Shown: in pieces, positions 1-41,957 of the stretch
How the letters are laid out: every line of letters starts with the position of its first letter
How positions within the stretch are numbered: position 1 is the stretch's first letter
IMG/VR virus record: IMGVR_UViG_3300045988_159394
Coordinates: 1 to 41,957 of that record
Reading direction: 5' to 3' (one strand)
From: a virus
DNA: 41,957 nucleotides
Program-made: the position numbers and the translations under genes
The notes under the pieces: generated by a model
What the model saw: only the letters and a program-made list of their open reading frames with translations
What the model was told of the DNA's origin: nothing
The model's database searches: none

Positions 1-534
1 ACCTGGGAAGATATAGACTTCAAGAAGAATGTGGTCAAGGTATCAAAAACACTCTACAATCCGACGAATAACGCTGAAAAATATGAGCTTCTCCCTCCAA
101 AAACTGAAACGTCGGTCCGGGTCGTCACCATGCCGGCACACCTGGAAAAGGTACTGGCGGCATTCAAGTTCCAAGTCTCTAAACTCCGGATGGAATATAA
201 AGAGTTGTGGCACTATCCCAATGGCAGTAAACTGGGCTTCGTTTTTACGGCTCCGGCCCATCCTGGCCATCCTCTTACCCAGCGTCTCGTACAGACTCGT
301 ATAGACCGCATTCAGCGGCTTATGGATAATCCGGTGAGCCTTCACATACATCCTCACATTTTTCGTCATACCCATGCTTCCCTGCTGGCAGAGGCCGGGA
401 TAGACCTGGTACAAATCATGAAACGCTTAGGCCATGCCGACGATACGACGACACGACAGATATATCTGCACATCACAAAAACGCTGGCCACGGAAACGGC
501 AGAAAAGTTTGATGACCTGTTAAACAAAGCATAA
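1..534 (+). CDS. Tyrosine integrase, C-terminal part (in-frame continuation of the ORF that starts at 41194; about 392 aa in total across the circular junction)
   Basis: Position 1 is in frame with the ORF at 41194..41957 through the 119-nt terminal overlap. Catalytic boxes present: RIGEALAL, HIFRHTHASLL, LGH, RQIY. Stop TAA at 532-534. Confidence 0.9.
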   Translation, partial: TWEDIDFKKNVVKVSKTLYNPTNNAEKYELLPPKTETSVRVVTMPAHLEKVLAAFKFQVSKLRMEYKELWHYPNGSKLGFVFTAPAHPGHPLTQRLVQTRIDRIQRLMDNPVSLHIHPHIFRHTHASLLAEAGIDLVQIMKRLGHADDTTTRQIYLHITKTLATETAEKFDDLLNKA

Positions 535-542
535 AAATAAGC

Positions 543-578
543 CCCTTGCGATCGATTTCGCAAGAGGCTAATTTTTTG
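543..578 (+). terminator. Rho-independent terminator after the integrase
   Basis: Hairpin ccttgcga-tcgatt-tcgcaag followed by ATTTTTTGG. Confidence 0.5.
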
Positions 579-579
579 G

Positions 580-595
580 TTCTCGTTTTGTTCTC
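580..595 (+). repeat. Direct repeat copy 1 TTCTCGTTTTGTTCTC (GTTCT-triplet motif), candidate integrase arm-type site
   Basis: Near-identical 16-mer repeated at 797..812. Each is made of three GTTCTn units. Confidence 0.4.
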
Positions 596-796
596 TGAGC
601 ACGATTTTCAAGGCCTTACAAATGCCTTAACCATCGTATTTATGGCACTTTTAGAATTTTATTTACATCATGCCGGGCATTTTTTCATTGATTTTCGCCT
701 AATTTTTAGAGCATTAAGAAGCCCCATTTTATCATGATATTTCAGGCATTGAGTCCCTTCACTCCTTATCATTTACTTTTGGGTTTAAGTATTTTG

Positions 797-812
797 TTCT
801 CGTTCTGTTCTC
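797..812 (+). repeat. Direct repeat copy 2 TTCTCGTTCTGTTCTC
   Basis: 15/16 identity with 580..595; lies in the same non-coding region. Confidence 0.4.
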
Positions 813-841
813 CGGCCACATCAATAATTAAACAAAAAATT

Positions 842-882
842 CTCTATATTACATATATATAGAGTCTTTTATACGTATAAAA
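842..882. repeat. Two adjacent AT-rich perfect palindromes (CTCTATAT-n7-ATATAGAG and TTTTATACGTATAAAA), candidate attP core / IHF-like region
   Basis: Read directly: 8-bp arms around TACATAT at 842-864; 16-bp perfect palindrome at 867-882. Confidence 0.35.
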
Positions 883-985
883 TAAAAAGGTCAATAAAAA
901 AATAGCCCCTGGGGTCGGCGTTCCGCATACAATCGCGGTGCTTACTGCCAGAGGCTTCCACACATTACATATGCTTTTATATGAG

Positions 986-1270
986 TTATGCGTCGGTAGA
1001 TGCATTGCTCTTGCTCAGCACCAATTTTGCCAGCCAAATCGTGCCGTTGATTAACAGCGGCAGTACGAATTTATCACGAATAGCATTCCATCCAGTTTCA
1101 GATGCCGCCTGGGCCTGAATCTGTGTAACGAATTTGTCGGCAACAGCTTCGATTGCCGGCATGCCATCATTGATTAAACTGGCTGTCAGCTGGTCTTTTG
1201 CCGCTTCGGCCACTTCATTTACATCCAGTGCTGCTACTAACCCGTCGCGTACTTCTGTCCATTTGCTCAT
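986..1270 (-). CDS. Hypothetical protein (94 aa), last gene of the late operon
   Basis: ORF track 986..1294. Start placed at MSKWTEV, preceded by GGAGGA-8nt-ATG. Confidence 0.5.
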   Translation of the reverse strand: MSKWTEVRDGLVAALDVNEVAEAAKDQLTASLINDGMPAIEAVADKFVTQIQAQAASETGWNAIRDKFVLPLLINGTIWLAKLVLSKSNASTDA

Positions 1271-1375
1271 GATTTCATTCCTCCATAAAAACAATAATAC
1301 AATACATCATAGTATGTTAAATACCGAGATAGTCACCACCTTTCGACGCGAAAGATACCTGATCACCTCCCAGTA

Positions 1376-1933
1376 TTAACATAAACTGCACTGATAATCT
1401 GTAACGCCTCTTGCAATGGCTGCAGCTAAATCATCCGACCGGGTAGCCAGCAGATCTGCATCATCGTCATTGTCAATAAACGCCGTCTCTACGAGTACTG
1501 CAGGCATATCCGTATGTTTGAGCACGATAAGCTGGGGCATCTCTTTGACGCCACGGTCTACCGTGCCCAGGGCATTTACAATCTGGCGCTGGATGAAGAC
1601 GGCCAGTGCCCCACCATCAGACAGACGTTTATAGCATTCGACTTCCGTACCCTGCGCCAATGTGTTGGCTGCATTGCAGTGGATGCTCACGAAAACGTCT
1701 GCTCCCCAGTCGTTGGCATCTGCGCAAACAGCAACGGGACGGTCGCTGTGGTCACTGTCATAGTAAAGATTATCGGACTGTAAGAGCCGGCATTCGCATC
1801 CAGCCGCTTCGAGGTATTCCTTTACTCTATTGCCGATTTTGGCGGCCACATCACACTCACGCAGTCCAGTATCCGGGTTAACTGCGCCGCTGTCGTACGT
1901 TAAATCGTGCCCAGGATTAATGTAAACTTTCAT
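1376..1933 (-). CDS. N-acetylmuramoyl-L-alanine amidase endolysin (Amidase_3 family)
   Basis: Motifs INPGHD...DSGAV, DVFVSIHCNA, VLVETAFIDN. Directly downstream of the holin with a 4-nt overlap. Confidence 0.8.
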   Translation of the reverse strand: MKVYINPGHDLTYDSGAVNPDTGLRECDVAAKIGNRVKEYLEAAGCECRLLQSDNLYYDSDHSDRPVAVCADANDWGADVFVSIHCNAANTLAQGTEVECYKRLSDGGALAVFIQRQIVNALGTVDRGVKEMPQLIVLKHTDMPAVLVETAFIDNDDDADLLATRSDDLAAAIARGVTDYQCSLC

Positions 1934-2379
1934 TTCTGCACCTTCCTTTCGTTCTTATCGGTTAGTTGCTCTAATGTGTTTTTGAGTTTATCTGGAATCG
2001 GGAGCCCTGCTTTAGCTGCATTCTCTACGATAGATAGGCCTTCGTTTCCTAGGAAAAACCATACTACTAATGACTGCACTGCCGGCTGGCCTGTAGCCCT
2101 GTCCAACGCATGTGCCAAGGCAACTAAGAGCAGAATGACTATTTTTTTGCAGATTCCCTTAAAGCCTTTTTGACTATTCAATGCCAAATTAGGGTTAATA
2201 TAGGCAGCCATGATGCCGGTTATGTAATCGATGGCCATCGCTACAAGTAAAGCTTCGATTACATCGTTCCAGCCAATTAAATATGAAAACGCAGTGCCGA
2301 TACAAGATATGGCAGTACCCCATCCGATTTGATGGCCGGACGGGGCGATCTCGTGAAAAAAAGCAAGTAGCGTGTTCAT
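1930..2379 (-). CDS. Holin (phage_holin_4_1 / TcdE-like family)
   Basis: DYITGIMAA, KKIVILLLVA and FLGNEGLSIVENAAKAGLPIP signature; hydrophobic segments; position before the amidase. Confidence 0.8.
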   Translation of the reverse strand: MNTLLAFFHEIAPSGHQIGWGTAISCIGTAFSYLIGWNDVIEALLVAMAIDYITGIMAAYINPNLALNSQKGFKGICKKIVILLLVALAHALDRATGQPAVQSLVVWFFLGNEGLSIVENAAKAGLPIPDKLKNTLEQLTDKNERKVQK

Positions 2380-2528
2380 TATGATTCACCACCATTTGCT
2401 TTTGTTGTTTCCTTGTTTTCGTTCTGTTCTTCTTCCGTATAGTTCACACATTTCGGGTTCTGACATGTGCCATCATCCCTCAACGGATGGGCACAGAATT
2501 TGCATCTTTTCTTTAATTTAAAAGCCAT
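2379..2528 (-). CDS. Small Cys4 zinc-ribbon protein (49 aa; XkdX-position small protein, absent from the ORF track)
   Basis: Translated by hand: MAFKLKKRCKFCAHPLRDDGTCQNPKCVNYTEEEQNENKETTKANGGES. RBS GAAGGGAG-9nt-ATG. TAATG overlaps with both neighbouring genes. Confidence 0.55.
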   Translation of the reverse strand: MAFKLKKRCKFCAHPLRDDGTCQNPKCVNYTEEEQNENKETTKANGGES

Positions 2529-3013
2529 TATTTATCACTCCCTTCTGTCGCCGCTGTAAGTTCAGCAGTGATAGCATCACTTTGCTCTTTGTAATATGCG
2601 TTCAAGTCCGAGTATTCGCTTTGAATGCCGGCAGCAGTATCAGTATCGCCGTTTAGATTTGCGACAAGCAGCGATTGCCCTAATTCTTGTTGTGCTGATG
2701 TATATTCTGCCTCAAGCGCCGCCTGCTTACTCGTTGCGATTTCTTCAGCGGTTGGTTCTGGCGGAACGTATTCTACTGGTTTTCCTGTATTTGTATCCCT
2801 TACATGCCCATTTAAATATTGAATGAAATCATCTGCCGTGATAATTTCAGCAATGGCAACATCTTTCGAGGTTGCTTTGACCTTATCAAGCAATTCTGCT
2901 TTTTTGCCCGTATTTTTTTCTTTATCCGGATTGAAATCACAAATCAAGCTGCACACTCTTTTGCCATCTTTGTCAAAACCTGCAGCGTAGTAATCGACAT
3001 TTGTACCTGTCAT
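2528..3013 (-). CDS. Hypothetical phage protein (XkdW-position, 161 aa)
   Basis: ORF track; position between the fibre region and the XkdX-like small gene in a PBSX-like layout. Confidence 0.5.
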   Translation of the reverse strand: MTGTNVDYYAAGFDKDGKRVCSLICDFNPDKEKNTGKKAELLDKVKATSKDVAIAEIITADDFIQYLNGHVRDTNTGKPVEYVPPEPTAEEIATSKQAALEAEYTSAQQELGQSLLVANLNGDTDTAAGIQSEYSDLNAYYKEQSDAITAELTAATEGSDK

Positions 3014-3031
3014 CTTTCTACCTACCCCTTT

Positions 3032-4135
3032 CTAAATTAAGTTAATGGTATAGATAAGTTCAGCCAGCGTTTTATGCGTGTACACCCGCTTTGTTATGCC
3101 GTCCTGCTGATGCCCCAATATCATTTTCACGCATACGTCATTAGCTCCGGCAGAATTTAACAGGCTGGCACATGTATGCCTTGTCTCATGCAAGGTATGC
3201 ACCAGCCCAAGCCGTTTTAGCGCTTTTTCGTACCGCTCGTGATAAGATGTATAGCTGTACTTTTTTCCGGCCCGGTTAAGCACAAATATGTTTTTATCCT
3301 GGCAACGTGTCTCCCAGAATGGCAAAACTTTTTCGGCAATCGGAACGTGACGGTTCCTGCCCGCAGCCGTTTTGCTATCCCGTACTAGAAACCATCGTTC
3401 CGGAAGATGCACGTCCACAACCTTTAGCGCCAGTAGCTCGCCAATACGGACGCCGCAGTAAATCAACATAAGGATTTCCTGAATAGCCTCATCGTCCGTA
3501 TGCCCCCAGAGAAGGTCGATTTCTTCACGGCTATACGGCCGCTTCTTGTATACCGGGATGTTCTTCCCCAGTTCTAAGTACTGTGCGTAATTTTTATCTA
3601 CGATATCAGTCTTGCAAGCGTACTCATACAGCTGATATAGCAGTGTTTTGACTTTCTTCTGGCTGGAATATGACAATCCTTTTTCTCGTACTTTGTCCAT
3701 CACCGCCTGGATTTGCTTATATCGAACATCGATGAAAGACATCCTCCAGAGGTCTGAGCAATACGCATAAGCTGACTCATAACTTGTTTTTGAACTACTG
3801 CCGATCATGGGCCATTTTTCCTGTTTCCATTCGTGATACAGCTCTTCGAATGTCGGGCCGTCGGCTTTCGACCGAACAAACTTGCCACCGTTGAGCTTAA
3901 GCAGATACCTGAACGCCTCCTCCCGTGTTTCAAAACTGCCGAGATATTTCTGCCTGCCTTCAATACTTTTGCATATCGCATATGGTTTGCGGCGGTTGCC
4001 ACCCATTTTGCGAATGCATCCAAACCCGTTAGGCAACCGCATAGCCTCACCTCCTTTTATAATTTCTTCCGCGACCATCGTAAGGTCGTCAATAATGCTA
4101 CTAATTTCGGTGCATACGATTTTCCAATTTTCCAT
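3032..4135 (-). CDS. Second tyrosine recombinase (lambda-Int-like, with an AP2-like arm-binding N-domain), nested between the lysis and tail-fibre genes
   Basis: N-terminal RLPNGFGCIRKMGGNRRKPYA...GSFETREEAFRYL (Integrase_AP2-like). Catalytic GVRIGELLAL, HETRHTCASLL, ILGH, RVYTH. RBS GGAGG-10nt-ATG; an alternative GTG start at 4141. Confidence 0.85.
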   Translation of the reverse strand: MENWKIVCTEISSIIDDLTMVAEEIIKGGEAMRLPNGFGCIRKMGGNRRKPYAICKSIEGRQKYLGSFETREEAFRYLLKLNGGKFVRSKADGPTFEELYHEWKQEKWPMIGSSSKTSYESAYAYCSDLWRMSFIDVRYKQIQAVMDKVREKGLSYSSQKKVKTLLYQLYEYACKTDIVDKNYAQYLELGKNIPVYKKRPYSREEIDLLWGHTDDEAIQEILMLIYCGVRIGELLALKVVDVHLPERWFLVRDSKTAAGRNRHVPIAEKVLPFWETRCQDKNIFVLNRAGKKYSYTSYHERYEKALKRLGLVHTLHETRHTCASLLNSAGANDVCVKMILGHQQDGITKRVYTHKTLAELIYTINLI

Positions 4136-4159
4136 AGCCACTAAGCCTCCTTCGTGGCT

Positions 4160-4394
4160 ATGCTACATCAAAAATTTTAGACAGTGGGCAAATGTAACAG
4201 CAAAGACGACGCCAACGGAAATTTCTTTACCTTTAGCCGCAACATACCTGAAGTCTGTCGGCGGCATCCAAAATGGCCCTATTACCGGGATAACCTTCTC
4301 CGTTTATTACTCTGACTCGAAGCTCTGGGCAGTATCCAGTAACTCAGATCCGGGAGCAAACATCAATGTCATAGTGATTTGCGTTAAGGCTTAA
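4160..4394 (+). pseudogene. Start-less, inverted paralogue of the 99-aa fibre-tip gene (silent cassette). It begins with a degenerate copy of the fibre 5' end.
   Basis: Plus-strand frame open to TAA at 4392-4394 with no usable start. ...KSVGGIQNGPITGITFSV... aligns with TSGGVYDAINNGITISV of the 99-aa protein. ATGCTACATCAAAAATTTTAGAC at about 4160 resembles ATGGCTACTAAATTTTTAGAT, the 5' end of 5097..5396. Confidence 0.45.
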
Positions 4395-4410
4395 ACAGTG
4401 GGGAAGATGC

Positions 4411-4611
4411 ATGAGCGAAACATTTAACGGATATTCCATTGCTTTTAATACGGAACCCATCGTAATAGGGGTGCATTACGGTACACAGACAGATGTTAAC
4501 GTCGTAGCATCAAGCGCATTGGGTACAAGCGGGCTTTTAAATTGCTATTTTTTCCACGCTAATCATGATTCTGATAAGGTATCAGTAAACTGGATAGCAA
4601 TAGGTCTATAG
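4411..4611 (+). CDS. 66-aa protein, truncated paralogue of the C-terminus of the 161-aa protein; ends ...NWIAIGL
   Basis: ORF track. The C-terminus HANHDSDKVSVNWIAIGL matches GSNSDDSMDAYWIAIGL of 4606..5091. Weak RBS. Confidence 0.45.
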   Translation: MSETFNGYSIAFNTEPIVIGVHYGTQTDVNVVASSALGTSGLLNCYFFHANHDSDKVSVNWIAIGL

Positions 4612-4627
4612 GCCAATAGCTATCCAG
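4590..4627. repeat. 38-bp imperfect palindrome with two abutting TAG stops at its centre (CTA|TAG), shared by the two convergent ORFs
   Basis: ctggatagcaataggtcta|taggccaatagctatccag. The 9-bp outer arms are perfect; 16/19 positions match overall. Confidence 0.8.
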
Positions 4628-5091
4628 TATGCATCCATGCTATCATCACTATTACTCCCGACATCGAGCGTAAAGCCCCCTAACGTGTCATTTTCCCTGG
4701 GCTTGGATTCATAAAATGCTGTTCCTTGGTGATTTGTAATAATTACTCGATACGAGGTAAACATTATTGGGAACGATACCCATCCATGAGTGCTATTTCC
4801 CCACTGTATAATTAGGCCGCCAAAAAGTGAACCAAAGCAAAGATATCCACTCGTACCAGTCAGGTATTTTACTCCGGTCGCATCCAGTACCAGCTTTACG
4901 ATTTTAGCCGCAAAAGAATCAGATGACAGTGTGCTGATCAGGCTGCCGAGCGTCGTGCTGGCCAGGGTATTCACGATGCCCTGGTTCCAGTCCGTGACCT
5001 GAGCTACTTCGGTTTCCGGATGAATGGTATCATACGATTTTGTCGTTTTATTCCAGTGATGTAAAATGCCTTTTAAAATGCTCATTTTCAT
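4606..5091 (-). CDS. 161-aa protein downstream of the 99-aa fibre paralogue (candidate fibre-tip partner or assembly chaperone); ends ...YWIAIGL
   Basis: ORF track. The likely real start is the second ATG (5083-5085), which has AGGAGGA 7 nt upstream. Confidence 0.6.
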   Translation of the reverse strand: MKMSILKGILHHWNKTTKSYDTIHPETEVAQVTDWNQGIVNTLASTTLGSLISTLSSDSFAAKIVKLVLDATGVKYLTGTSGYLCFGSLFGGLIIQWGNSTHGWVSFPIMFTSYRVIITNHQGTAFYESKPRENDTLGGFTLDVGSNSDDSMDAYWIAIGL

Positions 5092-5096
5092 TCCTC

Positions 5097-5396
5097 CTAT
5101 TCGCTGACTTCAAGCCAAAGTGTGTTCTGGTCGGTCGGCTCTGTGCCGCCGACGTACAAATCTTCTGTCGGCACTTCTATCCATGTGCTGGATCCAGCAG
5201 ATGCTTCGACGCTTATCGTGATGCCGTTATTAATCGCATCGTATACACCGCCGCTGGTGACGGGGTTGGTACTGCCAGACGTGGGCTTGCTGTCGAACGT
5301 CAATTTATCCTGCTTTGCCGCAATCAGTGTCTTAATCTTACTGACTGCATATTTCAGCCCGGCCGCATCTAAAAATTTAGTAGCCATTTCCCTCAC
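5097..5396 (-). CDS. Short tail-fibre paralogue (99 aa) sharing the N-terminus MATKFLDxxGLKY with the 312-aa fibre
   Basis: MATKFLDAAGLKY versus MATKFLDLDGLKY. The 5' DNA ATGGCTACTAAATTTTTAGAT matches the 312-aa gene's ATGGCAACGAAATTCTTAGAT. Confidence 0.65.
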   Translation of the reverse strand: MREMATKFLDAAGLKYAVSKIKTLIAAKQDKLTFDSKPTSGSTNPVTSGGVYDAINNGITISVEASAGSSTWIEVPTEDLYVGGTEPTDQNTLWLEVSE

Positions 5397-5399
5397 CGC

Positions 5400-6338
5400 C
5401 TAAGCAAAGCATGTATCAATTTCAGTCTGACTCAGCGCCGAGTAGGTGACTATGCTGGATGAATTTGCCGGCGTATATCCGAGGGCTGCTGTGACATTAG
5501 CTGACGTCAGCGAGACGACGCCGGACGACACGGTAATGTTGCTTCCAATTTTCACCCCCCCTAAAACGCTGGAAGTAGCTGCCGGCAATGTGTAGTTACT
5601 GAGCCCGGCCAGCTTATTTTTTTCGGCCGTCGTGTAGTCATTCGTGCTGAGTCCTTTGCCACTGACTTTCTTGACGTAAGTCGTCGAAATCGTGTTGCCA
5701 TCGCCATCACGGACGGCTTTATCGGCAGTGCTAACGGCGTCGTTGAGCAGGACATAGGCGGTTCCAGTCCATCTGTATACGTCCTTATCCGTACCACCGA
5801 TATCCAGATATAATGTGTTTTCTGCTCCGGTGATTTCTGTTGTATGAGCTGCTTCTTTGTAAAATTTTCCGCCGCTGTAATAGCCTTCAACCGCCTGTCC
5901 AATGTCACCTGGTATATACTGCGTCGGGATTTTGCCGTCAGATCCGAGCGGGGCAACGCCGTTTGCCGTACCGATGAGCGATGTAGCGATACGTGCTGTG
6001 CTATCCGTAGCGTGAATAGTAATGTTTGCCGAGCCATCAAAACTAACCCCGTTGATAGTCCGTGCTGTTGCCAGCTTTGCCGCCGTATCGGCTGCACCGG
6101 CAGTCGATGCTTTTGCGCCGATTCCAAGGTAGGTTTTTGCCGCATCTGTTTTAGTCAAATAGATACTCGTTGCATCGGTTTTACTCAACTTCGTATTATC
6201 ATTAATCGTGATACCCGTTTTATTGAGTGCGACGCCGTTAATTGTAATGCCCTGGGGTACATATTTTCCGTCGTTCGCCGCATCCATTTTATTTTTAAAA
6301 TATTTCAGGCCGTCGAGATCTAAGAATTTCGTTGCCAT
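5400..6338 (-). CDS. Tail fibre protein (312 aa) with KGLSTNDYT-type repeat
   Basis: Repeats LSKTDATSIYLTKTDAAKTYL and GLSTNDYTTAEKNKL typical of Firmicute prophage fibres; located in the tail module. Confidence 0.7.
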   Translation of the reverse strand: MATKFLDLDGLKYFKNKMDAANDGKYVPQGITINGVALNKTGITINDNTKLSKTDATSIYLTKTDAAKTYLGIGAKASTAGAADTAAKLATARTINGVSFDGSANITIHATDSTARIATSLIGTANGVAPLGSDGKIPTQYIPGDIGQAVEGYYSGGKFYKEAAHTTEITGAENTLYLDIGGTDKDVYRWTGTAYVLLNDAVSTADKAVRDGDGNTISTTYVKKVSGKGLSTNDYTTAEKNKLAGLSNYTLPAATSSVLGGVKIGSNITVSSGVVSLTSANVTAALGYTPANSSSIVTYSALSQTEIDTCFA

Positions 6339-6347
6339 ATTTTCCTC

Positions 6348-6656
6348 CTAAAAAATCGCATCAATATCCATATTTAAGATTGTATCTGCCAATGCGTCTT
6401 TTCCAGCCGGCCCTTGTGGGCCGACTGGTCCTTGTGGCCCAGTATCTCCCTTCGGACCTTTTATATCCACCGGGGCTGGATTATCCCGGCCGCCGTCATT
6501 GGTCCAAGATAATATGCCGTCATCCGTGATGTGTGGCGTATAGACTGTCCCTTTAGCCCCGGCCATGCCTACACCTACGGTTAGGGTATTCCCAGCGCTC
6601 AGACAAGCGGACAACGCAGGCGACCGTGCTGTAAGCACAGCCTGTAGTTTATTCAT
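6348..6656 (-). CDS. Collagen-like (G-X-Y) repeat protein, about 102 aa
   Basis: GPKGDTGPQGPVGPQGPAGK. Start placed at MNKLQ, preceded by AGGAGGTGG. The ORF track's longer frame is 6348..6830. Confidence 0.6.
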   Translation of the reverse strand: MNKLQAVLTARSPALSACLSAGNTLTVGVGMAGAKGTVYTPHITDDGILSWTNDGGRDNPAPVDIKGPKGDTGPQGPVGPQGPAGKDALADTILNMDIDAIF

Positions 6657-6667
6657 GATGCCACCTC

Positions 6668-6985
6668 CTACGTCGTCGTGACATCCGGCAGCATATGGAA
6701 CTTGCCCGGGCCTATTGTCTGATGCGCCCCATCGGCCAACGTCAGTTGTACATCCCATACATAATCGCCATATGCCTGGCCCTGAGTCTTTTCGTGCGTC
6801 AAATCTACGACGGACCCGTCCATCGGACATTGCAGGACGTAGTCGGTATCGTCATAGGTACGCTTGACAGAGAAGACGCCGGTATACCCAGTGATGGCTG
6901 TACCGTCCGCCTGCACCGGTTGGATAGTAAAACTGTCATCGTCACCGCGTACGTAGTAGATGTCCATGCCTCTAATTTTCAGCAT
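6668..6985 (-). CDS. Hypothetical tail protein (105 aa)
   Basis: ORF track; operon position. Confidence 0.5.
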   Translation of the reverse strand: MLKIRGMDIYYVRGDDDSFTIQPVQADGTAITGYTGVFSVKRTYDDTDYVLQCPMDGSVVDLTHEKTQGQAYGDYVWDVQLTLADGAHQTIGPGKFHMLPDVTTT

Positions 6986-6997
6986 TGTATCACCTCG

Positions 6998-7591
6998 CTA
7001 CTCGACTATTTCTACCCACATGCCGGTATCGGCCATGCTTGCCGGCTTATCAGCTGTTTTAGACACGTACAGGCGGTTGCTGTGAGCGGTATCAGATGCA
7101 TTGTGCTCTGCAATCATCTCATCTACATCATCCCGTGTCGTATACACGATGGATTTGTCGATGACGATTTGTACATTAGCCGACGTACTGCATACGATTT
7201 CCACCTCAAGGCGGCTCTGCGATACTGGTGTATCTTTGTTTGGCATATAGTCATAATTATTGCCGGCATTAGAGTAGGCATATAGTGTCTCCGTGCCGTT
7301 ATCCAGCTGCGCGAATACACCTAATTCTCTACTAATGAATCCTTCATCAAGTGATGTGTTACCAGTGTCAAAGGTAAGCACCAACAGTTCTTTATTGCTG
7401 TCATCTACTTTCGTAATCGGCAATGTCATTTTAGGCGTTTTCAGATCCGTAAATTTTAAAATATTGTCACTGTCTGTGATGACGCCGCTCCCGAGCTTCC
7501 CTTTCGTAAATTTCAGTGTATGGCCATTTTGCGCCTGGATGAGCATCTGCAATCCGGCCTCTGTAAACGTCAATGTTGGAAATTGTGCCAT
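6998..7591 (-). CDS. Tail-collar fibre / XkdV-like protein
   Basis: N-terminal MAQFPTLTFTEAGLQMLIQAQNGHTLKFTKGKLGSG, as in tail-collar fibre family proteins; follows the XkdU-like gene. Confidence 0.55.
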   Translation of the reverse strand: MAQFPTLTFTEAGLQMLIQAQNGHTLKFTKGKLGSGVITDSDNILKFTDLKTPKMTLPITKVDDSNKELLVLTFDTGNTSLDEGFISRELGVFAQLDNGTETLYAYSNAGNNYDYMPNKDTPVSQSRLEVEIVCSTSANVQIVIDKSIVYTTRDDVDEMIAEHNASDTAHSNRLYVSKTADKPASMADTGMWVEIVE

Positions 7592-7594
7592 GTT

Positions 7595-8248
7595 TTAACC
7601 TCCTGCCTGTATAGTCTGTTTATGATACTGATGGATGATGGCCCCCGCTGCATACAGCGTTGTCGGTGATATCTTATTATTCGGCTGCAGTGTCATCCCG
7701 ATGCGCATTATCTTACAGTTCCGGACAATGCCGGCAGTGTAAACGGCCAGCCTTCCTTTTGTATACGTCAGCAGCGTATGGCCAATGTGTGCCGGGATAT
7801 ACGTATTGATGGCGTCCTCCAGTCCATCATAGTCCAGTACCTGACCGCCATGATGCAGTATCTCTATACTGTACGTTTCCGGGTGGTCGATGACAACGGC
7901 CTGACCGTCTGCTACGTAGAGATTGACCAGTCGTGTTAAAAACGGCACGGTAACGGAATCAACGCCGGCCAGCTTCATCAGTATTTTGTTCCGCCTGGTC
8001 TGTAAGGTATCCGCTGATTCATGCTCCAATCCGACAAATTCTTCCCAGTCATCCAGCCCCCACGTTGCTGTCTTTACAAATGCCTGTTGTGCCGCATCTG
8101 TCAAAGTCAGTCGCTGTATTTCATGCTCATGAGACAACGTCCCTAGTGTATCCGAAAAAGTAGCATCATGAAAAAGGAAGGTGGGAAGATACCGTCTCAG
8201 TTCAACAGGCGTATTCCGCAGGAATCGGAAATCCGGGGTATCAGCCAT
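7595..8248 (-). CDS. XkdU-like (DUF2313) tail protein
   Basis: Size and position after baseplate J in a PBSX-like layout. Confidence 0.5.
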   Translation of the reverse strand: MADTPDFRFLRNTPVELRRYLPTFLFHDATFSDTLGTLSHEHEIQRLTLTDAAQQAFVKTATWGLDDWEEFVGLEHESADTLQTRRNKILMKLAGVDSVTVPFLTRLVNLYVADGQAVVIDHPETYSIEILHHGGQVLDYDGLEDAINTYIPAHIGHTLLTYTKGRLAVYTAGIVRNCKIMRIGMTLQPNNKISPTTLYAAGAIIHQYHKQTIQAGG

Positions 8249-9272
8249 TGAGTGTCACCTCCGTCACCTTAGGTATCTGCTCATCTGTCAAAGAAATATT
8301 CTTCACATCACCATTGATAGTGAGAGAATCATAATCTGTGACGTTTGTAGATTCATCGTCAATAATCATCTTCCCTATAACAGCATACGAAACCTTTCCG
8401 CCACCAAAATTCCGGGACGTAAAATAATTGTTCAGCAGTATCTTGATGGCATCTGCATCTCCTTTGCCCTTGGTAGGCGTCAGTTCGATATGAAGTTCTA
8501 AAATAGCCGGTGCGACTACGGACACCGTGGCCCCGATAGGATGTTTTGTTTCAATAGTGTTGGACACTTGTGTCAACAGATTCGATGACGCCGGATTTCC
8601 GCTGGAATCTGTAATGATGACTTTTACAGTGCCGTTACCGTTCCAGAGTGGAACGACTGTCACATGACCAACACCCGCTATAGATGTCGCCCACTCGATA
8701 TAATCATTCACATTCCCTGATGTAGCCGGCTGCCGTACTTTAAAAATCAGCCGATTGTATAAGGTGGCGTCGTCTTCTTCATCAAATCCATCATAGGTAG
8801 CGTCGGCATTCGTTACAGAGCTGATACCTGGTATAGACATAGGGATGACCGTAATCGTACCGGCTTTTACATTTCCTATCGTGCCGGCAGTACTGCACTC
8901 AACAGGGATATCACCAGACTGGGTAATTGAAGCGGCTTTCGTCGTATAGAAAGCAATTCCTGTAAACGTCTGGAATACACTTCCCTGTGGTACAGTCCCA
9001 TTGCCGGATACTGTGACCCTGCCTTTGGCCTTGACGGCCTGCCGACGGAAAATGCCATGTTCTTCTGCCCGCATTTCGAGGTACTCACCCCAGCTGGTCC
9101 GGGCAAACATGGCTTTATAGGCTTGTTCCCGTTCGACTTCTTGTTTGGCGAACTCGATACTATTGGCGGCAAACGAATCATACGTAAAGGTGCCTTCAAA
9201 ACTCGATACAGATGAACTCGAGTTTTCCTGCAGTTCTTTTAAAATCTCATCCTGCCCTCTGGCTTCATACAT
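8241..9272 (-). CDS. Baseplate J-like protein (XkdT-like)
   Basis: 343 aa; position between the XkdS-like and XkdU-like genes. Confidence 0.65.
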   Translation of the reverse strand: MYEARGQDEILKELQENSSSSVSSFEGTFTYDSFAANSIEFAKQEVEREQAYKAMFARTSWGEYLEMRAEEHGIFRRQAVKAKGRVTVSGNGTVPQGSVFQTFTGIAFYTTKAASITQSGDIPVECSTAGTIGNVKAGTITVIPMSIPGISSVTNADATYDGFDEEDDATLYNRLIFKVRQPATSGNVNDYIEWATSIAGVGHVTVVPLWNGNGTVKVIITDSSGNPASSNLLTQVSNTIETKHPIGATVSVVAPAILELHIELTPTKGKGDADAIKILLNNYFTSRNFGGGKVSYAVIGKMIIDDESTNVTDYDSLTINGDVKNISLTDEQIPKVTEVTLNG

Positions 9273-9690
9273 CGACGCTCACCTCCCCATAAATCGTCGT
9301 AATCGTAATAGCAATAGAAACTTTATCTCCATCATGTGATATATCTACATTGTCAATACTCCTGATGTACGGATTTACCATCAGACATTCAATGATGATC
9401 CGCTTGATTTCACTGTATCTCTGCTGTACCCCCATGACCTTGCCTATGAACGGCCTGAGTTCAATACCATACTGCCAGCTGTATGCCAGGTAGCGGAAAC
9501 GCTCCGTGCTGAGGGCTTTGTAGATCCATACCTTGATGGCCTCGTCCTTTTCAACGACGACGTGCCTGCCTATTTTGTCATACAAAAAACAGTTCTTATC
9601 GAAGTCCCAGGCATATTCCTTAGGGACTGGCAGGTCTGACGTATAAGTATTGACCGATACAGCCCCGGTAAAGGGATATTCTGCACTCAT
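9265..9690 (-). CDS. XkdS-like (DUF2634) baseplate protein
   Basis: Size and position. Confidence 0.5.
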   Translation of the reverse strand: MSAEYPFTGAVSVNTYTSDLPVPKEYAWDFDKNCFLYDKIGRHVVVEKDEAIKVWIYKALSTERFRYLAYSWQYGIELRPFIGKVMGVQQRYSEIKRIIIECLMVNPYIRSIDNVDISHDGDKVSIAITITTIYGEVSVDV

Positions 9691-10085
9691 AACTTCACCC
9701 CACTGTCTGCCAGCCAGTATAATTGTTCATTCTGGCCGTAAATCGGTATCAGGAGGACCAGCGTCCCCGGTTTCAGTGTATCCGTCCACATCTCATCGTT
9801 ATCAATGGGATGGTTATGACTTTCATACGCTGCGTCTCCGGAACCACCTGCCCGGTTACTGGTCTGCCCGACCATATGACGGGTATAATCCGGCATCAGA
9901 TACCTTGAAATATACAGGTCCTTCTTCGTCAATGGTATATTATTCATCCGGACAACGATATCAGGAGGCGGGGCTTCGACGATGCCGACCTGGGCACCTC
10001 TTGGCAGTTCACCCCGGGCTACTGTATGCATGATATCTACAATGGCTGATGCTGATTGAGATGCAGATGGAATATGTTCCGGCAT
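9687..10085 (-). CDS. XkdR-like (DUF2577) protein
   Basis: Size and position. Confidence 0.5.
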   Translation of the reverse strand: MPEHIPSASQSASAIVDIMHTVARGELPRGAQVGIVEAPPPDIVVRMNNIPLTKKDLYISRYLMPDYTRHMVGQTSNRAGGSGDAAYESHNHPIDNDEMWTDTLKPGTLVLLIPIYGQNEQLYWLADSGVKL

Positions 10086-10097
10086 AATATCATCTCC

Positions 10098-11588
10098 TTA
10101 CATCCTACTCGTCTTGATAATAGATGTTGGCGTCATGCCGATATTATAGATGCCACCGGTACCAACGGCCCCGGCGCCGCCGTTCCCGCTGGAATTATTA
10201 CCGACATATTGGCCATCGCCGGCATAGACGACAACGTGCTCATCGCCATCGAAGACGACGCAGTCCCCGACTTCCAGGTTCGATTCATCGAAAGGAATGA
10301 CGGCGTCGCCGGCATCAGACATTAAGGTCGGGACCGAGGCGACACCATTATCACATTCCTGCTTGAGAAATGGGCTGTAATAGCTGCCAATACGCGTGGC
10401 AGCCTCTACACAGCCATTACGCCCATCTGGCATAGTAGCCCCTTCCCAAGCGGCAAAGCCCGCTTGTACGCCAGCTGACGCTGCCAAATTCGCACTACCA
10501 ATCGCAGACGATGTACGGCCTGTCTTCGTCTGTATCTCTTTCGGCTTTTCTTCTTTGTTCATAATGTTTTCGAACTCGATTTCCAATTGCATTTCATGGA
10601 TACCGTTTTCAAATGTATGCGTATCAGATTTAATCCAGAATTTTCCGCACAATTCCGTCAGGATATCTCTGATTTGGATGGAGTAGGAAGACTTCGCAGC
10701 ATAATCCCCAATCATTTCTAATATTCCAGAACGTTCCGGCCCTTTGAACAGCTTGTTGATTTCTGCCTGGGCATTGTCATTCGGGTTCGTCTTGTAGACG
10801 TCCTGGACCATGGAATACTTCTGGATCCATTCATCTTTCGTCTGGTAGCCCGTGACGTTGCCCTGCTGGTCGGTAATCATGACGCTGTTTACCATGCTTT
10901 CGATGGATTCTTTATACTGGCTGTTCTCAATATTTACGTATTGATTGGCTTCCAGCCCTTCGATGAGTTCGCCTTTTTTGATGACATCCAGTTCATCGCC
11001 GCGCATGACCGGATGGAAAAGAACATCCGGATCATCCTTGTTTTCCTTCTGTGTGTTGATTTGATTGGCTGCATCTGTATAGGCAATCATGATGATCTGA
11101 TAGCCTGTTTTCTCCTGGGCGATAAACGAGACTTTCTTGCCTGTTTCAGCCAGTTTCCCGGCTTTGATACCCAGTTCACTGCAGACTGCTTTTGCAATAT
11201 CCTCAGCCAGCATATCCGTGAATTTCCGTGTTGTTTTGGACCGACAGAGGATGAACAAATTATCGTAGGCCATGACCGTGACGGTGGACTGCTGTACATT
11301 CTTTTCGACACTGTACACATTGCCCTGGAACTGCAGGTTCCCGGCTTCATCATAACCATAGACCGTTTCCCCACAGCTAATGACGTAGTTCGGCAGGTTC
11401 GGGTCCCGGGCGTCCTGTACATAGGAGAACGTCAATTTCCGCGCTACCTGCAGTCGCGAGCCTTCCCAGGTAATCTTGCCAACCGTTAGCCGTGATATGT
11501 CATTTAGCACGTCTTTCTGGGTTGTTGTCTCCCGTCCGCTTGCGTCTTTTGTTGTCTCCGTGACGACCAGCTTATGCTTGATGATCAA
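10098..11588 (-). CDS. XkdQ-like tail/baseplate hub protein with a C-terminal NlpC/P60- or CHAP-like peptidase domain
   Basis: C-terminal GRNGCVEAATRIGSYY...GDCVVFDGDEHVVVYAGDG (Cys...His cell-wall hydrolase pattern). Confidence 0.55.
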   Translation of the reverse strand: MIIKHKLVVTETTKDASGRETTTQKDVLNDISRLTVGKITWEGSRLQVARKLTFSYVQDARDPNLPNYVISCGETVYGYDEAGNLQFQGNVYSVEKNVQQSTVTVMAYDNLFILCRSKTTRKFTDMLAEDIAKAVCSELGIKAGKLAETGKKVSFIAQEKTGYQIIMIAYTDAANQINTQKENKDDPDVLFHPVMRGDELDVIKKGELIEGLEANQYVNIENSQYKESIESMVNSVMITDQQGNVTGYQTKDEWIQKYSMVQDVYKTNPNDNAQAEINKLFKGPERSGILEMIGDYAAKSSYSIQIRDILTELCGKFWIKSDTHTFENGIHEMQLEIEFENIMNKEEKPKEIQTKTGRTSSAIGSANLAASAGVQAGFAAWEGATMPDGRNGCVEAATRIGSYYSPFLKQECDNGVASVPTLMSDAGDAVIPFDESNLEVGDCVVFDGDEHVVVYAGDGQYVGNNSSGNGGAGAVGTGGIYNIGMTPTSIIKTSRM

Positions 11589-12325
11589 TTCTTAATCACC
11601 CACTTCCGGATTTGTCCGGTATTATTGATGACCAGGCTCTTGAGGTTATTGCTCTTGATTACGCGGCGCCAATGAGTATAATCCCCGTAGGCCTTCTTAG
11701 CGATATCCATTACATCACAGCCTTTTTGGAACAGCGCTTTCCCTTTAGAGACATTAGCCTGTTCTTCCTTGATTTTTGCATCCAGGTCAACCGGACGTAC
11801 TTTAAGTCCTGTCGCGTCATCAATCGGCTTATCGTTATTGGCTGCCGGGACATTGAGTTCTTTGTACTCCGTGAAATTGAGCGTATAGTAGATATCCCGG
11901 CTGCCGTCCTGCTCCCAGTACGAGAACTCCATAATGGCCATCTGCATGTTTACTGGAGAATCTGTAATGATGACACGCACCGGCTTCCGTGACGCCTTCC
12001 ATTCTGTCAGTTTTTCGACACAGGCTGTCGGTTCTGTGTAATCGCCCACGACAAACGGATAATCATGTACAGTAGACGGGAAGAAGCAGGAAAACGACAG
12101 CGTCCGGGCTTTTGGCATCCCGAACACCGGAGCTTCCCCGACCTGTGTAATATCGACGACTTTGTTCTTCTGGCCGTCACCAACGGTATACTTTGCCGGC
12201 GTTACCGGTATGGTCAGGCGCCCTGTAGGGCCTTCAATGATGATCTGCCGTCTTCCGCTTACTCCGCCACTGGAGAAGATGGCCGAAAGGACCTGTATTG
12301 TATTGCCTAACGTGCCCAGACTCAT
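11585..12325 (-). CDS. XkdP-like protein with a C-terminal LysM domain
   Basis: C-terminal DVMDIAKKAYGDYTHWRRVIKSNNL (LysM-like). Directly after the tape measure. Confidence 0.6.
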   Translation of the reverse strand: MSLGTLGNTIQVLSAIFSSGGVSGRRQIIIEGPTGRLTIPVTPAKYTVGDGQKNKVVDITQVGEAPVFGMPKARTLSFSCFFPSTVHDYPFVVGDYTEPTACVEKLTEWKASRKPVRVIITDSPVNMQMAIMEFSYWEQDGSRDIYYTLNFTEYKELNVPAANNDKPIDDATGLKVRPVDLDAKIKEEQANVSKGKALFQKGCDVMDIAKKAYGDYTHWRRVIKSNNLKSLVINNTGQIRKWVIKN

Positions 12326-15111
12326 CAGTAACCACCTCCGTAATTGACATGCCCCTGGGAAATCAGTTTCGCCAGTTTATATGCGATGCGGTCAATGTCG
12401 GCCTCTTCGCGGACGTAGAAAGTATTGCCCTTGACGACGACCGGGCCGCCTGCCGGCATGCTGCCATCCAGCTCATTCTGGATCATTCGTTCCGTCGTAG
12501 CACGTGGATAGATACGGCTTCCCTGTGGCAGGTCTACGATTTCGCCACCCCGCTCATTGATTTCGGTCCATCCACCGGAATAATAGGACGAGCCGGACGC
12601 GTTATGACCAATTGAGAACATAGACGAAAAGGTACTGTCTAACGGGCCCGAACCGCCGAACGTCGGGACGGATGCTGCTGCAGAACCTAATTCTGTCAGT
12701 TTATCCGCAGCGGAACTGGCCAGGCCTGCCAACGGCTGACAGACGTTACTGTCAAACCAACTGCAGAAATCGGCCCAGGCATTTTCTGCATTGGCACGGG
12801 CTTCGGAAAAACTATTCCCGATTCCCTGCCCTGTGTATTCAGCACCCTGCTGGATATCACCCCAGGTATCACTGGCCCAGTCATTCAGGCTGTCCAGTTT
12901 TTGTCCTGCCGATGTCTTCATATCCTCCCATGCCTGCCCCATTTTCTGCGCCATGTCCTGTACATCAGCATCAAACCGTGGCCCCATGTTAGCAAAATCG
13001 GCTTTCATTTCAGACAGGGCACGGGAGAATGGCTGCTTCATCCGGTCCCAGTCAATCCGTGCAAACGCATCGCCGAGTTTTTCGCCCAGGAGACCGCCGC
13101 CTATCCCACCGGCTAAACCGCCTATGGCAGCGCCGACAGGCCCAGCCAAACTTCCAGCCATAGCTCCTAGTTTCGCACCGCCGAGCCATCCTAGTCCGCC
13201 ACCAACAGCACTGCTTATCGCCGCCCCCCGTTCTTCTTCCGGAGCATACGCAACGTTCAACGCAGAACCAGCCAGATATGTCAATCCGCCCAATACAGGA
13301 AGACGCCTCATCACGCCTCCGATACGGGACGATGACGGCGTCTTCGTTTTAGATGGCGTTTTTGTCCCTGGAGTTCCCGGTGTAGGAATGGAAGGCGTAT
13401 TCGATGTCGATTCCTTCCCATTTACAATGACGGTCCTGGCTGATACCATCATATCTTTTACGCCTGTCGTACTTGATTCCGGTCCTGCAGGCGGCTTCGA
13501 TGATTTAGTTATCAGCCCCTGGACGGAACTGCGTACTTTTTGTGCTAAGTCATATAGTTTCTTCAGCCCGAATGCCAGGGCACCTCCTGCCAGTACAGAC
13601 CCGATACCATCAAAGGCAAGGAACTTATCTTTCAGATCTTTTATTCCTTCTCCTATCAGTGACAGGACGGACCGGGTTCCCAGGCCATGTTCCTCAACCA
13701 CTCCACTGAAATCGCTCAAAAGCTTATCCGCTTCTTTGACGAAGTCGCGCAGACCGTTGCTGGTATTGCCTTTCATCAGTGACATGGTAAAGGCGTCCCA
13801 GTCCCCGGACAGATATTCCAGATCACCGGCCAGATTATCCAGGCGGATGTCAGCCATTTTCTTTGCTGCCCCTGCCGAATTATCAATAGAATCAGCCAGT
13901 GAATTGAACTTGTCATCCGATTCATTAACAATGCCCAAAAGCCCTGACATGGCTTCCTGCCCCGCCAGTGCTGATGCTACCTGCGCCTGTTCCGCCGGTG
14001 TCAGCTGTTTGAACCCATTCCGTATATCTACCAGGATATCCCGCAGAGGACGCATATTGCCAGCAGAATCGGTAATAGAGAGTCCCAGTGTCTGCATGGC
14101 TTCCGCCGAGTCTTTGGTGGGCGATGCCATGCGGGTCAAAAGTGCCCTCAGGCTGGTACCAGCCTGTTCGCCTTTGATACCGGCATCCGCCATAGCGCCG
14201 ATAGCCAGGGCCGTGTCCTGGATGGTATACCCCAGGGCCCCGGCCAACGGAGCGACATACTGGAACGTATAACCCATTTTGCCGACATTGGTATTGGAAC
14301 TGGTTGCCGTGGCAGCCAGGACATCAGAAAACATGGTGGCATCTGACGCTGCCAGCTTGAACGATGTCATAGCATCCGTCACGATATCCGATACGCGCCC
14401 TAGGTCTTCACCGGAAGCCGCAGCCAGATTCATGACACCGGGAAGGCCGGCAATCATTTCATCTGATTTCCACCCTGCCATGCCCATATATTCCAGAGCT
14501 TGCGCTGATTCTTTGGCTGAGAATTTCGTTTCGGCGCCCATCTTCATGGCAGCATCGGTAAGTCGTTGGAATTCGTCTTCTGTCGCCCCGGAAATAGCCT
14601 TTACGGCACTCATTTCCTGCTCGAAGTCCATATAACCTTTAACAGCGTCATAGATACCAAATCCGATACCTGCGGCCCCTGCCATCTGCATACTGGTGCC
14701 CATGAGCATTCCGCCGGCCATGCCAGACATAGCGTTCTTCATATCCTGCAGGCCCTTGTCTTTCATGACATTGGCCCGCATATTCAGGGCAACCGTATAC
14801 GCTTTCCCTTTCAGGCCGTTCAATTCGGTCTTGACTTTGCGTATTTGCTCTGTCGCGTTGTCCTTTGCCCGGATGGTTGCTTCATACGTGCCGCGGATGC
14901 CCTGAAAGGACCGTTTGGCTTTATCCGCCTGCTGGGCCGCCCGTGACGCTGCAGTTCCAGCCTTCCCCATTCCGGCTGCAACACTGTCCGTCGCAATGCC
15001 TGCATCCTTTAATGTACCTGTCAGGTCCTTGAAACCGGACCGTGCTTTATTGACCTGTGCTGTAAACTGGTCCTTGAGTTCCAGTGTAGCGCTCAGTATG
15101 TAATTGCTCAT
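12325..15111 (-). CDS. Tail tape measure protein (TP901-family core domain), 928 aa
   Basis: KMGYTFQYVAPLAGALGYTIQDTALAIGAMADAGIKGEQAGTSLRALLTRMASP; Ala/Gly-rich; C-terminal peptidase-like end. Confidence 0.9.
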   Translation of the reverse strand: MSNYILSATLELKDQFTAQVNKARSGFKDLTGTLKDAGIATDSVAAGMGKAGTAASRAAQQADKAKRSFQGIRGTYEATIRAKDNATEQIRKVKTELNGLKGKAYTVALNMRANVMKDKGLQDMKNAMSGMAGGMLMGTSMQMAGAAGIGFGIYDAVKGYMDFEQEMSAVKAISGATEDEFQRLTDAAMKMGAETKFSAKESAQALEYMGMAGWKSDEMIAGLPGVMNLAAASGEDLGRVSDIVTDAMTSFKLAASDATMFSDVLAATATSSNTNVGKMGYTFQYVAPLAGALGYTIQDTALAIGAMADAGIKGEQAGTSLRALLTRMASPTKDSAEAMQTLGLSITDSAGNMRPLRDILVDIRNGFKQLTPAEQAQVASALAGQEAMSGLLGIVNESDDKFNSLADSIDNSAGAAKKMADIRLDNLAGDLEYLSGDWDAFTMSLMKGNTSNGLRDFVKEADKLLSDFSGVVEEHGLGTRSVLSLIGEGIKDLKDKFLAFDGIGSVLAGGALAFGLKKLYDLAQKVRSSVQGLITKSSKPPAGPESSTTGVKDMMVSARTVIVNGKESTSNTPSIPTPGTPGTKTPSKTKTPSSSRIGGVMRRLPVLGGLTYLAGSALNVAYAPEEERGAAISSAVGGGLGWLGGAKLGAMAGSLAGPVGAAIGGLAGGIGGGLLGEKLGDAFARIDWDRMKQPFSRALSEMKADFANMGPRFDADVQDMAQKMGQAWEDMKTSAGQKLDSLNDWASDTWGDIQQGAEYTGQGIGNSFSEARANAENAWADFCSWFDSNVCQPLAGLASSAADKLTELGSAAASVPTFGGSGPLDSTFSSMFSIGHNASGSSYYSGGWTEINERGGEIVDLPQGSRIYPRATTERMIQNELDGSMPAGGPVVVKGNTFYVREEADIDRIAYKLAKLISQGHVNYGGGY

Positions 15112-15300
15112 AGCATCCGGTCTCCTTTCACTTTTAATGGCAGCAGTATCAGCCGTTCCTGCCGTTCCTGTTCATGCACCATGGCCTGATAGCAGAATAT
15201 CTTTTCCACTGGATCCAGATGGAAGAACCAATCTAGTGTATGACCCCTGAGAACCAGAAAAGCGGCCGTAGCCGCTTCCCAGTTCTCCTCAATCAGTTTT
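15108..15300 (-). CDS. -1 frameshift extension of the tail assembly chaperone (G-T-like product), ending in an overlap with the TMP start
   Basis: Slippery heptamer A_AAA_AAC at the stop of the XkdN-like gene (…GTAAAAAACTGA). The -1 frame reads LIEENWEAATAAFLVLRGHTLDWFFHLDPVEKIFCYQAMVHEQERQERLILLPLKVKGDRML*. Confidence 0.6.
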
Positions 15301-15655
15301 TTACTTCTTTATGTACCTTTGCTTCGATATTTTCTCCGTATCCGGACAGACTGGCGATTTTTCTTGCAATAGCCGGTACTTCCCCAGCGTCAAAGAGCTT
15401 ATCGACAATATCCGTCGGTTCTGCACAGCCATACGCCTGCTGCAGTGCCGCATCTCTCAGATTCGGAGCTACGACGCTGTTTAGGATGCAGTATTCATCC
15501 CCGCCATCCGATATATCGATAATGTCGGCCATCAGGCTCCCAGACATTTTCTTTACGGTCATTACCCCGACGCTGGTAGTGATATCAAATGTTTCCTGTT
15601 TCTTCTGTTCGATTTTTTCTTTCTGATTAATCAGATCCTGCACACTGACTGCCAT
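15293..15655 (-). CDS. Tail assembly chaperone (XkdN-like)
   Basis: 120 aa, between the tube and tape measure genes; slippery site at its 3' end. Confidence 0.7.
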   Translation of the reverse strand: MAVSVQDLINQKEKIEQKKQETFDITTSVGVMTVKKMSGSLMADIIDISDGGDEYCILNSVVAPNLRDAALQQAYGCAEPTDIVDKLFDAGEVPAIARKIASLSGYGENIEAKVHKEVKN

Positions 15656-15667
15656 ATAACGTTCCTC

Positions 15668-16123
15668 CTATTCTACGGTTTCTACATAGGCCGCATCTTC
15701 CGGCGTGAAGCCGAAAGGATATTCTTTTTCAACTACCTTGCCTTTTTCAAAACTCATCAGGTCCAATTTATTGAACCAGACATTATCGATTGAGACGCGT
15801 TCCTTCTGGGCATCAATCATATCCGGGTCTTCCAGCAGGCCTACCAGTGTTGTCCGCGGATCGTGCCCGGCTTTCCATTCTTCGAGGAATTTATTCAGAT
15901 TGCGGTTAATGGCGCTCTTGATTGTAATCGTTCCGGTGCCTTTCAGTGATACGATTTTGCTGTCTACGCTGTTACCGATTAGCACATCTTCACGCTGTGG
16001 CTCTACGTTTACCTCAAACTTTTCGATTTCAAAAAGCAATTCATTGTCCCACCATACCTTGCCGTGGGACCCGTTCCAGCGTCTACGACCTCGATACTGT
16101 ACATCAAATGGGCTTCTTGCCAT
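15668..16123 (-). CDS. Tail tube protein (XkdM-like)
   Basis: 151 aa, directly after the sheath gene. Confidence 0.7.
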   Translation of the reverse strand: MARSPFDVQYRGRRRWNGSHGKVWWDNELLFEIEKFEVNVEPQREDVLIGNSVDSKIVSLKGTGTITIKSAINRNLNKFLEEWKAGHDPRTTLVGLLEDPDMIDAQKERVSIDNVWFNKLDLMSFEKGKVVEKEYPFGFTPEDAAYVETVE

Positions 16124-16136
16124 TTATAAGACCTCC

Positions 16137-17270
16137 TTACAGGGTAAAATCAATCGTCAGATTTTCCATAGCATCTACGAGACGGATATTGCCGACCAGA
16201 GCAATCGTATCACCGGTATTGTACTGGCGGATTTCCATGACCGACATCGTTGTCGGATCGTCACCGTGAAGCTTGGCATAATTGCTCTGATACTGTTCGT
16301 TGATGTCAACTGTATTATCTGCATCGGCATCCAGTACGTTCCCTTTGATTTCCGAGAAATAGACCAGGATGGCCGAAATGAACAGCATCTTATGGTTGTA
16401 GTCGTTGATGACCTTGCCGACGTAATATTTCTTGAACGTATCCCGGATATCATCGGTAATCATGTCCATGCCTTCAATGATCTTGATCTTACGGAATTCT
16501 TCACCTTTGTCCGTGGTGAAAGTCGTAAGGGAATTGCAGGCACGGGCAATCTTGACACCGTCGCCATCCTGTTCATCAATCAGGAGCAGTTCGCCTTTAT
16601 CAATCAGCGTATCGATATCTTCGTAGACCTCTACGCTTTCTACTTCCGTCAGCTTGAAGTACGTGGCGCTACGGTCCAAGGACAGCCCTGCCAAAATGCC
16701 GGCAATACGGGCCGTATACTGTATCGCTGTATACGTCGTATAGACAGGATTGCCAGAACTGTCGGTATCAGTCTGTACCTTGATATCGTTCGTGCAGAAG
16801 TTGACGATGCCTTCATGGTCGGCTGCCTGTTCAGATAATACGGCCTTGAAAGTTTTCCGTTTCGTCGTACGCTGCGTCTTAATCCAAGATGCCAGGTCAT
16901 TCTGTTCCTGCGTCGTAGCAGTCGGGGCACAGAGCCAGTTCCATTTGATGTTGGCCAGCATCTTGAGAACGTTAGCCTGTGTCTTAGTCGCTCCTTCTAC
17001 AGTAGAAAGGGGCAGTGTATATACCAGGACCCGGAGAGGCGTCCCGAGCAGACATTTTTTGATAAGGTCTACGTTTTCATCGGTAAGACCTGTTTCCGGG
17101 ATATCCGATACATCCCTGATCGTGTAGTTATGGATTTCATCTTTCGATTCATTGTGGAGGATCATCGCAACGATCCCCATGGCACTCCGTTTAATAGCTG
17201 TCGTGCCTTTCGTACGGAAATTAATCAGTACCTGCGGCAGACCGAATAATTCCTGTTCCTGTGCTGGCAT
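16137..17270 (-). CDS. Contractile tail sheath protein (XkdK-like)
   Basis: 377 aa, followed by the tube gene. Confidence 0.75.
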   Translation of the reverse strand: MPAQEQELFGLPQVLINFRTKGTTAIKRSAMGIVAMILHNESKDEIHNYTIRDVSDIPETGLTDENVDLIKKCLLGTPLRVLVYTLPLSTVEGATKTQANVLKMLANIKWNWLCAPTATTQEQNDLASWIKTQRTTKRKTFKAVLSEQAADHEGIVNFCTNDIKVQTDTDSSGNPVYTTYTAIQYTARIAGILAGLSLDRSATYFKLTEVESVEVYEDIDTLIDKGELLLIDEQDGDGVKIARACNSLTTFTTDKGEEFRKIKIIEGMDMITDDIRDTFKKYYVGKVINDYNHKMLFISAILVYFSEIKGNVLDADADNTVDINEQYQSNYAKLHGDDPTTMSVMEIRQYNTGDTIALVGNIRLVDAMENLTIDFTL

Positions 17271-17273
17271 AGC

Positions 17274-17741
17274 CTATTCCTCCTCTGTCAGATCAGTCCC
17301 GTTCACCTGCAACTGCATCGACTGCATCAGTTCATACTGGACACGGCCGGCTTCTTCATCGGTCCAGGCGTCACGGAAATCAAGATTAAAAATATAATGC
17401 AGGATGTCATCCACGACGGTCATCTCTGCATCCAAAATAGTGATGTGCCGGTCCATAATGACCAGCACCGGCCGGATTGTCCTGTCAAGGGTATCCGCTA
17501 CATCATAGACAGCTGTGCGGTTAACCCGGCCCATGGTGTCTTTCGGATGGATGTAGGTAACATCCACCTGAATCAGACGGTCACTATATACATCATCGAC
17601 TGTTGTCGCTGTCGGCATCAGTTCGACATAAAAATAAGGCGCATCCGATTTTTCTACATTATCGAAGTGCACCCTGCATTCCGGGTATTTTGTTTTCAGT
17701 ACGTTTACGATGGCCGCTTTGATTTCACGCAGTGTAATCAT
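17274..17741 (-). CDS. Hypothetical tail-completion protein (155 aa)
   Basis: ORF track; position. Confidence 0.45.
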   Translation of the reverse strand: MITLREIKAAIVNVLKTKYPECRVHFDNVEKSDAPYFYVELMPTATTVDDVYSDRLIQVDVTYIHPKDTMGRVNRTAVYDVADTLDRTIRPVLVIMDRHITILDAEMTVVDDILHYIFNLDFRDAWTDEEAGRVQYELMQSMQLQVNGTDLTEEE

Positions 17742-18106
17742 TCATCAAGCACCGCCTTCATGATGGTATCAGCATCATCCCGGAACGTCTTTTCCGCCTG
17801 CAGCATCCCACGATGGAGCATTTTACTCCCCTTTACGAATCCTTTCCCGCCACGGGTCCGGTGTCCGTATTCGACATGGGCGGCATATTCGACGTTATTA
17901 TAGATTTCCGACTTGCCCTGCACCGCCCTGGACCGTTTCCAGCCGCCTTTCAGCCGGCCTGTATCAACAGGAGTATTGTCCTGGACTTTCCCCCGGATTA
18001 CTTCTGCTTCCTGGGCGACGAACTGATTCATCTTTCTGGCTCCCTGTCCCTCGATTTTGGCTAATCGCTCATCGAAGGCGTCGAAGCTACCAAATCGCAT
18101 CCCCAT
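17738..18106 (-). CDS. HK97 gp10-like tail component
   Basis: TGRLKGGW...EYG signature; 122 aa. Confidence 0.6.
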   Translation of the reverse strand: MGMRFGSFDAFDERLAKIEGQGARKMNQFVAQEAEVIRGKVQDNTPVDTGRLKGGWKRSRAVQGKSEIYNNVEYAAHVEYGHRTRGGKGFVKGSKMLHRGMLQAEKTFRDDADTIMKAVLDE

Positions 18107-18483
18107 TACGCCTCATCCTCTCTTCGGACGCTGATTTCCTGATGCGTCGGATACTTGAAGGCCTTTGCGGCATTGAGCTGGAACGTCTGTCCATCATGGG
18201 TAATCGTCAGTATGTCGTTCGGTAGGATATCGTACTTAGGATCCAGACAAATCCGCAGGTCCGTCTTCGTGAAGAATTCCCGCGGATTCTGTCCGCTCTG
18301 CAGTTCCTTTCCATATTGTGTCAGGTGGCAAGGAATATCCTGATAGATGGCCTGCGCCGTATAATCATCGGCCCCTTCGTCGTCTTTTACTGACTGCTGC
18401 CGGTACACGGTGACGCGGTCTTTATACATGTATTTCATGAGCAGATTCTTGCATCGGTTCCATGGCATCGTCATACGGGCCAC
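18106..18483 (-). CDS. Head-tail adaptor / head closure protein
   Basis: 125 aa; position. Confidence 0.5.
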   Translation of the reverse strand: MARMTMPWNRCKNLLMKYMYKDRVTVYRQQSVKDDEGADDYTAQAIYQDIPCHLTQYGKELQSGQNPREFFTKTDLRICLDPKYDILPNDILTITHDGQTFQLNAAKAFKYPTHQEISVRREDEA

Positions 18484-18857
18484 CTGACTTTTCGATACGG
18501 TGCAAGACGGGCTGTAAAAGATTGCAGATCCGCATCGGTCTGGCTTCCCGATTGTGTCATATCTGACACGGCAAATTGGAATTTTGTATCATTCTGCTCC
18601 AGGCTCTTCAATGCACCCTGACGACCGCCATTCGCTTTATCTTCCAGCCATTGTGATATGTAATCCGTTGCTGTATAGATCAGCGTTTTAGGGAAATCTT
18701 CCCGGTTGCAATAATCCAGGACAAAACCGACAAATTTATTTGCATACATCGTAAGAGCTGCATCCTCTGCCGGCTCACCACGGATACTTTGCACATTGTC
18801 AATAATGAGCGTTACCGCTTCATCTGCCGTTACACACTGCATACCTTTCACCTCCAT
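18471..18857 (-). CDS. gp6-like head-tail connector protein
   Basis: 128 aa; position after the MuF and small genes. Confidence 0.5.
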   Translation of the reverse strand: MEVKGMQCVTADEAVTLIIDNVQSIRGEPAEDAALTMYANKFVGFVLDYCNREDFPKTLIYTATDYISQWLEDKANGGRQGALKSLEQNDTKFQFAVSDMTQSGSQTDADLQSFTARLAPYRKVRWPV

Positions 18858-18900
18858 TTGGGCATGAAAAAAGCACCCACATCGTGAGTGCTAAAAAACA

Positions 18901-19143
18901 TTAAGGTGCTTCATAATCAGTAATATCCGGAAGGATTTCCTGTAATGTCTTCCCATCAAAAAAAATAGTATTGAAAATCGTATTCCAATCTTTGGTTACC
19001 AGGTCTGGCTGCTGCCCGTACCCATACCACATGACATAGTGCCCATCGACAGGATCGATTCCACATCCCTTACCTTTGTAGGTCCAGGTAGCGCAGGATT
19101 GGCTAGTATCAATATCTCGCTCTATGTCATTGCGTGTAATCAT
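18901..19143 (-). CDS. Hypothetical protein (80 aa)
   Basis: ORF track. Confidence 0.4.
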   Translation of the reverse strand: MITRNDIERDIDTSQSCATWTYKGKGCGIDPVDGHYVMWYGYGQQPDLVTKDWNTIFNTIFFDGKTLQEILPDITDYEAP

Positions 19144-20525
19144 AATTTATCTCCCATCTTTTCTCTAATGAAACTAGGAATTTCACCAGCTTTGCCATGA
19201 ATAGGAATCCCATCCCCCGTGCGTTTATCATACCAATGGGCATGTTCACCATGTAATCCATAATTTGCTTCATTTTTATGCCCATGGTCACTATCGGCAA
19301 CTTGAAGATACTGATTCCCTTTAGCATCATAAAAATTGTATTCCACATTGCCTTTTTTAGAAATCTTCTGAGTTATTGCATATGGAGTTTCATGCAATTC
19401 CGTACGATTTACCTTTATTATATTTGATAAATTATGATGAGTAAAGTTTCCTTTTCCTTGTTTCCAAGTTTTATACGATATTTGTTTATCAATATAGATA
19501 AGTTTCCAATCAACATATTGTAATTCAGCCGGCACATAATACGTCTTGCCCTTGTCATTCCTGGCAATGCGCGTCCCGGCCTTCTTTTTATCCGGCCCGT
19601 ACAGGCTCCCTGCAATGGTGGAGCGACAGTTCGGGTGAAGTGGTGGGGCCGTACTGCCTGGCTGGTATTCGTCGATGGGATAAACATGGCCATCATGTTC
19701 CCGGCAGGTCGCTGACGTCCGGCGGTCCAGTGTCGCAGAAAAGCGGTAATACTTCATCCCTGCTTCTTTGATACTGTCCATGGCACTTTGATTTTCAACG
19801 TAATTCAGCTCTGTCCGAACCAGGCGTCGTGCATTACTGATTCCAACATCCATCCGCTGGGATACCCTCTTAGAGATAGATTCTATGCTTTCCCCTCGAT
19901 GAACGGCTGTCATCATCTCAGACTTCAGTGTTCGTGCCAGCAGCCGCTGATTTTTCCAGATTCGCTGGCTGTAATTCATCCCACTCCATCGATTCCGGAG
20001 CACCTGCGTCAGATCATCACGGTTTACTTTAGCAAAGGAGGCCGGTAATCCGATTTCCTTCCCAATATCAAACAGCCCATGATAATAATTGTCTTTGTAT
20101 GCATCTGTGAGGAAATCCGTCATGGTCTCAGAAACCTTATGTCCTAACGCATCCAGTTCCATCAAGGTTTCACTGTACAGCTTATCCAGGCGGCTGATAC
20201 GGCTGCGCATAGCCAGGACATTCAGTTCCCGTTCAAGACCTTTGTCCCCGTTTTCCTTTATCTGCCTGATATATTCCTCAATCGTCATACGCCACTGCCG
20301 GTATTCACTTCCCGTAATCAGCCTGCGCGCTTCTTCGACTGATAGTGCATTATCTTTGGCAAACCGGCCATACAGTGCCGCCATATCGGTCTGGATATGG
20401 CCCAGCGATGCAAGATAGTACCGGGCCAGTTCCTTTTCAATGGTTTCCTGGCATTTCTTGTGCCATTCTTTTTCCCGCTCTATGGCTCTCTGTGCCCAAT
20501 ACTCTTCGCTGTCCACATCCATCAC
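19140..20525 (-). CDS. Phage Mu F / SPP1 gp7-like minor head protein with an extra, AT-rich C-terminal His-rich domain of about 110 aa
   Basis: Core RTELNYVENQ...TSATCREHDGHVY...PLHPNCRSTI. C-terminus ...ADSDHGHKNEANYGLHGEHAHWYDKRTGDGIPIHGKAG. Confidence 0.8.
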   Translation of the reverse strand: MMDVDSEEYWAQRAIEREKEWHKKCQETIEKELARYYLASLGHIQTDMAALYGRFAKDNALSVEEARRLITGSEYRQWRMTIEEYIRQIKENGDKGLERELNVLAMRSRISRLDKLYSETLMELDALGHKVSETMTDFLTDAYKDNYYHGLFDIGKEIGLPASFAKVNRDDLTQVLRNRWSGMNYSQRIWKNQRLLARTLKSEMMTAVHRGESIESISKRVSQRMDVGISNARRLVRTELNYVENQSAMDSIKEAGMKYYRFSATLDRRTSATCREHDGHVYPIDEYQPGSTAPPLHPNCRSTIAGSLYGPDKKKAGTRIARNDKGKTYYVPAELQYVDWKLIYIDKQISYKTWKQGKGNFTHHNLSNIIKVNRTELHETPYAITQKISKKGNVEYNFYDAKGNQYLQVADSDHGHKNEANYGLHGEHAHWYDKRTGDGIPIHGKAGEIPSFIREKMGDKL

Positions 20526-20534
20526 CTGCCCTTA

Positions 20535-21503
20535 TCAGCCTACTTTATGTTTCAATGCTACGATACGGATGGCTTTCGGTTCATACACGCGTTTCCAGTT
20601 CGTTGCCGTTGCCAGTTCTTCTCTGGATGGAGATTCTACGTTGGCACGTACAGCATTCTGCCATGCAATTCCACGGGGGTGCATGATGAAGCAGCGGCGG
20701 TTGTAAAGCATGTTGATACCGGCACCAAGGTCCGGGTCACGTTTCGTTTCTGTCTGCACGAAACCTACCGGGTTCCCTTCCCCATAAGCGACCGCTCCCA
20801 ATCCGAAGAAGTACGTCGTATAAACACCCTCAGCGGCCGGGCATCCATCGTCCACAATGACACGGCGTCCCTGATAGGTATCGAATTCTACGGAAGTGCT
20901 GTCCCGTTCCGTCGTAATGAGATTCTGTTTCTTAAGGTACGCTTTTGTTGCGGAATGCATAACAACCGCTGTCAGCTGGTCCTGAGCATCACCCAGAAGC
21001 TGCAGAGTATCAATGACAGCAGATGCACTAATATTGGCGGCATTGCCTGTCTTTTTAGAAATATCCAGTACATGGTCTGTCATCGTATCGGCTCCAAAGA
21101 CGCCAGTCAAAATATTAATCAGTTCTTTCTGATACTGACGGGCCCAGTAATCAGCAACCAGGTCGCCGATGGCACGCATCGGGTCACTGCCTGCTAGTGC
21201 AGCCGAAAGAGACGTAGCACTCCATTTCTGCTGACGCATGATAGTTGTCGATACGTCTTTATTAGACGTGATTTTCTGGAATTCGATTGACTTTCCTTCT
21301 ACGATATTCTGGGCATCACCAGAAAGATCTTCAAAGAAAGGCATATTATGTGTACGGGCCGCTTCGCTGGCTAATGCATCGAAAGCTGCATTCCGTGTAA
21401 TGATACCGCTACTGAAAAACGCCGATTTTTCCATTGTCCGCTGAATGACATACGGATTAAAGAGTTCCGGTACAATGACGTCTGTCAAAGTTGTTCCTGC
21501 CAT
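20535..21503 (-). CDS. Major capsid protein
   Basis: 322 aa, directly downstream of the GP20-type scaffold gene. Confidence 0.65.
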   Translation of the reverse strand: MAGTTLTDVIVPELFNPYVIQRTMEKSAFFSSGIITRNAAFDALASEAARTHNMPFFEDLSGDAQNIVEGKSIEFQKITSNKDVSTTIMRQQKWSATSLSAALAGSDPMRAIGDLVADYWARQYQKELINILTGVFGADTMTDHVLDISKKTGNAANISASAVIDTLQLLGDAQDQLTAVVMHSATKAYLKKQNLITTERDSTSVEFDTYQGRRVIVDDGCPAAEGVYTTYFFGLGAVAYGEGNPVGFVQTETKRDPDLGAGINMLYNRRCFIMHPRGIAWQNAVRANVESPSREELATATNWKRVYEPKAIRIVALKHKVG

Positions 21504-21516
21504 AATTCATTACCTC

Positions 21517-22155
21517 CTATACATTTACATTGAGAGTGACTCCAGCGGCCGCCGCGAGAGCTTTAGCCTGTTCTGGATTTTCACGCAACAGCTTGCCCTG
21601 TTCTGTCATATTGAATGTCTCTTTAGCAAAGGGATTCTTCATATTATTTCCGCCGCCACCATTAGGACTATATTTCGGCGGATTACCAGGTGCTGCTTTA
21701 AACAAAAATGGTTTGCTTTCCTTGAGTGCCTTAAGCTGTTCATCAAGGCCAGTGACTTTTCCATCTTCACCAAGGATGAGCTTATCCCTGTCAAACAAGC
21801 CGGAAACAATCCCGACATCCTGCGCACTATCACCTATAGCCAGTTGAATGGCCGTAGTCAGTTTCAGATTCTTCATCTGGTCTTCATATTTTTCTTTTGC
21901 CTGATTATTTTCTGTCTGAAGCTGTTTGATTTGCGCTTTCAAGGCTTCTGTATCGCCTTTGCTATTCTTCAGGGTTTCCAGTTGCTTGTCTCGTTCTGCA
22001 ACTGTTGTCTTCAAGGTCTTCTTTTCCTCGTTGACCTCGTTGAAACGAGATTTTGTTACATAATTGCCATCCAGATAATCATGAAGAGTTTTGGAAGCTT
22101 CTTCCCTTTTATCATCAGCAATCCCTAATTTCTGGGTTAATTCTTCAATCGTCAT
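21517..22155 (-). CDS. Scaffolding protein (GP20-like, coiled-coil)
   Basis: K/E/Q-rich repeats LKAQIKQLQTENNQAKEKYEDQMKNLK. Confidence 0.65.
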   Translation of the reverse strand: MTIEELTQKLGIADDKREEASKTLHDYLDGNYVTKSRFNEVNEEKKTLKTTVAERDKQLETLKNSKGDTEALKAQIKQLQTENNQAKEKYEDQMKNLKLTTAIQLAIGDSAQDVGIVSGLFDRDKLILGEDGKVTGLDEQLKALKESKPFLFKAAPGNPPKYSPNGGGGNNMKNPFAKETFNMTEQGKLLRENPEQAKALAAAAGVTLNVNV

Positions 22156-22218
22156 TTTATATCTCCTTTCCGGTTTTTACCGCGGTTACCGACCCGCGCC
22201 AAAGTAATACAAGCCTAT

Positions 22219-22386
22219 TTACGTAGTCGTTCCTGTGGAGCCAGTCCCGGATGCCCCATACTTTGTATTTCTTTCACAGCATTCCTGAATAATCCGACAA
22301 ATTTCATATTCCGTCTTATCCATAACAGACTTAAATGGGAAATCCTCGCCGAACTGCTCTGCATATTGTTTGAGCCATTTATACAT
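22219..22386 (-). CDS. Small protein (55 aa) between the portal and scaffold genes; absent from the ORF track
   Basis: Translated by hand: MYKWLKQYAEQFGEDFPFKSVMDKTEYEICRIIQECCERNTKYGASGTGSTGTTT. RBS AAGGGAGGTGA-6nt-ATG, overlapping the portal stop. Confidence 0.5.
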   Translation of the reverse strand: MYKWLKQYAEQFGEDFPFKSVMDKTEYEICRIIQECCERNTKYGASGTGSTGTTT

Positions 22387-23764
22387 CGTCATCACCTCCC
22401 TTACCGTTCAAATCGCCATAGATATCGTCTTTATCAGCTTGATTCTTTTCTTCATCATCCAGTTCTTTTTCTTCATCATCCACGTTCTCGACAAAAGGAT
22501 GATTCTTAAGAATGGTCTTACGGCTGATGATGCCATTGGATTTACTGCACATATCAACCAGTTCCGCGTCATTTCGGATACTTGTACGGGTCCAGGTCTG
22601 TATGATGTTTTGGCACTGCTGTCCATGGACACGTAAAATAGCCCGTATCAGCTTGTTGAATCCCAACCGGAATTCTGTTTCCATCATCCCTGCTTTGAGT
22701 TCCAACAGAGCATACAGAAATTTCATTGCTTCCCCGGACGTCTTATCCAGTCCCTGCTGCTGTGGATCTATTCCCTGTCCCATATCGAAAATAGATTTTC
22801 GGGTCAGCTCCAGCATTTTATCCCTTGCCTCGACAGGTATTTCAATAGTCAGCGTAGAAACCCCGGAAGCGTCTCCGTTGCCATTATTCTCGATATTGAT
22901 TGCCTTGTAATATTTCAGATTCTTCAGGAAAGGCGCCAGATCTTCACTGCCATAGTTGGTAAGGACGAAAATAACTTCCTGTACATCTTCCAGGTCATTC
23001 ATGAATCCGCTGTAAGTTTTGTCGTATGCATCAATCAGGGGCTTTACGTCATCCAAATCACTGCTTGTCAGATTATTATTGCAGAATGGGATAAAAGGAA
23101 CATCTCCTAACTGGTGGATGAACTGGTTAGCTGCAGGCGATATACCGGCATCATAAAATTCCGTAAAACATGGCCATGGCATCAGTCCTATAGCAATATC
23201 GTCACTGGCCCGTTTACGGAATGCCTGGCACTCTGTATCATTCCAGTATTCATAAACATCGTATACATCCCCGTTGTCATCAAAATCACGATATACCCGG
23301 AGCACAGCCAAAAGCTGATGATCCAGTTTAGGAGACCAGACCGGAATCACTTCCCCCGATGGAACGACGCCCCAAGTGAAACCGTTTTCACTGTCTATCC
23401 AGTAATGTACCCATGCAATCCCAGCATTGGATGCGTTGACGGCCAAATCCTTACAACGTTTTCCATAATAATCGCCCAATGACTGCGTAATCAGCTGGTT
23501 CTGATCATCGTTCTTTACATCAAATGTAGGCGGCGTCGTAAACATATACGCGACTTTCTGATTGACCAGCAGTTTATAAAAGCTGTGTGGCAGCCGGTTG
23601 TCTGCATGGCGGAGCGGATTTTCCTTTTCTTCCTTTTTTGATGGAGGAAATAAGATGTCATTCTGCACACGATAATACCGTTCAGCTGTCCACGCATGCG
23701 CCTGGAACTCTCCATGCCCTGCCGTATATCGTTTGATTACTTTTTTCGCTGTCTCTAAATCCAT
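22379..23764 (-). CDS. Portal protein (SPP1 gp6-like)
   Basis: 461 aa, follows terL; acidic C-terminus. Confidence 0.8.
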   Translation of the reverse strand: MDLETAKKVIKRYTAGHGEFQAHAWTAERYYRVQNDILFPPSKKEEKENPLRHADNRLPHSFYKLLVNQKVAYMFTTPPTFDVKNDDQNQLITQSLGDYYGKRCKDLAVNASNAGIAWVHYWIDSENGFTWGVVPSGEVIPVWSPKLDHQLLAVLRVYRDFDDNGDVYDVYEYWNDTECQAFRKRASDDIAIGLMPWPCFTEFYDAGISPAANQFIHQLGDVPFIPFCNNNLTSSDLDDVKPLIDAYDKTYSGFMNDLEDVQEVIFVLTNYGSEDLAPFLKNLKYYKAINIENNGNGDASGVSTLTIEIPVEARDKMLELTRKSIFDMGQGIDPQQQGLDKTSGEAMKFLYALLELKAGMMETEFRLGFNKLIRAILRVHGQQCQNIIQTWTRTSIRNDAELVDMCSKSNGIISRKTILKNHPFVENVDDEEKELDDEEKNQADKDDIYGDLNGKGGDDDV

Positions 23765-23768
23765 GTAA

Positions 23769-25058
23769 TCACCTCAAAATATGGATGCCTGCCCGCGGCA
23801 TCGCTGGTCCCATGCCGTATCGTACTGCATCAATGGCATGGTTGTTTTTGTCCGGATAAGCACTGATGAACTGCCCTTCCCGGTTCCGCTCGTATTCATA
23901 ACTGATAAATTCACGGAATGTATTCGGGCATCGCCGTTTATCGATATAAATATGCGCCCGGTCCTGCAGCCACTTGATACCATGTTCGACGCTGTCCGGC
24001 CCTTTACGTGCACCTGTAATGTGCAGTCCGTAATCTTTCATTTCTTTGATGGATTTCGGTTCTGCACTATCAGCAATAATCAGCCTGTCGCCGGTTCGCT
24101 GTGCTATCCGGCCAGCCGCCTGGCTGTTCGTCAGTTTCTGCTGATAAATCTCGTCGAAGATATACAGATCTTCCCGTTTTGCATCGTAGTACATGGCCAC
24201 ATAAGCCAGCGGATCTACAGCAAAGCCGAAGTCCAGACCGTAGTACAACCTGTCAAAGTTTCCGACAAGTTCATTGCTCATCGTCATATCGCTGACATTT
24301 TCGAAGACAGTCCCGCCCGTGCCAGTGACTTCACCGAGATACTCATGACGATAAGCCATTTCATTCTTGGCCTTGAGCTTCTCGGCTTCAGCAAGGAACT
24401 GCGGGCCAAGCCATGTTTTAGGAACGTCCAAGTATGTCGAATGGTGGATCAGTCTGTCTGGATCATCGATGAGTATTTCCTCGTTGACCCAGTTGTTTTG
24501 TGATTTCGGCGGATTGTAGGTTCCGAATACCAGATAGGACGGGCCGCCACGTAGAAGGGATTGCAGTACGTTGCGGATTTCTTCCATCCCGCTGAACTGG
24601 TCTAGCTCCTCGAACCACACGATACCGACGTAACCAAACGGAAGCTTGATGGATTTGACCTTTGCCGGGTCATCGAGGCCGAAGAATAAGATCTTCTGCC
24701 CGGTCGGCTTATATGTAATTTCCGGCGGTGACATCTTGATGCGGAATTTGTCCAGCACGCCCAGCTGCTCTAAACCCCAGACAATCTGAGGCATGACGCT
24801 GTTCTTGATGGTATTACCGACTTTGCGCAGTACGACAGCATGGATTTCCGGATGCTCCAGCAAAGACAGCGGGATACGGATACCGCCAACAAATGAAGAT
24901 TTCGTACTTCCACGGCCACCTGCCAGCATATAGAACGTATGCCGGTGTTCTTCCACGTCAAAAAAGACCTCATCGAACGATGGAGCAATCAGGTCAGCTA
25001 TATTAATTTTCTTCCGTTTTCGGGTTACGTGAGAATTCAAATACAACGGCCTCCTCAT
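23769..25058 (-). CDS. Terminase large subunit (PBSX/XtmB-like; headful packaging)
   Basis: 429 aa with ATPase and nuclease halves; overlaps terS. Confidence 0.85.
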   Translation of the reverse strand: MRRPLYLNSHVTRKRKKINIADLIAPSFDEVFFDVEEHRHTFYMLAGGRGSTKSSFVGGIRIPLSLLEHPEIHAVVLRKVGNTIKNSVMPQIVWGLEQLGVLDKFRIKMSPPEITYKPTGQKILFFGLDDPAKVKSIKLPFGYVGIVWFEELDQFSGMEEIRNVLQSLLRGGPSYLVFGTYNPPKSQNNWVNEEILIDDPDRLIHHSTYLDVPKTWLGPQFLAEAEKLKAKNEMAYRHEYLGEVTGTGGTVFENVSDMTMSNELVGNFDRLYYGLDFGFAVDPLAYVAMYYDAKREDLYIFDEIYQQKLTNSQAAGRIAQRTGDRLIIADSAEPKSIKEMKDYGLHITGARKGPDSVEHGIKWLQDRAHIYIDKRRCPNTFREFISYEYERNREGQFISAYPDKNNHAIDAVRYGMGPAMPRAGIHILR

Positions 25059-25506
25059 CAGTGTTCGTATTCAGATCCGCGACTTCCGCCTTGAGTTTTT
25101 GATTACGGAGTTCCTGTTCTTCCTGTGCCGGCTTAGTCGGATACCGCTTCAACAGCAATTCTGCCGCCTTCAGCCGGTCGCGTGCGCTTATCTGCTTTTC
25201 CATGATGCGGGCTCTGGAACATCCATCATCACAGCCTTCCACTACAATACACTCTTCCTGTATCTCGCCGCGCATGGCTGCCGTCAAATGCTGCATCACT
25301 TCTTCAGGCGTCGCTGTCTTAGCGGCTTCCATAGCATCCAGTCGTTCCTGGATAGCCTTTTGGATTTGAGGTTTTCTTAGGTTCTCTGCTCCTGTCGCAT
25401 ATGCCGTTTTTTCACTGTATCCGGCCCTTTTAGCGGCTTCTGTAGCATTAGCCGTCTCGATATAAGCATCAATGAATCTGCGCTGTTTTAACGTCAATTT
25501 AGCCAT
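25003..25506 (-). CDS. Terminase small subunit (Terminase_2 / P27 family)
   Basis: MAKLTLKQRRFIDAYIETANATEAAKRAGYSEKTAYATGAENLRKPQIQKAI. Confidence 0.8.
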   Translation of the reverse strand: MAKLTLKQRRFIDAYIETANATEAAKRAGYSEKTAYATGAENLRKPQIQKAIQERLDAMEAAKTATPEEVMQHLTAAMRGEIQEECIVVEGCDDGCSRARIMEKQISARDRLKAAELLLKRYPTKPAQEEQELRNQKLKAEVADLNTNTDEEAVVFEFSRNPKTEEN

Positions 25507-25597
25507 GCTACATATTCACCACCATCCTCTTTACGGCTGAAAAACGCGTGTATAAAATTGAGTTAAAATTTTAATTTTATTCTTTATTTAAAGTCCC

Positions 25598-25621
25598 ATT
25601 ATACATATAGTGTCATATAGT
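25598..25621 (-). promoter_or_regulatory. Putative late promoter for the packaging/structural operon: extended -10 TGTATAAT with a tandem ACTATATG direct repeat just upstream
   Basis: Minus strand reads cttgatgcaACTATATGacACTATATGTATAATggg, about 85 nt before the terS ATG. Confidence 0.45.
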
Positions 25622-25798
25622 TGCATCAAGTTCACTACGCAATAATATTTATTCATTTTTGTAATTTGACTAACTAGCCAGCATGATGTATATTAAAGTT
25701 GACTTATGTTTAGTCCACAGAATATTGCTGAATGACGTCGCGAATCATTTAGCCAAGGACAAAATAATTATTAGTCCTCGTCTGTTGTGTGTCACGGG

Positions 25799-25830
25799 AA
25801 AAGGCTCTAGATATATCTAGAGCCTTTTTT
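25799..25830. terminator. Bidirectional rho-independent terminator (perfect 22-bp palindrome flanked by an A-run and a T-run)
   Basis: aaaaGGCTCTAGATATATCTAGAGCCtttttt. Confidence 0.7.
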
Positions 25831-25845
25831 CGTGTCCACAAGATA

Positions 25846-25854
25846 TGGTATAAT
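25846..25854 (+). promoter_or_regulatory. Extended -10 promoter TGGTATAAT for the plus-strand moron
   Basis: Read directly. An identical nonamer precedes the other plus-strand moron at 36778. Confidence 0.5.
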
Positions 25855-25862
25855 GAACTCGT

Positions 25863-25876
25863 GCGGGGCGCCCCGC
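25863..25876 (+). promoter_or_regulatory. GC-rich perfect palindrome GCGGGGCGCCCCGC in the moron 5' UTR
   Basis: Located between the -10 and the RBS. Confidence 0.4.
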
Positions 25877-25906
25877 CTCAATTCTCTACGAAAAGAGGTG
25901 GCAGCT

Positions 25907-26074
25907 GTGGACGAAAAACATAAGTCAAACGTCATTTTCCGAGCTTATCGCAAAGATCCCCGTACTGGGAAAATCTTATACGCCCGCAACTATGGGTTAC
26001 GAGCTTGGCCCATCCCTGTTGATGGATTAAAAGATGGCAATGTTTCACAGTCTCGTACAACTAAGTCTGAATAG
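25907..26074 (+). CDS. Small basic moron protein (55 aa, GTG start)
   Basis: RBS AAAAGAGGTGG-5nt-GTG. VDEKHKSNVIFRAYRKDPRTGKILYARNYGLRAWPIPVDGLKDGNVSQSRTTKSE. The ATG at 25832 lies upstream of the promoter and is therefore unlikely to be the start. Confidence 0.5.
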   Translation: MDEKHKSNVIFRAYRKDPRTGKILYARNYGLRAWPIPVDGLKDGNVSQSRTTKSE

Positions 26075-26095
26075 GACCGCAACCTGTTCAGCAGG

Positions 26096-26127
26096 CTCTC
26101 CTTGCGTTTTGCAAGGAGAGTTTTTTT
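26096..26127 (+). terminator. Rho-independent terminator
   Basis: CTCTCCTTGC-gtttt-GCAAGGAGAG followed by TTTTTTT. Confidence 0.75.
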
Positions 26128-26213
26128 ACAAATAAGGAACCCGCTGCCCCGTCCGGTCTACTCACACAGACAAGTACAACTAAGTTCCTTTATCGCAAAT
26201 TCTTACACTACTA

Positions 26214-26642
26214 TTATACGCACTTTGCGAGTGCAATTCTATGCAATCTTTCAAAAGACTGCAGGGCTCTTCCGTGTATATAAAACACATTCCGCCAGCT
26301 GAACTTCATGTCTGTAGCGATTTGCTCCCATTCCCTACAGTTGATATACCTGGCATATAATACTGCCTGTTGCGTTTCGTCCGGCAACATTTTAATCATC
26401 GCTTTTGCTTCGATACGCATGTCTATCAGCTTGTCCCATTCGGCTATCACGGCATCGAAATACTTCTCCAGCTTGATGTACTTGTCCGCCAGATCTGATT
26501 CTTTTGTACCTGATACATGCTCTGTCATGCTTGATGCCTTCAGTGATAATATGTCAGCCTTGATGGCGGTCAGTTCTTCTTCTGCCTGCTTTACCACGTA
26601 ATACTGCCGCCGGACGCGGTTCAGATACTCTTTTGCTGTCAT
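26214..26642 (-). CDS. Late-gene transcriptional activator (sigma-70 region-4-like; ArpU/DUF1492-type)
   Basis: DETQQAVLYARYINCREWEQIATDMKFSWRNVFYIHGRALQ. Canonical position upstream of terS. Confidence 0.55.
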   Translation of the reverse strand: MTAKEYLNRVRRQYYVVKQAEEELTAIKADILSLKASSMTEHVSGTKESDLADKYIKLEKYFDAVIAEWDKLIDMRIEAKAMIKMLPDETQQAVLYARYINCREWEQIATDMKFSWRNVFYIHGRALQSFERLHRIALAKCV

Positions 26643-26867
26643 TCAGACATCACCCCGCAACGCAATATACTTTTTATCCAGCCAGGACTTCAGACAATCA
26701 TCACACTGATTAGATACCCTAAAAAAATTCGTATCTCCGTTTTTGTCGCAACTACTGCAAAGGTTAATGATGTGTCTATCGATGATCGTATCCAGTTTTT
26801 TAATAGAGTAATTCTCTCTGACATTTCGCAGATACTCTCTGTTGGTGATGTATTTTTTCGCTGTCAT
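26643..26867 (-). CDS. Small Cys-rich (CxxC...CxxC) protein
   Basis: LCSSCDKNGD...SNQCDDCLKS. Confidence 0.45.
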   Translation of the reverse strand: MTAKKYITNREYLRNVRENYSIKKLDTIIDRHIINLCSSCDKNGDTNFFRVSNQCDDCLKSWLDKKYIALRGDV

Positions 26868-27067
26868 TTTCTCCCTCGTTTCTTCTTGTGTATTTCATAC
26901 TGGGTTTTCTTCTCGTGCGCATAGCACATGTATTCTTTCATTGGCTGCCGGCCTTTGAACCGCCATGGATACTTCAGCCGTTCCTGCTCACGCCGCTTCC
27001 GTTCGGCTTCTCGTTCCTCTTCCGTCATCATATGTACATGCACACCGCCGGGCGAATAGTCATTCAT
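26864..27067 (-). CDS. Small basic protein (67 aa)
   Basis: ORF track; K/R/E-rich. Confidence 0.4.
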   Translation of the reverse strand: MNDYSPGGVHVHMMTEEEREAERKRREQERLKYPWRFKGRQPMKEYMCYAHEKKTQYEIHKKKRGRK

Positions 27068-27669
27068 AGGATCACCTCATTCTTCTTTCTGGGCCGTCCT
27101 GTTTTCATGTTCAACCCCCACTTAGGTCCCAGGTCAACCCGTCCATATTCCTTCTCGAATTCCTTCAATATTTCGCATCGTATATTGAGTTCGTAGCGGA
27201 TACACGCCATGAACCGCCATATGGTCACACCATACATATCTGGATTCAGCATGATATCTGCATAATTGTAGATCCGTTTTTCCAGCCGGTGTATCTCGTC
27301 GGCTGTAAAGCCATAATCACGGAACAGGATATACAGTGTCACAACGACGGCTCCCAGCATGATAGCATGTATCGTATCACGCAGCTGTTTGTTGCCGATT
27401 TTATCCGCTGCAATGACGACCATCATCTTTTTGACAAACTCTCTATCCATCCTGCTATGATTGTATCCATTCCGGGAAATCTGTGCTTCATACGTCGATG
27501 ACTGTGGTAGTTCGTCCCATATCCTGACAATCCGTTCCAGACGTGTTTTGCCGAACTGGAATTCATCATGCAGTGCCATGAATACCAGCGTCGTGGCAGC
27601 CTCTGCCGATGCATCGCCGGCTATAAGTATACGCTGGTTCATGCTTTTGTTTTTGTACTTGTAGAACAT
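27064..27669 (-). CDS. Hypothetical protein (201 aa)
   Basis: ORF track. Confidence 0.5.
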   Translation of the reverse strand: MFYKYKNKSMNQRILIAGDASAEAATTLVFMALHDEFQFGKTRLERIVRIWDELPQSSTYEAQISRNGYNHSRMDREFVKKMMVVIAADKIGNKQLRDTIHAIMLGAVVVTLYILFRDYGFTADEIHRLEKRIYNYADIMLNPDMYGVTIWRFMACIRYELNIRCEILKEFEKEYGRVDLGPKWGLNMKTGRPRKKNEVIL

Positions 27670-27681
27670 GCTGCCAGCCTC

Positions 27682-27951
27682 CTATCGGAAAATGAACCAG
27701 AGCACCGACCAGATATACGCACCAGCTACGGCTGCCATCGTCCATTTCAACCGCCGGCAGAGATCCAACAGCTGATTATTCTGGACAGTGATACGTTCCG
27801 CCTCCATTTTCCACTTTTCGTATACATCGTTTTCGATTTCAATCAGTTCCTTATCATGGTCATCTATCCGGCCTTTCATCTTACGGATTTCCTGCTTGAT
27901 ATCTTCTGCTTTCTGACAGTTGAGCGTTGTAACATATTGGTAGTTATTCAT
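27682..27951 (-). CDS. Small protein with a C-terminal TM helix (89 aa)
   Basis: C-terminal AAVAGAYIWSVLWFIF. Confidence 0.45.
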   Translation of the reverse strand: MNNYQYVTTLNCQKAEDIKQEIRKMKGRIDDHDKELIEIENDVYEKWKMEAERITVQNNQLLDLCRRLKWTMAAVAGAYIWSVLWFIFR

Positions 27952-28454
27952 GATTCGTCCTCCTCAGATAATGTAGTCTGTACCAAATCACCGGGATAGG
28001 CCCGGCGCAGCCGTTTCAGCATGGGAAGCAGAGCGCCGGCATACTGGTTCAGAGGCCGTTTGACCTCTTCGTATTCCTGCATCGAGTGGAAGCCCTTCCC
28101 GCCGATGACCGGCCGGATGATATAGCCATACTCATCATCCCGGATAAGCTCACAGCCGCTGTTACGCATGAAGCAGAGGATGTCAGCCATATCCGTCGAG
28201 TAGCAGGCAGCCATCAGGAAGAGTTCCGCCCATTGTTTCTTGTCTGACGGATGATGCACGGCAAAATCATCAATATATTCCGAAACCGGCCAGTTTTCCG
28301 GCTTCCTGGCATGTTCCACATGCTGTACGATATTTTCCACCAGGCCTTTAATATCCGGATCACGCTGCAGGAGCTGGGCATGAGGCGTTTCCATGGCTTC
28401 CAGTACTTCACGGAACGCGGACCGGGCCCGGGCAATCATTTCATTACGTCCCAT
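27948..28454 (-). CDS. Hypothetical protein (168 aa)
   Basis: ORF track. Confidence 0.5.
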   Translation of the reverse strand: MGRNEMIARARSAFREVLEAMETPHAQLLQRDPDIKGLVENIVQHVEHARKPENWPVSEYIDDFAVHHPSDKKQWAELFLMAACYSTDMADILCFMRNSGCELIRDDEYGYIIRPVIGGKGFHSMQEYEEVKRPLNQYAGALLPMLKRLRRAYPGDLVQTTLSEEDES

Positions 28455-28463
28455 AAGAGCCTC

Positions 28464-28883
28464 CTAATCGTCTAGCGGTTCGATCTGGATGTAGATACCA
28501 GATTGAGGTGCATAGAACTTCTGGATACATTCTGACGCAACCTGAGCGTCATCCTGCCAGAATCCCAACGACGTTAGTACGTCCTTGAGCATCTTGACCA
28601 GGTTATCCGTATCCGGTTTAGTCGCCTTCCACGTACCTTCTAAATGCAGTTTCGTCGGCGGATATATCCATTTAGTCGTCAGTGCGACAGGCCCCGTAAA
28701 AGGCCGTTCCGGTCGGAATTTGGTAAAGCTGGCCATGAACAACGCCCGCGTTTCCCGGACGGCCGGCGGTTCGTAAGTATGAGGTTTGCCATCACGTCCG
28801 ACGACGAGCTTCTTCATCTGATGTGTCGCTGATGGAATCCGCGGCATTGGTACGAAGAAATGAATCATACCTGTATTTACCAT
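28464..28883 (-). CDS. RusA-like Holliday junction resolvase
   Basis: KPDTDNLVKMLKDVLTSLGFWQDDAQV motif. Start at MVNTG with GAAAGGAGA-8nt-ATG. Confidence 0.65.
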   Translation of the reverse strand: MVNTGMIHFFVPMPRIPSATHQMKKLVVGRDGKPHTYEPPAVRETRALFMASFTKFRPERPFTGPVALTTKWIYPPTKLHLEGTWKATKPDTDNLVKMLKDVLTSLGFWQDDAQVASECIQKFYAPQSGIYIQIEPLDD

Positions 28884-28919
28884 GCTAATTTCTCCTTTCA
28901 CAGTTTGAATACCCTTGGT

Positions 28920-29126
28920 TCAATCGAGTGTATTTCCATCGTAATAATCTAAATTCACGATAGTATTGCCATCTCCGATTTCATAGCCATCTGACGTAAA
29001 CGGCCGGTCATGGCGTTCCCATAATTCGCGTTGTGCTTCCAATGCCTGCTTCGTCAGTCGGCCATTCTTGAAACGTTTGTTAGCCAGCGCTCTCAATTCA
29101 TCTTCATTCATTTCAGACAGTTTCAT
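28920..29126 (-). CDS. Hypothetical protein (68 aa)
   Basis: RBS AAAGGAG; ORF track. Confidence 0.45.
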   Translation of the reverse strand: MKLSEMNEDELRALANKRFKNGRLTKQALEAQRELWERHDRPFTSDGYEIGDGNTIVNLDYYDGNTLD

Positions 29127-29160
29127 TTTTCACGACTCCTTTCGCCGCATGGTTCTGTGA

Positions 29161-29384
29161 GGGGAAATAGTACGTTAAAAGAAAATGGTGGCTTTCAGCA
29201 CCATTTTTTTAGTACTATTTTCCCCAGAACCCACACGGATTTTATGCAGAAGGAAATTCCTTATATATATAACGATTTTCCTTCCCTTTTTCCCTTTTTT
29301 TATACGGAAATTCGTACCATTTTCCGTATAATTATTTATCGTTATGCATAATAGGGAAATCGGGAAATTGGTACGTTTTTCCCT
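29161..29384. promoter_or_regulatory. Putative replication origin / iteron region: about four copies of GGAAAT-nn-GTAC plus nested palindromes, including a bidirectional terminator hairpin
   Basis: gggaaatagtacg (29162), its inverted copy agtactattttcccc (29211), cggaaattcgtacc (29307), gggaaattggtacg (29358). Hairpin aaaatggtg-gctttcag-caccatttt flanked by T-runs. Lies directly 3' of the primase-helicase gene. Confidence 0.4.
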
Positions 29385-31394
29385 TTATTCATTTTTTTCA
29401 ACCACTCCGTTTTTAATGACAAATTTTTCATCTTCTTTTATATAATTTCTAATAGTCTTAGGGGTTGTATCCATGTATTCCGCTAAATCGGTAACCGTTA
29501 CTTTTCCATTAATCAGACAGGCATTATAAGCACTTTCGAGTTGAGCTTTTTTAGCCTGTTTTTGTTTTGTCCGCGTTTCCCGTCCTTTCTGACGCGGGTC
29601 TTTATCACAGTCCGGCGTCAGTTTGTCCAGTTCGCCACTATCATCAATGCGATGAACAGGATATTCGAACCATACATTGAGAGGCGGGAACGGCTTAAAT
29701 TCACGCAGCGTGCCTTCGATGCGCCAGGCCGTGCCAGGCAGGCCGACCTGATCCGACGTATTGAGCTGAATCATATCCAGCAGGGCGTCAGCATCACGGG
29801 CGAATACGCCGGAACCGCTGGCCCGGTCCATGGACCGCTTGCTTCCCTGGGCGCCTTTACTGTGATGATGACAGTAGATGACGGCGCAGTTCAGCTCGGT
29901 GCAGACCTTGTCGAACTGATTACAGAAATGGGCCATCTGGTCGGCGCTGTTTTCGTCGCCTGTGATGATCTTATAAATCGGGTCGATGATGATGGCCGTA
30001 TAGTTCTTCTTTGCTGCCCGGCGGATGAGTTTCGGCGCCAGCTTGTCCATTGGGATGGATTTGCCGCGCAGTTCCCATATGTCGATATTAGCAATGTTGT
30101 TGGCCGGCCATCCCAGGGCATCGTACACGTCCTTGAAACGGTGCAGACAGCTCGGCCGGTCCAGTTCCAGATTGACATACAGGACACGTCCCTGGGAGCA
30201 GTACCAGTTGAGCCACTTCCGTCCCTCAGCAATGGCAATGGCCATCTCGATGAGGGCAAAGGATTTGCCGGCTTTCGATGGCCCGGCCAACATCATCTTA
30301 TGGCCTTTCCGCAGTACGCCGTCAATGAGGGACGGCGATAGTGGTGGCAGGTCGTTCCAAACGTCTTTCAGACTTTCCGGGTCCGGCAGGTCGTCGTTTA
30401 CGGCCTCTATCCATTCGCGCCATTCGCGGAAGTTTTCCTTTCCCAGGTTGGTATCAATAAGGAACTGTTTCTTGCCGTCCCGCAGGATGCCCGGCATCCG
30501 GGACAGCCGGGACGGGTTCCGGTTCTGCTGGTCGATATCCAGGCCGTTCTTCCGGCAAATGACATAGAGGTAATCGACGCGCTTGCGGTACTCGTCATAA
30601 TTGCCGGCGTCGATATGCACGATAGCATGAATGCTTTTCCCTCCGCTGTACACCAGGCAGGCAACCGGCAGTTCCAGCCGGCGTATGATTTCGTTCTGCT
30701 TCTCCAGCCCCATGGAATCAGATTCTACTAAGGCGTACCGGAAATCCGTTACGTTTTCGTTGCGTACGCCCTTGCCATCGAGCGGATTGAATCGGATCCA
30801 CGCGCCGGCTTTGGGATTATAATCTCCAAGGACAGCTCCCAGGTCCCCGTCACATACCGTCAGTTCCTCGATGAGTTCGCCGGCCGTACGCTTGAAATTC
30901 CCTTTGTTAGGCAGGAACTTCCCGTCTTTTTCCCAGGAACTTGTCACGTAGCCGACATAATCGGTGCTGTCAAACAAGGTTGACAGATATTTGATGAGAT
31001 CTTTTGCAGGATTCCAGTCATCACCGGGGACATCCAGTTCACGGCCTTCAATCCAGTTCTTATCGACAATGACCTGCTCGTCCTGTTCGGGGATGATATC
31101 ATCCCAACCATATACAATGTCCGGGCCGGACGACGCAGACCAGCCGCCTTTTTTCGCCATATCGACGATGGTGGCGCCTGTCACCGGGGAATCTGCCGTA
31201 TTGTCGAAGGTGTTCCATTTCCGCTGGCATTCGCCGGCATGATACCGGCCGGCGTCCCGGAGGCTCCAGGCGTCCCAGTCGGAGGCACTGTAGCCCTCCA
31301 GTTTCAGCGCCATGCCGACATTGACCCACTCCTGGTATGTACAGAACGACGGGTCGATATAGTCCAGGAGGGGTATAAGATTGATGTTTTCCAA
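29385..31394 (-). CDS. Bifunctional primase-polymerase (PrimPol) / AAA_25-type helicase with a C-terminal HTH
   Basis: Walker A LAGPSKAGKSF, Walker B AIIIDPI. N-terminal primase-like domain. C-terminal VTVTDLAEYMDTTPKTIRNYIKE. Confidence 0.7.
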   Translation of the reverse strand: MENINLIPLLDYIDPSFCTYQEWVNVGMALKLEGYSASDWDAWSLRDAGRYHAGECQRKWNTFDNTADSPVTGATIVDMAKKGGWSASSGPDIVYGWDDIIPEQDEQVIVDKNWIEGRELDVPGDDWNPAKDLIKYLSTLFDSTDYVGYVTSSWEKDGKFLPNKGNFKRTAGELIEELTVCDGDLGAVLGDYNPKAGAWIRFNPLDGKGVRNENVTDFRYALVESDSMGLEKQNEIIRRLELPVACLVYSGGKSIHAIVHIDAGNYDEYRKRVDYLYVICRKNGLDIDQQNRNPSRLSRMPGILRDGKKQFLIDTNLGKENFREWREWIEAVNDDLPDPESLKDVWNDLPPLSPSLIDGVLRKGHKMMLAGPSKAGKSFALIEMAIAIAEGRKWLNWYCSQGRVLYVNLELDRPSCLHRFKDVYDALGWPANNIANIDIWELRGKSIPMDKLAPKLIRRAAKKNYTAIIIDPIYKIITGDENSADQMAHFCNQFDKVCTELNCAVIYCHHHSKGAQGSKRSMDRASGSGVFARDADALLDMIQLNTSDQVGLPGTAWRIEGTLREFKPFPPLNVWFEYPVHRIDDSGELDKLTPDCDKDPRQKGRETRTKQKQAKKAQLESAYNACLINGKVTVTDLAEYMDTTPKTIRNYIKEDEKFVIKNGVVEKNE

Positions 31395-31409
31395 TATGCC
31401 CGCCCTCCT

Positions 31410-33002
31410 TTAATCCGGCTGATACTGGGATGGAATGATACCGGCCGGCATCCGCCATCCACAAGCGGCTATGCGGCCAATGAGCTTACGAGCGGATTCG
31501 AAGGACCACGTCCCGACATGCTGGAAGCCCCGGCCTTCCAGCAGCCGTATCTGCCGGGCCGTTGCAAGGCCCATTTCCTTGCGCTTGATGAGCCGGTCCA
31601 GCAGCAGTTTGGCTTTGCCGGCATTTTCGATTTCATCGGGGAAGATGCCGAACTTTTCCAATGCTTTGAGCTGTTTTTCCGATGCCGGCATCATTTCCCA
31701 GCCAAAAGTCGGTACGTAGCCGGTAAGGTCTTCAGCCTGGATAGACATTTCAAACTGCAGTGGATCTACCAGTTTTCGCTTGCGTTTCTTCATGGCGGCC
31801 AGTTTGTCTGCAAGGGCCGCTTCCCGGTCGGCAACGACATCATCGGCTGCTTCCTTTGCCAGCTCTTCCAGGTCTGCCGGCTCACCGGAATCGTTCAATT
31901 TTTCTGTCATCTTGTTGGCCACGTCTTCTGTTTCGGCAATGAGGCAGGCCGGTCGGCACAGTTCATGCTGCTCCGTATTCCAAAGGAAGTCGAGGAGCAG
32001 CACTTCTTTCTTGCCCGGGAACAGCCGCGTGCCACGGCCGACCATCTGACTGTACAGGCTCCGGCTCTTGGTCGCTCTCAGGACGATGACGCAGTCTACA
32101 GACGGGCAGTCCCATCCTTCGGTGAGCAGCATAGAGTTGCAGAGGACGTTGTATTTGCCGGCATCGAAGTCAGCCAGGACCTTCGCCCGGTCGTCGCTGC
32201 TGCCATTGACTTCAGCGGCCCGGAATCCGGCATTATTCAGAATGTCACAGAACTTCTGACTCGTCTTGACGAGGGGCAAAAATACGACAGTTTTCCGGTC
32301 CCGGCAGTACGTCTGCATCTCTTTGGCAATCTGCTCCAGGTATGGATCCAGTGCCGTCCCCAGTTCGCCTGCCTTATAATCGCCGGCAGAAAAGCCGACG
32401 CTTGAAATATCTATCTGTAGTGGAATTGTCTGGGCGACGATACGGCACAAATATCCGTCCTTGATGGCCTGCACCAGACTATACTCATAGGCAAGGCTGT
32501 TGTAATATACGCCTAAATTGCGCATATCGGCCCTGTCCGGCGTTGCAGTGACGCCGAGGACATTTGCTTCATGGAAATACTGTAGGACGCGCTGATAGCT
32601 GCCTGAGACGCTGTGATGGGCCTCGTCGATGATGATGGTATCGAAGTAATCAGGACTGAACTGACGGAGCCGCTTTTCCCGTGTCAGCGTCTGGACACTG
32701 CCGACGACGATGCGCCGCCAGGAGCCGATGCAGGTCTTGTCCGCTTTTTCCACGGCACTTTTCAGGCCCGTCGTCTTCTCGATCTTATCGCTGGCCTGTT
32801 CCAGGAGCTCGCCACGATGGGCCATAATAAGGACCCGTTCCCCGACCCGGACACAATCCTCAGCGATTTTGGCGAACACCACGGTCTTTCCGGTACCTGT
32901 TGGTAAGACAAGGAGTGTTTTTGTATTGCCGCTGTCCCATTCACGCAGAACGGCCTGTTCGGCCGCCTGCTGATAGGGACGCAGCGTGATAGAGCTGCTC
33001 AT
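31410..33002 (-). CDS. DEAD/DEAH-box SF2 helicase
   Basis: LVLPTGTGKT, IIIDEAHHS, SAT-like VTATP, QMVGRGTR. Confidence 0.8.
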   Translation of the reverse strand: MSSSITLRPYQQAAEQAVLREWDSGNTKTLLVLPTGTGKTVVFAKIAEDCVRVGERVLIMAHRGELLEQASDKIEKTTGLKSAVEKADKTCIGSWRRIVVGSVQTLTREKRLRQFSPDYFDTIIIDEAHHSVSGSYQRVLQYFHEANVLGVTATPDRADMRNLGVYYNSLAYEYSLVQAIKDGYLCRIVAQTIPLQIDISSVGFSAGDYKAGELGTALDPYLEQIAKEMQTYCRDRKTVVFLPLVKTSQKFCDILNNAGFRAAEVNGSSDDRAKVLADFDAGKYNVLCNSMLLTEGWDCPSVDCVIVLRATKSRSLYSQMVGRGTRLFPGKKEVLLLDFLWNTEQHELCRPACLIAETEDVANKMTEKLNDSGEPADLEELAKEAADDVVADREAALADKLAAMKKRKRKLVDPLQFEMSIQAEDLTGYVPTFGWEMMPASEKQLKALEKFGIFPDEIENAGKAKLLLDRLIKRKEMGLATARQIRLLEGRGFQHVGTWSFESARKLIGRIAACGWRMPAGIIPSQYQPD

Positions 33003-33455
33003 TTAAAATGCTCCTTTAGACCATGTCTTTTCTTTCTGCGCCGGTTCCTTGTCGTAGAATTTCTTTACGTCGTTGTAATTCTTGCCATTATATTCTCGGA
33101 TACTGACCTGCATACGGCCGGTGGCCCCGATGAGCTGGTTCCAGGCAATCCGGAAATGGCCGTCACCGCGTTTCATCTGGCCAATAGCGCAGGCGAAATT
33201 CGTCAGCTGCCATTGTGACTTAGAGTGCAAAAACAGATTCTGACGGATACGGCCTTTCGTTCCATCAGGAGCCGTGACTTCGTACGTAATTTTAGCCTGC
33301 GGGCAGGCCGGCATCTTGTCACTGCCTTCAAACCGGGCGCGTTCAAAATCAATAATAGTAAAATCATAATCCCCTGCAGGAACGACCTGATAGGAATCCT
33401 CTACTTCGGTAAACTCATCATCCCAACTAAATACTTTTTCTTCTGTCATTGTCAT
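33003..33455 (-). CDS. DUF669-like protein (partner of the Sak4-type ATPase)
   Basis: 150 aa, directly downstream of the Sak4-like gene, as in many Firmicute phage replication modules. Confidence 0.5.
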   Translation of the reverse strand: MTMTEEKVFSWDDEFTEVEDSYQVVPAGDYDFTIIDFERARFEGSDKMPACPQAKITYEVTAPDGTKGRIRQNLFLHSKSQWQLTNFACAIGQMKRGDGHFRIAWNQLIGATGRMQVSIREYNGKNYNDVKKFYDKEPAQKEKTWSKGAF

Positions 33456-33461
33456 TACCTC

Positions 33462-34508
33462 CTAAAATGGTACTTTCTTCAATTCCTGGATAACCTGCAG
33501 CATCTGCGGGAATGCCCCTACCAGGCATCCCATGACGAAATCGTCCGGATAGTCCGCAATGGGCATATCGGCCGGGAAATATCCCTTATGAGCCACGGCC
33601 TGCTGAATATCCTGGGCTGTAACGTTGTTGGCTGCCATGAGGTCTGCCAGAGCCTTCGGAATTTTCGGATCTAATTCTGTTTCTTTGGTTGTAGCAGCTT
33701 CCAGCCGTTTTTCAGGCTTGGGCGGTTCTTTTGGCGGTTCGGGATTCTTCTTTTTAGTCTGGGGAGCAGGCTCCGGTGCCGGCACTGTATCAGGGATGCA
33801 GTGCGCGATTTCCTGATAGTCAAAGGGCAGTTCGTCAGCCAGTCCGTGCCGGTTCTTGGCATCCCAGCATGGATTGTGTGACGTGTACATGACCCGCTTC
33901 CCGCCACTGACTTTCTTCTTGTTGTCTTTCGTCGTGATTACGATTTCTTTGTAATTGGCAAACAGTACCATATCAGCCCATTCCTTGGCCAGGGAAGCGC
34001 ACTGGTTGCCGGCTTTTTGTCCTAATTTCAGTTCATACCGGTCGTAGGCTCCTGTTTCTTCCGGGAGTTCGAACTTACGGATGATACTGTGAGCAGTCAG
34101 GACGACATTCATGCCGGCATCAATCAGATCCGACAGGCTGTCTAATAGCCGGCCAAATTCTTCCTTGACGTAGGTATACCCCTTGCCATAGCTAAAATCT
34201 TCAATTCCTACCTTTCCATTGGACTGGCAGACAGCTTCTTCACAGAGCCGTTCGGCCCAGTCTGCCGTGTCGATAACCAGTGTCTGGTAGCCCATCGTAT
34301 CGCCTTTGAGGTCCTTGATGTACTGCCTGAGCATCTGCCAGGACGTCGGCCTGGGCAGGCGGTCTACTTCGAGGTGTGACGTACTGCCTTCCGTATCGAT
34401 AATCAGAGGCCTGGGGAATTGTGCGGCAAAGGTTGACTTGCCAATACCTTCCGGGCCGTAAATAACGACTTTCTGGGGCTTCGTGATTTTCCCTGAGATG
34501 ATTTTCAT
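33462..34508 (-). CDS. Sak4-like AAA_24 ATPase (ssDNA annealing/recombination)
   Basis: VVIYGPEGIGKSTFA Walker A, LVIDTADW Walker B. PEPxK-rich linker. Length typical of the family. Confidence 0.65.
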   Translation of the reverse strand: MKIISGKITKPQKVVIYGPEGIGKSTFAAQFPRPLIIDTEGSTSHLEVDRLPRPTSWQMLRQYIKDLKGDTMGYQTLVIDTADWAERLCEEAVCQSNGKVGIEDFSYGKGYTYVKEEFGRLLDSLSDLIDAGMNVVLTAHSIIRKFELPEETGAYDRYELKLGQKAGNQCASLAKEWADMVLFANYKEIVITTKDNKKKVSGGKRVMYTSHNPCWDAKNRHGLADELPFDYQEIAHCIPDTVPAPEPAPQTKKKNPEPPKEPPKPEKRLEAATTKETELDPKIPKALADLMAANNVTAQDIQQAVAHKGYFPADMPIADYPDDFVMGCLVGAFPQMLQVIQELKKVPF

Positions 34509-34521
34509 GATGTACTCCTTT

Positions 34522-35811
34522 CTAAAACGTGCCGGGCGTCCATTTCGGGGCAGCCGTTTCCGGTTCTTCCTTCGTTTCTACCCTGGGCTGTTCCGTCTTG
34601 ACGTATCCGTCTTCAATGATGATGCTGCAGGTGTCATCCGTCCCGACGCGGGTAGCGATCACCTGCAGGCCTTCCCCTTCCAGCCATCTGCCGAAGTCGG
34701 CCAGTGTTTCCGGGTCCATCTGTTCCAGCTTATCCATGAGGACAAAGCCGCAGTCCGGATTGAGTTTGCGTACGATGGCCGTAGCAACCTGCAGTTGTTC
34801 TGCCCCGCTCATGCAGTCCCATTTCTGCCCGTTATAGGTCAGCTCGCCATCCTGGACCGACAGCCCAGGAAGGGGCATGTCTGCCGAATCCAGCAGTTTC
34901 ATCCGCTGTTCTTTTACGGATTCAATCTGCTGGGTCAGGTCGCTGTACTGGCCGGCCAGCTCATCGGCTTCGGCCTGGACCCGGTTCTTTTCGGCATTAG
35001 CCCGGACTTTGGTATTGATGGCGTCGATATTGGCAATATCCTGTTCCAGTTCGGCCGTGCTTTCATCCTGCAGGTTTTCGGCTGCCTTCCTTGCTGTTAC
35101 ACAATCCTGTTCGGCCTGCTTCAGTGCTGCTTTTGCCCGGTCAAAGGCAATCTGCGCTTCTGCCAGTACCTTGTTGTAATGGGCTTCTTTTTCCCGCTTG
35201 CGCTGGTTTTCTCCATTCTTTGCCAGGATGGCTTGCTGTCTCTGGATGAGCTCGGATGCGCTGACCGGTTCTGCCGGCGCATCGGGATACCAGGCCAGTT
35301 CTTCCGCGTGTTTCTTTTTCCGGTCAGCAATCCGCCCGATTTCCAGGCGCTGGTTATACAGAGATTTTTCTTCCCGGTCTAAAACGGACAGCTGGTCACC
35401 GACGCCGATGATCTGCAATAGCGTTTCCGCCTTTTCATCGTTCCGGGCTTCCATGAACTTTGGCAGATTCAGGGCCAGTTTCTCAATGAAGCTGTCTAAG
35501 AGCTGCTGGCCGGCTTTCTGCCCTGACGGGTCGATGACATGAAGGGCTGACGATTTGCCCTTGCGTTCCACTACCAGACCGTTGCTGAGTTCGATGTGGA
35601 TAGACGGAGGGGCAGCACTGCCGATGCGCTGTGATTCGGATGGTTTAAGCTTATTGCCACCTAGAGCCCAGGCAATGGCATCCAATACGGAAGTCTTTCC
35701 CTGGCCATTCCGGCCGCCGATGACGGTCAGCCCGTTCTCCGTCGGCGTCAACGTAACAGCCTTGACACGTTTTACATTTTCAATTTCCAGTTGTCTGATT
35801 TTTACTGACAT
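34522..35811 (-). CDS. Rad50/SbcC-like AAA ATPase
   Basis: N-terminal GRNGQGKTSVLDAI, long coiled-coil middle, C-terminal ...VLMDKLEQMD (D-loop-like). Confidence 0.6.
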   Translation of the reverse strand: MSVKIRQLEIENVKRVKAVTLTPTENGLTVIGGRNGQGKTSVLDAIAWALGGNKLKPSESQRIGSAAPPSIHIELSNGLVVERKGKSSALHVIDPSGQKAGQQLLDSFIEKLALNLPKFMEARNDEKAETLLQIIGVGDQLSVLDREEKSLYNQRLEIGRIADRKKKHAEELAWYPDAPAEPVSASELIQRQQAILAKNGENQRKREKEAHYNKVLAEAQIAFDRAKAALKQAEQDCVTARKAAENLQDESTAELEQDIANIDAINTKVRANAEKNRVQAEADELAGQYSDLTQQIESVKEQRMKLLDSADMPLPGLSVQDGELTYNGQKWDCMSGAEQLQVATAIVRKLNPDCGFVLMDKLEQMDPETLADFGRWLEGEGLQVIATRVGTDDTCSIIIEDGYVKTEQPRVETKEEPETAAPKWTPGTF

Positions 35812-35828
35812 AATGAGACCTCGCTTTG

Positions 35829-35999
35829 TTAAAAATTCTGGGAAATAAATTCAACATTTTTACGTATTTCTCTTATCAGATTTCCATCCACATTAGAAGG
35901 TGATATTTCTCGTATATTTTCTATTAAATCTGATGTCATACCTATAAACTGATCTTTTATCATTTCGATTTCCAAGTTTGTTTTTGGCTTATCAGGCAT
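35829..35999 (-). CDS. Small protein (56 aa), AT-rich; absent from the ORF track
   Basis: Translated by hand: MPDKPKTNLEIEMIKDQFIGMTSDLIENIREISPSNVDGNLIREIRKNVEFISQNF. RBS AAAGGAGAG-7nt-ATG. Confidence 0.5.
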   Translation of the reverse strand: MPDKPKTNLEIEMIKDQFIGMTSDLIENIREISPSNVDGNLIREIRKNVEFISQNF

Positions 36000-36086
36000 G
36001 GTTTTTCTCTCCTTTTTCGGGTATAATGAATTTGAGTGTTTTTGTATGTGGTCGTTGTCTGGTGGTGCAGACAGCGGCCATTTTTT

Positions 36087-36326
36087 TTAATGGACAATCA
36101 AATTATTGACCCACATAATGTATCCCACCATGAGGATCATCACGAGTAATCCGCCCAGGAACATGGCGATAGATATCGCTGTGTCTGCCTGGCTTTCCAG
36201 TCTCAGTATGTCCTCCAGGAGCCAGTCGTCCTGATTGTCCGGCGATTGTTCCGGCTCTGGCTCTGGATTATGCCGGGAATTAATCCATGGTCGTGGTTCC
36301 TGCAGTTCTGTCTTCATTCCTTTCAC
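36087..36326 (-). CDS. Small membrane protein (C-terminal TM)
   Basis: ISIAMFLGGLLVMILMVGYIMWV. Confidence 0.45.
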   Translation of the reverse strand: MKGMKTELQEPRPWINSRHNPEPEPEQSPDNQDDWLLEDILRLESQADTAISIAMFLGGLLVMILMVGYIMWVNNLIVH

Positions 36327-36498
36327 CTCCTTCTACGAAGCCAATCAACTGAGTTTTCGTACACCGGACGGTACGCCCATACCGGAACCCGATTTCATGA
36401 ATGATTTCGTAAGCCTGGTTCATACCAATTCGCAAAAATTTTGCCACATCTTTTGCCGTTAAAATTGGGGGTAATCCCTTGTAAATGTCTTGATTCAT
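36280..36498 (-). CDS. Small HTH DNA-binding protein (excisionase/AlpA-like candidate)
   Basis: LTAKDVAKFLRIGMNQAYEIIHE helix-turn-helix. Overlaps the neighbouring ORF out of frame. Confidence 0.4.
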   Translation of the reverse strand: MNQDIYKGLPPILTAKDVAKFLRIGMNQAYEIIHEIGFRYGRTVRCTKTQLIGFVEGGERNEDRTAGTTTMD

Positions 36499-36518
36499 AT
36501 TTCCGCGCCTCCTTTTCT

Positions 36519-36758
36519 TTATAGAATCCAGTCCTTCTCCTGTTTTAAGATGTCGTATATCATGGCCGGCACATTGTCACAAGCGATATTCACATACTGT
36601 ACCGACCCAGACAACAGATCCGTTACCTCGACCAGTTCATTCCCCAGGAGAACAAACTGGAAATGCTTGTCATCCAATGCCAGCATCCTTTCAAAGTAAT
36701 ACAATGCTTTTACTTTTTTTCGTCGCTCTTCCATAATCAAATCATCTATCTGGATCAT
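36519..36758 (-). CDS. Hypothetical protein (79 aa)
   Basis: RBS GGAGGAGAAAGGAG-ATG. Confidence 0.5.
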   Translation of the reverse strand: MIQIDDLIMEERRKKVKALYYFERMLALDDKHFQFVLLGNELVEVTDLLSGSVQYVNIACDNVPAMIYDILKQEKDWIL

Positions 36759-36777
36759 CTCCTTTCTCCTCCCGGTC

Positions 36778-36786
36778 TGGTATAAT
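36778..36786 (+). promoter_or_regulatory. Extended -10 promoter TGGTATAAT for the plus-strand gene 36810..37253
   Basis: Same nonamer as at 25846; followed by GAAGGGAGGTGA and then ATG. Confidence 0.5.
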
Positions 36787-36809
36787 GACCATGAAGGGAG
36801 GTGATAACT

Positions 36810-37253
36810 ATGCGTATTAATATAGATTTGCTAAGGAACATTCTTTTAGATGTTGCTGATTGTCCAGCGTTAACAGTTGCTAATAGCCATTGTTTTACCT
36901 ATCCGCAAACATCTCAAGCTGAAATCAATTACCATATTTACCTTTTAGTTAATCAAGGGTATTTAAGTGGTATCGATGCAAGTTCAAAAACAGCCCCATA
37001 CTATTATTTGAACATCGGGTTGACGTTAACAGGCCAATCCTTTTTAGACTCCGTATCTGATGATACTGTTTGGAAGAAAACAAAATCTTATATGAAAGAA
37101 CACGCTATTGAACTTTCATTTAAGCAATATCATTTGTTGCAACTCATATTTCTACTACTTAATTTTTCGATTTCCCCGGCAATTGATTGGTCTAATATGA
37201 GCATCAATTGCCGGGTATTTTTCCTGTCCCAATGCGGGACGGTTTTCATTTGA
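36810..37253 (+). CDS. Plus-strand moron, DUF2513-like protein (family assignment tentative)
   Basis: MRINIDLLRNILLDVAD...YHIYLLVNQGYLSG. Own promoter and RBS. The 3' third overlaps a well-supported minus-strand ORF, so the true C-terminus is uncertain. Confidence 0.45.
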   Translation: MRINIDLLRNILLDVADCPALTVANSHCFTYPQTSQAEINYHIYLLVNQGYLSGIDASSKTAPYYYLNIGLTLTGQSFLDSVSDDTVWKKTKSYMKEHAIELSFKQYHLLQLIFLLLNFSISPAIDWSNMSINCRVFFLSQCGTVFI

Positions 37254-37339
37254 TCAATGAAATAATTTTCCATCGTAATCAGCGTCTGTAATCTCATTAA
37301 TTGGAAACGCCGACTATCTGGCTGTTCTTCTTTTATCAT
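37130..37339 (-). CDS. Hypothetical protein (69 aa)
   Basis: RBS GTAAGGAGGG-7nt-ATG. Confidence 0.5.
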   Translation of the reverse strand: MIKEEQPDSRRFQLMRLQTLITMENYFIDQMKTVPHWDRKNTRQLMLILDQSIAGEIEKLSSRNMSCNK

Positions 37340-37422
37340 GTGTATGCCCTCCTTACAATTCCAATACCACTCTCGATATAGTGAAAGATTTGGGAATAGC
37401 TATTACAAAGCAATGGTTAGGC

Positions 37423-37593
37423 TTATAATTCTTCCCATAAATCCATAGTCTGCAATTTGGCTTTCACAACTTCCATAATGGCCTTTACTTGATAAAACTT
37501 CACATGGTTCATTGCTAATACAGAAATAATTTCGTTAGCAATATTTTCATAATGGGTCCTGTCTTCGCAGGGCCTTTTTTCCTTGTTTGTCAT
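37423..37593 (-). CDS. Small protein (56 aa), absent from the ORF track
   Basis: Translated by hand: MTNKEKRPCEDRTHYENIANEIISVLAMNHVKFYQVKAIMEVVKAKLQTMDLWEEL. RBS AAGGAGG-7nt-ATG. Confidence 0.5.
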   Translation of the reverse strand: MTNKEKRPCEDRTHYENIANEIISVLAMNHVKFYQVKAIMEVVKAKLQTMDLWEEL

Positions 37594-37612
37594 GTGCTCG
37601 CCTCCTTGAGCT

Positions 37613-37834
37613 CTAATTTTTTGTATCTTTTAAAGATACTTCATCAGTAAAAAAAATATCTTCGATGCTCTTGTTTAAGATAGATGAAACTTTCTTAGCG
37701 TCATCAAGAGAGAATTTTGTACTCCCGTTCTCTTTCTTACTATAAGCGCTCTTCGTTTCGAGCCCAAGAACTTCAGCCATATCTTCACATGTCAGGCCTT
37801 TTTCTTTTCTTAACGCTCTAAGTCTTTCAAACAT
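37613..37834 (-). CDS. Cro-like XRE-family HTH regulator
   Basis: MFERLRALRKEKGLTCEDMAEVLGLETKSAYSKKENG. RBS AGGGGGTGA. Divergent from the repressor gene. Confidence 0.75.
   Translation of the reverse strand: MFERLRALRKEKGLTCEDMAEVLGLETKSAYSKKENGSTKFSLDDAKKVSSILNKSIEDIFFTDEVSLKDTKN
37622..37638. promoter_or_regulatory. Distal operator-like perfect palindrome GTATCTTTTAAAGATAC
   Basis: Carries the same GTATC/GATAC half-sites as the switch-region operators; lies at the 3' end of the cro-like gene. Confidence 0.4.
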
Positions 37835-37865
37835 CTTCTCACCCCCTATCAAGTGTTTCCTCTTG

Positions 37866-37908
37866 GGATACTTAAAGTATACGAGTTATTTTGTATCTTG
37901 TCAAGATA
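37866..37908. promoter_or_regulatory. Genetic-switch operators: palindromes GATACTTAAAGTATAC and TATCTTGTCAAGATA overlapping the P-cro -10 and -35
   Basis: GTATC/GATAC pentamers recur at least 7 times between 37860 and 38010. P-cro on the minus strand is TTGACA (37899-37904), 17 nt, TATACT (37876-37881). Confidence 0.6.
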
Positions 37909-37943
37909 TATCGAAAGTAAAATTTCCAATTAGGAAACTCCCA

Positions 37944-37972
37944 TTGAGTATCTTTAATGGAAACATTATAAT
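37944..37972 (+). promoter_or_regulatory. Putative repressor promoter TTGAGT-17-TATAAT
   Basis: Read directly. A GTATCTTTAA half-site overlaps the spacer. Confidence 0.45.
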
Positions 37973-38020
37973 TTACATAGAATCGTTTTCGGATACTTTA
38001 TATAAAGGTCAGGTGATAAA

Positions 38021-38440
38021 TTGATGAACAGAGTTAAAGAATTACGAAAACAAAAACATATCACACAGGAAGAATTAGGGAAAGTGCTCGATATCCAAAA
38101 GGCAGCCATTTCTAAATATGAAAATGGTCGTGCAGAACCAAGCACAGAAGTGCTCAAGAAGATGTCCGCCTATTTTGGCGTATCTATTGATTATTTGCTT
38201 GGCAATTCTACATCAAAAGAGATTCCCAACTCTAATCTTCCACCGCTTACCCCTAAAGATGAACGTGACATAGCGCGTGATCTTGAAAATATGATAGAAT
38301 CACTGGACGGATCCGCGGCCATGGGGAGTACCGAAGACGATGAAGACCGCGAGCTATTACGGGCCTCCTTGGAAACGGCCATGAAGATAGCCAAACGGAC
38401 CGCCAAGAAGAAGTTCACCCCGAAAAAATATCAGAAATAA
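38021..38440 (+). CDS. XRE-family HTH repressor (CI/ImmR-like)
   Basis: N-terminal VKELRKQKHITQEELGKVLDIQKAAISKYENGRAEPS; acidic C-terminal tail; followed by the ImmA-like protease gene. Confidence 0.8.
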   Translation: MMNRVKELRKQKHITQEELGKVLDIQKAAISKYENGRAEPSTEVLKKMSAYFGVSIDYLLGNSTSKEIPNSNLPPLTPKDERDIARDLENMIESLDGSAAMGSTEDDEDRELLRASLETAMKIAKRTAKKKFTPKKYQK

Positions 38441-38467
38441 GTTATTCTTTAAAGGTGGTGATGCTCT

Positions 38468-38893
38468 ATGGATGTAAAAAAAATCGCCGTACAAACGGCG
38501 AAAAAATATCAAACATGGAATCCATATGAAATTGCAGAGGCTCGCGGCGTACAAATCATATATGCTCCGCTAAAGTCTATTCTCGGCTATTACACAAAAT
38601 ACAAACGGATTCAATGCATCATTCTGAATGATAATCTTCCCTCCCATTTGCAACGCTTCGTCTGTGCCCACGAGCTCGGCCATTCCATTTGTCATACCAA
38701 CTTGAATACGCAGTGGCTGAGAAAAAACACTCTGGTATCGACAGACAGAATCGAACGGGAAGCCAGCACCTTTGCCGTCGAACTGCTATTGCCTGATGAC
38801 CTCATCCGGGAATATCCCGAATACACCCTCGAACGCCTAGGGAAAATAGCCGGAATACCTCTTGATTTATGTTTTTTGAAGAAGTTCTATTGA
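38468..38893 (+). CDS. ImmA/IrrE-family zinc metalloprotease (anti-repressor protease)
   Basis: HEXXH motif CAHELGHSICH; 141 aa; directly downstream of the XRE repressor gene. Confidence 0.75.
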   Translation: MDVKKIAVQTAKKYQTWNPYEIAEARGVQIIYAPLKSILGYYTKYKRIQCIILNDNLPSHLQRFVCAHELGHSICHTNLNTQWLRKNTLVSTDRIEREASTFAVELLLPDDLIREYPEYTLERLGKIAGIPLDLCFLKKFY

Positions 38894-38915
38894 ATTACGA
38901 AACTATATAAATGAG

Positions 38916-39566
38916 GTGAATATTATGCACATTTTTTCAGGTCTTATAGCGCTGCTTGCGCTAGGTCTACTAATTTTCGGATTTATAAAAAAGGATACAT
39001 TAAGATTGCATCAGGATGAATCCCAGGTCACATTCAAGCAATATGTCTTGAGCTGTCTTTTTTTTCTTGTCTTGGGAGGAATCTGCTTCATTATAACTGA
39101 TTCCCCAAGTGAATCTAACAACGCTCCGGCAACGCAGCCAACCAAACAAGAACAGCAGAATACAGGGTCAGCAAAGGATTCCGCTAGTACGCCGGCAGAA
39201 CAAATCGAACAAATTTGTCGGCAAAAAGCAGGGGACAAACACTTTACTAAAGTTGAAGTCAACGAAGACATGTCTAAAGAAAATTTTGGTAAAGGGAAAT
39301 TAATTGTTTTGCCTTATGTTAAAGATGAAGCAGGATTCCGGCAAACGGGTTTCGCATTGTCTGGGGAAATTATCCGAGCCCTCTATGAATCTGGACTGTC
39401 GATTTCGGAGGTCACCGTCTTCATTCAGGATATGAGTGAACACACGACCATGAAATGTACCATGAATGAAAAAACTGCTAAGAACATCAACTGGGATACT
39501 GTATCATATAAGCATTTTGATAAATACCTGGACGATGTATGGATGATTCCACAACTGCGTAAATAG
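38916..39566 (+). CDS. 2-TM membrane protein with an extracytoplasmic domain (candidate superinfection-exclusion / lysogenic conversion protein)
   Basis: TM1 IFSGLIALLALGLLIFGF, TM2 VLSCLFFLVLGGICFII; AT-rich; located between the repressor and int. Confidence 0.5.
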   Translation: MNIMHIFSGLIALLALGLLIFGFIKKDTLRLHQDESQVTFKQYVLSCLFFLVLGGICFIITDSPSESNNAPATQPTKQEQQNTGSAKDSASTPAEQIEQICRQKAGDKHFTKVEVNEDMSKENFGKGKLIVLPYVKDEAGFRQTGFALSGEIIRALYESGLSISEVTVFIQDMSEHTTMKCTMNEKTAKNINWDTVSYKHFDKYLDDVWMIPQLRK

Positions 39567-39568
39567 CC

Positions 39569-39808
39569 ATGGAAGGCGATGTCGTCATCGTGAAGAAGCA
39601 GCCGACCGTCGATTCCGGCGACATCGCCATCGTCCTGGTCAATGGCGATGAGGCCACCGTGAAGCGCGTCAAGAAACAGCCCGAAGGAATTACCCTCATC
39701 GCCACCAACACCAGCGTGTACGAGCCCCATTTCTATTCCAACAAAGAAATCGCCGACCTTCCAGTCCGTATCCTCGGAAGAGTCGTGGAGTTGCGGGGGA
39801 AGATGTAA
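39569..39808 (+). pseudogene. Stand-alone, GC-rich S24 (LexA/CI) peptidase C-terminal domain fragment that lacks the Ser nucleophile
   Basis: MEGDVVIVKK...GDIAIVLVNGDEATVKRVKK...GRVVE aligns to LexA from the M of GDSM onward. The Lys is present and the Ser is absent. About 58% GC against about 38% in the neighbours. Confidence 0.5.
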
Positions 39809-39828
39809 CATAGGAAAGGATGTGTATT

Positions 39829-40299
39829 ATGAGCGAATTACCAATAGATGTTGAAATAATCCTTCATGAAGCGAAACAGTTTTTAGATAGCCATGCTGAT
39901 TTCCCTGCATTACACAATACGATAAAATTAAATGGACTTGGGCAAAGAACTAAATATGAGTATATCGTAGACGTAAATCGAAAATACTGCTCGTTAAACC
40001 GAATCACTTACCATCAGCGCGTATTTACAAACGTCACGTTACTTCGCCTGGACATCGACACGAAGCCGCATCGGAATCCAGATGGCCAAAAAATAAGCGG
40101 CACACATTTACATGTGTACCGCGAAGGTTATGGAGATAGCTGGGCATATGAATTGAATGATCCGGCATTACATAATTTATGGCCAGAATTTGATTTTTCC
40201 ACTCTAACCCAAGGGGATTTAGTTAATAAGTTTTACGCCTTTGCTAATCTTTGCAATTTTACGAATGAAATTTTATTTGGCACACCATTAGATATTTAG
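39829..40299 (+). CDS. Hypothetical accessory protein (157 aa), AT-rich
   Basis: RBS GGAAAGGA-9nt-ATG (MSELPIDV...). Confidence 0.5.
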   Translation: MSELPIDVEIILHEAKQFLDSHADFPALHNTIKLNGLGQRTKYEYIVDVNRKYCSLNRITYHQRVFTNVTLLRLDIDTKPHRNPDGQKISGTHLHVYREGYGDSWAYELNDPALHNLWPEFDFSTLTQGDLVNKFYAFANLCNFTNEILFGTPLDI

Positions 40300-40304
40300 C
40301 TAGA

Positions 40305-41063
40305 TTAAGCAAAAACTTTAACGTTAGCTTCACGATCAGACCATAGAAGTGGGCTTATATCATATTGACGGAAACTTGCTACAACAGAATCATTGATTTT
40401 TTGGCTATCATTAATAAGAACAATTAATTTTTCGTCGTTACCACGTGCTTCTTTCGTATCTCCCCAAGAAAAAATGATTCGTTCCGCATTGGAACGGCTA
40501 ACCGTATTCATTAGATTGATAAAACGTTGAGGGTTTCTTTTATTACGTTGCAACACGAAATGATACGTATGGCTGAACCCTGATTTCCCCATGACGCTCA
40601 TCCCTTCGGAATAATAAATTTCATGGGAATCAAAAAACAGCTTCACTTCTTCAAAAAAGAGGCTTTTGATGTTTGGTGACGACAAATAGAACATATCATT
40701 AATATCCAACATCCCTTGGATTATACGGTGTTGGATAGAAGGCAATTCCGATTTAGAGCATTCCGCATAAAGGGCTTCTTGCTTTTCATCCAATTTAATG
40801 CCTAAACGATTCAAGGATTGTTGTAATAATTCTTTCCGTTTAGGAGTGTTGAAGTCCATCCCGCACATTGATAAATCAGCTAACGTATATCCGCCATCGC
40901 TGACTTTAAATAGGCCATCGTGCATGTCTTTAACGTAAATTTGCGTATAATCATTGTGCCGGTCCAAAAAGGGAGTAGTTATTTCGCATAATCCTGGCTC
41001 AATTTCAGTCTGAGTCATATTGTCTTTGAGCCATTTTAAATAATTATCGATATGGTCAATCAT
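40305..41063 (-). CDS. Hypothetical accessory protein (about 252 aa), AT-rich, convergent with 39829..40299
   Basis: Start placed at MIDHIDNY with AAGGGGGGGTGA-4nt-ATG. The ORF track's longer frame would run into the int start. Confidence 0.5.
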   Translation of the reverse strand: MIDHIDNYLKWLKDNMTQTEIEPGLCEITTPFLDRHNDYTQIYVKDMHDGLFKVSDGGYTLADLSMCGMDFNTPKRKELLQQSLNRLGIKLDEKQEALYAECSKSELPSIQHRIIQGMLDINDMFYLSSPNIKSLFFEEVKLFFDSHEIYYSEGMSVMGKSGFSHTYHFVLQRNKRNPQRFINLMNTVSRSNAERIIFSWGDTKEARGNDEKLIVLINDSQKINDSVVASFRQYDISPLLWSDREANVKVFA

Positions 41064-41193
41064 ATAATCACCCCCCCTTATATTCTTCATTTTAGCACAC
41101 CTGTTCTTGACCAAACAAGATAAAAATAGAAAAATGCCGGCACCATGCTGGAGCACGATACCGAGAGATGCCGACAAAGGAAGGAGGTAAAGC

Positions 41194-41957
41194 ATGCACG
41201 TTTACAAAAAGCCGTCAGGGCTATGGGCCTATAAAATTGACATTGGTAAAAACCCCCGAACTGGGAAACGGCAGCAGAAAGAAAAAGGTGGTTTTAAGCG
41301 GGCAAAGGATGCCAGGATAGCTGGTGAAGAAGCACTGCAGCGGTATCGGAACAAGGGCTTTGCACGCCCGGAAGCGGTGACGTTTGGCGATTTTGCCCAG
41401 GAATGGCTGAAGGCATACGCGGTTTCCGCCAAAATATCATCCGTCCGGATCCGGAAGCATCAGCTGGGGCACCTCAACCGGTACTTTGAAAAAATCCCTA
41501 TCCAGGGAATCCATAAGAAGCAATACCAGGACGCCTTATTGTCCCTTGCAAAGACGCTTGCTCCTAATACTATTTCAGGGATTCATGCCACGGCCAAAAT
41601 GATTTTCAAACGGGCCATAGAATATGAGCTTATCTATTCAGACCCGACGGAGTTTGCTACAGTACCCCGGCCAAAGCGGAAAATCGTAGATCCAGACGAA
41701 AATGTGCCCGCCTATCTGGAAAAGTCTCAGCTTCTCGATTTCCTGCAAACAGCCAAAGAAAAAGGAATCACGCCCGATTATCCTTTATTTATGCTTCTGG
41801 CTTATACGGGCTTGCGGATTGGAGAGGCCCTGGCTCTCACCTGGGAAGATATAGACTTCAAGAAGAATGTGGTCAAGGTATCAAAAACACTCTACAATCC
41901 GACGAATAACGCTGAAAAATATGAGCTTCTCCCTCCAAAAACTGAAACGTCGGTCCG
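41194..41957 (+). CDS. Tyrosine integrase, N-terminal part (AP2-like arm-binding domain); continues at window position 1
   Basis: RBS AAGGAGGT-5nt-ATG. MHVYKKPSGLWAYKIDIGKNPRTGKRQQKEKGGFKRAKDARIAGEEAL. In frame with 1..534. Confidence 0.9.
   Translation, partial: MHVYKKPSGLWAYKIDIGKNPRTGKRQQKEKGGFKRAKDARIAGEEALQRYRNKGFARPEAVTFGDFAQEWLKAYAVSAKISSVRIRKHQLGHLNRYFEKIPIQGIHKKQYQDALLSLAKTLAPNTISGIHATAKMIFKRAIEYELIYSDPTEFATVPRPKRKIVDPDENVPAYLEKSQLLDFLQTAKEKGITPDYPLFMLLAYTGLRIGEALALTWEDIDFKKNVVKVSKTLYNPTNNAEKYELLPPKTETSV
41839..41957. repeat. Terminal redundancy: these bases duplicate positions 1..119 exactly, marking the window as a circular genome
   Basis: Exact 119-nt identity read directly from the sequence. 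Confidence 0.95.

What the first reader, a model, noticed from the sequence alone, without database searches (positions are those of the whole stretch)
3032..5400. Tyrosine-recombinase-linked, mirrored tail-fibre-tip cassettes: candidate G-segment-like host-range switch that uses a lambda-type integrase instead of a serine invertase
A second tyrosine recombinase (3032..4135) sits between the lysis cassette and the tail fibres, far from the genome's real int/attP. Beside it the fibre-tip genes are duplicated in mirror image. On the minus strand lie the 99-aa gene and its 161-aa partner. On the plus strand, converging on them, lie a start-less homologue of the 99-aa gene body (…4394) and the 66-aa truncated paralogue of the 161-aa C-terminus (4411..4611). 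The two partner ORFs meet tail-to-tail at a 38-bp palindrome. The 99-aa gene shares its N-terminus with the 312-aa fibre. A degenerate inverted copy of that 5' end (ATGCTACATCAAAAATTTTAGAC) lies 20-50 nt upstream of the recombinase start, the position invertases usually occupy relative to their site. The layout is Sc-[Sv U | U' Sv']-recombinase, as in Mu G or P1 C, but the catalytic chemistry is tyrosine and the enzyme has an AP2-like arm-binding domain. The cassettes are divergent enough (about 60% DNA identity, frame differences) that the switch may now be decayed or may use short cryptic core sites.
Basis: partly seen in the sequence, partly recalled or inferred. Interest (0 to 1): 0.85.

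Follow-up and report, generated by a model that had tools for sequence, protein, structure and literature searches.

The report
Phage tail-fibre tip shufflon (tyrosine recombinase)
This Megasphaera phage has a small DNA-inversion switch next to a tyrosine recombinase that can give one tail-fibre protein any of three receptor-binding tips; the same kind of switch is already known in Bifidobacterium phages (the Rin shufflon).

Summary
A 14-nt motif, TANACAGTGGGSAA, occurs three times in 42 kb (0.09 expected), all beside the recombinase: 4178-4191 (+), 4392-4405 (+) and 4797-4810 (-). The minus copy lies inside the 161-aa fibre gene, at codons Q-W-G where its Gp53-like_C tip domain begins. Each plus copy opens, in frame, a silent tip cassette of about 70 aa. 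So there is one constant N-terminus and three alternative C-termini, not the proposed Sc-[Sv U | U' Sv'] layout. The ...4394 ORF belongs to the tip-cassette family, not to the 99-aa gene. The proposed inverted repeat with the 99-aa gene start is chance.

More than 40 related Megasphaera and Negativicutes phage loci have the same design, with up to 12 cassettes in mixed orientations. Two prophages with 99.9-100% identical flanks differ only in cassette order, and every junction falls on a site. No inverted isomer of this particular phage was found in assemblies.

Tyrosine-recombinase shufflons that vary phage receptor-binding proteins are already published: Rin (2018), Eggerthella (2022) and BV01-like phages (2026). 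This is a new member of a known kind. It differs in using an integrase-like enzyme with an extra N-terminal domain. Interest is moderate.

The parts
3032..4141 (-). Shufflon recombinase, tyrosine family. It is 369 aa from the GTG at 4141, or 367 aa from the ATG at 4135.
   Evidence: It matches PF00589 at E 3e-20. R232, K257, H318, R321, H344 and Y354 are invariant in 48 homologues. The closest solved folds are the Tn1549 and lambda integrases. In every close relative, the outermost site lies 40-41 nt before its start.
4133..4162 (-). Hairpin that encloses the ribosome-binding site and start codons of the recombinase. It may limit translation of the recombinase.
   Evidence: The arms are 13 nt and 92% complementary. 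Folding gives dG -21 kcal/mol with z -4.1. It is conserved in 6 related loci, with a compensatory C-G to U-A change in L001 and L002.
4178..4191 (+). Site A (TAGACAGTGGGCAA), the recombinase-proximal crossover site.
   Evidence: It is one of 3 motif copies in the window. Homology with L041 and L047 (94-97% identical beyond it) stops at 4187/4188, the last base of ACAGTGGG.
4182..4394 (+). Silent tip cassette A (QWANVTAK...VICVKA, stop at 4392-4394). It has no start codon of its own.
   Evidence: It is in frame with site A. It scores 23.6 bits against the cassette HMM, against a maximum of 13.8 bits in 500 shuffles.
4392..4405 (+). Site B (TAAACAGTGGGGAA). Its TAA is the stop codon of cassette A.
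4396..4611 (+). Silent tip cassette B (QWGRCMSETF...WIAIGL).
   Evidence: It matches PF21882 at E 8e-4. It is 96% identical to the expressed C-terminus of P0027 and P0051, and a near-identical tip is also the expressed C-terminus of P0137. In L007, L008, L009, L019, L072 and L073 it is joined to the constant part at exactly the predicted junction.
4589..4628 (.). Palindrome where cassette B and the expressed cassette meet tail to tail.
   Evidence: The arms are 20 nt and 85% complementary. Both cassettes end with codons for WIAIGL-stop. The RNA fold has z -2.5. This is probably a by-product of the shared C-terminal peptide.
4606..4806 (-). Expressed tip cassette 1 (QWGNSTHGW...WIAIGL), currently the C-terminus of the 161-aa protein.
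   Evidence: Residues 91-160 of the 161-aa protein match PF21882 Gp53-like_C at E 4e-8.
4797..4810 (-). Site C (TATACAGTGGGGAA), inside the fibre gene at codons I-Q-W-G. It is inverted relative to sites A and B.
   Evidence: Homology between loci breaks here.
4807..5091 (-). Constant N-terminal part of the variable fibre-tip protein, about 95 aa.
   Evidence: It is 80-85% identical in more than 100 database proteins that carry unrelated C-termini.
5097..5396 (-). The 99-aa gene, a neighbour in the fibre operon. It is not part of the switch.
   Evidence: It holds no site and shows no significant similarity to any cassette.

Best explanation
The locus is a three-cassette shufflon that changes the receptor-binding tip of a phage tail fibre.

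Anatomy. The 161-aa protein has a constant N-terminal part of about 95 aa and a C-terminal Gp53-like domain of about 66 aa. The boundary is the site TATACAGTGGGGAA, read as I-Q-W-G. Two further copies of the site lie downstream in inverted orientation. Each is followed in frame by a promoter-less alternative tip domain.

Mechanism. The adjacent tyrosine recombinase pairs the site in the gene with one of the inverted sites. It exchanges strands within the invariant ACAGTGGG and inverts the DNA between them (391 bp for C x B, 605 bp for C x A). This fuses the constant part to cassette B or cassette A. Four configurations and three proteins are possible.

What is shown and what is inferred. The sites, frames, domains, family-wide architecture and site-exact rearrangements between near-identical relatives are shown. 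Catalysis by this enzyme, switching in this particular phage and a change of host range are inferred.

Timing (inference). The recombinase gene follows the late fibre operon in the same direction, so it may act mainly during lytic growth. A lysogen would then keep the tip with which the phage entered.
For: - The motif occurs 3 times against 0.09 expected, only at this locus, with one copy inverted inside the gene.
- All three copies are in frame with Gp53-like or cassette-family ORFs.
- Six loci with 88-92% identical recombinases share the layout. The last site lies 40-41 nt before the recombinase start, and homology breaks exactly at the sites.
- Thirty-two further viral loci carry 1-12 cassettes in mixed orientations, each opening with ACAGTGGG.
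- The same cassette clusters occur in both orientations and in different orders.
- L052 and L053 are 99.9-100% identical in their flanks. Three silent cassettes are in permuted order, with every junction at a site. In a simple model this needs at least 4 inversions.
- L051 has a scaffold gap at a site.
- The sites are constrained at the DNA level. The Gly codon after W is GGA in 113 of 113 cases, against 21% in background genes. The base before CAG is A in 145 of 148 cases, even where it is non-coding.
- In L052 and L053, positions 8-10 of the site travel with the downstream cassette and the bases before it travel with the upstream context. This places the crossover within ACAGTGGG.
- The recombinase has an intact catalytic set of residues.
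- Silent cassette B is the expressed tip elsewhere, joined at the predicted junction.
Against: - No inverted isomer of this phage was seen. At least 13 contigs from several projects, some 100% identical to the window, all show the window's configuration.
- The exact hybrid proteins are absent from a collection of 15 billion proteins.
- Two junction scans of viral contigs found nothing.
- Site A carries C at position 8.
- The best evidence of recent shuffling comes from a sub-family whose recombinase is only about 37% identical and lies on the opposite strand.
- The closest deposited phage relatives of the enzyme (30-33% identical) are ordinary integrases in lysogeny modules.
- No reads were available, so inversion was not observed directly.
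Confidence: 0.8

Rival explanations
1. Fossil or locked shufflon. The architecture is inherited from an active ancestor, but in this phage the switch no longer inverts or does so very rarely. Cassettes A and B would be silent relics.
For: - Every assembly of this phage has the same configuration.
- Site A deviates from the other two sites (GGGC).
- Decayed relatives exist. In L004 and L006 the site in the gene has mutated to ACAGTGGTTA. L074-L081 hold only direct sites.
Against: - The recombinase ORF and its catalytic residues are intact.
- Sites C and B are identical over 11 nt, and the difference in site A lies outside the inferred crossover core.
- Both silent cassettes are open in frame over 70-71 codons.
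- With three cassettes, only one of the four states expresses cassette 1. Identical lysogens are therefore expected if entry selects the tip.
- Assemblies report only the majority form.
Confidence: 0.15
2. Cassette mosaicism without programmed inversion. The recombinase would be a second integrase or belong to an unrelated inserted element. The cassettes would be exchanged between phages by homologous or illegitimate recombination at a conserved QWG-coding stretch.
For: - The enzyme is integrase-like, and its relatives in Butyrivibrio and Fusobacterium phages sit in lysogeny modules.
- Otherwise 94-97% identical phages carry wholly different cassette sets.
Against: - The recombinase is linked to the cassette array in most of the loci that extend far enough to show it. 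In every close relative, the outermost site lies 40-41 nt from its start.
- A separate ordinary integrase is present.
- Inverted, start-less cassettes make no sense without inversion.
- Synonymous and non-coding positions of the site are fixed.
- L052 and L053 differ by site-exact permutation with no point differences.
- An 8-13-nt repeat is too short for efficient homologous recombination (general knowledge).
Confidence: 0.04
3. One reading: a G-segment-like switch with mirrored Sv-U gene pairs. The 99-aa and 161-aa genes would be exchanged for plus-strand copies, using an inverted repeat at the 5' end of the 99-aa gene.
For: - The ORFs converge and meet at a palindrome.
- A site does lie just upstream of the recombinase.
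Against: - The ...4394 ORF is not related to the 99-aa gene. It belongs to the tip-cassette family.
- The proposed inverted repeat was not recovered.
- The true sites lie inside the 161-aa gene and in front of each cassette.
- Inversion at the proposed repeat would give MATKFLDSGQM-stop in one register. This follows from reading the sequence.
Confidence: 0.01

Closest known systems
Rin shufflon of Bifidobacterium breve and B. longum prophages (Mavrich et al. 2018, PMC6109161). Also reported in Eggerthella lenta prophages (PMC8778435).
   Same: It is phage-encoded. A tyrosine recombinase flanks an array of promoter-less variable C-terminal cassettes (Rv) of the receptor-binding protein. There is one constant N-terminal gene part (Rc). 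A short asymmetric repeat (11-bp rix) precedes every cassette and also lies inside the expressed gene. Inversions occur exactly at the sites, and the cassettes are only 6-30% identical to each other.
   Different: Hosts are Actinobacteria rather than Negativicutes. The Rin phages are siphoviruses with a TP901-1-like receptor-binding protein; here it is the tip of a baseplate fibre of a contractile-tail-type phage (sheath-initiator and baseplate J genes nearby), carrying a Gp53-like_C domain. The site sequences differ (TTCCCTAACCC versus TAnACAGTGGGKA). Rin is described as XerD-like and armless; this enzyme is integrase-like, with a modelled extra N-terminal domain. Sequence homology to Rin was not tested.
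R64 / IncI shufflon (Rci recombinase, sfx sites, PilV adhesin).
   Same: It is a multiple-inversion system driven by one tyrosine recombinase. It uses short asymmetric sites. It has a constant N-terminus and exchangeable C-termini of a host-recognition protein. Directly repeated sites persist without deletion.
   Different: It is a plasmid pilus adhesin, not a phage fibre. No PilV domain is present here. The site sequence is unrelated. R64 segments carry two tail-to-tail ORFs, whereas here each cassette carries its own site.
Gin/G (Mu), Cin/C (P1), Pin (e14) and Min (p15B) tail-fibre inversion systems.
   Same: The biological purpose is the same: alternative C-terminal parts of a tail fibre selected by DNA inversion, with the recombinase gene next to the invertible DNA.
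   Different: Those systems use serine invertases with a Fis-dependent enhancer, and they invert Sv plus a chaperone gene (U). Here the enzyme is a tyrosine recombinase (PF00589), only a domain of about 70 aa is exchanged, and no chaperone gene lies in the cassettes.
Tail-fibre shufflon of BV01-like Phocaeicola vulgatus phages (2026 preprint, PMC13596623).
   Same: A recombinase flanks a multi-cassette region that overlaps the 3' end of a tail-fibre gene. The motifs are directional and 10 bp long. Read data showed all configurations.
   Different: The host phylum, site (TGGGAGAACT) and cassette type differ. Activity was shown with reads in that study but not here.

Membership tests
Shufflon (multiple-inversion system driven by a tyrosine recombinase; Rci or Rin type) | A tyrosine recombinase gene lies directly beside the variable region, with an intact catalytic R-K-H-R-H-Y set. 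| tested here: met
   PF00589 at E 3e-20. R232, K257, H318, R321, H344 and Y354 are invariant in 48 homologues. The recombinase start lies 40 nt from site A.
Shufflon (multiple-inversion system driven by a tyrosine recombinase; Rci or Rin type) | At least three copies of a short asymmetric site, at least one of them inverted, confined to the locus. | tested here: met
   TANACAGTGGGSAA occurs 3 times (two plus, one minus) against 0.09 expected, and nowhere else in 42 kb.
Shufflon (multiple-inversion system driven by a tyrosine recombinase; Rci or Rin type) | One site lies inside the expressed gene at the boundary between constant and variable parts. The other sites precede promoter-less alternative 3' cassettes in the same reading frame. 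| tested here: met
   All three sites read Q-W and open ORFs of 66-71 codons. These ORFs belong to the Gp53-like or cassette family.
Shufflon (multiple-inversion system driven by a tyrosine recombinase; Rci or Rin type) | Alternative configurations that differ by inversion at the sites are observed in a population. | tested here: inconclusive
   For this phage, only one configuration was seen in at least 13 contigs, and no hybrid proteins are on record. For the family, L052 and L053 have near-identical flanks with permuted cassettes, and cassettes occur in both orientations across loci. Reads could not be examined.
Rin shufflon (Bifidobacterium prophages) | A XerD-like invertase that lacks an N-terminal arm-type domain. 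| tested here: not met
   The model shows four strands (residues 33-70) and a helix (73-83) before the core-binding domain. Full-length lambda Int aligns over 346 columns, against about 272-294 for core-only structures. Pfam detects no arm domain, so the nature of this domain is not settled.
Rin shufflon (Bifidobacterium prophages) | Sequence homology of the recombinase, the site (TTCCCTAACCC) and the cassettes to Rin, rix and Rv. | tested here: not met
   The site sequence is different (compared with PMC6109161). The cassettes are Gp53-like_C, not TP901-1 RBP-like. Recombinase-to-Rin identity was not tested because no Rin sequence was at hand.
R64-type shufflon | A PilV N-terminal domain in the variable protein and sfx sites with a GTGCCAA core. 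| tested here: not met
   Pfam finds only Gp53-like_C in the 161-aa protein. The site core is ACAGTGGG.
Gin / Cin / Pin / Min invertible tail-fibre segments | A serine invertase (resolvase domain), with inversion of an Sv plus U (chaperone) gene pair. | tested here: not met
   The adjacent enzyme is PF00589, with no resolvase hit. The cassettes are single domains of about 70 aa with no second gene.
Ordinary phage integrase (att-site integration and excision) | Located in the lysogeny module next to the repressor and attP, and the only integrase of the phage. | tested here: not met
   It lies between the fibre and lysis genes. A second integrase (392 aa in L042, with Arm-DNA-bind_4) sits at the prophage end, next to a gene with a Peptidase_S24 (repressor-type) domain, and spans the junction of the circular contig.

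The most novel reading that the evidence does not exclude
A lineage of ordinary integrase-type tyrosine recombinases has been recruited in Negativicutes phages as a dedicated invertase. These enzymes keep an N-terminal arm-like domain. They run tail-fibre-tip shufflons of up to 12 cassettes at a site embedded in the conserved QWG codons of the Gp53-like domain. The recombinase would be expressed only with the late genes and held down by a hairpin that sequesters its ribosome-binding site. Lysogens would therefore keep a heritable record of the tip used for entry, and each burst would re-diversify host range.
Probability: 0.3. Interest if true: 0.6.

Novelty: new member of a known kind. Interest (0 to 1): 0.45.

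Why it matters
Megasphaera and related Negativicutes are common gut and rumen bacteria, and their phages are almost unstudied. A widespread, easily recognised shufflon gives a direct handle on how these phages change host range. It has a 13-nt site, cassettes of about 70 aa and up to 12 tips per phage. It also supplies a natural library of interchangeable receptor-binding domains on a constant scaffold, which is useful for engineering phage tropism. It extends tyrosine-recombinase shufflons acting on phage receptor-binding proteins from Actinobacteria and Bacteroidota phages to a third bacterial lineage. It shows that an integrase-like enzyme, and not only a Xer-like one, can serve as the invertase. 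In annotation, such 'second integrases' and 'hypothetical 66-aa ORFs' should not be read as integration modules or as separate genes.

Tried and rejected
The repeat finder did not recover it, and joining there gives an early stop.
- Homology between the ...4394 ORF and the 99-aa protein. Not significant.
- Nucleotide search of INPHARED phages. No match. A protein search with the 161-aa protein also found none.
- Exact look-up of the 161-aa and 369-aa proteins. Not on record because gene callers used later starts. The 159-aa form is on 15 contigs.
- Search for isomers of this phage:
  - Exact hybrid proteins are not in the collection.
  - A 52-aa ORF that would be called only if cassette 1 were silent is not on record.
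  - Junction scans of viral contigs found no hits.
  - All contigs have the same configuration.
- Pfam and NCBIfam searches for an arm-binding or AP2 domain, or a named invertase family. Only generic Xer and integrase hits below cut-off were found.
- The palindrome as a terminator. It has no T-tract, was not called by the scan and has a modest z-score.
- A protein-based scan of genome contigs found nothing. A DNA pattern scan then gave Megasphaera hosts.
- A fourth ACAGTGGG at about 9706 (-) lacks the flanking TA and the A at position 9, so it is taken as chance.

Full report
**What is in the sequence.** The region lies in the late operon of a tailed phage, on the minus strand. In order it holds:
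- baseplate J-like (8241..9272) and baseplate/tail-protein (Tail_P2_I / Mu Gp48-type) genes (7595..8248);
- a tail-collar fibre N-terminal protein (6998..7591);
- a 312-aa fibre (5400..6338);
- a 99-aa gene (5097..5396);
- a 161-aa gene (4606..5091);
- a tyrosine recombinase (3032..4141);
- holin and amidase genes.

Residues 91-160 of the 161-aa protein match Pfam Gp53-like_C (PF21882, E 4e-8).

**The repeat that organises the locus.** The repeat finder gave two inverted pairs that share one arm: 4177-4193 with 4795-4811, and 4391-4405 with 4797-4811. Written as TANACAGTGGGSAA, the motif occurs exactly three times in the 41,957-nt window: 4178-4191 (+), 4392-4405 (+) and 4797-4810 (-). Chance predicts 0.09, and no shuffle out of 100 reached three.

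The minus copy lies inside the 161-aa gene and is read I-Q-W-G, at the start of the Gp53-like domain. Each plus copy is read Q-W in the frame of an ORF that runs 70-71 codons to a stop:
- cassette A, 4182..4394;

The three C-terminal modules align with each other. Cassette B matches PF21882 at E 8e-4. Cassette A is too divergent for pairwise BLAST. It scores 23.6 bits against an HMM built from 95 cassettes of other loci, against at most 13.8 bits for 500 shuffles.

The layout is therefore one constant N-terminus with three alternative tips. It is not two mirrored gene pairs.

**Relatives.**
- Recombinases 88-92% identical to this one occur in six public loci with the same layout. The last site lies 40-41 nt before the recombinase start, and nucleotide homology between loci breaks exactly at the sites.
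- A scan for the junction between the constant part and the site found 32 viral loci. Many hold large arrays, with 12 cassettes in L038, 9 in L037 and 7 in L021. Orientations are mixed, and every cassette opens in frame with ACAGTGGG.
- In those arrays the linked recombinase is 36-40% identical and lies on the opposite strand.
- The 109 cassettes fall into 75 clusters at 70% identity. The same clusters recur in either orientation and in different orders.
- The window's own tail-to-tail pair (cassette 1 | cassette B) recurs in L038 in the opposite orientation. The pair cassette B | QWGESTSP... occurs both ways round relative to the constant part.
- Cassette B is silent here but is the expressed tip in several other loci. 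P0027 and P0051 are 96% identical to it, and P0137 carries a near-identical tip. In L007, L008, L009, L019, L072 and L073 it is joined at exactly the junction predicted for a C x B inversion.
- Named hosts are Megasphaera hexanoica, M. cerevisiae, M. sueciensis, M. massiliensis, uncultured Megasphaera and an Acidaminococcus MAG.

**Evidence for recent activity.** L052 and L053 are two prophage copies from different samples. Their flanks are 99.9-100% identical, and they have the same expressed cassette and the same first silent cassette. The next three silent cassettes are in the order X,Y,Z in one and Z,Y,X in the other. Every junction is at a site. In a simple model of inversion between oppositely oriented sites, this needs at least four inversions. 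A third copy (L051) has a scaffold gap exactly at a site, and a fourth contig ends inside the array.

In these two loci the variable site positions 8-10 move with the downstream cassette, and the bases before the site stay with the upstream context. The exchange therefore happens within the invariant ACAGTGGG. That is the size of a tyrosine-recombinase overlap region (established knowledge).

**The site is a DNA signal, not only a protein motif.** Cassettes were re-identified by protein HMM without their first three residues, which avoids circularity. The results were:
- The codon after Trp is GGA in 113 of 113 glycine cases, against 21% GGA in other genes of this phage.
- It is GTA in 21 of 24 valine cases.
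- The base before CAG is A in 145 of 148 cases, although it falls in stop codons, non-coding DNA or an Ile codon.

A logo of 112 distinct sites gives T-A-n-A-C-A-G-T-G-G-G-K-A. Runs of up to seven directly repeated sites persist in L037. This suggests that deletion between direct repeats is disfavoured, as in the R64 shufflon (my knowledge).

**This particular phage.** The contig is a circular assembly with a 119-bp terminal repeat. The phage's ordinary integrase spans the junction, about 2.5 kb from the shufflon enzyme. The same phage occurs in several projects, and some copies are 100% identical over 8 kb. Every contig that covers the locus has the window's configuration. Exact hybrid proteins are not in a 15-billion-protein collection, and junction scans found nothing. 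So switching of this phage has not been observed.

This is weaker evidence against activity than it looks. A three-cassette shufflon has four states, and only one of them expresses cassette 1. A five-cassette shufflon has 48 states, and six of them express a given tip. Suppose lysogens descend from virions that entered with the matching tip, and the recombinase is silent in the prophage. Then identical configurations are expected here, and variation confined to the silent part is expected in L052 and L053. That is what is seen. This is an inference.

Decayed relatives do exist. In L004 and L006 the in-gene site has mutated to ACAGTGGTTA. L074-L081 have only direct sites.

**The enzyme.**
- The catalytic residues R232, K257, H318, R321, H344 and Y354 are invariant across 48 homologues.
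- The best sequence matches in the PDB are XerA and Xer-like recombinases, followed by the Tn1549 Int catalytic region. A core-binding domain (2khq) covers residues 97-192.
- Homologues begin at residue 34. The first 33 residues are specific to the close relatives.
- The AlphaFold model has mean pLDDT 84. It shows a helix at 2-29, then four strands (33-70) and a helix (73-83) before the core-binding domain.
- Full-length lambda integrase aligns over 346 columns. Core-only structures align over about 272-294 columns.
- Pfam and NCBIfam do not recognise an arm-type domain.
- Deposited phages with 30-33% identical proteins (Butyrivibrio phage Arawn, Fusobacterium phage FNU_1P) carry them in lysogeny modules as ordinary integrases. 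The invertase looks like a recruited integrase.

**Comparison with what is known.** Mavrich et al. (2018, PMC6109161) described the Rin shufflon of Bifidobacterium prophages. It has a constant Rc gene part, variable Rv cassettes, 11-bp asymmetric rix sites and a flanking tyrosine invertase, and they called it the first phage-encoded tyrosine-family invertase. The same design was reported in Eggerthella prophages (PMC8778435). A read-verified tail-fibre shufflon was reported in BV01-like Phocaeicola phages (PMC13596623).

I found no paper that describes such a system in Megasphaera or other Negativicutes, within the limits of the library. The present locus works like Rin and like the R64 Rci shufflon. 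It differs in site sequence, cassette fold, host lineage and enzyme architecture. It is not a Gin/Cin/Min-type system, because it has no serine invertase and no Sv-U gene pairs.

**Verdict.** The feature is real and well supported. Its general nature was correctly guessed and its anatomy was wrongly drawn. It is a new member of a known kind. Interest is moderate, at 0.45. The family is large, apparently undescribed and mechanistically clean, but the principle has been published since 2018. Activity in this phage remains to be shown.

Noticed in passing
window 1..119 and 41839..41957; integrase fragment 1..534 (+): The contig has a 119-bp terminal direct repeat, so the assembly is circular. The phage's ordinary integrase gene runs across the junction. 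On the circle it is only about 2.5 kb from the shufflon recombinase.
   Followed up: partly
window 4133..4162 (minus-strand mRNA): The hairpin CATAGCCAC-N12-GTGGCTATG encloses the Shine-Dalgarno sequence and start codons of the recombinase (dG -21 kcal/mol, z -4.1). It is conserved in six related loci, with a compensatory C-G to U-A change in L001 and L002. It may throttle translation of the invertase.
   Followed up: partly
L052 2450..3125 versus L053 4753..5428: Two prophages with 99.9-100% identical flanks carry three silent cassettes in reversed order but the same orientation. All junctions are at sites. L051 has a run of N at a site, and the L054 contig ends inside the array.
   Followed up: yes
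L004 5320..5345 and L006 (same layout): In these relatives the site inside the expressed fibre gene has changed to ACAGTGGTTA, within the inferred crossover core. Two intact sites still flank two silent cassettes. The expressed tip is probably locked.
   Followed up: partly
L074-L076 and L079-L081, about 3726..5093; L007 5483..6591: A sub-type has a convergent 301-aa recombinase that overlaps the end of the last cassette. In L074 only directly oriented sites were found, and the other loci listed have the same gene layout. No inversion seems possible in that state.
   Followed up: no
window 5349..5387 and 6300..6338: The 99-aa and 312-aa genes share a 39-nt 5' end (79% identity, MATKFLD..GLKY). 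In the related locus L041 the corresponding genes carry precomputed Pfam Mtd_N hits. Their relation to the variable tip protein is not known.
   Followed up: no
window 6348..6830 (-): This ORF has a short collagen-like Gly-X-Y run (GPKGDTGPQGPVGPQGPAGK). It overlaps the neighbouring 105-aa ORF (6668..6985) in another frame, so the true gene start is uncertain.
   Followed up: no
window 4188 (site A); L041 3826 and L047 24: Phages that are 94-97% identical to the window across the recombinase and lysis genes carry entirely different cassette sets. Homology ends at the last base of ACAGTGGG of site A. Whole cassette sets therefore appear to be swapped between phages at the sites.
   Followed up: partly
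L083 (Butyrivibrio phage Arawn) 3519..4574; L084 (Fusobacterium phage FNU_1P) 3501..4583: The nearest relatives of the recombinase in deposited phage genomes (30-33% identical) lie beside repressor genes in lysogeny modules. They look like ordinary integrases. In Arawn the gene is annotated only as hypothetical.
   Followed up: partly

What the first reader, a model, noticed from the sequence alone, without database searches (positions are those of the whole stretch)
4142..4394. Start-less inverted homologue of the fibre-tip gene, preceded by a decayed copy of the fibre 5' end, immediately upstream of the nested recombinase
The plus-strand frame ending at 4394 has no start codon, yet it encodes …KSVGGIQNGPITGITFSVYYSDSKLWAV…, which aligns with …TSGGVYDAINNGITISVEASAGSSTWIEV… of the 99-aa minus-strand gene. 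Its 5' flank (about 4160-4190) resembles ATGGCTACTAAATTTTTAGATGCGG, but with indels and an in-frame stop in that reading. Its stop-to-next-start spacing (4394 to 4411) mirrors that of the active pair (5097 to 5085/5091). This is what a silent, fusion-dependent variable cassette looks like. Alternatively it is a pseudogenised duplicate.
Basis: partly seen in the sequence, partly recalled or inferred. Interest (0 to 1): 0.65.

Follow-up and report, generated by a model that had tools for sequence, protein, structure and literature searches.

The report
Silent tail-fibre-tip cassette of a phage shufflon
The start-less reading frame is a spare receptor-binding tip that a neighbouring tyrosine recombinase can flip onto the end of a small tail-fibre gene, a known kind of phage host-range switch seen here in a family of gut Megasphaera-type phages for which I found no published description.

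Summary
Its partner gene and its fusion site were both misidentified.

- **Not related to the 99-aa gene.** The alignment scores z=1.5, and the "decayed fibre 5' end" is a 10/11 A/T-rich match.
- **What X is.** X (4182-4394) is one of two promoterless C-terminal cassettes. The other is c66 (4396-4611). Both belong to the 159-aa tip gene (4606-5085, minus strand).
- **The site.** Each cassette begins in frame at a 13-nt site, TAnACAGTGGGnA. It occurs three times in the window: 4177-4193 (+), 4391-4407 (+) and 4795-4811 (-). The last lies inside the expressed gene and encodes the invariant Gln-Trp.
- **The enzyme.** A tyrosine recombinase (3032-4135, minus strand) distinct from the phage's integrase sits 46 nt away.
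- **X is expressed elsewhere.** A metagenomic protein, P0001, carries a related N-terminus fused to a C-terminus identical to X in 70 of 70 residues.
- **Shuffling seen in relatives.** One related 32.9-kb contig, assembled from four sequencing runs, occurs as four isomers with breakpoints at these sites.
- **Spread.** Dozens of related phage loci carry arrays of 2-15 core copies followed by a homologous recombinase.

No isomer of this window's own phage was found. The closest known system is the Rin shufflon of Bifidobacterium prophages, so this is a new member of a known kind.

The parts
4182..4394 (+). Silent cassette X: 70 codons plus TAA, read in frame from the CAG-TGG of site s1 (QWANVTAKTT...NVIVICVKA*). 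It is an alternative C-terminal receptor-binding tip for the 159-aa gene.
   Evidence: P0001 is a related N-terminus joined to a C-terminus 70/70 identical to X. L001-L003 carry X in the expressed position, and the DNA from 4181 to 4402 is identical. In the AF2 model of P0001, residues 70-163 have pLDDT of about 90, and the best PDB match is 4mtm, the gp53 tail fibre. X fits the family pattern of LP(L/I) about 12 residues after QW and a hydrophobic (I/V)x(I/V)(G/C) end.
4177..4193 (+). Crossover site s1 (TTAGACAGTGGGCAAAT; core ACAGTGGG at 4181-4188). It is the distal end of the shufflon, 46 nt from the recombinase ATG.
   Evidence: the repeat finder D20 and I5; pattern statistics; site logo from 241 unique sites. 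C at position +8 is rare (1%), but L001's expressed site carries it, so this variant has recombined before.
4391..4407 (+). Crossover site s2 (TTAAACAGTGGGGAAGA; core 4395-4402). Its TAA is the stop codon of X.
   Evidence: The tract identical to L001 ends inside this core.
4396..4611 (+). Silent cassette c66: 71 codons plus TAG, read from site s2 (QWGRCMSETF...VNWIAIGL*). The called '66-aa ORF' (ATG 4411) lies inside it.
   Evidence: Significant similarity to the expressed tip (z=5.5, 0 of 1000 shuffles). Pfam Gp53-like_C at E 9e-4, 20.1 bits, below the 24.9-bit cut-off. 95.8% identical to the expressed cassette of the divergent phage L105.
4795..4811 (-). Expression site s3 (TTATACAGTGGGGAAAT on the minus strand; core 4800-4807), inside the tip gene, encoding Ile-Ile-Gln-Trp-Gly.
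   Evidence: the repeat finder I5 and I7. Homology between L001-L003 and the window switches strand exactly here. Q94 and W95 are invariant in 64 family members.
4606..5085 (-). Expressed tail-fibre-tip gene (159 aa = P0002). The constant part is 4807-5085 (93 aa); the currently expressed variable cassette is 4606-4806 (66 aa plus stop).
   Evidence: Pfam Gp53-like_C at E 3.8e-8, above the cut-off. A family profile hits PDB 4mtm at E 2.7e-6. 954 homologues share a constant N-terminus and a hypervariable C-terminus.
3032..4135 (-). Tyrosine recombinase, the candidate shufflon invertase (367 aa from ATG 4135; a second possible start is ATG 4042, which has a strong RBS).
   Evidence: Pfam Phage_integrase at E 2.8e-20. 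38-40% identical end to end to the recombinases next to the shufflons of L019 and L014 (E 3e-79 and 5e-85); similar to the phage's own 392-aa integrase only around the catalytic motif. R, K, HxxR, H and Y residues can be read directly in the sequence. Homologues follow the last site in 41 related loci.
4133..4162 (-). Hairpin in the recombinase leader. The Shine-Dalgarno sequence is in the loop and the AUG is in the 3' arm.
   Evidence: the repeat finder I11. RNA fold of -21 kcal/mol, z=-5.9. Conserved in L047, L075 and L077 with one compensatory C:G to U:A pair.
4589..4628 (.). 20+20-nt palindrome where the two convergent cassettes meet. Both end in ...WIAIGL*, and their stop codons overlap in CTATAG.
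   Evidence: the repeat finder I2; translations.

Best explanation
The stretch 4177-4394 is a promoterless, start-less C-terminal cassette, analogous to an 'Rv' cassette of the Rin system. It belongs to a three-site DNA-inversion shufflon that acts on the 159-aa tail-fibre-tip gene of a Megasphaera-type temperate myophage.

**Layout.** The expressed gene (4606-5085, minus strand) has a constant 93-residue N-terminal stalk. This is followed by Gln-Trp, encoded by the crossover site (core ACAGTGGG), and then by a tip domain of about 65-70 residues with a gp53-like / R-pyocin-foot-like fold. Two alternative tips, c66 and X, lie head to tail on the opposite strand. Each starts at an inverted copy of the site, and each ends with a stop codon that overlaps the next element.

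**Proposed mechanism (inferred).** The adjacent tyrosine recombinase (3032-4135) would exchange strands within the shared core.
- Inversion between s3 and s2 flips 4403-4799 and yields N-terminus+c66 (164 aa).
- Inversion between s3 and s1 flips 4189-4799 and yields N-terminus+X (163 aa).
- Each virion population would then carry one of three receptor-binding tips, which would change host range.

**Shown here**
- The sites, frames and cassette structure.
- X and c66 are expressed tips in other phages.
- Relatives undergo inversion, permutation and deletion exactly at these sites.
- A homologous recombinase is always adjacent.

**Inferred**
- This recombinase is the catalyst.
- Inversion still happens in this particular phage.
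- The tips determine receptor specificity.
For: 1. The site TAnACAGTGGGnA occurs 3 times within 634 nt, against 0.52 expected in the whole window.
2. Reading from CAG-TGG gives open frames of 70, 71 and 66 codons. Across 463 such sites with a stop in related loci, the in-frame length is 60-89 codons in 363.
3. A search with the hypothetical fusion N-terminus+X found P0001 (163 aa; 99% of the query covered). Its C-terminus is 70/70 identical to X.
4. In the contigs that encode P0001, homology to the window runs 6652 to 4795 at 74-76% identity. It then jumps to 4177 to 4408 on the other strand at 98.7%. The 17-nt overlap between the two pieces is the site.
5. P0005, P0010, P0032 and P0041 share an identical 96-aa N-terminus joined to four different C-termini. 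They lie on 32,855-bp contigs from four runs of one study. The flanks are 100% identical, and the inner 1.3-1.5 kb is the same set of segments permuted and inverted, with breakpoints at site copies.
6. Two M. hexanoica assemblies differ by an exact 1,563-bp deletion between two directly repeated sites.
7. Most of the 85 related loci fetched (6 isolate genomes, 79 IMG/VR contigs) carry arrays of 2-15 core copies. In the loci where a recombinase follows the array, the last site is almost always inverted relative to the expression site. 41 loci have a homologous recombinase 46-420 nt beyond it.
8. Position +9 of the site is A in 100% of 241 unique sites, although it is a third codon position of Gly. 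That points to a constraint on the DNA, not only on the protein.
9. The window phage has a separate 392-aa integrase with an arm-binding domain.
10. The model of the X-bearing protein is confident over the tip, and its best PDB match is the AP22 gp53 fibre.
Against: - No isomer of this exact phage was found. All 15 ENA contigs that encode its tip protein have the window's arrangement. No protein with its exact N-terminus and another tip appeared among the top hits.
- Those assemblies are low coverage (about 3x) and give only the majority form. The parental junction is itself absent from IMG/VR, so the negative junction scans say little.
- Site s1 carries a rare C at position +8 (1% of sites).
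- X has no Pfam or PHROG hit and no significant pairwise similarity to the other two tips. Its assignment to the fold rests on P0001's context and on a predicted structure.
- The recombinase's closest annotated relatives (about 30-33% identity) are ordinary phage integrases. Its invertase role is inferred from position alone.
Confidence: 0.85

Rival explanations
1. Frozen shufflon. X is an intact cassette, but in this phage lineage the system no longer inverts, so X is a silent relic on its way to decay. Possible causes are the s1 variant or tight repression of the recombinase.
For: Only one arrangement appears in 15 contigs from several samples. s1 has the rare GGGC variant. The recombinase AUG sits inside a stable hairpin. 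This lineage's arrays are short, at 2-3 sites.
Against: The X DNA is 100% identical to an expressed copy, and both silent frames are open. The recombinase frame is intact, with catalytic residues present. The GGGC variant sits in L001's expression site, so it has recombined. Consensus assemblies hide minority isomers.
Confidence: 0.2
2. X is an inverted homologue of the 99-aa gene and would be expressed by fusion to that gene's 5' end, through a degenerate copy of ATGGCTACTAAATTTTTAGATGCGG at 4160-4190.
For: There is a weak local alignment (GG..NGITxSV) and a 10/11 A/T-rich match. The 312-aa and 96-aa genes do share a 39-nt 5' repeat (D1).
Against: The protein alignment gives z=1.5, and 85-92 of 1000 shuffles reach its score. 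The DNA match is reached by 1% of random stretches of the window. X is found fused to the N-terminus of the 159-aa family, not to the 96-aa family. In L001-L003 the 96-aa gene is intact and separate, upstream of the X-bearing gene.
Confidence: 0.02
3. Pseudogenised duplicate or non-coding leader. The stretch is a decaying gene copy, or simply the promoter and 5' UTR of the recombinase, with no coding function.
For: There is no start codon, no promoter-like site on the plus strand and no Pfam or PHROG hit for X. The 4142-4176 portion really is the recombinase leader, with a conserved hairpin.
Against: The 70-codon frame is open (chance about 0.025). It is identical in amino acids and DNA to a copy expressed in three independent metagenomes and folds confidently. 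The lack of a start codon and promoter is the defining feature of shufflon cassettes.
Confidence: 0.03

Closest known systems
Rin shufflon of Bifidobacterium (and Eggerthella) prophages (Mavrich et al. 2018, PMC6109161; PMC8778435)
   Same: A phage-encoded tyrosine recombinase lies next to a receptor-binding-protein gene that has a constant 5' part (Rc). Several promoterless 3' cassettes (Rv) follow, each preceded by a short asymmetric crossover site. Inversions at those sites swap the C-terminus. The cassettes are very dissimilar from one another. The recombinase is distinct from the prophage integrase.
   Different: - Site sequence: TAnACAGTGGGGA here, against the 11-bp rix TTCCCTAACCC, which is absent from the window.
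- Target: a 159-aa gp53-like / pyocin-foot-like tip on a contractile-tail, Mu/P2-type baseplate phage. Rin acts on a TP901-1-like RBP of siphophages.
- Hosts: Negativicutes, not Actinobacteria.
- Recombinase: Rin is described as XerD-like and lacking an arm-binding domain. This one has about 100 extra N-terminal residues, and its relatives include ordinary integrases. Orthology to Rin was not tested.
- Array size: up to 15 core copies in relatives.
Tail-fibre shufflon of BV01-like Phocaeicola vulgatus phages (preprint PMC13596623)
   Same: A multi-cassette shufflon overlaps the distal end of a tail-fibre gene and is flanked by a recombinase. All configurations were seen in read data.
   Different: The motif there is the 10-bp TGGGAGAACT, absent here. 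The host phylum and the fibre protein differ. That system has three cassettes and six isoforms.
Gin/Cin/Pin/Min tail-fibre inversion systems (Mu, P1, e14, p15B)
   Same: The logic is the same: a constant 5' fibre segment, inverted alternative 3' segments, and the invertase gene placed just outside the invertible DNA. Min of p15B is a multi-site shufflon.
   Different: Those use serine recombinases with 26-bp sites and a Fis-dependent enhancer. They also swap a downstream assembly chaperone gene along with the fibre end. Here the enzyme is a tyrosine recombinase (Pfam Phage_integrase) and only about 65-70 codons are swapped, with no chaperone gene.
R64/IncI1 plasmid shufflon (Rci recombinase, sfx sites, PilV tips)
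   Same: A tyrosine recombinase acts at multiple short asymmetric sites with an identical core. The sites lie in frame at the constant/variable junction of an adhesin gene, and convergent cassette pairs are arranged tail to tail.
   Different: The target there is a conjugative-pilus adhesin, not a phage fibre, and the site sequences are unrelated. From my own knowledge, Rci is reported to avoid deletion between direct sites, whereas a site-to-site deletion is seen here in M. hexanoica.

Membership tests
Tyrosine-recombinase phage tail-fibre shufflon (Rin-like kind) | A tyrosine-family recombinase is encoded next to the cassettes and is distinct from the phage integrase | tested here: met
   Pfam Phage_integrase at E 2.8e-20. 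The gene starts 46 nt from the last site. A separate 392-aa integrase carries Arm-DNA-bind_4.
Tyrosine-recombinase phage tail-fibre shufflon (Rin-like kind) | One expressed gene with a constant 5' part, plus promoterless and start-less alternative 3' cassettes | tested here: met
   Across 64 homologues the N-terminus is constant up to invariant Q94-W95 and hypervariable after it. X and c66 are open frames that begin at the site. No promoter-like site lies upstream of them on the plus strand.
Tyrosine-recombinase phage tail-fibre shufflon (Rin-like kind) | A short repeated crossover site precedes every cassette, inverted relative to the copy in the expressed gene | tested here: met
   Three copies are present: two on the plus strand and one on the minus strand. 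The logo comes from 241 unique sites.
Tyrosine-recombinase phage tail-fibre shufflon (Rin-like kind) | Inversions are observed, with breakpoints at the sites | tested here: inconclusive
   Met in relatives: four isomers of one 32.9-kb contig, L016 versus L017, and a deletion in M. hexanoica. Not observed for the window's own phage.
Rin family proper (orthology to Bifidobacterium Rin and rix) | The rix site TTCCCTAACCC, and an armless XerD-like Rin recombinase | tested here: not met
   The rix motif is absent from the window. Here the recombinase's Pfam catalytic-domain match covers residues 223-358, with about 220 residues ahead of it. Direct comparison with a Rin sequence was not possible with these tools.
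Serine invertase systems (Gin/Cin/Pin/Min) | A serine recombinase (resolvase/invertase domain) | tested here: not met
   The only recombinase in 3000-6400 is of the tyrosine type.
Gp53-like_C tail-fibre tip domain (Pfam PF21882; PDB 4mtm) | A sequence or structure match to the domain | tested here: met
   - Expressed tip: 34.2 bits, above the 24.9 cut-off.
- Family profile against 4mtm: E 2.7e-6.
- c66: 20.1 bits, below the cut-off.
- X: no HMM hit, but the model of P0001 matches 4mtm best (Foldseek E 1.2e-5, probability 1.00).
Diversity-generating retroelement (Mtd-type) | A reverse transcriptase with a template/variable repeat pair | not tested
   The only link is a Pfam Mtd_N match on the upstream fibre genes of the M. 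hexanoica relative. Nothing in 3000-6400 resembles a reverse transcriptase.

The most novel reading that the evidence does not exclude
The sites may do more than invert DNA within one genome. They may also act as exchange points that move single tip cassettes between different phages, in an integron-like trade in receptor-binding modules.

- The X DNA (4181-4402) is 100% identical between this phage and L001, although their constant regions are only 77% identical.
- In five independent pairs of diverged phages, the near-identical tract starts at one site core and ends at the next, with random-level identity on both sides.
- Deletion between direct sites, seen in M. hexanoica, would release a circle carrying one site. 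That is the intermediate such traffic would need.
Probability: 0.3. Interest if true: 0.7.

Novelty: new member of a known kind. Interest (0 to 1): 0.45.

Why it matters
It corrects the annotation of a whole class of 'hypothetical 60-70-aa ORFs' and start-less frames downstream of tail genes in gut Negativicutes phages. They are spare receptor-binding tips.

The family is large. 954 proteins match at E<=0.001, at least 142 IMG/VR contigs encode a relative, and hosts include Megasphaera, Allisonella and Acidaminococcus. Some arrays carry up to 15 core copies. These phages can therefore present many host-range variants from one genome.

This has practical consequences:
- Host prediction from the tail-fibre sequence will depend on which isomer was assembled.
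- Metagenome assembly is affected. About a quarter of the related IMG/VR contigs end at the expression site.
- The short, defined site plus a compact recombinase could serve as a tool for swapping fibre tips.

The cassette-bounded identity between diverged phages hints at a way that receptor-binding modules spread horizontally.

Tried and rejected
- **Homology of X to the 99-aa gene, the 312-aa fibre, or the other two tips by pairwise alignment.** None is significant. X's identity had to come from context (P0001) and from structure.
- **Pfam, PHROG and NCBIfam on X.** No hits.
- **blastn and tblastn against GenBank phages.** No match for the region or for the tip protein. The recombinase's hits there are ordinary integrases of Butyrivibrio and Fusobacterium phages, so family membership alone does not prove an invertase role.
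- **Scans for recombinant junctions of this phage.** The first pattern found only other phages that share the site. The 'expressed tip now silent' pattern found nothing in IMG/VR or in JGI metagenomes. The parental junction is also absent from IMG/VR, so these negatives are uninformative.
- **Promoter and terminator scan of 2900-5500.** Nothing above the shuffled expectation.
- **Rfam on 3800-5200.** Nothing.
- **Site conservation as a mere by-product of the protein motif IIQWG.** Rejected. A third codon position is invariant, the silent copies keep T/A at -3/-2 where no Ile is encoded, and rearrangement breakpoints fall on the sites.
- **Literature.** No paper in the searchable library mentions both Megasphaera and a shufflon, and none of those listed for the Negativicutes search contains the word 'shufflon'.

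Full report
**1. Context**

The window is a circular phage genome with a 119-nt terminal overlap, and ENA contigs bridge its two ends. On the minus strand it carries Mu/P2-like baseplate genes. Downstream of them lie several small fibre genes, in this order:
- a 197-aa gene;
- a 105-aa gene;
- a 102-aa collagen-like gene;
- a 312-aa gene at 5400-6338;
- a 96/99-aa gene at 5097-5387/5396;
- a 159-aa gene at 4606-5085 (161 aa from the upstream ATG at 5091).

Next comes a tyrosine recombinase at 3032-4135, followed by the holin and amidase genes. A separate 392-aa integrase with an arm-binding domain spans the window's ends. The finding, 4142-4394, lies between the fibre genes and the nested recombinase, on the plus strand.

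**2. Checking the observation**

The frame ending at TAA 4392-4394 is open and has no credible start. The rest does not:
- The alignment to the 99-aa protein is not significant. The score is 34, z=1.5, and 85-92 of 1000 shuffles do as well.
- The supposed decayed copy of the fibre 5' end reduces to a 10/11 match, AAAATTTTAGA. 1% of random 64-nt stretches of the window equal it.
- The spacing argument fails. The ATG at 4411 is an internal Met of another cassette.

**3. What is really there**

The repeat finder showed a motif present three times:
- 4177-4193 (+), TTAGACAGTGGGCAAAT;
- 4391-4407 (+), TTAAACAGTGGGGAAGA;
- 4795-4811 (-), TTATACAGTGGGGAAAT.

As TAnACAGTGGGnA, this is 3 hits against 0.52 expected, and 0 of 100 shuffles reach 3.

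The minus-strand copy lies inside the 159-aa gene and encodes Ile-Ile-Gln-Trp-Gly. Reading each copy in frame from CAG-TGG gives three open frames:
- expressed tip: QWGNSTHGW...AYWIAIGL* (66 codons);
- c66: QWGRCMSETF...VNWIAIGL* (71 codons);
- X: QWANVTAKTT...NVIVICVKA* (70 codons).

The stop codon of X is the TAA of the next site. The two convergent frames overlap at CTATAG, which produces the palindrome at 4589-4628.

c66 is significantly similar to the expressed tip (z=5.5). Both match Pfam Gp53-like_C, at 34.2 and 20.1 bits against a cut-off of 24.9. X matches nothing by pairwise or HMM comparison.

**4. Is X a real tip?**

I searched the protein database with the hypothetical fusion N-terminus(1-95)+X.
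- The best hit, P0001 (163 aa), covers 99% of the query. It has a related N-terminus and a C-terminus 70/70 identical to X.
- It is encoded on three contigs from three ENA samples, L001-L003.
- blastn of these against the window runs antiparallel from 6652 to 4795 at 74-76% identity. It then switches strand to 4177-4408 at 98.7%. The two pieces overlap by 17 nt, which is the site.
- The only three mismatches lie in the site flanks (4180, 4403, 4406). The DNA from 4181 to 4402 is therefore identical.
- c66 is likewise 95.8% identical to the expressed cassette of a far more divergent phage, L105.

An AlphaFold model of P0001 is confident over residues 70-163, with pLDDT of about 90, and is beta-rich. 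Its best PDB matches are the AP22 gp53 tail fibre (4mtm, E 1.2e-5) and the R1/R2 pyocin fibre feet. A profile of the family also hits 4mtm by sequence at E 2.7e-6. That alignment includes GLIIQWG and the WIAI ending.

**5. Do these sites recombine?**

- *Isomers of one phage.* P0005, P0010, P0032 and P0041 share an identical 96-residue N-terminus with four different tips. They lie on 32,855-bp contigs from four runs of one study. The flanks are 100% identical. The inner 1.3-1.5 kb is the same set of segments permuted and inverted, and every breakpoint falls at a site copy.
- *Deletion.* Two M. hexanoica assemblies differ by an exact 1,563-bp deletion between two direct copies.
- *Cassette flip between related phages.* L016 and L017 are 86-88% identical in backbone. 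They share one cassette at 98.5% in flipped relative orientation.
- *Arrays across the family.* Most of the 85 related loci (Megasphaera, Allisonella and Acidaminococcus genomes, plus IMG/VR contigs) carry 2-15 copies of the core. The usual pattern is '+...+ -...-'. In loci where a recombinase follows the array, the last copy is almost always inverted relative to the expression site.
- *Adjacent recombinase.* 41 loci have a recombinase homologous to the window's, or to those of L019 and L014, 46-420 nt beyond the last site.
- *Assembly breaks.* About 19 of the 79 IMG/VR contigs end within about 130 nt of the expression site. That is what a mixed population of isomers does to an assembly graph.

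The site logo from 241 unique sites is T(-3) A(-2) n ACAGTGGG G(+8, 80%) A(+9, 100%). Position +9 is a third codon position, so the DNA itself is constrained. Hybrid expression sites keep the left half (TTAT) while the right half varies (GGGGAC, GGGGAA, GGATAT, GGGCAA). This places strand exchange within ACAGTGG.

**6. The recombinase**

It is 38-40% identical over its full length to the shufflon-adjacent recombinases of L019 and L014. It resembles the phage's own integrase only around the catalytic motif. R (GVRIGE), K (SKTAAG), HxxR (HETRH), H (LGHQ) and Y (RVYTH) are all present.

In the window-type lineage (L047, L075, L077; 88-93% identity) the gene lies on the same strand as the fibre genes and starts 46-47 nt after the last site. 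In most other loci it lies on the opposite strand.

Its leader forms a hairpin with the Shine-Dalgarno sequence in the loop and the AUG in the stem (-21 kcal/mol, z=-5.9). The hairpin is conserved, with one compensatory pair. This is what occupies 4142-4176 of the finding. A second candidate start, ATG 4042 with RBS AAGGAGGTG, aligns with the start of the homologues.

**7. Mechanism proposed**

- Inversion between s3 and s2 would give N-terminus+c66 (164 aa).
- Inversion between s3 and s1 would give N-terminus+X (163 aa).
- The window shows the '+ - -' ground state.

That the recombinase is the catalyst, that inversion still occurs in this phage, and that the tips set host range are all inferences. 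All 15 contigs of this phage show one arrangement. The junction scans were negative but uninformative.

**8. Comparison with what is known**

The Rin shufflon of Bifidobacterium prophages is the same kind of device: a tyrosine invertase, Rc/Rv segments and an 11-bp rix site (PMC6109161). It has also been reported in Eggerthella prophages. A BV01-like Phocaeicola phage shufflon has been described recently. Gin, Cin and Min use serine invertases.

The present system differs in site sequence, fibre domain, phage morphotype, host phylum and array size. The recombinase lineage probably differs as well.

I found no paper that links Megasphaera or other Negativicutes phages with a shufflon. No GenBank phage carries the tip protein. 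I therefore rate it a new member of a known kind.

**9. An additional observation**

In five independent pairs of phages whose constant regions are only 73-90% identical, a single cassette is 97-100% identical. The identity begins at one site core and ends at the next. This suggests cassette-level horizontal exchange. Whether it happens by site-specific recombination between genomes is open.

Noticed in passing
window 4133-4162 (minus-strand RNA); also L047, L075, L077: A stable hairpin (-21 kcal/mol, z=-5.9) encloses the recombinase's Shine-Dalgarno sequence in its loop and its AUG in the 3' arm. It is conserved in three related loci with one compensatory C:G to U:A change. It may throttle translation of the invertase.
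   Followed up: partly
window 4042 versus 4135: The recombinase has two plausible starts. ATG 4135 gives 367 aa, and its 31-aa extension is conserved in L047, L075 and L077. ATG 4042 has a canonical AAGGAGGTG ribosome-binding site and coincides with the start of the L019 and L014 homologues.
   Followed up: partly
window 4181-4402 versus L001 2412-2633; also L027/L034, L038/L065, L038/L043, L050/L057: Single cassettes are 97-100% identical between phages whose constant regions are only 73-90% identical. The identity starts and stops at the site cores, which suggests that individual tip cassettes are exchanged horizontally.
   Followed up: partly
L014 versus L015 (M. hexanoica CP011940.1 and CP171361.1): The two assemblies differ by an exact deletion (L015 6289-7851) between two directly repeated sites. 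So the system, or the assembler, also removes cassettes. L015 has 10 site copies.
   Followed up: yes
IMG/VR loci L044, L048, L058, L059, L061, L067, L068, L078, L080-L082, L086, L089, L092, L094, L097, L099, L102 and others: About 19 of the 79 related viral contigs end within about 130 nt of the expression site, and several more end at other site copies. This is a signature of assembly breaks caused by mixed isomers.
   Followed up: partly
window 5349-5387 and 6300-6338: The 312-aa and 96-aa fibre genes share a 39-nt 5' repeat at 79% identity, encoding MATKFLD..GLKY. In M. hexanoica the equivalent genes match Pfam Mtd_N. This is probably a common N-terminal attachment motif and not a recombination site.
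   Followed up: no
window 1-119 and 41839-41957: A 119-nt terminal direct repeat is present, and contigs L004 and L006 bridge the ends. The window is therefore a circularly assembled genome of about 41.8 kb. A 392-aa integrase spans the junction.
   Followed up: yes
L027 (Megasphaera sp. WILCCON 0056), L091: These are very large arrays. L027 has 15 copies of the core over about 4.2 kb and L091 has 12, which implies a dozen or more alternative tips in one prophage.
   Followed up: no
window 4589-4628: A 20+20-nt palindrome with no spacer lies where the two convergent cassettes end (...WIAIGL* on both strands, with stops overlapping in CTATAG). In the late transcript it would form a hairpin right at the stop codon of the tip gene. 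A possible effect on read-through into the recombinase was not tested.
   Followed up: no

What the first reader, a model, noticed from the sequence alone, without database searches (positions are those of the whole stretch)
4590..4627. Two convergent ORFs end in the same peptide (…WIAIGL) inside a 38-bp palindrome with abutting TAG stops
The palindrome ctggatagcaataggtcta|taggccaatagctatccag places the stop of 4411..4611 (TAG 4609-4611) and the stop of 4606..5091 (TAG = complement of 4606-4608) back to back at its dyad. Both proteins therefore finish with an identical palindrome-encoded hexapeptide. Their homology extends about 15 aa further upstream (HDSDKVSVN versus SDDSMDAY), so this is duplication plus a symmetric DNA element, not coincidence alone. 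No U-tract follows on either side, so it is not a classical intrinsic terminator. It could be a recombinase core site (arms plus spacer), a protein-binding dyad, or the symmetric centre of a former invertible segment.
Basis: seen in the sequence. Interest (0 to 1): 0.6.

Follow-up and report, generated by a model that had tools for sequence, protein, structure and literature searches.

The report
Tail-fibre shufflon junction, not a DNA element
The palindrome is where two alternative tail-fibre tips meet tail to tail inside a DNA segment that a neighbouring recombinase probably flips to change the phage's host-binding tip, a known kind of host-range switch not yet described for phages of Megasphaera.

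Summary
In detail: an imperfect 40-bp palindrome (17/20) at 4589-4628, abutting TAG stops, and both ORFs ending in WIAIGL. The palindrome is a by-product, not a DNA element. All three mismatches fall at synonymous codon positions. WIAIG is the consensus last strand of the Gp53-like_C tail-fibre tip domain. Several related phages lack a long palindrome at the equivalent junction.

The functional repeats are three copies of a 15-nt site, TTAnACAGTGGGnAA, at 4177(+), 4391(+) and 4797(-). Each encodes xQW at the start of a tip domain. The 66-aa ORF is part of a promoterless C-terminal cassette. A second silent cassette lies at 4176-4394. A tyrosine recombinase gene (3032-4141) sits next to them.

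Both silent cassettes appear elsewhere as expressed C-termini fused exactly at QW. One metagenome contig carries the 4391-4811 segment flipped relative to its flanks. Two Megasphaera hexanoica assemblies differ by a precise deletion between two sites. Relatives in the genera found (Megasphaera, Allisonella, Acidaminococcus) carry 1 to at least 17 cassettes.

This is a multiple-inversion host-range switch of the Rin shufflon kind. The palindrome marks the only junction in the array without a crossover site. Flipping in this phage itself has not been shown.

The parts
4589..4628 (.). Imperfect palindrome (17/20). It is the tail-to-tail junction of silent cassette 2 and the expressed cassette 3, with 6 nt of overlap (CTATAG). 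It is the only junction in the array without a crossover site.
   Evidence: existence and significance; not conserved as a dyad in relatives; WIAIG is the family consensus ending
4606..5091 (-). Expressed short tail-fibre / receptor-binding protein gene. It is 161 aa from the first ATG; gene callers use the ATG at 5085, giving 159 aa (P0001).
   Evidence: PF21882 at aa 91-160; it lies after the Baseplate_J, Mu Gp48 and tail-fibre genes; the fold matches R-pyocin fibre foot structures and AP22 gp53
4812..5091 (-). Constant N-terminal coding part (aa 1-93) that every cassette would be fused to.
   Evidence: the N-terminus is conserved and ends in invariant I94 Q96 W97, while the C-termini are unrelated
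4797..4811 (-). Crossover site in the expressed gene, TTATACAGTGGGGAA, encoding I-I-Q-W-G.
4606..4811 (-). Cassette 3, the currently expressed C-terminal tip domain (IIQWGNST...AYWIAIGL*).
4391..4405 (+). Crossover site of cassette 2, TTAAACAGTGGGGAA. It contains the TAA stop of cassette 1.
4390..4611 (+). Silent cassette 2 (LKQWGRCMSETF...VNWIAIGL*).
   Evidence: expressed elsewhere as residues 94-164 of P0121-P0125 and as the C-termini of P0128 and P0136 (93-96% identity); expressed in L022 and L024
4177..4191 (+). Crossover site of cassette 1, TTAGACAGTGGGCAA.
4176..4394 (+). Silent cassette 1 (FRQWANVTAK...VIVICVKA*).
   Evidence: 100% identical over 70 aa to the expressed C-terminus of P0109; hybrid site in L005, L006, L007 and L025
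4391..4811 (.). Inner invertible segment (cassettes 2 and 3 between inverted sites). Flipping it would express cassette 2.
   Evidence: L024 4362-4783 aligns to window 4391-4812 in one orientation (92.9%), while the flank L024 2080-4376 aligns to window 7089-4797 in the other
4177..4811 (.). Outer invertible segment (cassettes 1, 2 and 3). Flipping it would express cassette 1.
   Evidence: cassette 1 is found in the opposite orientation, fused to the constant part, in L005 and L025
3032..4141 (-). Tyrosine recombinase, the putative invertase. It is distinct from the partial integrase at 31..534.
   Evidence: (PF00589, E 2.8e-20); a recombinase lies next to the array and in 9 of 16 loci
4133..4162 (-). 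Conserved hairpin over the recombinase ribosome-binding site and start codon.
   Evidence: I10; present in L001-L004 with a compensatory change

Best explanation
The window carries a prophage of a Megasphaera-type (Negativicutes) host. Its short tail-fibre gene (4606..5091, minus strand) has two parts. One is a constant N-terminal part. The other is an exchangeable C-terminal receptor-binding tip, a Gp53-like / R-pyocin 'foot' domain.

Two further promoterless tip cassettes lie downstream in the opposite orientation, at 4390-4611 and 4176-4394. Each cassette, and the expressed gene, starts with the same 15-nt site, TTAnACAGTGGGnAA, in the same codon phase (..CAG TGG = QW).

I infer that the adjacent tyrosine recombinase (3032-4141) pairs the site in the expressed gene with one of the two inverted sites. 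It would exchange strands within ACAGTGGG and flip the DNA in between. This would fuse the constant part in frame to cassette 2 or cassette 1, giving three alternative tips.

The palindrome is the junction where cassette 2 and cassette 3 meet tail to tail. Both end in the family-consensus last beta strand WIAIG, followed by Leu and TAG. They overlap by CTATAG, so the DNA reads as an inverted repeat. This is the one junction in the array with no crossover site, so the two cassettes always flip as a pair and the dyad sits near the centre of the inner invertible segment.

What is shown and what is inferred:
- Shown: the sites, cassettes and domains; the silent cassettes are used as expressed C-termini in relatives; related loci are in the flipped or deleted state with breakpoints inside the site.
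- Inferred: this recombinase does the flipping, flipping still happens in this phage, and the tips differ in receptor specificity.
For: Sites:
- There are three copies of the site, where 0.03 are expected by chance.
- Across 76 cassette starts in 40 loci, the Q codon is always CAG and the preceding base is always A, although the preceding residue varies among 9 amino acids. Window genes use CAG 47 times and CAA 12 times. This is a constraint at the DNA level.

Domain:
- PF21882 matches the expressed C-terminus and cassette 2.
- The model has pLDDT 84-94 over the C-terminal domain. Strand 94-100 is IIQWGNS and strand 154-160 is YWIAIGL.
- The best fold matches are R2 and R1 pyocin fibre tips and AP22 gp53.

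Cassettes are real alternative ends:
- Cassette 1 is 100% identical over 70 aa to the C-terminus of P0109.
- Cassette 2 is 93-96% identical to the C-termini of P0121-P0125, P0128 and P0136, fused at IIQWG|RCMSETF.
- Many protein pairs share a 100% identical N-terminus but have unrelated C-termini.

Recombination products:
- L024 carries the 422-bp segment inverted relative to its flanks.
- The hybrid site AATTATACAGTGGG|CAAATG occurs in L005 and L025.
- M. hexanoica CP171361 and CP011940 have 100% and 99.96% identical flanks and a precise 1577-bp deletion between direct sites.
- Arrays have mixed orientation and contain 1 to at least 17 cassettes. A tyrosine recombinase was detected within the fetched flanks in 9 of 16 genome loci and in every other locus whose flank reached that far.

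Palindrome as a by-product:
- The mismatches are all at third codon positions.
- There is no compensatory change in L024, and the palindrome is absent in L022.
- Other junctions score 8-14/20, apart from one case, L030, where both cassettes end in WIAICK.
- WIAIG ends 42 of 120 homologues and WIAIGL ends 12 of 120.
Against: - No alternative state of this particular phage was found. All 10 contigs examined that carry P0001 have the window's arrangement.
- The exact predicted chimeras are not in the protein collection.
- The inversion evidence compares related phages, not identical ones: the segment is 93% identical and the flanks 80%.
- Recombinase activity and receptor specificity are untested.
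- The palindrome does fold into a stable RNA hairpin: -27.9 kcal/mol (z -4.9) on the + strand and -23.5 (z -2.5) on the mRNA strand. A secondary role is therefore not excluded.
- The M. hexanoica deletion could be an assembly collapse.
Confidence: 0.85

Rival explanations
1. The palindrome is itself a functional DNA site. It could be a recombinase core site (two arms around a spacer) or a dyad bound by a regulator or an architectural protein that helps synapsis of the short (about 420 bp) invertible segment.
For: - The dyad is far beyond chance for random DNA.
- It sits within 7.5 bp of the segment midpoint.
- It is retained in L024.
- Shorter palindromes recur at many related tail-to-tail junctions, and L030 has a 30-bp perfect one.
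Against: - All mismatches are at synonymous positions, and a further synonymous change in L024 is uncompensated.
- Breakpoints of all recombinant forms lie in ACAGTGGG, not here.
- CTGGATAGC has only one other copy in the window, at 25348, unrelated to this locus.
- L022 carries cassette 2 without the palindrome, and junctions in L001, L004, L034, L026 A/B, L002 and L003 have only background symmetry.
- The recurring short palindromes are explained by antisense overlap of the conserved ..AI(G/C)(K/R)* ends.
Confidence: 0.04
2. The palindrome acts at the RNA level. It would be a 3' stem-loop that ends or stabilises the tail-fibre mRNA, or blocks antisense read-through into the silent cassettes.
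For: - The predicted hairpins are stable on both strands.
- The stem sits exactly at the stop codon of the expressed gene.
Against: - There is no U tract and no terminator call. A genuine bidirectional terminator in the same window, at 25794-25833, has A and T tracts.
- The recombinase, holin and amidase genes lie downstream on the same strand with little intergenic space. Efficient termination here would cut off the lysis genes.
- The hairpin is absent from most relatives.
Confidence: 0.07
3. The locus is a fossil. The cassettes are remnants of past rearrangement or of horizontal patchwork, the recombinase no longer flips them, and the state in this phage is fixed.
For: - Every contig of this phage examined is in the same state.
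- No chimeric proteins with this N-terminus are on record.
Against: - Both silent cassettes are uninterrupted and in phase.
- The sites are intact.
- The recombinase is full length. The canonical catalytic positions (GVRIGE, SKT, HETRH, LGH, VYTH) are readable.
- Its start-codon hairpin is conserved with a compensatory change.
- Assemblies report only the majority orientation, so uniform contigs are a weak argument.
Confidence: 0.12
4. The 66-aa ORF 4411..4611 is an independent small gene. It could be, for example, a tail-fibre assembly protein like Mu U/U', convergent with the tail-fibre gene.
For: - Gene callers annotate it in some contigs.
- It has an ATG preceded by GGGGAAG.
Against: - Homology to the tip domain begins 7 codons upstream of the ATG, at QWG, within the recombination site.
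- The same sequence is the fused C-terminus of at least 7 full-length proteins.
- The purine-rich stretch is part of the conserved site.
Confidence: 0.03

Closest known systems
Rin shufflon of Bifidobacterium breve/longum prophages (Mavrich et al. 2018, PMC6109161), also reported in Eggerthella lenta prophages (PMC8778435)
   Same: - A tyrosine recombinase gene sits next to the array.
- There is a constant N-terminal receptor-binding-protein part (Rc) and several small promoterless C-terminal cassettes (Rv).
- A short asymmetric repeat lies at the 5' end of each cassette and inside the expressed gene.
- Cassettes are highly dissimilar to each other.
- Evidence comes from inversions between related prophages.
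   Different: - The host phylum differs: Negativicutes rather than Actinobacteria.
- The tail apparatus here is of the contractile-tail type (Baseplate_J, Mu Gp48 / P2 I).
- The cassette fold is gp53 / R-pyocin foot rather than the TP901-1 RBP head.
- The site is the 15-nt TTAnACAGTGGGnAA rather than the 11-bp TTCCCTAACCC.
- The recombinase is 369 aa with about 95 unassigned N-terminal residues, whereas Rin is described as armless.
- Arrays reach at least 17 cassettes.
- Sequence relatedness of the two recombinases was not tested.
- In-population flipping was shown for Rin (virion reads) but not here.
Gin (Mu), Cin (P1) and Min (p15B) tail-fibre inversion systems, and the Gin-dependent FRphi tail-fibre shufflon of Enterobacter (PMC13418256)
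   Same: - Site-specific inversion swaps the C-terminal part of a tail-fibre protein to change host range.
- The invertible segment holds convergent alternative ends that meet tail to tail in the middle.
- Min and FRphi have multiple cassettes.
   Different: - Those systems use serine invertases with an enhancer and Fis. Here the neighbouring recombinase is a tyrosine recombinase (PF00589).
- There are no separate U/U'-type assembly genes inside the segment.
R64 / IncI plasmid shufflon (Rci recombinase, sfx sites, PilV C-termini)
   Same: - It is a tyrosine-recombinase multiple-inversion system that exchanges C-terminal adhesin segments.
- The sites have one well-conserved half and one variable half. 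Here only the constant-gene site has a conserved left half.
   Different: - The target there is a conjugative pilus adhesin, not a phage fibre.
- The site sequence is unrelated.
- The NCBIfam matches of the recombinase here were generic Xer and integron-integrase models, all far below their cut-offs.
- From my own knowledge, Rci is reported to avoid deletions. Here a precise deletion between direct sites is seen in M. hexanoica.
Rho-independent (intrinsic) terminator
   Same: A stable GC-containing stem-loop lies immediately after a stop codon.
   Different: There is no U tract on either strand, the consensus scan does not call it, and essential late genes follow on the same strand.

Membership tests
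Tyrosine-recombinase tail-fibre shufflon (Rin-type multiple inversion system) | A tyrosine recombinase gene lies directly beside the cassette array, separate from the prophage integrase. | tested here: met
   PF00589 at E 2.8e-20 for 3032..4141. A second, partial integrase lies at 31..534. The adjacency is seen in relatives and in 9 of 16 loci.
Tyrosine-recombinase tail-fibre shufflon (Rin-type multiple inversion system) | One expressed gene has a constant N-terminal part, and there are several promoterless alternative C-terminal cassettes. | tested here: met
   Three cassettes in the window. N-termini are identical or conserved while C-termini are unrelated. Silent cassettes are found fused in relatives.
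Tyrosine-recombinase tail-fibre shufflon (Rin-type multiple inversion system) | A short repeated crossover site lies in the expressed gene and at the 5' end of each cassette, in the same reading phase, with silent cassettes in inverted orientation. | tested here: met
   Three sites are found where 0.03 are expected, two on + and one on -. Consensus. DNA-level invariance across 76 sites.
Tyrosine-recombinase tail-fibre shufflon (Rin-type multiple inversion system) | Alternative arrangements exist whose breakpoints fall in the sites. | tested here: met
   This holds between related phages or strains: inversion in L024, hybrid sites in L005 and L025, and a precise deletion in M. hexanoica.
Tyrosine-recombinase tail-fibre shufflon (Rin-type multiple inversion system) | Flipping occurs within one population of this same phage. 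| tested here: inconclusive
   10 of 10 contigs carrying P0001 are in the same state. The exact chimeras are absent from the protein collection.
Tyrosine-recombinase tail-fibre shufflon (Rin-type multiple inversion system) | The recombinase is homologous to Rin, and the cassettes have the TP901-1-like RBP head fold described for Rin. | tested here: not met
   The cassette fold is gp53 / R-pyocin foot, not the TP901-1 head. Recombinase-to-Rin similarity was not tested because no Rin sequence was held. This is the same kind of system, not the same gene family.
Serine-invertase tail-fibre switches (Gin/Cin/Min/Pin) | A serine recombinase (resolvase/invertase family) sits next to the invertible segment. 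| tested here: not met
   The adjacent recombinase is PF00589, tyrosine type.
R64-type shufflon (Rci/sfx) | An Rci-family recombinase and the 19-bp sfx repeat are present. | not tested
   The NCBIfam matches were generic Xer and integron-integrase models, all far below their cut-offs. Whether the library holds an Rci model was not checked. The site here was not aligned to sfx.
Intrinsic terminator | A GC-rich hairpin is followed by a U tract. | tested here: not met
   The hairpin is present. There is no U tract and no call in the scan.
Recombinase core site at the palindrome | Dyad arms are conserved at the DNA level, and recombinant breakpoints fall inside the dyad. | tested here: not met
   Mismatches are at synonymous positions, with no compensation. 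Breakpoints lie elsewhere. The dyad is absent in L022 and in several relatives.

The most novel reading that the evidence does not exclude
The conserved site may also work as an integron-like docking point through which tip cassettes, or inseparable tail-to-tail cassette pairs, move between different phages.

Three observations point this way:
- Cassette 1 is 98.7% identical in DNA between phages whose flanking tail-fibre DNA is only 74-80% identical.
- The cassette 2 + 3 pair is 92.9% identical against 79.8% for the flank.
- In L022 the homology to the window starts exactly at the site and ends 5 nt after the cassette stop, while the constant part does not align at all.

The precise deletion between direct sites in M. 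hexanoica shows the kind of reaction that could release a cassette circle. Arrays of 1 to at least 17 cassettes would then reflect gain and loss as well as shuffling. A lesser variant of this idea is that the central palindrome helps the short segment bend for synapsis.
Probability: 0.3. Interest if true: 0.6.

Novelty: new member of a known kind. Interest (0 to 1): 0.4.

Why it matters
The palindrome itself is ordinary. It is what two convergent copies of a conserved protein end look like in DNA.

It does, however, point to a large set of host-range switches that my literature searches did not find described. About 1000 homologous tail-fibre proteins turned up. The loci are in prophages of gut and rumen Negativicutes: Megasphaera, Allisonella and Acidaminococcus. 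The searches found no paper on it for these hosts.

If the system is active, three things follow:
- One prophage can release particles with several receptor specificities.
- Short-read assemblies and gene callers will mis-annotate the silent cassettes as small genes.
- The compact 15-nt site plus its recombinase could be useful for engineering switchable phage tips.

It would also extend tyrosine-recombinase tail-fibre shufflons beyond the Actinobacteria prophages in which the papers found here describe them.

Tried and rejected
- blastn of 3000-6400 against deposited phages gave no match. tblastn of the tail-fibre protein against the same collection gave no match. The recombinase is at most 40% identical to anything there, mostly integrases.
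- A recombinase search in one-genome-per-species contigs found nothing by exact peptide words. The later search with the protein alignment did work.
- An exact look-up of the four predicted chimeric proteins of this phage found none in the collection.
- I looked for the same phage in two states among proteins with identical N-termini. P0053 and P0096 turned out to carry different cassette sets, so they are not a flip pair. P0108 matches none of the M. hexanoica cassettes.
- Pfam gave no hit for cassette 1. BLASTP found no similarity between cassettes 1 and 3. Cassette 1 is assigned as a tip only from its position, its site, and its use as a C-terminus in P0109.
- The N-terminal ~95 residues of the recombinase have no Pfam arm-binding domain; only a weak Phage_int_M match appears at residues 98-188. 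A weak PHROG match to an HNH-endonuclease family at residues 51-78 is not enough to claim one.
- Sequence search of the tail-fibre protein against PDB sequences gave nothing useful. The fold search was needed.
- The terminator, recombinase-core-site and independent-gene readings are rejected for the reasons given under rival explanations.
Full report
**1. The observation**

The sequence at 4589-4628 is ACTGGATAGCAATAGGTCTA|TAGGCCAATAGCTATCCAGT. It has two 20-nt arms, no spacer and 17/20 complementarity. The + ORF 4411..4611 stops at TAG 4609-4611. The - ORF 4606..5091 stops at the complement of 4606-4608. Both end in WIAIGL.

In 200 first-order Markov simulations of the window, no zero-spacer dyad reached 17/20. 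The real window has two: this one, and one centred at 25813. The second is a textbook bidirectional terminator with flanking A and T tracts.

The three mismatches are GCA/GCT (Ala), ATA/ATT (Ile) and GGT/GGC (Gly). All are third-codon positions. The Leu codon CTA is forced, because it is the complement of the other ORF's TAG. Of the four free synonymous positions, only one matches. This is what conservation of the peptide alone predicts, not selection on DNA symmetry.

**2. What surrounds it**

The repeat search found, besides the palindrome, a 15-17-nt sequence present three times: 4177-4193 (+), 4391-4405 (+) and 4795-4811 (inverted). The pattern TTAnACAGTGGGnAA has exactly these three matches in 42 kb, where 0.03 are expected.

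Each copy encodes x-Q-W in the same phase:
- In the expressed 161-aa gene it encodes I-I-Q-W-G, at the start of a Pfam Gp53-like_C domain (aa 91-160, E 3.8e-8).
- On the + strand the frame of the 66-aa ORF is open from 4390 (LKQWGRCMSETF...), seven codons before its ATG. That 73-aa stretch also matches Gp53-like_C over profile positions 9-83 (E 1.2e-3).
- A third open stretch, FRQWANVT...VIVICVKA*, runs 4176-4394 in another frame. Its TAA stop lies inside the next site.

Immediately beyond, at 3032..4141 (-), is a 369-aa tyrosine recombinase (PF00589, E 2.8e-20; Xer-like). It is separate from the partial integrase at the window start (31..534).

The gene order in an identical contig is: Baseplate_J, Mu Gp48, tail fibre..., this gene, recombinase, holin, amidase. 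The locus is therefore the distal tail-fibre module of a prophage with a baseplate of the contractile-tail type.

**3. The silent cassettes are genuine alternative C-termini**

A search with the 161-aa protein found 982 homologues. The named hits are from Megasphaera.

Cassette 1 is 100% identical over 70 aa to residues 94-163 of the full-length protein P0109, whose N-terminus is only 82% identical to ours. A search with the predicted chimera (constant part + cassette 2) found P0121-P0125. All are 164 aa, the predicted chimera length. Their residues 94-164 are 93-96% identical to cassette 2 and are fused at IIQWG|RCMSETF, while their N-termini are only 60-77% identical.

Among the first 120 homologues, many pairs have 100% identical N-terminal 95 residues and unrelated C-termini. 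In a 67-sequence alignment, I94, Q96 and W97 are invariant, and the sequence after them has almost no consensus until the terminal WIAIG.

**4. Recombination products**

- *Inversion.* The degenerate junction pattern for 'constant part + cassette 1 or 2' found four metagenome contigs. In L024 the constant part is fused to cassette 2, and a cassette-3 orthologue is silent and inverted. L024 4362-4783 aligns to window 4391-4812 in the same orientation (92.9%). The flank L024 2080-4376 aligns to window 7089-4797 in the opposite orientation (79.8%). This is the inversion of exactly the segment bounded by the two inverted sites.
- *Hybrid sites.* L005, L006, L007 and L025 carry AATTATACAGTGGG|CAAATG. 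The left half is the constant-gene type and the right half is that of cassette 1. Further cassettes follow in direct orientation, as expected after an outer inversion.
- *Deletion.* Two M. hexanoica chromosomes (CP171361, strain MH, and CP011940) are 100% and 99.96% identical in the flanks. They differ by a precise 1577-bp deletion between the constant-gene site and a directly oriented cassette site, sharing the 15-nt overlap.

Combining the hybrids places strand exchange inside ACAGTGGG. From general knowledge, this is a typical overlap length for tyrosine recombinases.

Across 76 cassette starts in 40 loci, the Q codon is always CAG and the preceding base is always A. The preceding residue varies among nine amino acids, and the window's genes use CAG 47 times and CAA 12 times. 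This is a DNA-level constraint, not just a protein motif. The constant-gene copy also has an invariant left half (CTAATTATA), whereas the left halves of silent copies vary and usually contain the previous cassette's stop.

**5. Distribution**

Relatives occur in Megasphaera hexanoica, elsdenii, paucivorans, cerevisiae and sueciensis, in Allisonella and in Acidaminococcus. They carry 1 to at least 17 cassettes in mixed orientation. A tyrosine recombinase was detected within the fetched flanks in 9 of 16 loci. Four IMG/VR contigs with an 88-92% identical recombinase have the same layout but entirely different cassettes.

**6. What the variable part is**

The AlphaFold model is confident over the C-terminal domain (pLDDT 84-94). 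IIQWGNS forms the strand at 94-100 and YWIAIGL forms the last strand, 154-160. The best structural matches are the C-terminal 'foot' of R2 and R1 pyocin fibres and tail fibre gp53 of Acinetobacter phage AP22. From general knowledge, these are receptor-binding tips. The recombination site is thus encoded in the domain's first conserved strand, and the palindromic peptide in its last.

**7. Why there is a palindrome**

All crossover sites lie at cassette 5' ends. A tail-to-tail junction therefore has none, and the two cassettes flanking it can never be separated by the recombinase. They flip as a pair. Indeed, cassettes 2 and 3 travel together in L024.

WIAIG is the family's consensus ending: 42 of 120 homologues end in WIAIG and 12 of 120 in WIAIGL. 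Two convergent cassettes that both end in WIAIGL and overlap by CTATAG necessarily read as an inverted repeat.

Tests of a DNA-level role are negative:
- The L024 orthologue has one more synonymous change (ATT to ATC) with no compensation.
- In L022, cassette 2 abuts a different cassette (..YIAVGK*) and the dyad is gone.
- Other junctions score 8-14/20, with one exception: L030, where both ends are WIAICK and a perfect 30-bp palindrome results.

Many junctions overlap by 14 nt, so that ..IGK* on one strand is ..ICR* on the other, or ICK*/ICK*, or IGR*/IGR*. This explains the recurring short palindromes and the odd Cys-containing endings.

At the RNA level the region folds stably. However, it lacks a U tract and is not called as a terminator. 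The recombinase and lysis genes follow on the same strand.

**8. Comparison with known systems**

The architecture is that of a shufflon acting on a phage receptor-binding protein. The closest described case is the Rin shufflon of Bifidobacterium prophages (PMC6109161), also reported in Eggerthella lenta prophages (PMC8778435). That system has a tyrosine recombinase, a constant Rc part, Rv cassettes and 11-bp rix repeats.

The serine-invertase systems Gin, Cin and Min, and the FRphi shufflon (PMC13418256), are functional analogues. The present locus differs from Rin in host phylum, tail type, cassette fold, site sequence, recombinase length and array size. Homology of the two recombinases was not tested.

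Literature searches found nothing on such a system in Megasphaera or other Negativicutes.

**9. Verdict**

The interpretation as a symmetric DNA element is not supported. The option 'centre of an invertible segment' is right.

The interesting object is the shufflon, a new member of a known kind. Its activity in this particular phage remains inferred, because all contigs of this phage that I examined are in one state.

One thing not excluded is cassette exchange between phages. Cassettes are far more similar between phages than their flanks are, which hints at integron-like exchange through the site.

Noticed in passing
window 4133-4162 (minus-strand mRNA); L001-L004 just upstream of the recombinase start: A conserved hairpin, CCAUAGCCAC-GAAGGAGGCUUA-GUGGCUAUGG, places the Shine-Dalgarno sequence in the loop and the GUG/AUG start in the 3' arm of the recombinase mRNA. 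Relatives keep it through a compensatory change (CAC/GUG to CAUU/AAUG). It probably keeps recombinase translation low.
   Followed up: partly
L018/L026 (M. hexanoica CP171361.1) versus L019 (CP011940.1): Two assemblies labelled M. hexanoica have isogenic flanks. One has 9 cassettes in mixed orientation. The other has 2, through a precise 1577-bp deletion between directly oriented sites. The recombinase (or the assembler) can therefore delete as well as invert.
   Followed up: yes
L030 4774-8561 (Megasphaera sp. WILCCON 0056): This array has at least 17 tip cassettes, 5 direct and 12 inverted, in under 4 kb. It is by far the largest seen. Its tail-to-tail junction is a perfect 30-bp palindrome, with both ends WIAICK*.
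   Followed up: partly
Tail-to-tail junctions in L002, L003, L018/L026 H-I, L030, L031, L037, L039, L041: There is a recurrent 14-nt antisense overlap of the two cassette ends. ATCGGCAAAT reads IGK one way and ICR the other. ATTTGCAAAT reads ICK both ways. ATCGGCCGAT reads IGR both ways. This may explain why Cys replaces the conserved Gly in some cassette endings.
   Followed up: partly
window 4177-4408 versus L005/L025; window 4391-4812 versus L024; window 4391-4616 versus L022: Cassettes are much more similar between phages (93-99% nt) than the adjacent constant tail-fibre DNA (74-80%, or not alignable). The homology boundaries fall at the site and just after the cassette stop. This suggests cassettes are exchanged as modules.
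   Followed up: partly
L024 4969-5171 (contig end): The last, inverted cassette of this contig has a site whose left half is the constant-gene type (TAATTATA) rather than a silent-cassette type, and the contig ends there. It may be an assembly trace of mixed orientations in the sample.
   Followed up: no
window 25794-25833: The sequence GGGAAAAGGCTCTAGATA|TATCTAGAGCCTTTTTTCG is an 18/20 palindrome with flanking A and T tracts in an intergenic gap. It looks like a classical bidirectional intrinsic terminator and is a useful contrast to the palindrome under study.
   Followed up: partly
window ~29246-29286: Another zero-spacer dyad scores 16/20, centred at 29266. I did not examine it.
   Followed up: no
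window 5349-5387 and 6300-6338: This direct repeat (79%) corresponds to the shared N-termini (MATKFLD..GLKY) of the two fibre-like genes 5097..5396 and 5400..6338, upstream of the switchable gene. They may be paralogous fibre shaft or adaptor proteins.
   Followed up: no
window 2528..3013 (-): A 161-aa protein of unknown function (phrog_32639) lies between the recombinase and the holin. A gene of similar size sits in the same position in related loci (L008-L010, L018-L021). I did not test whether it is linked to the shufflon or to lysis.
   Followed up: no

What the first reader, a model, noticed from the sequence alone, without database searches (positions are those of the whole stretch)
39569..39808. 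GC-rich orphan S24 peptidase C-terminal domain with no N-terminal HTH and no catalytic serine
The ORF aligns with the LexA/CI C-terminal domain from the methionine of the GDSM motif onward. It keeps the Lys (TVKRVKK) but the Ser nucleophile is missing, because the upstream sequence is an unrelated membrane-protein gene. Its GC content (about 58%) is far above that of the neighbouring accessory genes. The phage's actual repressor system is of the ImmR/ImmA type. This looks like a relic of a displaced CI-type repressor, or a stand-alone oligomerisation-domain fragment that could act as a dominant-negative partner of a host LexA/CI-like protein.
Basis: partly seen in the sequence, partly recalled or inferred. 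Interest (0 to 1): 0.55.

Follow-up and report, generated by a model that had tools for sequence, protein, structure and literature searches.

The report
Leftover tail of replaced phage repressor gene
The 79-codon ORF is the leftover 3' end of a LexA/CI-type repressor gene, cut off when this Megasphaera phage took on a different (ImmR/ImmA) immunity cassette; it is an ordinary recombination scar, not a new kind of protein.

Summary
ORF 39569-39808 (79 aa) matches only the C-terminal part of Peptidase_S24 (profile positions 51-116 of 116, E=4.5e-14). It keeps the catalytic Lys (K32 = E. coli LexA K156) and lacks the Ser, the Ala-Gly cleavage site and the HTH.

One detail is wrong. Met1 is not the Met of the G-x-S-M motif. 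It aligns with LexA M126, six residues further on.

Sibling phages settle the origin. In L083 and L085 the DNA matching window 39569-41175 (95-96% identical, homology starting exactly at 39569) is the 3' end of an intact 205-214 aa HTH+S24 repressor. The same two downstream genes follow it there. L084 and L022 (Megasphaera) share the replication genes and the integrase. So about 3 kb (36.5-39.57 kb: cro-like, ImmR, ImmA, membrane protein) replaced cro plus the 5' part of cI.

At least seven independent truncation junctions of this gene occur in related prophages. Several have no start codon and one has a frameshift. The window copy has no Shine-Dalgarno motif. Its low dN/dS reflects recombination with intact alleles.

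The high GC is typical of the S24-coding segment in intact genes as well. Verdict: a recombination relic, low interest. A dominant-negative role is untested and unlikely.

The parts
39569..39808 (+). 3' remnant (79 codons plus stop) of a CI/LexA-type S24 repressor gene. It keeps the Lys (K32) and lacks Ser, the cleavage site and the HTH.
   Evidence: Pfam PF00717 positions 51-116/116, E=4.5e-14. LexA 126-175 mapping. 91-94% aa identity to the C-termini of the intact repressors L083, L084, L085 and L022.
39564..39571 (+). Recombination junction 'A': stop codon TAG of the membrane-protein gene, then CC, then ATG. The ATG is inherited from the parental ...RMMEGD codons.
   Evidence: blastn homology to the intact-CI phages L083/L085 starts exactly at 39569. 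The mosaic map shows the same. L137 and L003 carry the identical junction. No SD motif lies in the 25 nt upstream.
39569..39629 (+). 5' third of the remnant (KKQPTVDSGD allele). This is a different allele patch from the rest of the fragment.
   Evidence: 18-20 of 61 nt differ from L083-85, against 6-8 of 179 nt in the rest. The allele type is shared with L011 and L003.
39630..39828 (+). 3' two-thirds of the remnant plus the intergenic Shine-Dalgarno (AGGAAAGGA) of the next gene. It is near-identical to intact CI genes.
   Evidence: 6-8 differences in 179 nt against L083/L084/L085. Homology runs through the stop codon and RBS.
36524..39568 (.). Incoming immunity cassette, about 3 kb, that replaced cro plus the 5' part of cI. 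It holds DUF2513, small ORFs, the cro-like HTH gene, ImmR-like, ImmA-like and the membrane protein.
   Evidence: This stretch has no homology to the sibling phages L084 and L022, which match the window on both sides: 33.6-36.5 kb, and 39569 onward plus the integrase.
37613..37852 (-). cro-like HTH gene, divergent from the immunity operon.
   Evidence: HTH_3 at 1.7e-11. Divergent promoter-like sites at 37904-37876 (-) and 37944-37972 (+).
38024..38440 (+). ImmR-like XRE repressor. It has no S24 domain.
   Evidence: HTH_3 at 2.3e-20. Called as 138 aa in L001.
38468..38893 (+). ImmA-like M78 metalloprotease.
   Evidence: Peptidase_M78 at 2.9e-22; PHROG 87 metallo-protease.
38925..39566 (+). Membrane-protein gene, the last gene of the incoming cassette. 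Its stop codon abuts the remnant.
   Evidence: ORF list. Called as 213 aa in L001. PHROG 8263, function unknown.
39829..40299 (+). DUF6978 / PDC-M24A cargo gene. In sibling phages it lies directly downstream of the intact cI.
   Evidence: Pfam DUF6978 at 5.8e-30. PADLOC PDC-M24A at 2.7e-32. Contiguous 95-96% homology to L083/L085.
40305..41063 (-). DUF1828/DUF1829 / PDC-M24B cargo gene.
   Evidence: Pfam. PADLOC PDC-M24B at 1.1e-85. Called as 252 aa in L001.
41194..41957 (+). Integrase gene, 5' part. It continues at window 120-534 because the window is a circular assembly with a 119-nt terminal repeat.
   Evidence: L001 gene call of 392 aa, Phage_integrase. 119-nt terminal repeat and an open frame of at least 389 aa across the ends. 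Shared with L084/L022.

Best explanation
The ORF is a non-functional 3' remnant (a recombination scar) of a CI/LexA-type prophage repressor gene.

Origin. The ancestor of this Megasphaera phage had the layout cro <-> cI(HTH+S24) -> cargo (DUF6978, DUF1828/9) -> int, as its siblings L083 and L085 still do. An illegitimate recombination event joined the 3' end of a foreign immunity cassette to the middle of cI. That cassette holds a cro-like gene, an ImmR-like repressor, an ImmA-like M78 protease and a membrane protein. The event deleted the HTH, the cleavage site and the Ser nucleophile. The last 79 codons of cI and the ribosome-binding site of the next gene remained.

Expression (inferred). 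The ATG is simply the parental Met codon of ...SMEPRMMEGD... The remnant is probably co-transcribed in the immunity operon. It has no Shine-Dalgarno motif and is unlikely to be made in useful amounts. It cannot be a protease or a DNA-binding repressor.

Why it looks intact (inferred). The remnant is young. It also keeps recombining with intact cI alleles of co-circulating phages. The conserved S24-coding segment therefore acts, as DNA, as a homology 'handle' through which downstream cargo is swapped.

Shown: truncation, breakpoint, intact counterparts, recurrence, mosaicism.

Inferred: lack of protein function, and the role as a recombination substrate.
For: (1) Window 39569-41175 is 95.3% and 96.1% identical to L083 5001-6598 and L085 5001-6604. 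Homology starts exactly at 39569. In those phages this DNA is the 3' end of an intact 214/205-aa protein with HTH_3 plus the full Peptidase_S24 profile 1-116/116, VAG|IP and GHSMEP.

(2) L084 and L022 (Megasphaera MAG) share the replication genes, the S24 segment and the integrase. They differ only in the roughly 3-kb immunity stretch.

(3) In one-genome-per-species data, 55 of 56 relatives are full-length HTH+S24 repressors. In IMG/VR about 69 of 73 are.

(4) At least seven independent truncation junctions (A-G) of the same gene occur at the same genomic position in related prophages. Junctions C, F and G have no start codon at their 5' end. The fragment at L012 8686/8801 has a 1-nt frameshift. 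L137 has a cluster of private non-synonymous changes.

(5) No SD-like motif precedes 39569, whereas the other operon genes have GGTG or AGGA motifs.

(6) Mosaicism. Nt 62-240 differ at 6-8 of 179 positions from intact alleles, while nt 1-61 differ at 18-20 of 61. L003 has the same junction but is 98.3% identical to L078 from 48 nt into the fragment through the cargo. L137 has the same junction with another allele and other cargo.

(7) The GC and GC3 of the fragment equal those of the same segment in intact genes.

(8) The junction is reproduced on 15 contigs.
Against: The ORF is intact, with an ATG located 2 nt after the upstream stop codon, so translational coupling is possible. It shows no private mutations relative to intact alleles. 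Window and L003 share junction A and encode identical proteins despite 18 synonymous differences. That could in principle reflect purifying selection on the truncated protein rather than gene conversion. AF2 models the fragment as a compact beta structure, although an MSA-driven model does not show that it folds on its own. No expression data were available.
Confidence: 0.85

Rival explanations
1. The fragment is translated, by coupling to the membrane-protein gene. It then works as a catalytically dead S24 C-terminal piece that binds the C-terminal domain of CI repressors of sibling phages (91-94% identical) or of host LexA. It would act as a dominant-negative or anti-repressor, or as a decoy for RecA*.
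For: The ORF is intact, with the ATG 2 nt after the upstream stop. There is no + strand terminator within the operon. It is 91-94% identical to the CTD of competitor phages that use the same integrase. Two junction-A copies encode identical protein with 18 synonymous differences. The AF2 model has pLDDT 88.8.
Against: There is no SD motif. The ATG is inherited rather than acquired. Equivalent fragments in other phages lack start codons or are frameshifted, yet look equally 'conserved'. This shows that conservation here comes from recombination with intact genes. The fragment lacks LexA residues 75-125. From my own knowledge, that stretch includes the cleavage-site strand and part of the beta core. 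There is no PADLOC hit.
Confidence: 0.07
2. It is a genuine HTH-less S24 accessory protein of the UmuD/UmuD' type, and not a fragment of a repressor.
For: PHROG 811 'UmuD-like' at E=9.8e-8. The database holds many 109-139 aa HTH-less relatives.
Against: The Ser nucleophile and the cleavage site are absent. The flanking genes are a membrane-protein gene and DUF6978, with no polymerase domain among the neighbours scanned. At least one short database relative is a gene-call artefact: the '84-aa' P0018 is the tail of an intact ~206-aa repressor ORF in L020. Others (L011, L012-17) are truncations in their own right. Nearly all genomic relatives carry an HTH.
Confidence: 0.02
3. It is a sequencing or assembly artefact. 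On this view a frameshift or chimeric join hides a full-length repressor gene.
For: None beyond the abrupt change in composition at 39569.
Against: The same junction appears on 15 contigs from different samples and assemblers, and in L137 and L003 with different flanks. No HTH or N-terminal S24 remnant exists in any frame upstream. The upstream DNA is a complete, conserved gene.
Confidence: 0.01

Closest known systems
LexA / lambda CI-type prophage repressors (MEROPS family S24; Pfam PF00717 with an N-terminal XRE HTH), here the intact repressors of the Megasphaera phages L083, L084, L085 and L022
   Same: 91-94% amino-acid identity over the last 79 residues. Same genomic position and the same downstream genes. 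The catalytic Lys is retained. The predicted structure matches the LexA, CI and UmuD C-terminal domains.
   Different: It lacks the HTH domain, the linker, the Ala-Gly cleavage site and the Ser nucleophile. Only profile positions 51-116 are present. It therefore cannot bind DNA or self-cleave.
UmuD / UmuD' (HTH-less S24 proteins)
   Same: A small S24-only polypeptide. There are weak PHROG UmuD-like hits and weak PDB UmuD hits.
   Different: UmuD keeps Ser60, Lys97 and a cleavage site, and partners with UmuC. Here Ser and the site are absent. No polymerase domain was found among the neighbouring genes scanned.
Gene remnants at module boundaries of mosaic temperate phages (modular-exchange model; own knowledge, not tested as a family)
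   Same: A truncated gene lies exactly at the border between a swapped immunity module and a conserved flank. The truncations are recurrent and independent. Recombination within the conserved segment is visible.
   Different: Nothing essential. The only particular feature is that the conserved flank is the S24-coding half of the repressor gene itself.
ImmR/ImmA-type immunity (ICEBs1 / phi105-like; XRE repressor plus M78 anti-repressor protease)
   Same: The cassette that displaced cI encodes an HTH_3 protein followed by a Peptidase_M78 protein.
   Different: The S24 remnant is not part of that system. ImmA cleavage of ImmR was not tested here.

Membership tests
Peptidase S24 (LexA/CI/UmuD) | Significant match to the S24 profile or fold | tested here: met
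   PF00717 at E=4.5e-14, but only positions 51-116/116. Foldseek hits to the LexA CTD with TMq 0.73-0.79.
Peptidase S24 (LexA/CI/UmuD) | Ser nucleophile in the G-x-S-M motif (LexA S119) | tested here: not met
   The fragment starts at the position of LexA M126. Intact relatives have GHSMEPRMMEGD and the window starts at the last M.
Peptidase S24 (LexA/CI/UmuD) | General-base Lys (LexA K156) | tested here: met
   K32 in ATVKRVKK aligns with LexA K156. It is invariant in alignments A2 and A3.
Peptidase S24 (LexA/CI/UmuD) | Ala-Gly (or Cys-Gly) self-cleavage site | tested here: not met
   VAG|IP is present in intact relatives about 43 residues upstream of the fragment start. It is absent from the window.
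LexA/CI-type transcriptional repressor | N-terminal HTH DNA-binding domain in the same polypeptide | tested here: not met
   There is no HTH in the ORF. tblastn of 50 full-length relatives finds HTH similarity only in the separate ImmR-like and cro-like genes.
LexA/CI-type transcriptional repressor | RecA*-stimulated autocleavage and dimerisation | not testable with these tools
   This needs biochemistry. Catalysis is impossible without the Ser.
UmuD-like accessory protein | Intact Ser-Lys dyad plus a cleavable N-terminal arm, with an adjacent Y-family polymerase gene | tested here: not met
   The Ser and the arm are absent. The neighbours scanned are a membrane protein, DUF6978 and DUF1828/9.
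ImmR/ImmA immunity module (neighbouring genes, not the fragment) | XRE-HTH repressor gene followed by an M78 (IrrE/ImmA) metalloprotease gene | tested here: met
   HTH_3 at 2.3e-20 and Peptidase_M78 at 2.9e-22, adjacent and co-oriented.

The most novel reading that the evidence does not exclude
The remnant is kept because it is useful in two ways. As DNA, the conserved S24-coding segment is a homology handle. It lets this ImmR/ImmA phage keep swapping defence cargo with CI-type sibling phages. As protein, the ORF is translated at a low level by coupling. The product would be a catalytically dead CTD piece that interferes with the 91-94% identical CI repressors of competitor prophages that use the same integrase.
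Probability: 0.06. Interest if true: 0.6.

Novelty: already known. Interest (0 to 1): 0.18.

Why it matters
It matters mainly for annotation. Public databases label this fragment and its many relatives as 'repressor LexA', 'LexA family protein' or 'S26 family signal peptidase'. The window copy cannot be a protease or a repressor.

The locus is also a clean, datable example of an immunity-module swap. A CI-type system was replaced by an ImmR/ImmA-type system, with the breakpoint resolved to the nucleotide.

In Megasphaera prophages, the conserved S24-coding half of cI lies next to the variable cargo region between the repressor and the integrase. It carries repeated truncation junctions and crossovers. 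That is useful context for studying how defence cargo moves between phages. It opens no new mechanistic question.

Tried and rejected
- Megablast of 38000-41957 against INPHARED phages gave no match.
- Rfam at E<=0.1 on 37000-41957 found nothing, so no RNA element explains the segment.
- PADLOC gave no hit for the fragment or for the membrane protein.
- Pairwise dN/dS is very low: 0.01-0.25 against both truncated and intact copies. I do not take this as evidence of function. The mosaic map shows that the differences come from exchange with intact alleles, and start-less fragments show equally low values.
- The 'private variant' test (nucleotides never seen in any intact allele) had little power. 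With 72 diverse intact alleles, synonymous sites are saturated. The window fragment has zero private sites.
- I considered whether junction A derives from junction B by deletion. It would need two separate deletions, so this stays unresolved.
- I considered a fusion with the membrane protein by read-through or frameshift. The two ORFs are in different frames and I saw no slippery motif by eye. I did not pursue this.
- Two literature searches (Megasphaera prophage repressor; truncated repressor dominant negative) returned nothing specific to this case.
- A search for inverted repeats around the second recombinase gave only weak pairs.

Full report
**What is there.** Window 39569-39808 (+) is an open frame of 79 codons. 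It matches Pfam Peptidase_S24 at E=4.5e-14, well above the gathering score, but only over profile positions 51-116 of 116. It also matches the PHROG CI-like and transcriptional repressor families. phmmer against PDB aligns residues 1-52 with E. coli LexA 126-175. So Lys32 (ATVKR) is LexA K156, and Ser119 would lie seven residues before the first codon. An AF2 model (pLDDT 88.8, built with an MSA, so it does not show autonomous folding) superposes on LexA, lambda CI and UmuD C-terminal domains. TM normalised to the query is 0.7-0.79, but only about half of the target domain is covered.

Met1 is not the Met of G-x-S-M. Intact relatives read GHSMEPRMMEGD, and the window starts at the last Met.

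**Surroundings.** The window is a circular assembly of a roughly 41.8-kb tailed temperate phage. It has a 119-nt terminal repeat and the integrase gene spans the ends. It is 100% identical to the metagenome contig L001.

The genes run as follows:
- a cro-like HTH gene (37613-37852, minus strand), facing divergent promoter-like sites;
- an ImmR-like HTH_3 gene (38024-38440);
- an ImmA-like Peptidase_M78 gene (38468-38893);
- a membrane-protein gene (38925-39566);
- the S24 fragment;
- DUF6978 (39829-40299);
- DUF1828/1829 (40305-41063, minus strand);
- the integrase.

No + strand terminator-like site interrupts 38021-40300, and Rfam finds nothing. The fragment's ATG lies 2 nt after the TAG of the membrane-protein gene, with no Shine-Dalgarno-like motif. 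Every other gene of the operon has a GGTG or AGGA motif.

**Where it comes from.** Close homologues are abundant in gut metagenomes and in Megasphaera genomes.

I extended the reading frame upstream in 56 genome loci, one genome per species. 55 are full-length proteins of 197-349 aa with diverse XRE-type N-termini and a conserved S24 C-terminus. The same holds for about 69 of 73 IMG/VR loci. At least one short database entry is a gene-call artefact. In L020 the '84-aa' protein P0018 is the tail of an intact ~206-aa repressor ORF.

Window 39569-41175 is 95.3% identical to L083 5001-6598 and 96.1% identical to L085 5001-6604. Homology begins exactly at 39569. In those phages the same DNA is the 3' end of an intact repressor, with HTH_3 plus Peptidase_S24 1-116/116, VAG|IP, GHSMEP and TVKR. 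The same DUF6978 and DUF1828/9 genes follow it directly.

L084 and L022 (a Megasphaera MAG) share the replication genes (window 33.6-36.5 kb), the S24 segment and the integrase. They do not share the 36.5-39.57 kb stretch. So about 3 kb carrying the cro-like gene, ImmR, ImmA and the membrane protein replaced cro and the 5' part of cI.

tblastn of 50 full-length repressors finds no other S24 or HTH remnant in any frame of the window. The junction recurs on 15 contigs from different samples and assemblers, so it is not an artefact.

**Recurrence.** The same gene is truncated at no fewer than seven different points in related prophages, always between the immunity genes and the integrase-proximal cargo:
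- A: window, L001-L010, L137;
- B: L018, L019, L092;
- C: L078-L082, L089;
- D: L011;
- E: L012-L017, L093;
- F: L093, L087, L012;
- G: L097, L098.

Several prophages carry both an intact cI and a downstream fragment (L019, L079-82, L087, L089, L097/98). Junctions C, F and G have no start codon at their 5' end. The junction-F fragment in L012 has a 1-nt frameshift. L137 has a cluster of private non-synonymous changes. L079-82 are also broken at their 3' end. These are clearly scars, yet their amino-acid sequences look as 'conserved' as the window copy.

**Why it looks conserved.** Pairwise dN/dS values are low, at 0.01-0.25. One junction-A copy (L003) encodes the identical protein with 18 synonymous differences.

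The nucleotide map explains this by mosaicism:
- Nt 62-240 of the window fragment differ at only 6-8 of 179 sites from the intact genes of L083-85, whereas nt 1-61 are a different allele patch with 18-20 of 61 differences.
- L003 carries junction A but is 98.3% identical to L078 from 48 nt into the fragment through the whole cargo.
- L137 carries junction A with another allele and different cargo.

So the fragments keep exchanging sequence with functional cI alleles. Crossovers inside the fragment have re-assorted the downstream cargo. Low dN/dS is therefore inherited from intact donors and says nothing about selection on the fragment. I could not separate post-truncation substitutions from imported ones. 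The private-variant test had no power for the window copy, which has zero private sites.

**GC content.** The fragment is 55.8% GC with GC3 of 0.76. Its immediate neighbours are 37-44% GC. The same 240-nt segment in the intact genes of L083-85 and L022 is 53-56% GC with GC3 of 0.64-0.74, while their HTH-coding 5' ends are 38-44% GC. The window's helicase, primase and tape-measure genes are 53-56% GC. The contrast reflects AT-rich cargo and immunity genes around a normal-GC gene piece. It does not point to an exotic origin.

**Mechanism and verdict.** Best explanation (confidence about 0.85): this is a recombination relic with no protein function.

Shown: the truncation, its exact breakpoint, intact counterparts at the same locus, recurrence, and mosaic exchange.

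Inferred: the peptide is not made in meaningful amounts, because it has no SD motif and only an inherited ATG. If made, it would be inert, because it has no Ser, no cleavage site, no HTH, and lacks LexA residues 75-125. The segment's only ongoing 'activity' would be as a DNA substrate for homologous recombination.

The dominant-negative idea remains possible. The ORF is intact, it is positioned for translational coupling, and it is 91-94% identical to the CTD of competitor phages' CI. It has no positive evidence, and I put it at about 0.06-0.07. The UmuD-like and artefact readings are rejected.

**Comparison with known families.** By homology this is a piece of an S24 LexA/CI-type repressor. 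It fails the defining features of a functional member: the Ser nucleophile, the cleavage site and the HTH are not met, and only the Lys and part of the fold are retained. Remnants of this kind at module boundaries are a familiar outcome of modular exchange in temperate phages (own knowledge). Interest is therefore low. The practical value lies in annotation, and in a well-resolved example of a switch from CI-type to ImmR/ImmA-type immunity next to a variable cargo region.

Noticed in passing
window 1-119 and 41839-41957: The window ends repeat its first 119 nt exactly, the signature of a circular assembly at k=119. The contig L001 (k119_170941, 46 kb) is 100% identical and wraps around. The integrase gene (41194-41957, then 120-534) spans the ends.
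   Followed up: yes
window 39829-40299 (+) and 40305-41063/41195 (-): The two cargo genes after the fragment (DUF6978 and DUF1828/DUF1829) match the PADLOC candidate defence pair PDC-M24A (2.7e-32) and PDC-M24B (1.1e-85). In L003 and L078 the second gene is in the opposite orientation.
   Followed up: partly
window 3032-4141 (-): A second tyrosine recombinase (Phage_integrase at 2.8e-20) sits between the lysis genes and the tail-fibre genes, far from the lysogeny module. It might be a DNA invertase for tail-fibre switching. Only weak inverted repeats were found nearby (2863-2888/4572-4597, 73% complementary).
   Followed up: partly
L020 5635-6255 (also L021); proteins P0018, P0024 and similar: At least one short S24 entry in the protein collection is a gene call starting at an internal Met of an intact ~206-aa HTH+S24 repressor: the '84-aa' P0018 in L020. 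The '121-aa MAGIPIE' entries start at the GTG codon of ...VVAGIPIE; in L012-L017 they lie on truncated remnants. Lengths in such tables can wrongly suggest a family of stand-alone short proteins.
   Followed up: yes
L019 5960-6000 versus L018 5960-6000: L019 has a different upstream gene (548 aa, SNIPE/T5orf172). It still ends with the same 12 nt (CTGCGTAAATAG) as the membrane-protein gene of L018 and the window, just before the S24 remnant. This looks like nested scars from successive module replacements.
   Followed up: partly
L079-L082 5001-5252: Here the S24 remnant is also broken at its 3' end. It is fused in frame to an unrelated tail (…AVELR|TDPNRRILFDATKDLSKDDIDIVLNLINGLKAKEGKK). An intact 205-aa CI lies 1.2 kb upstream in the same prophage. 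This version occurs on more than 24 contigs.
   Followed up: partly
window 39425-39811 (-): A 128-aa antisense ORF overlaps the fragment. It is most likely a by-product of the fragment's high GC3 (0.76). It is not called as a gene in the identical contig L001.
   Followed up: partly
window 38925-39566 (+): A membrane protein with two hydrophobic N-terminal stretches lies directly after ImmA. It has only unknown-function PHROG matches (8263, 25008). Its position in the lysogenic operon would suit a superinfection-exclusion protein. The same gene is the left partner of junctions A and B.
   Followed up: no
CI genes of L083, L084, L085, L022: Within single intact repressor genes the HTH-coding 5' 240 nt are AT-rich (GC 0.38-0.44, GC3 0.31-0.40). 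The S24-coding 3' 240 nt are GC-rich (0.53-0.56, GC3 0.64-0.74). The N-terminal domains are unrelated between phages that share near-identical C-terminal domains. This suggests domain-level shuffling inside the repressor gene.
   Followed up: partly
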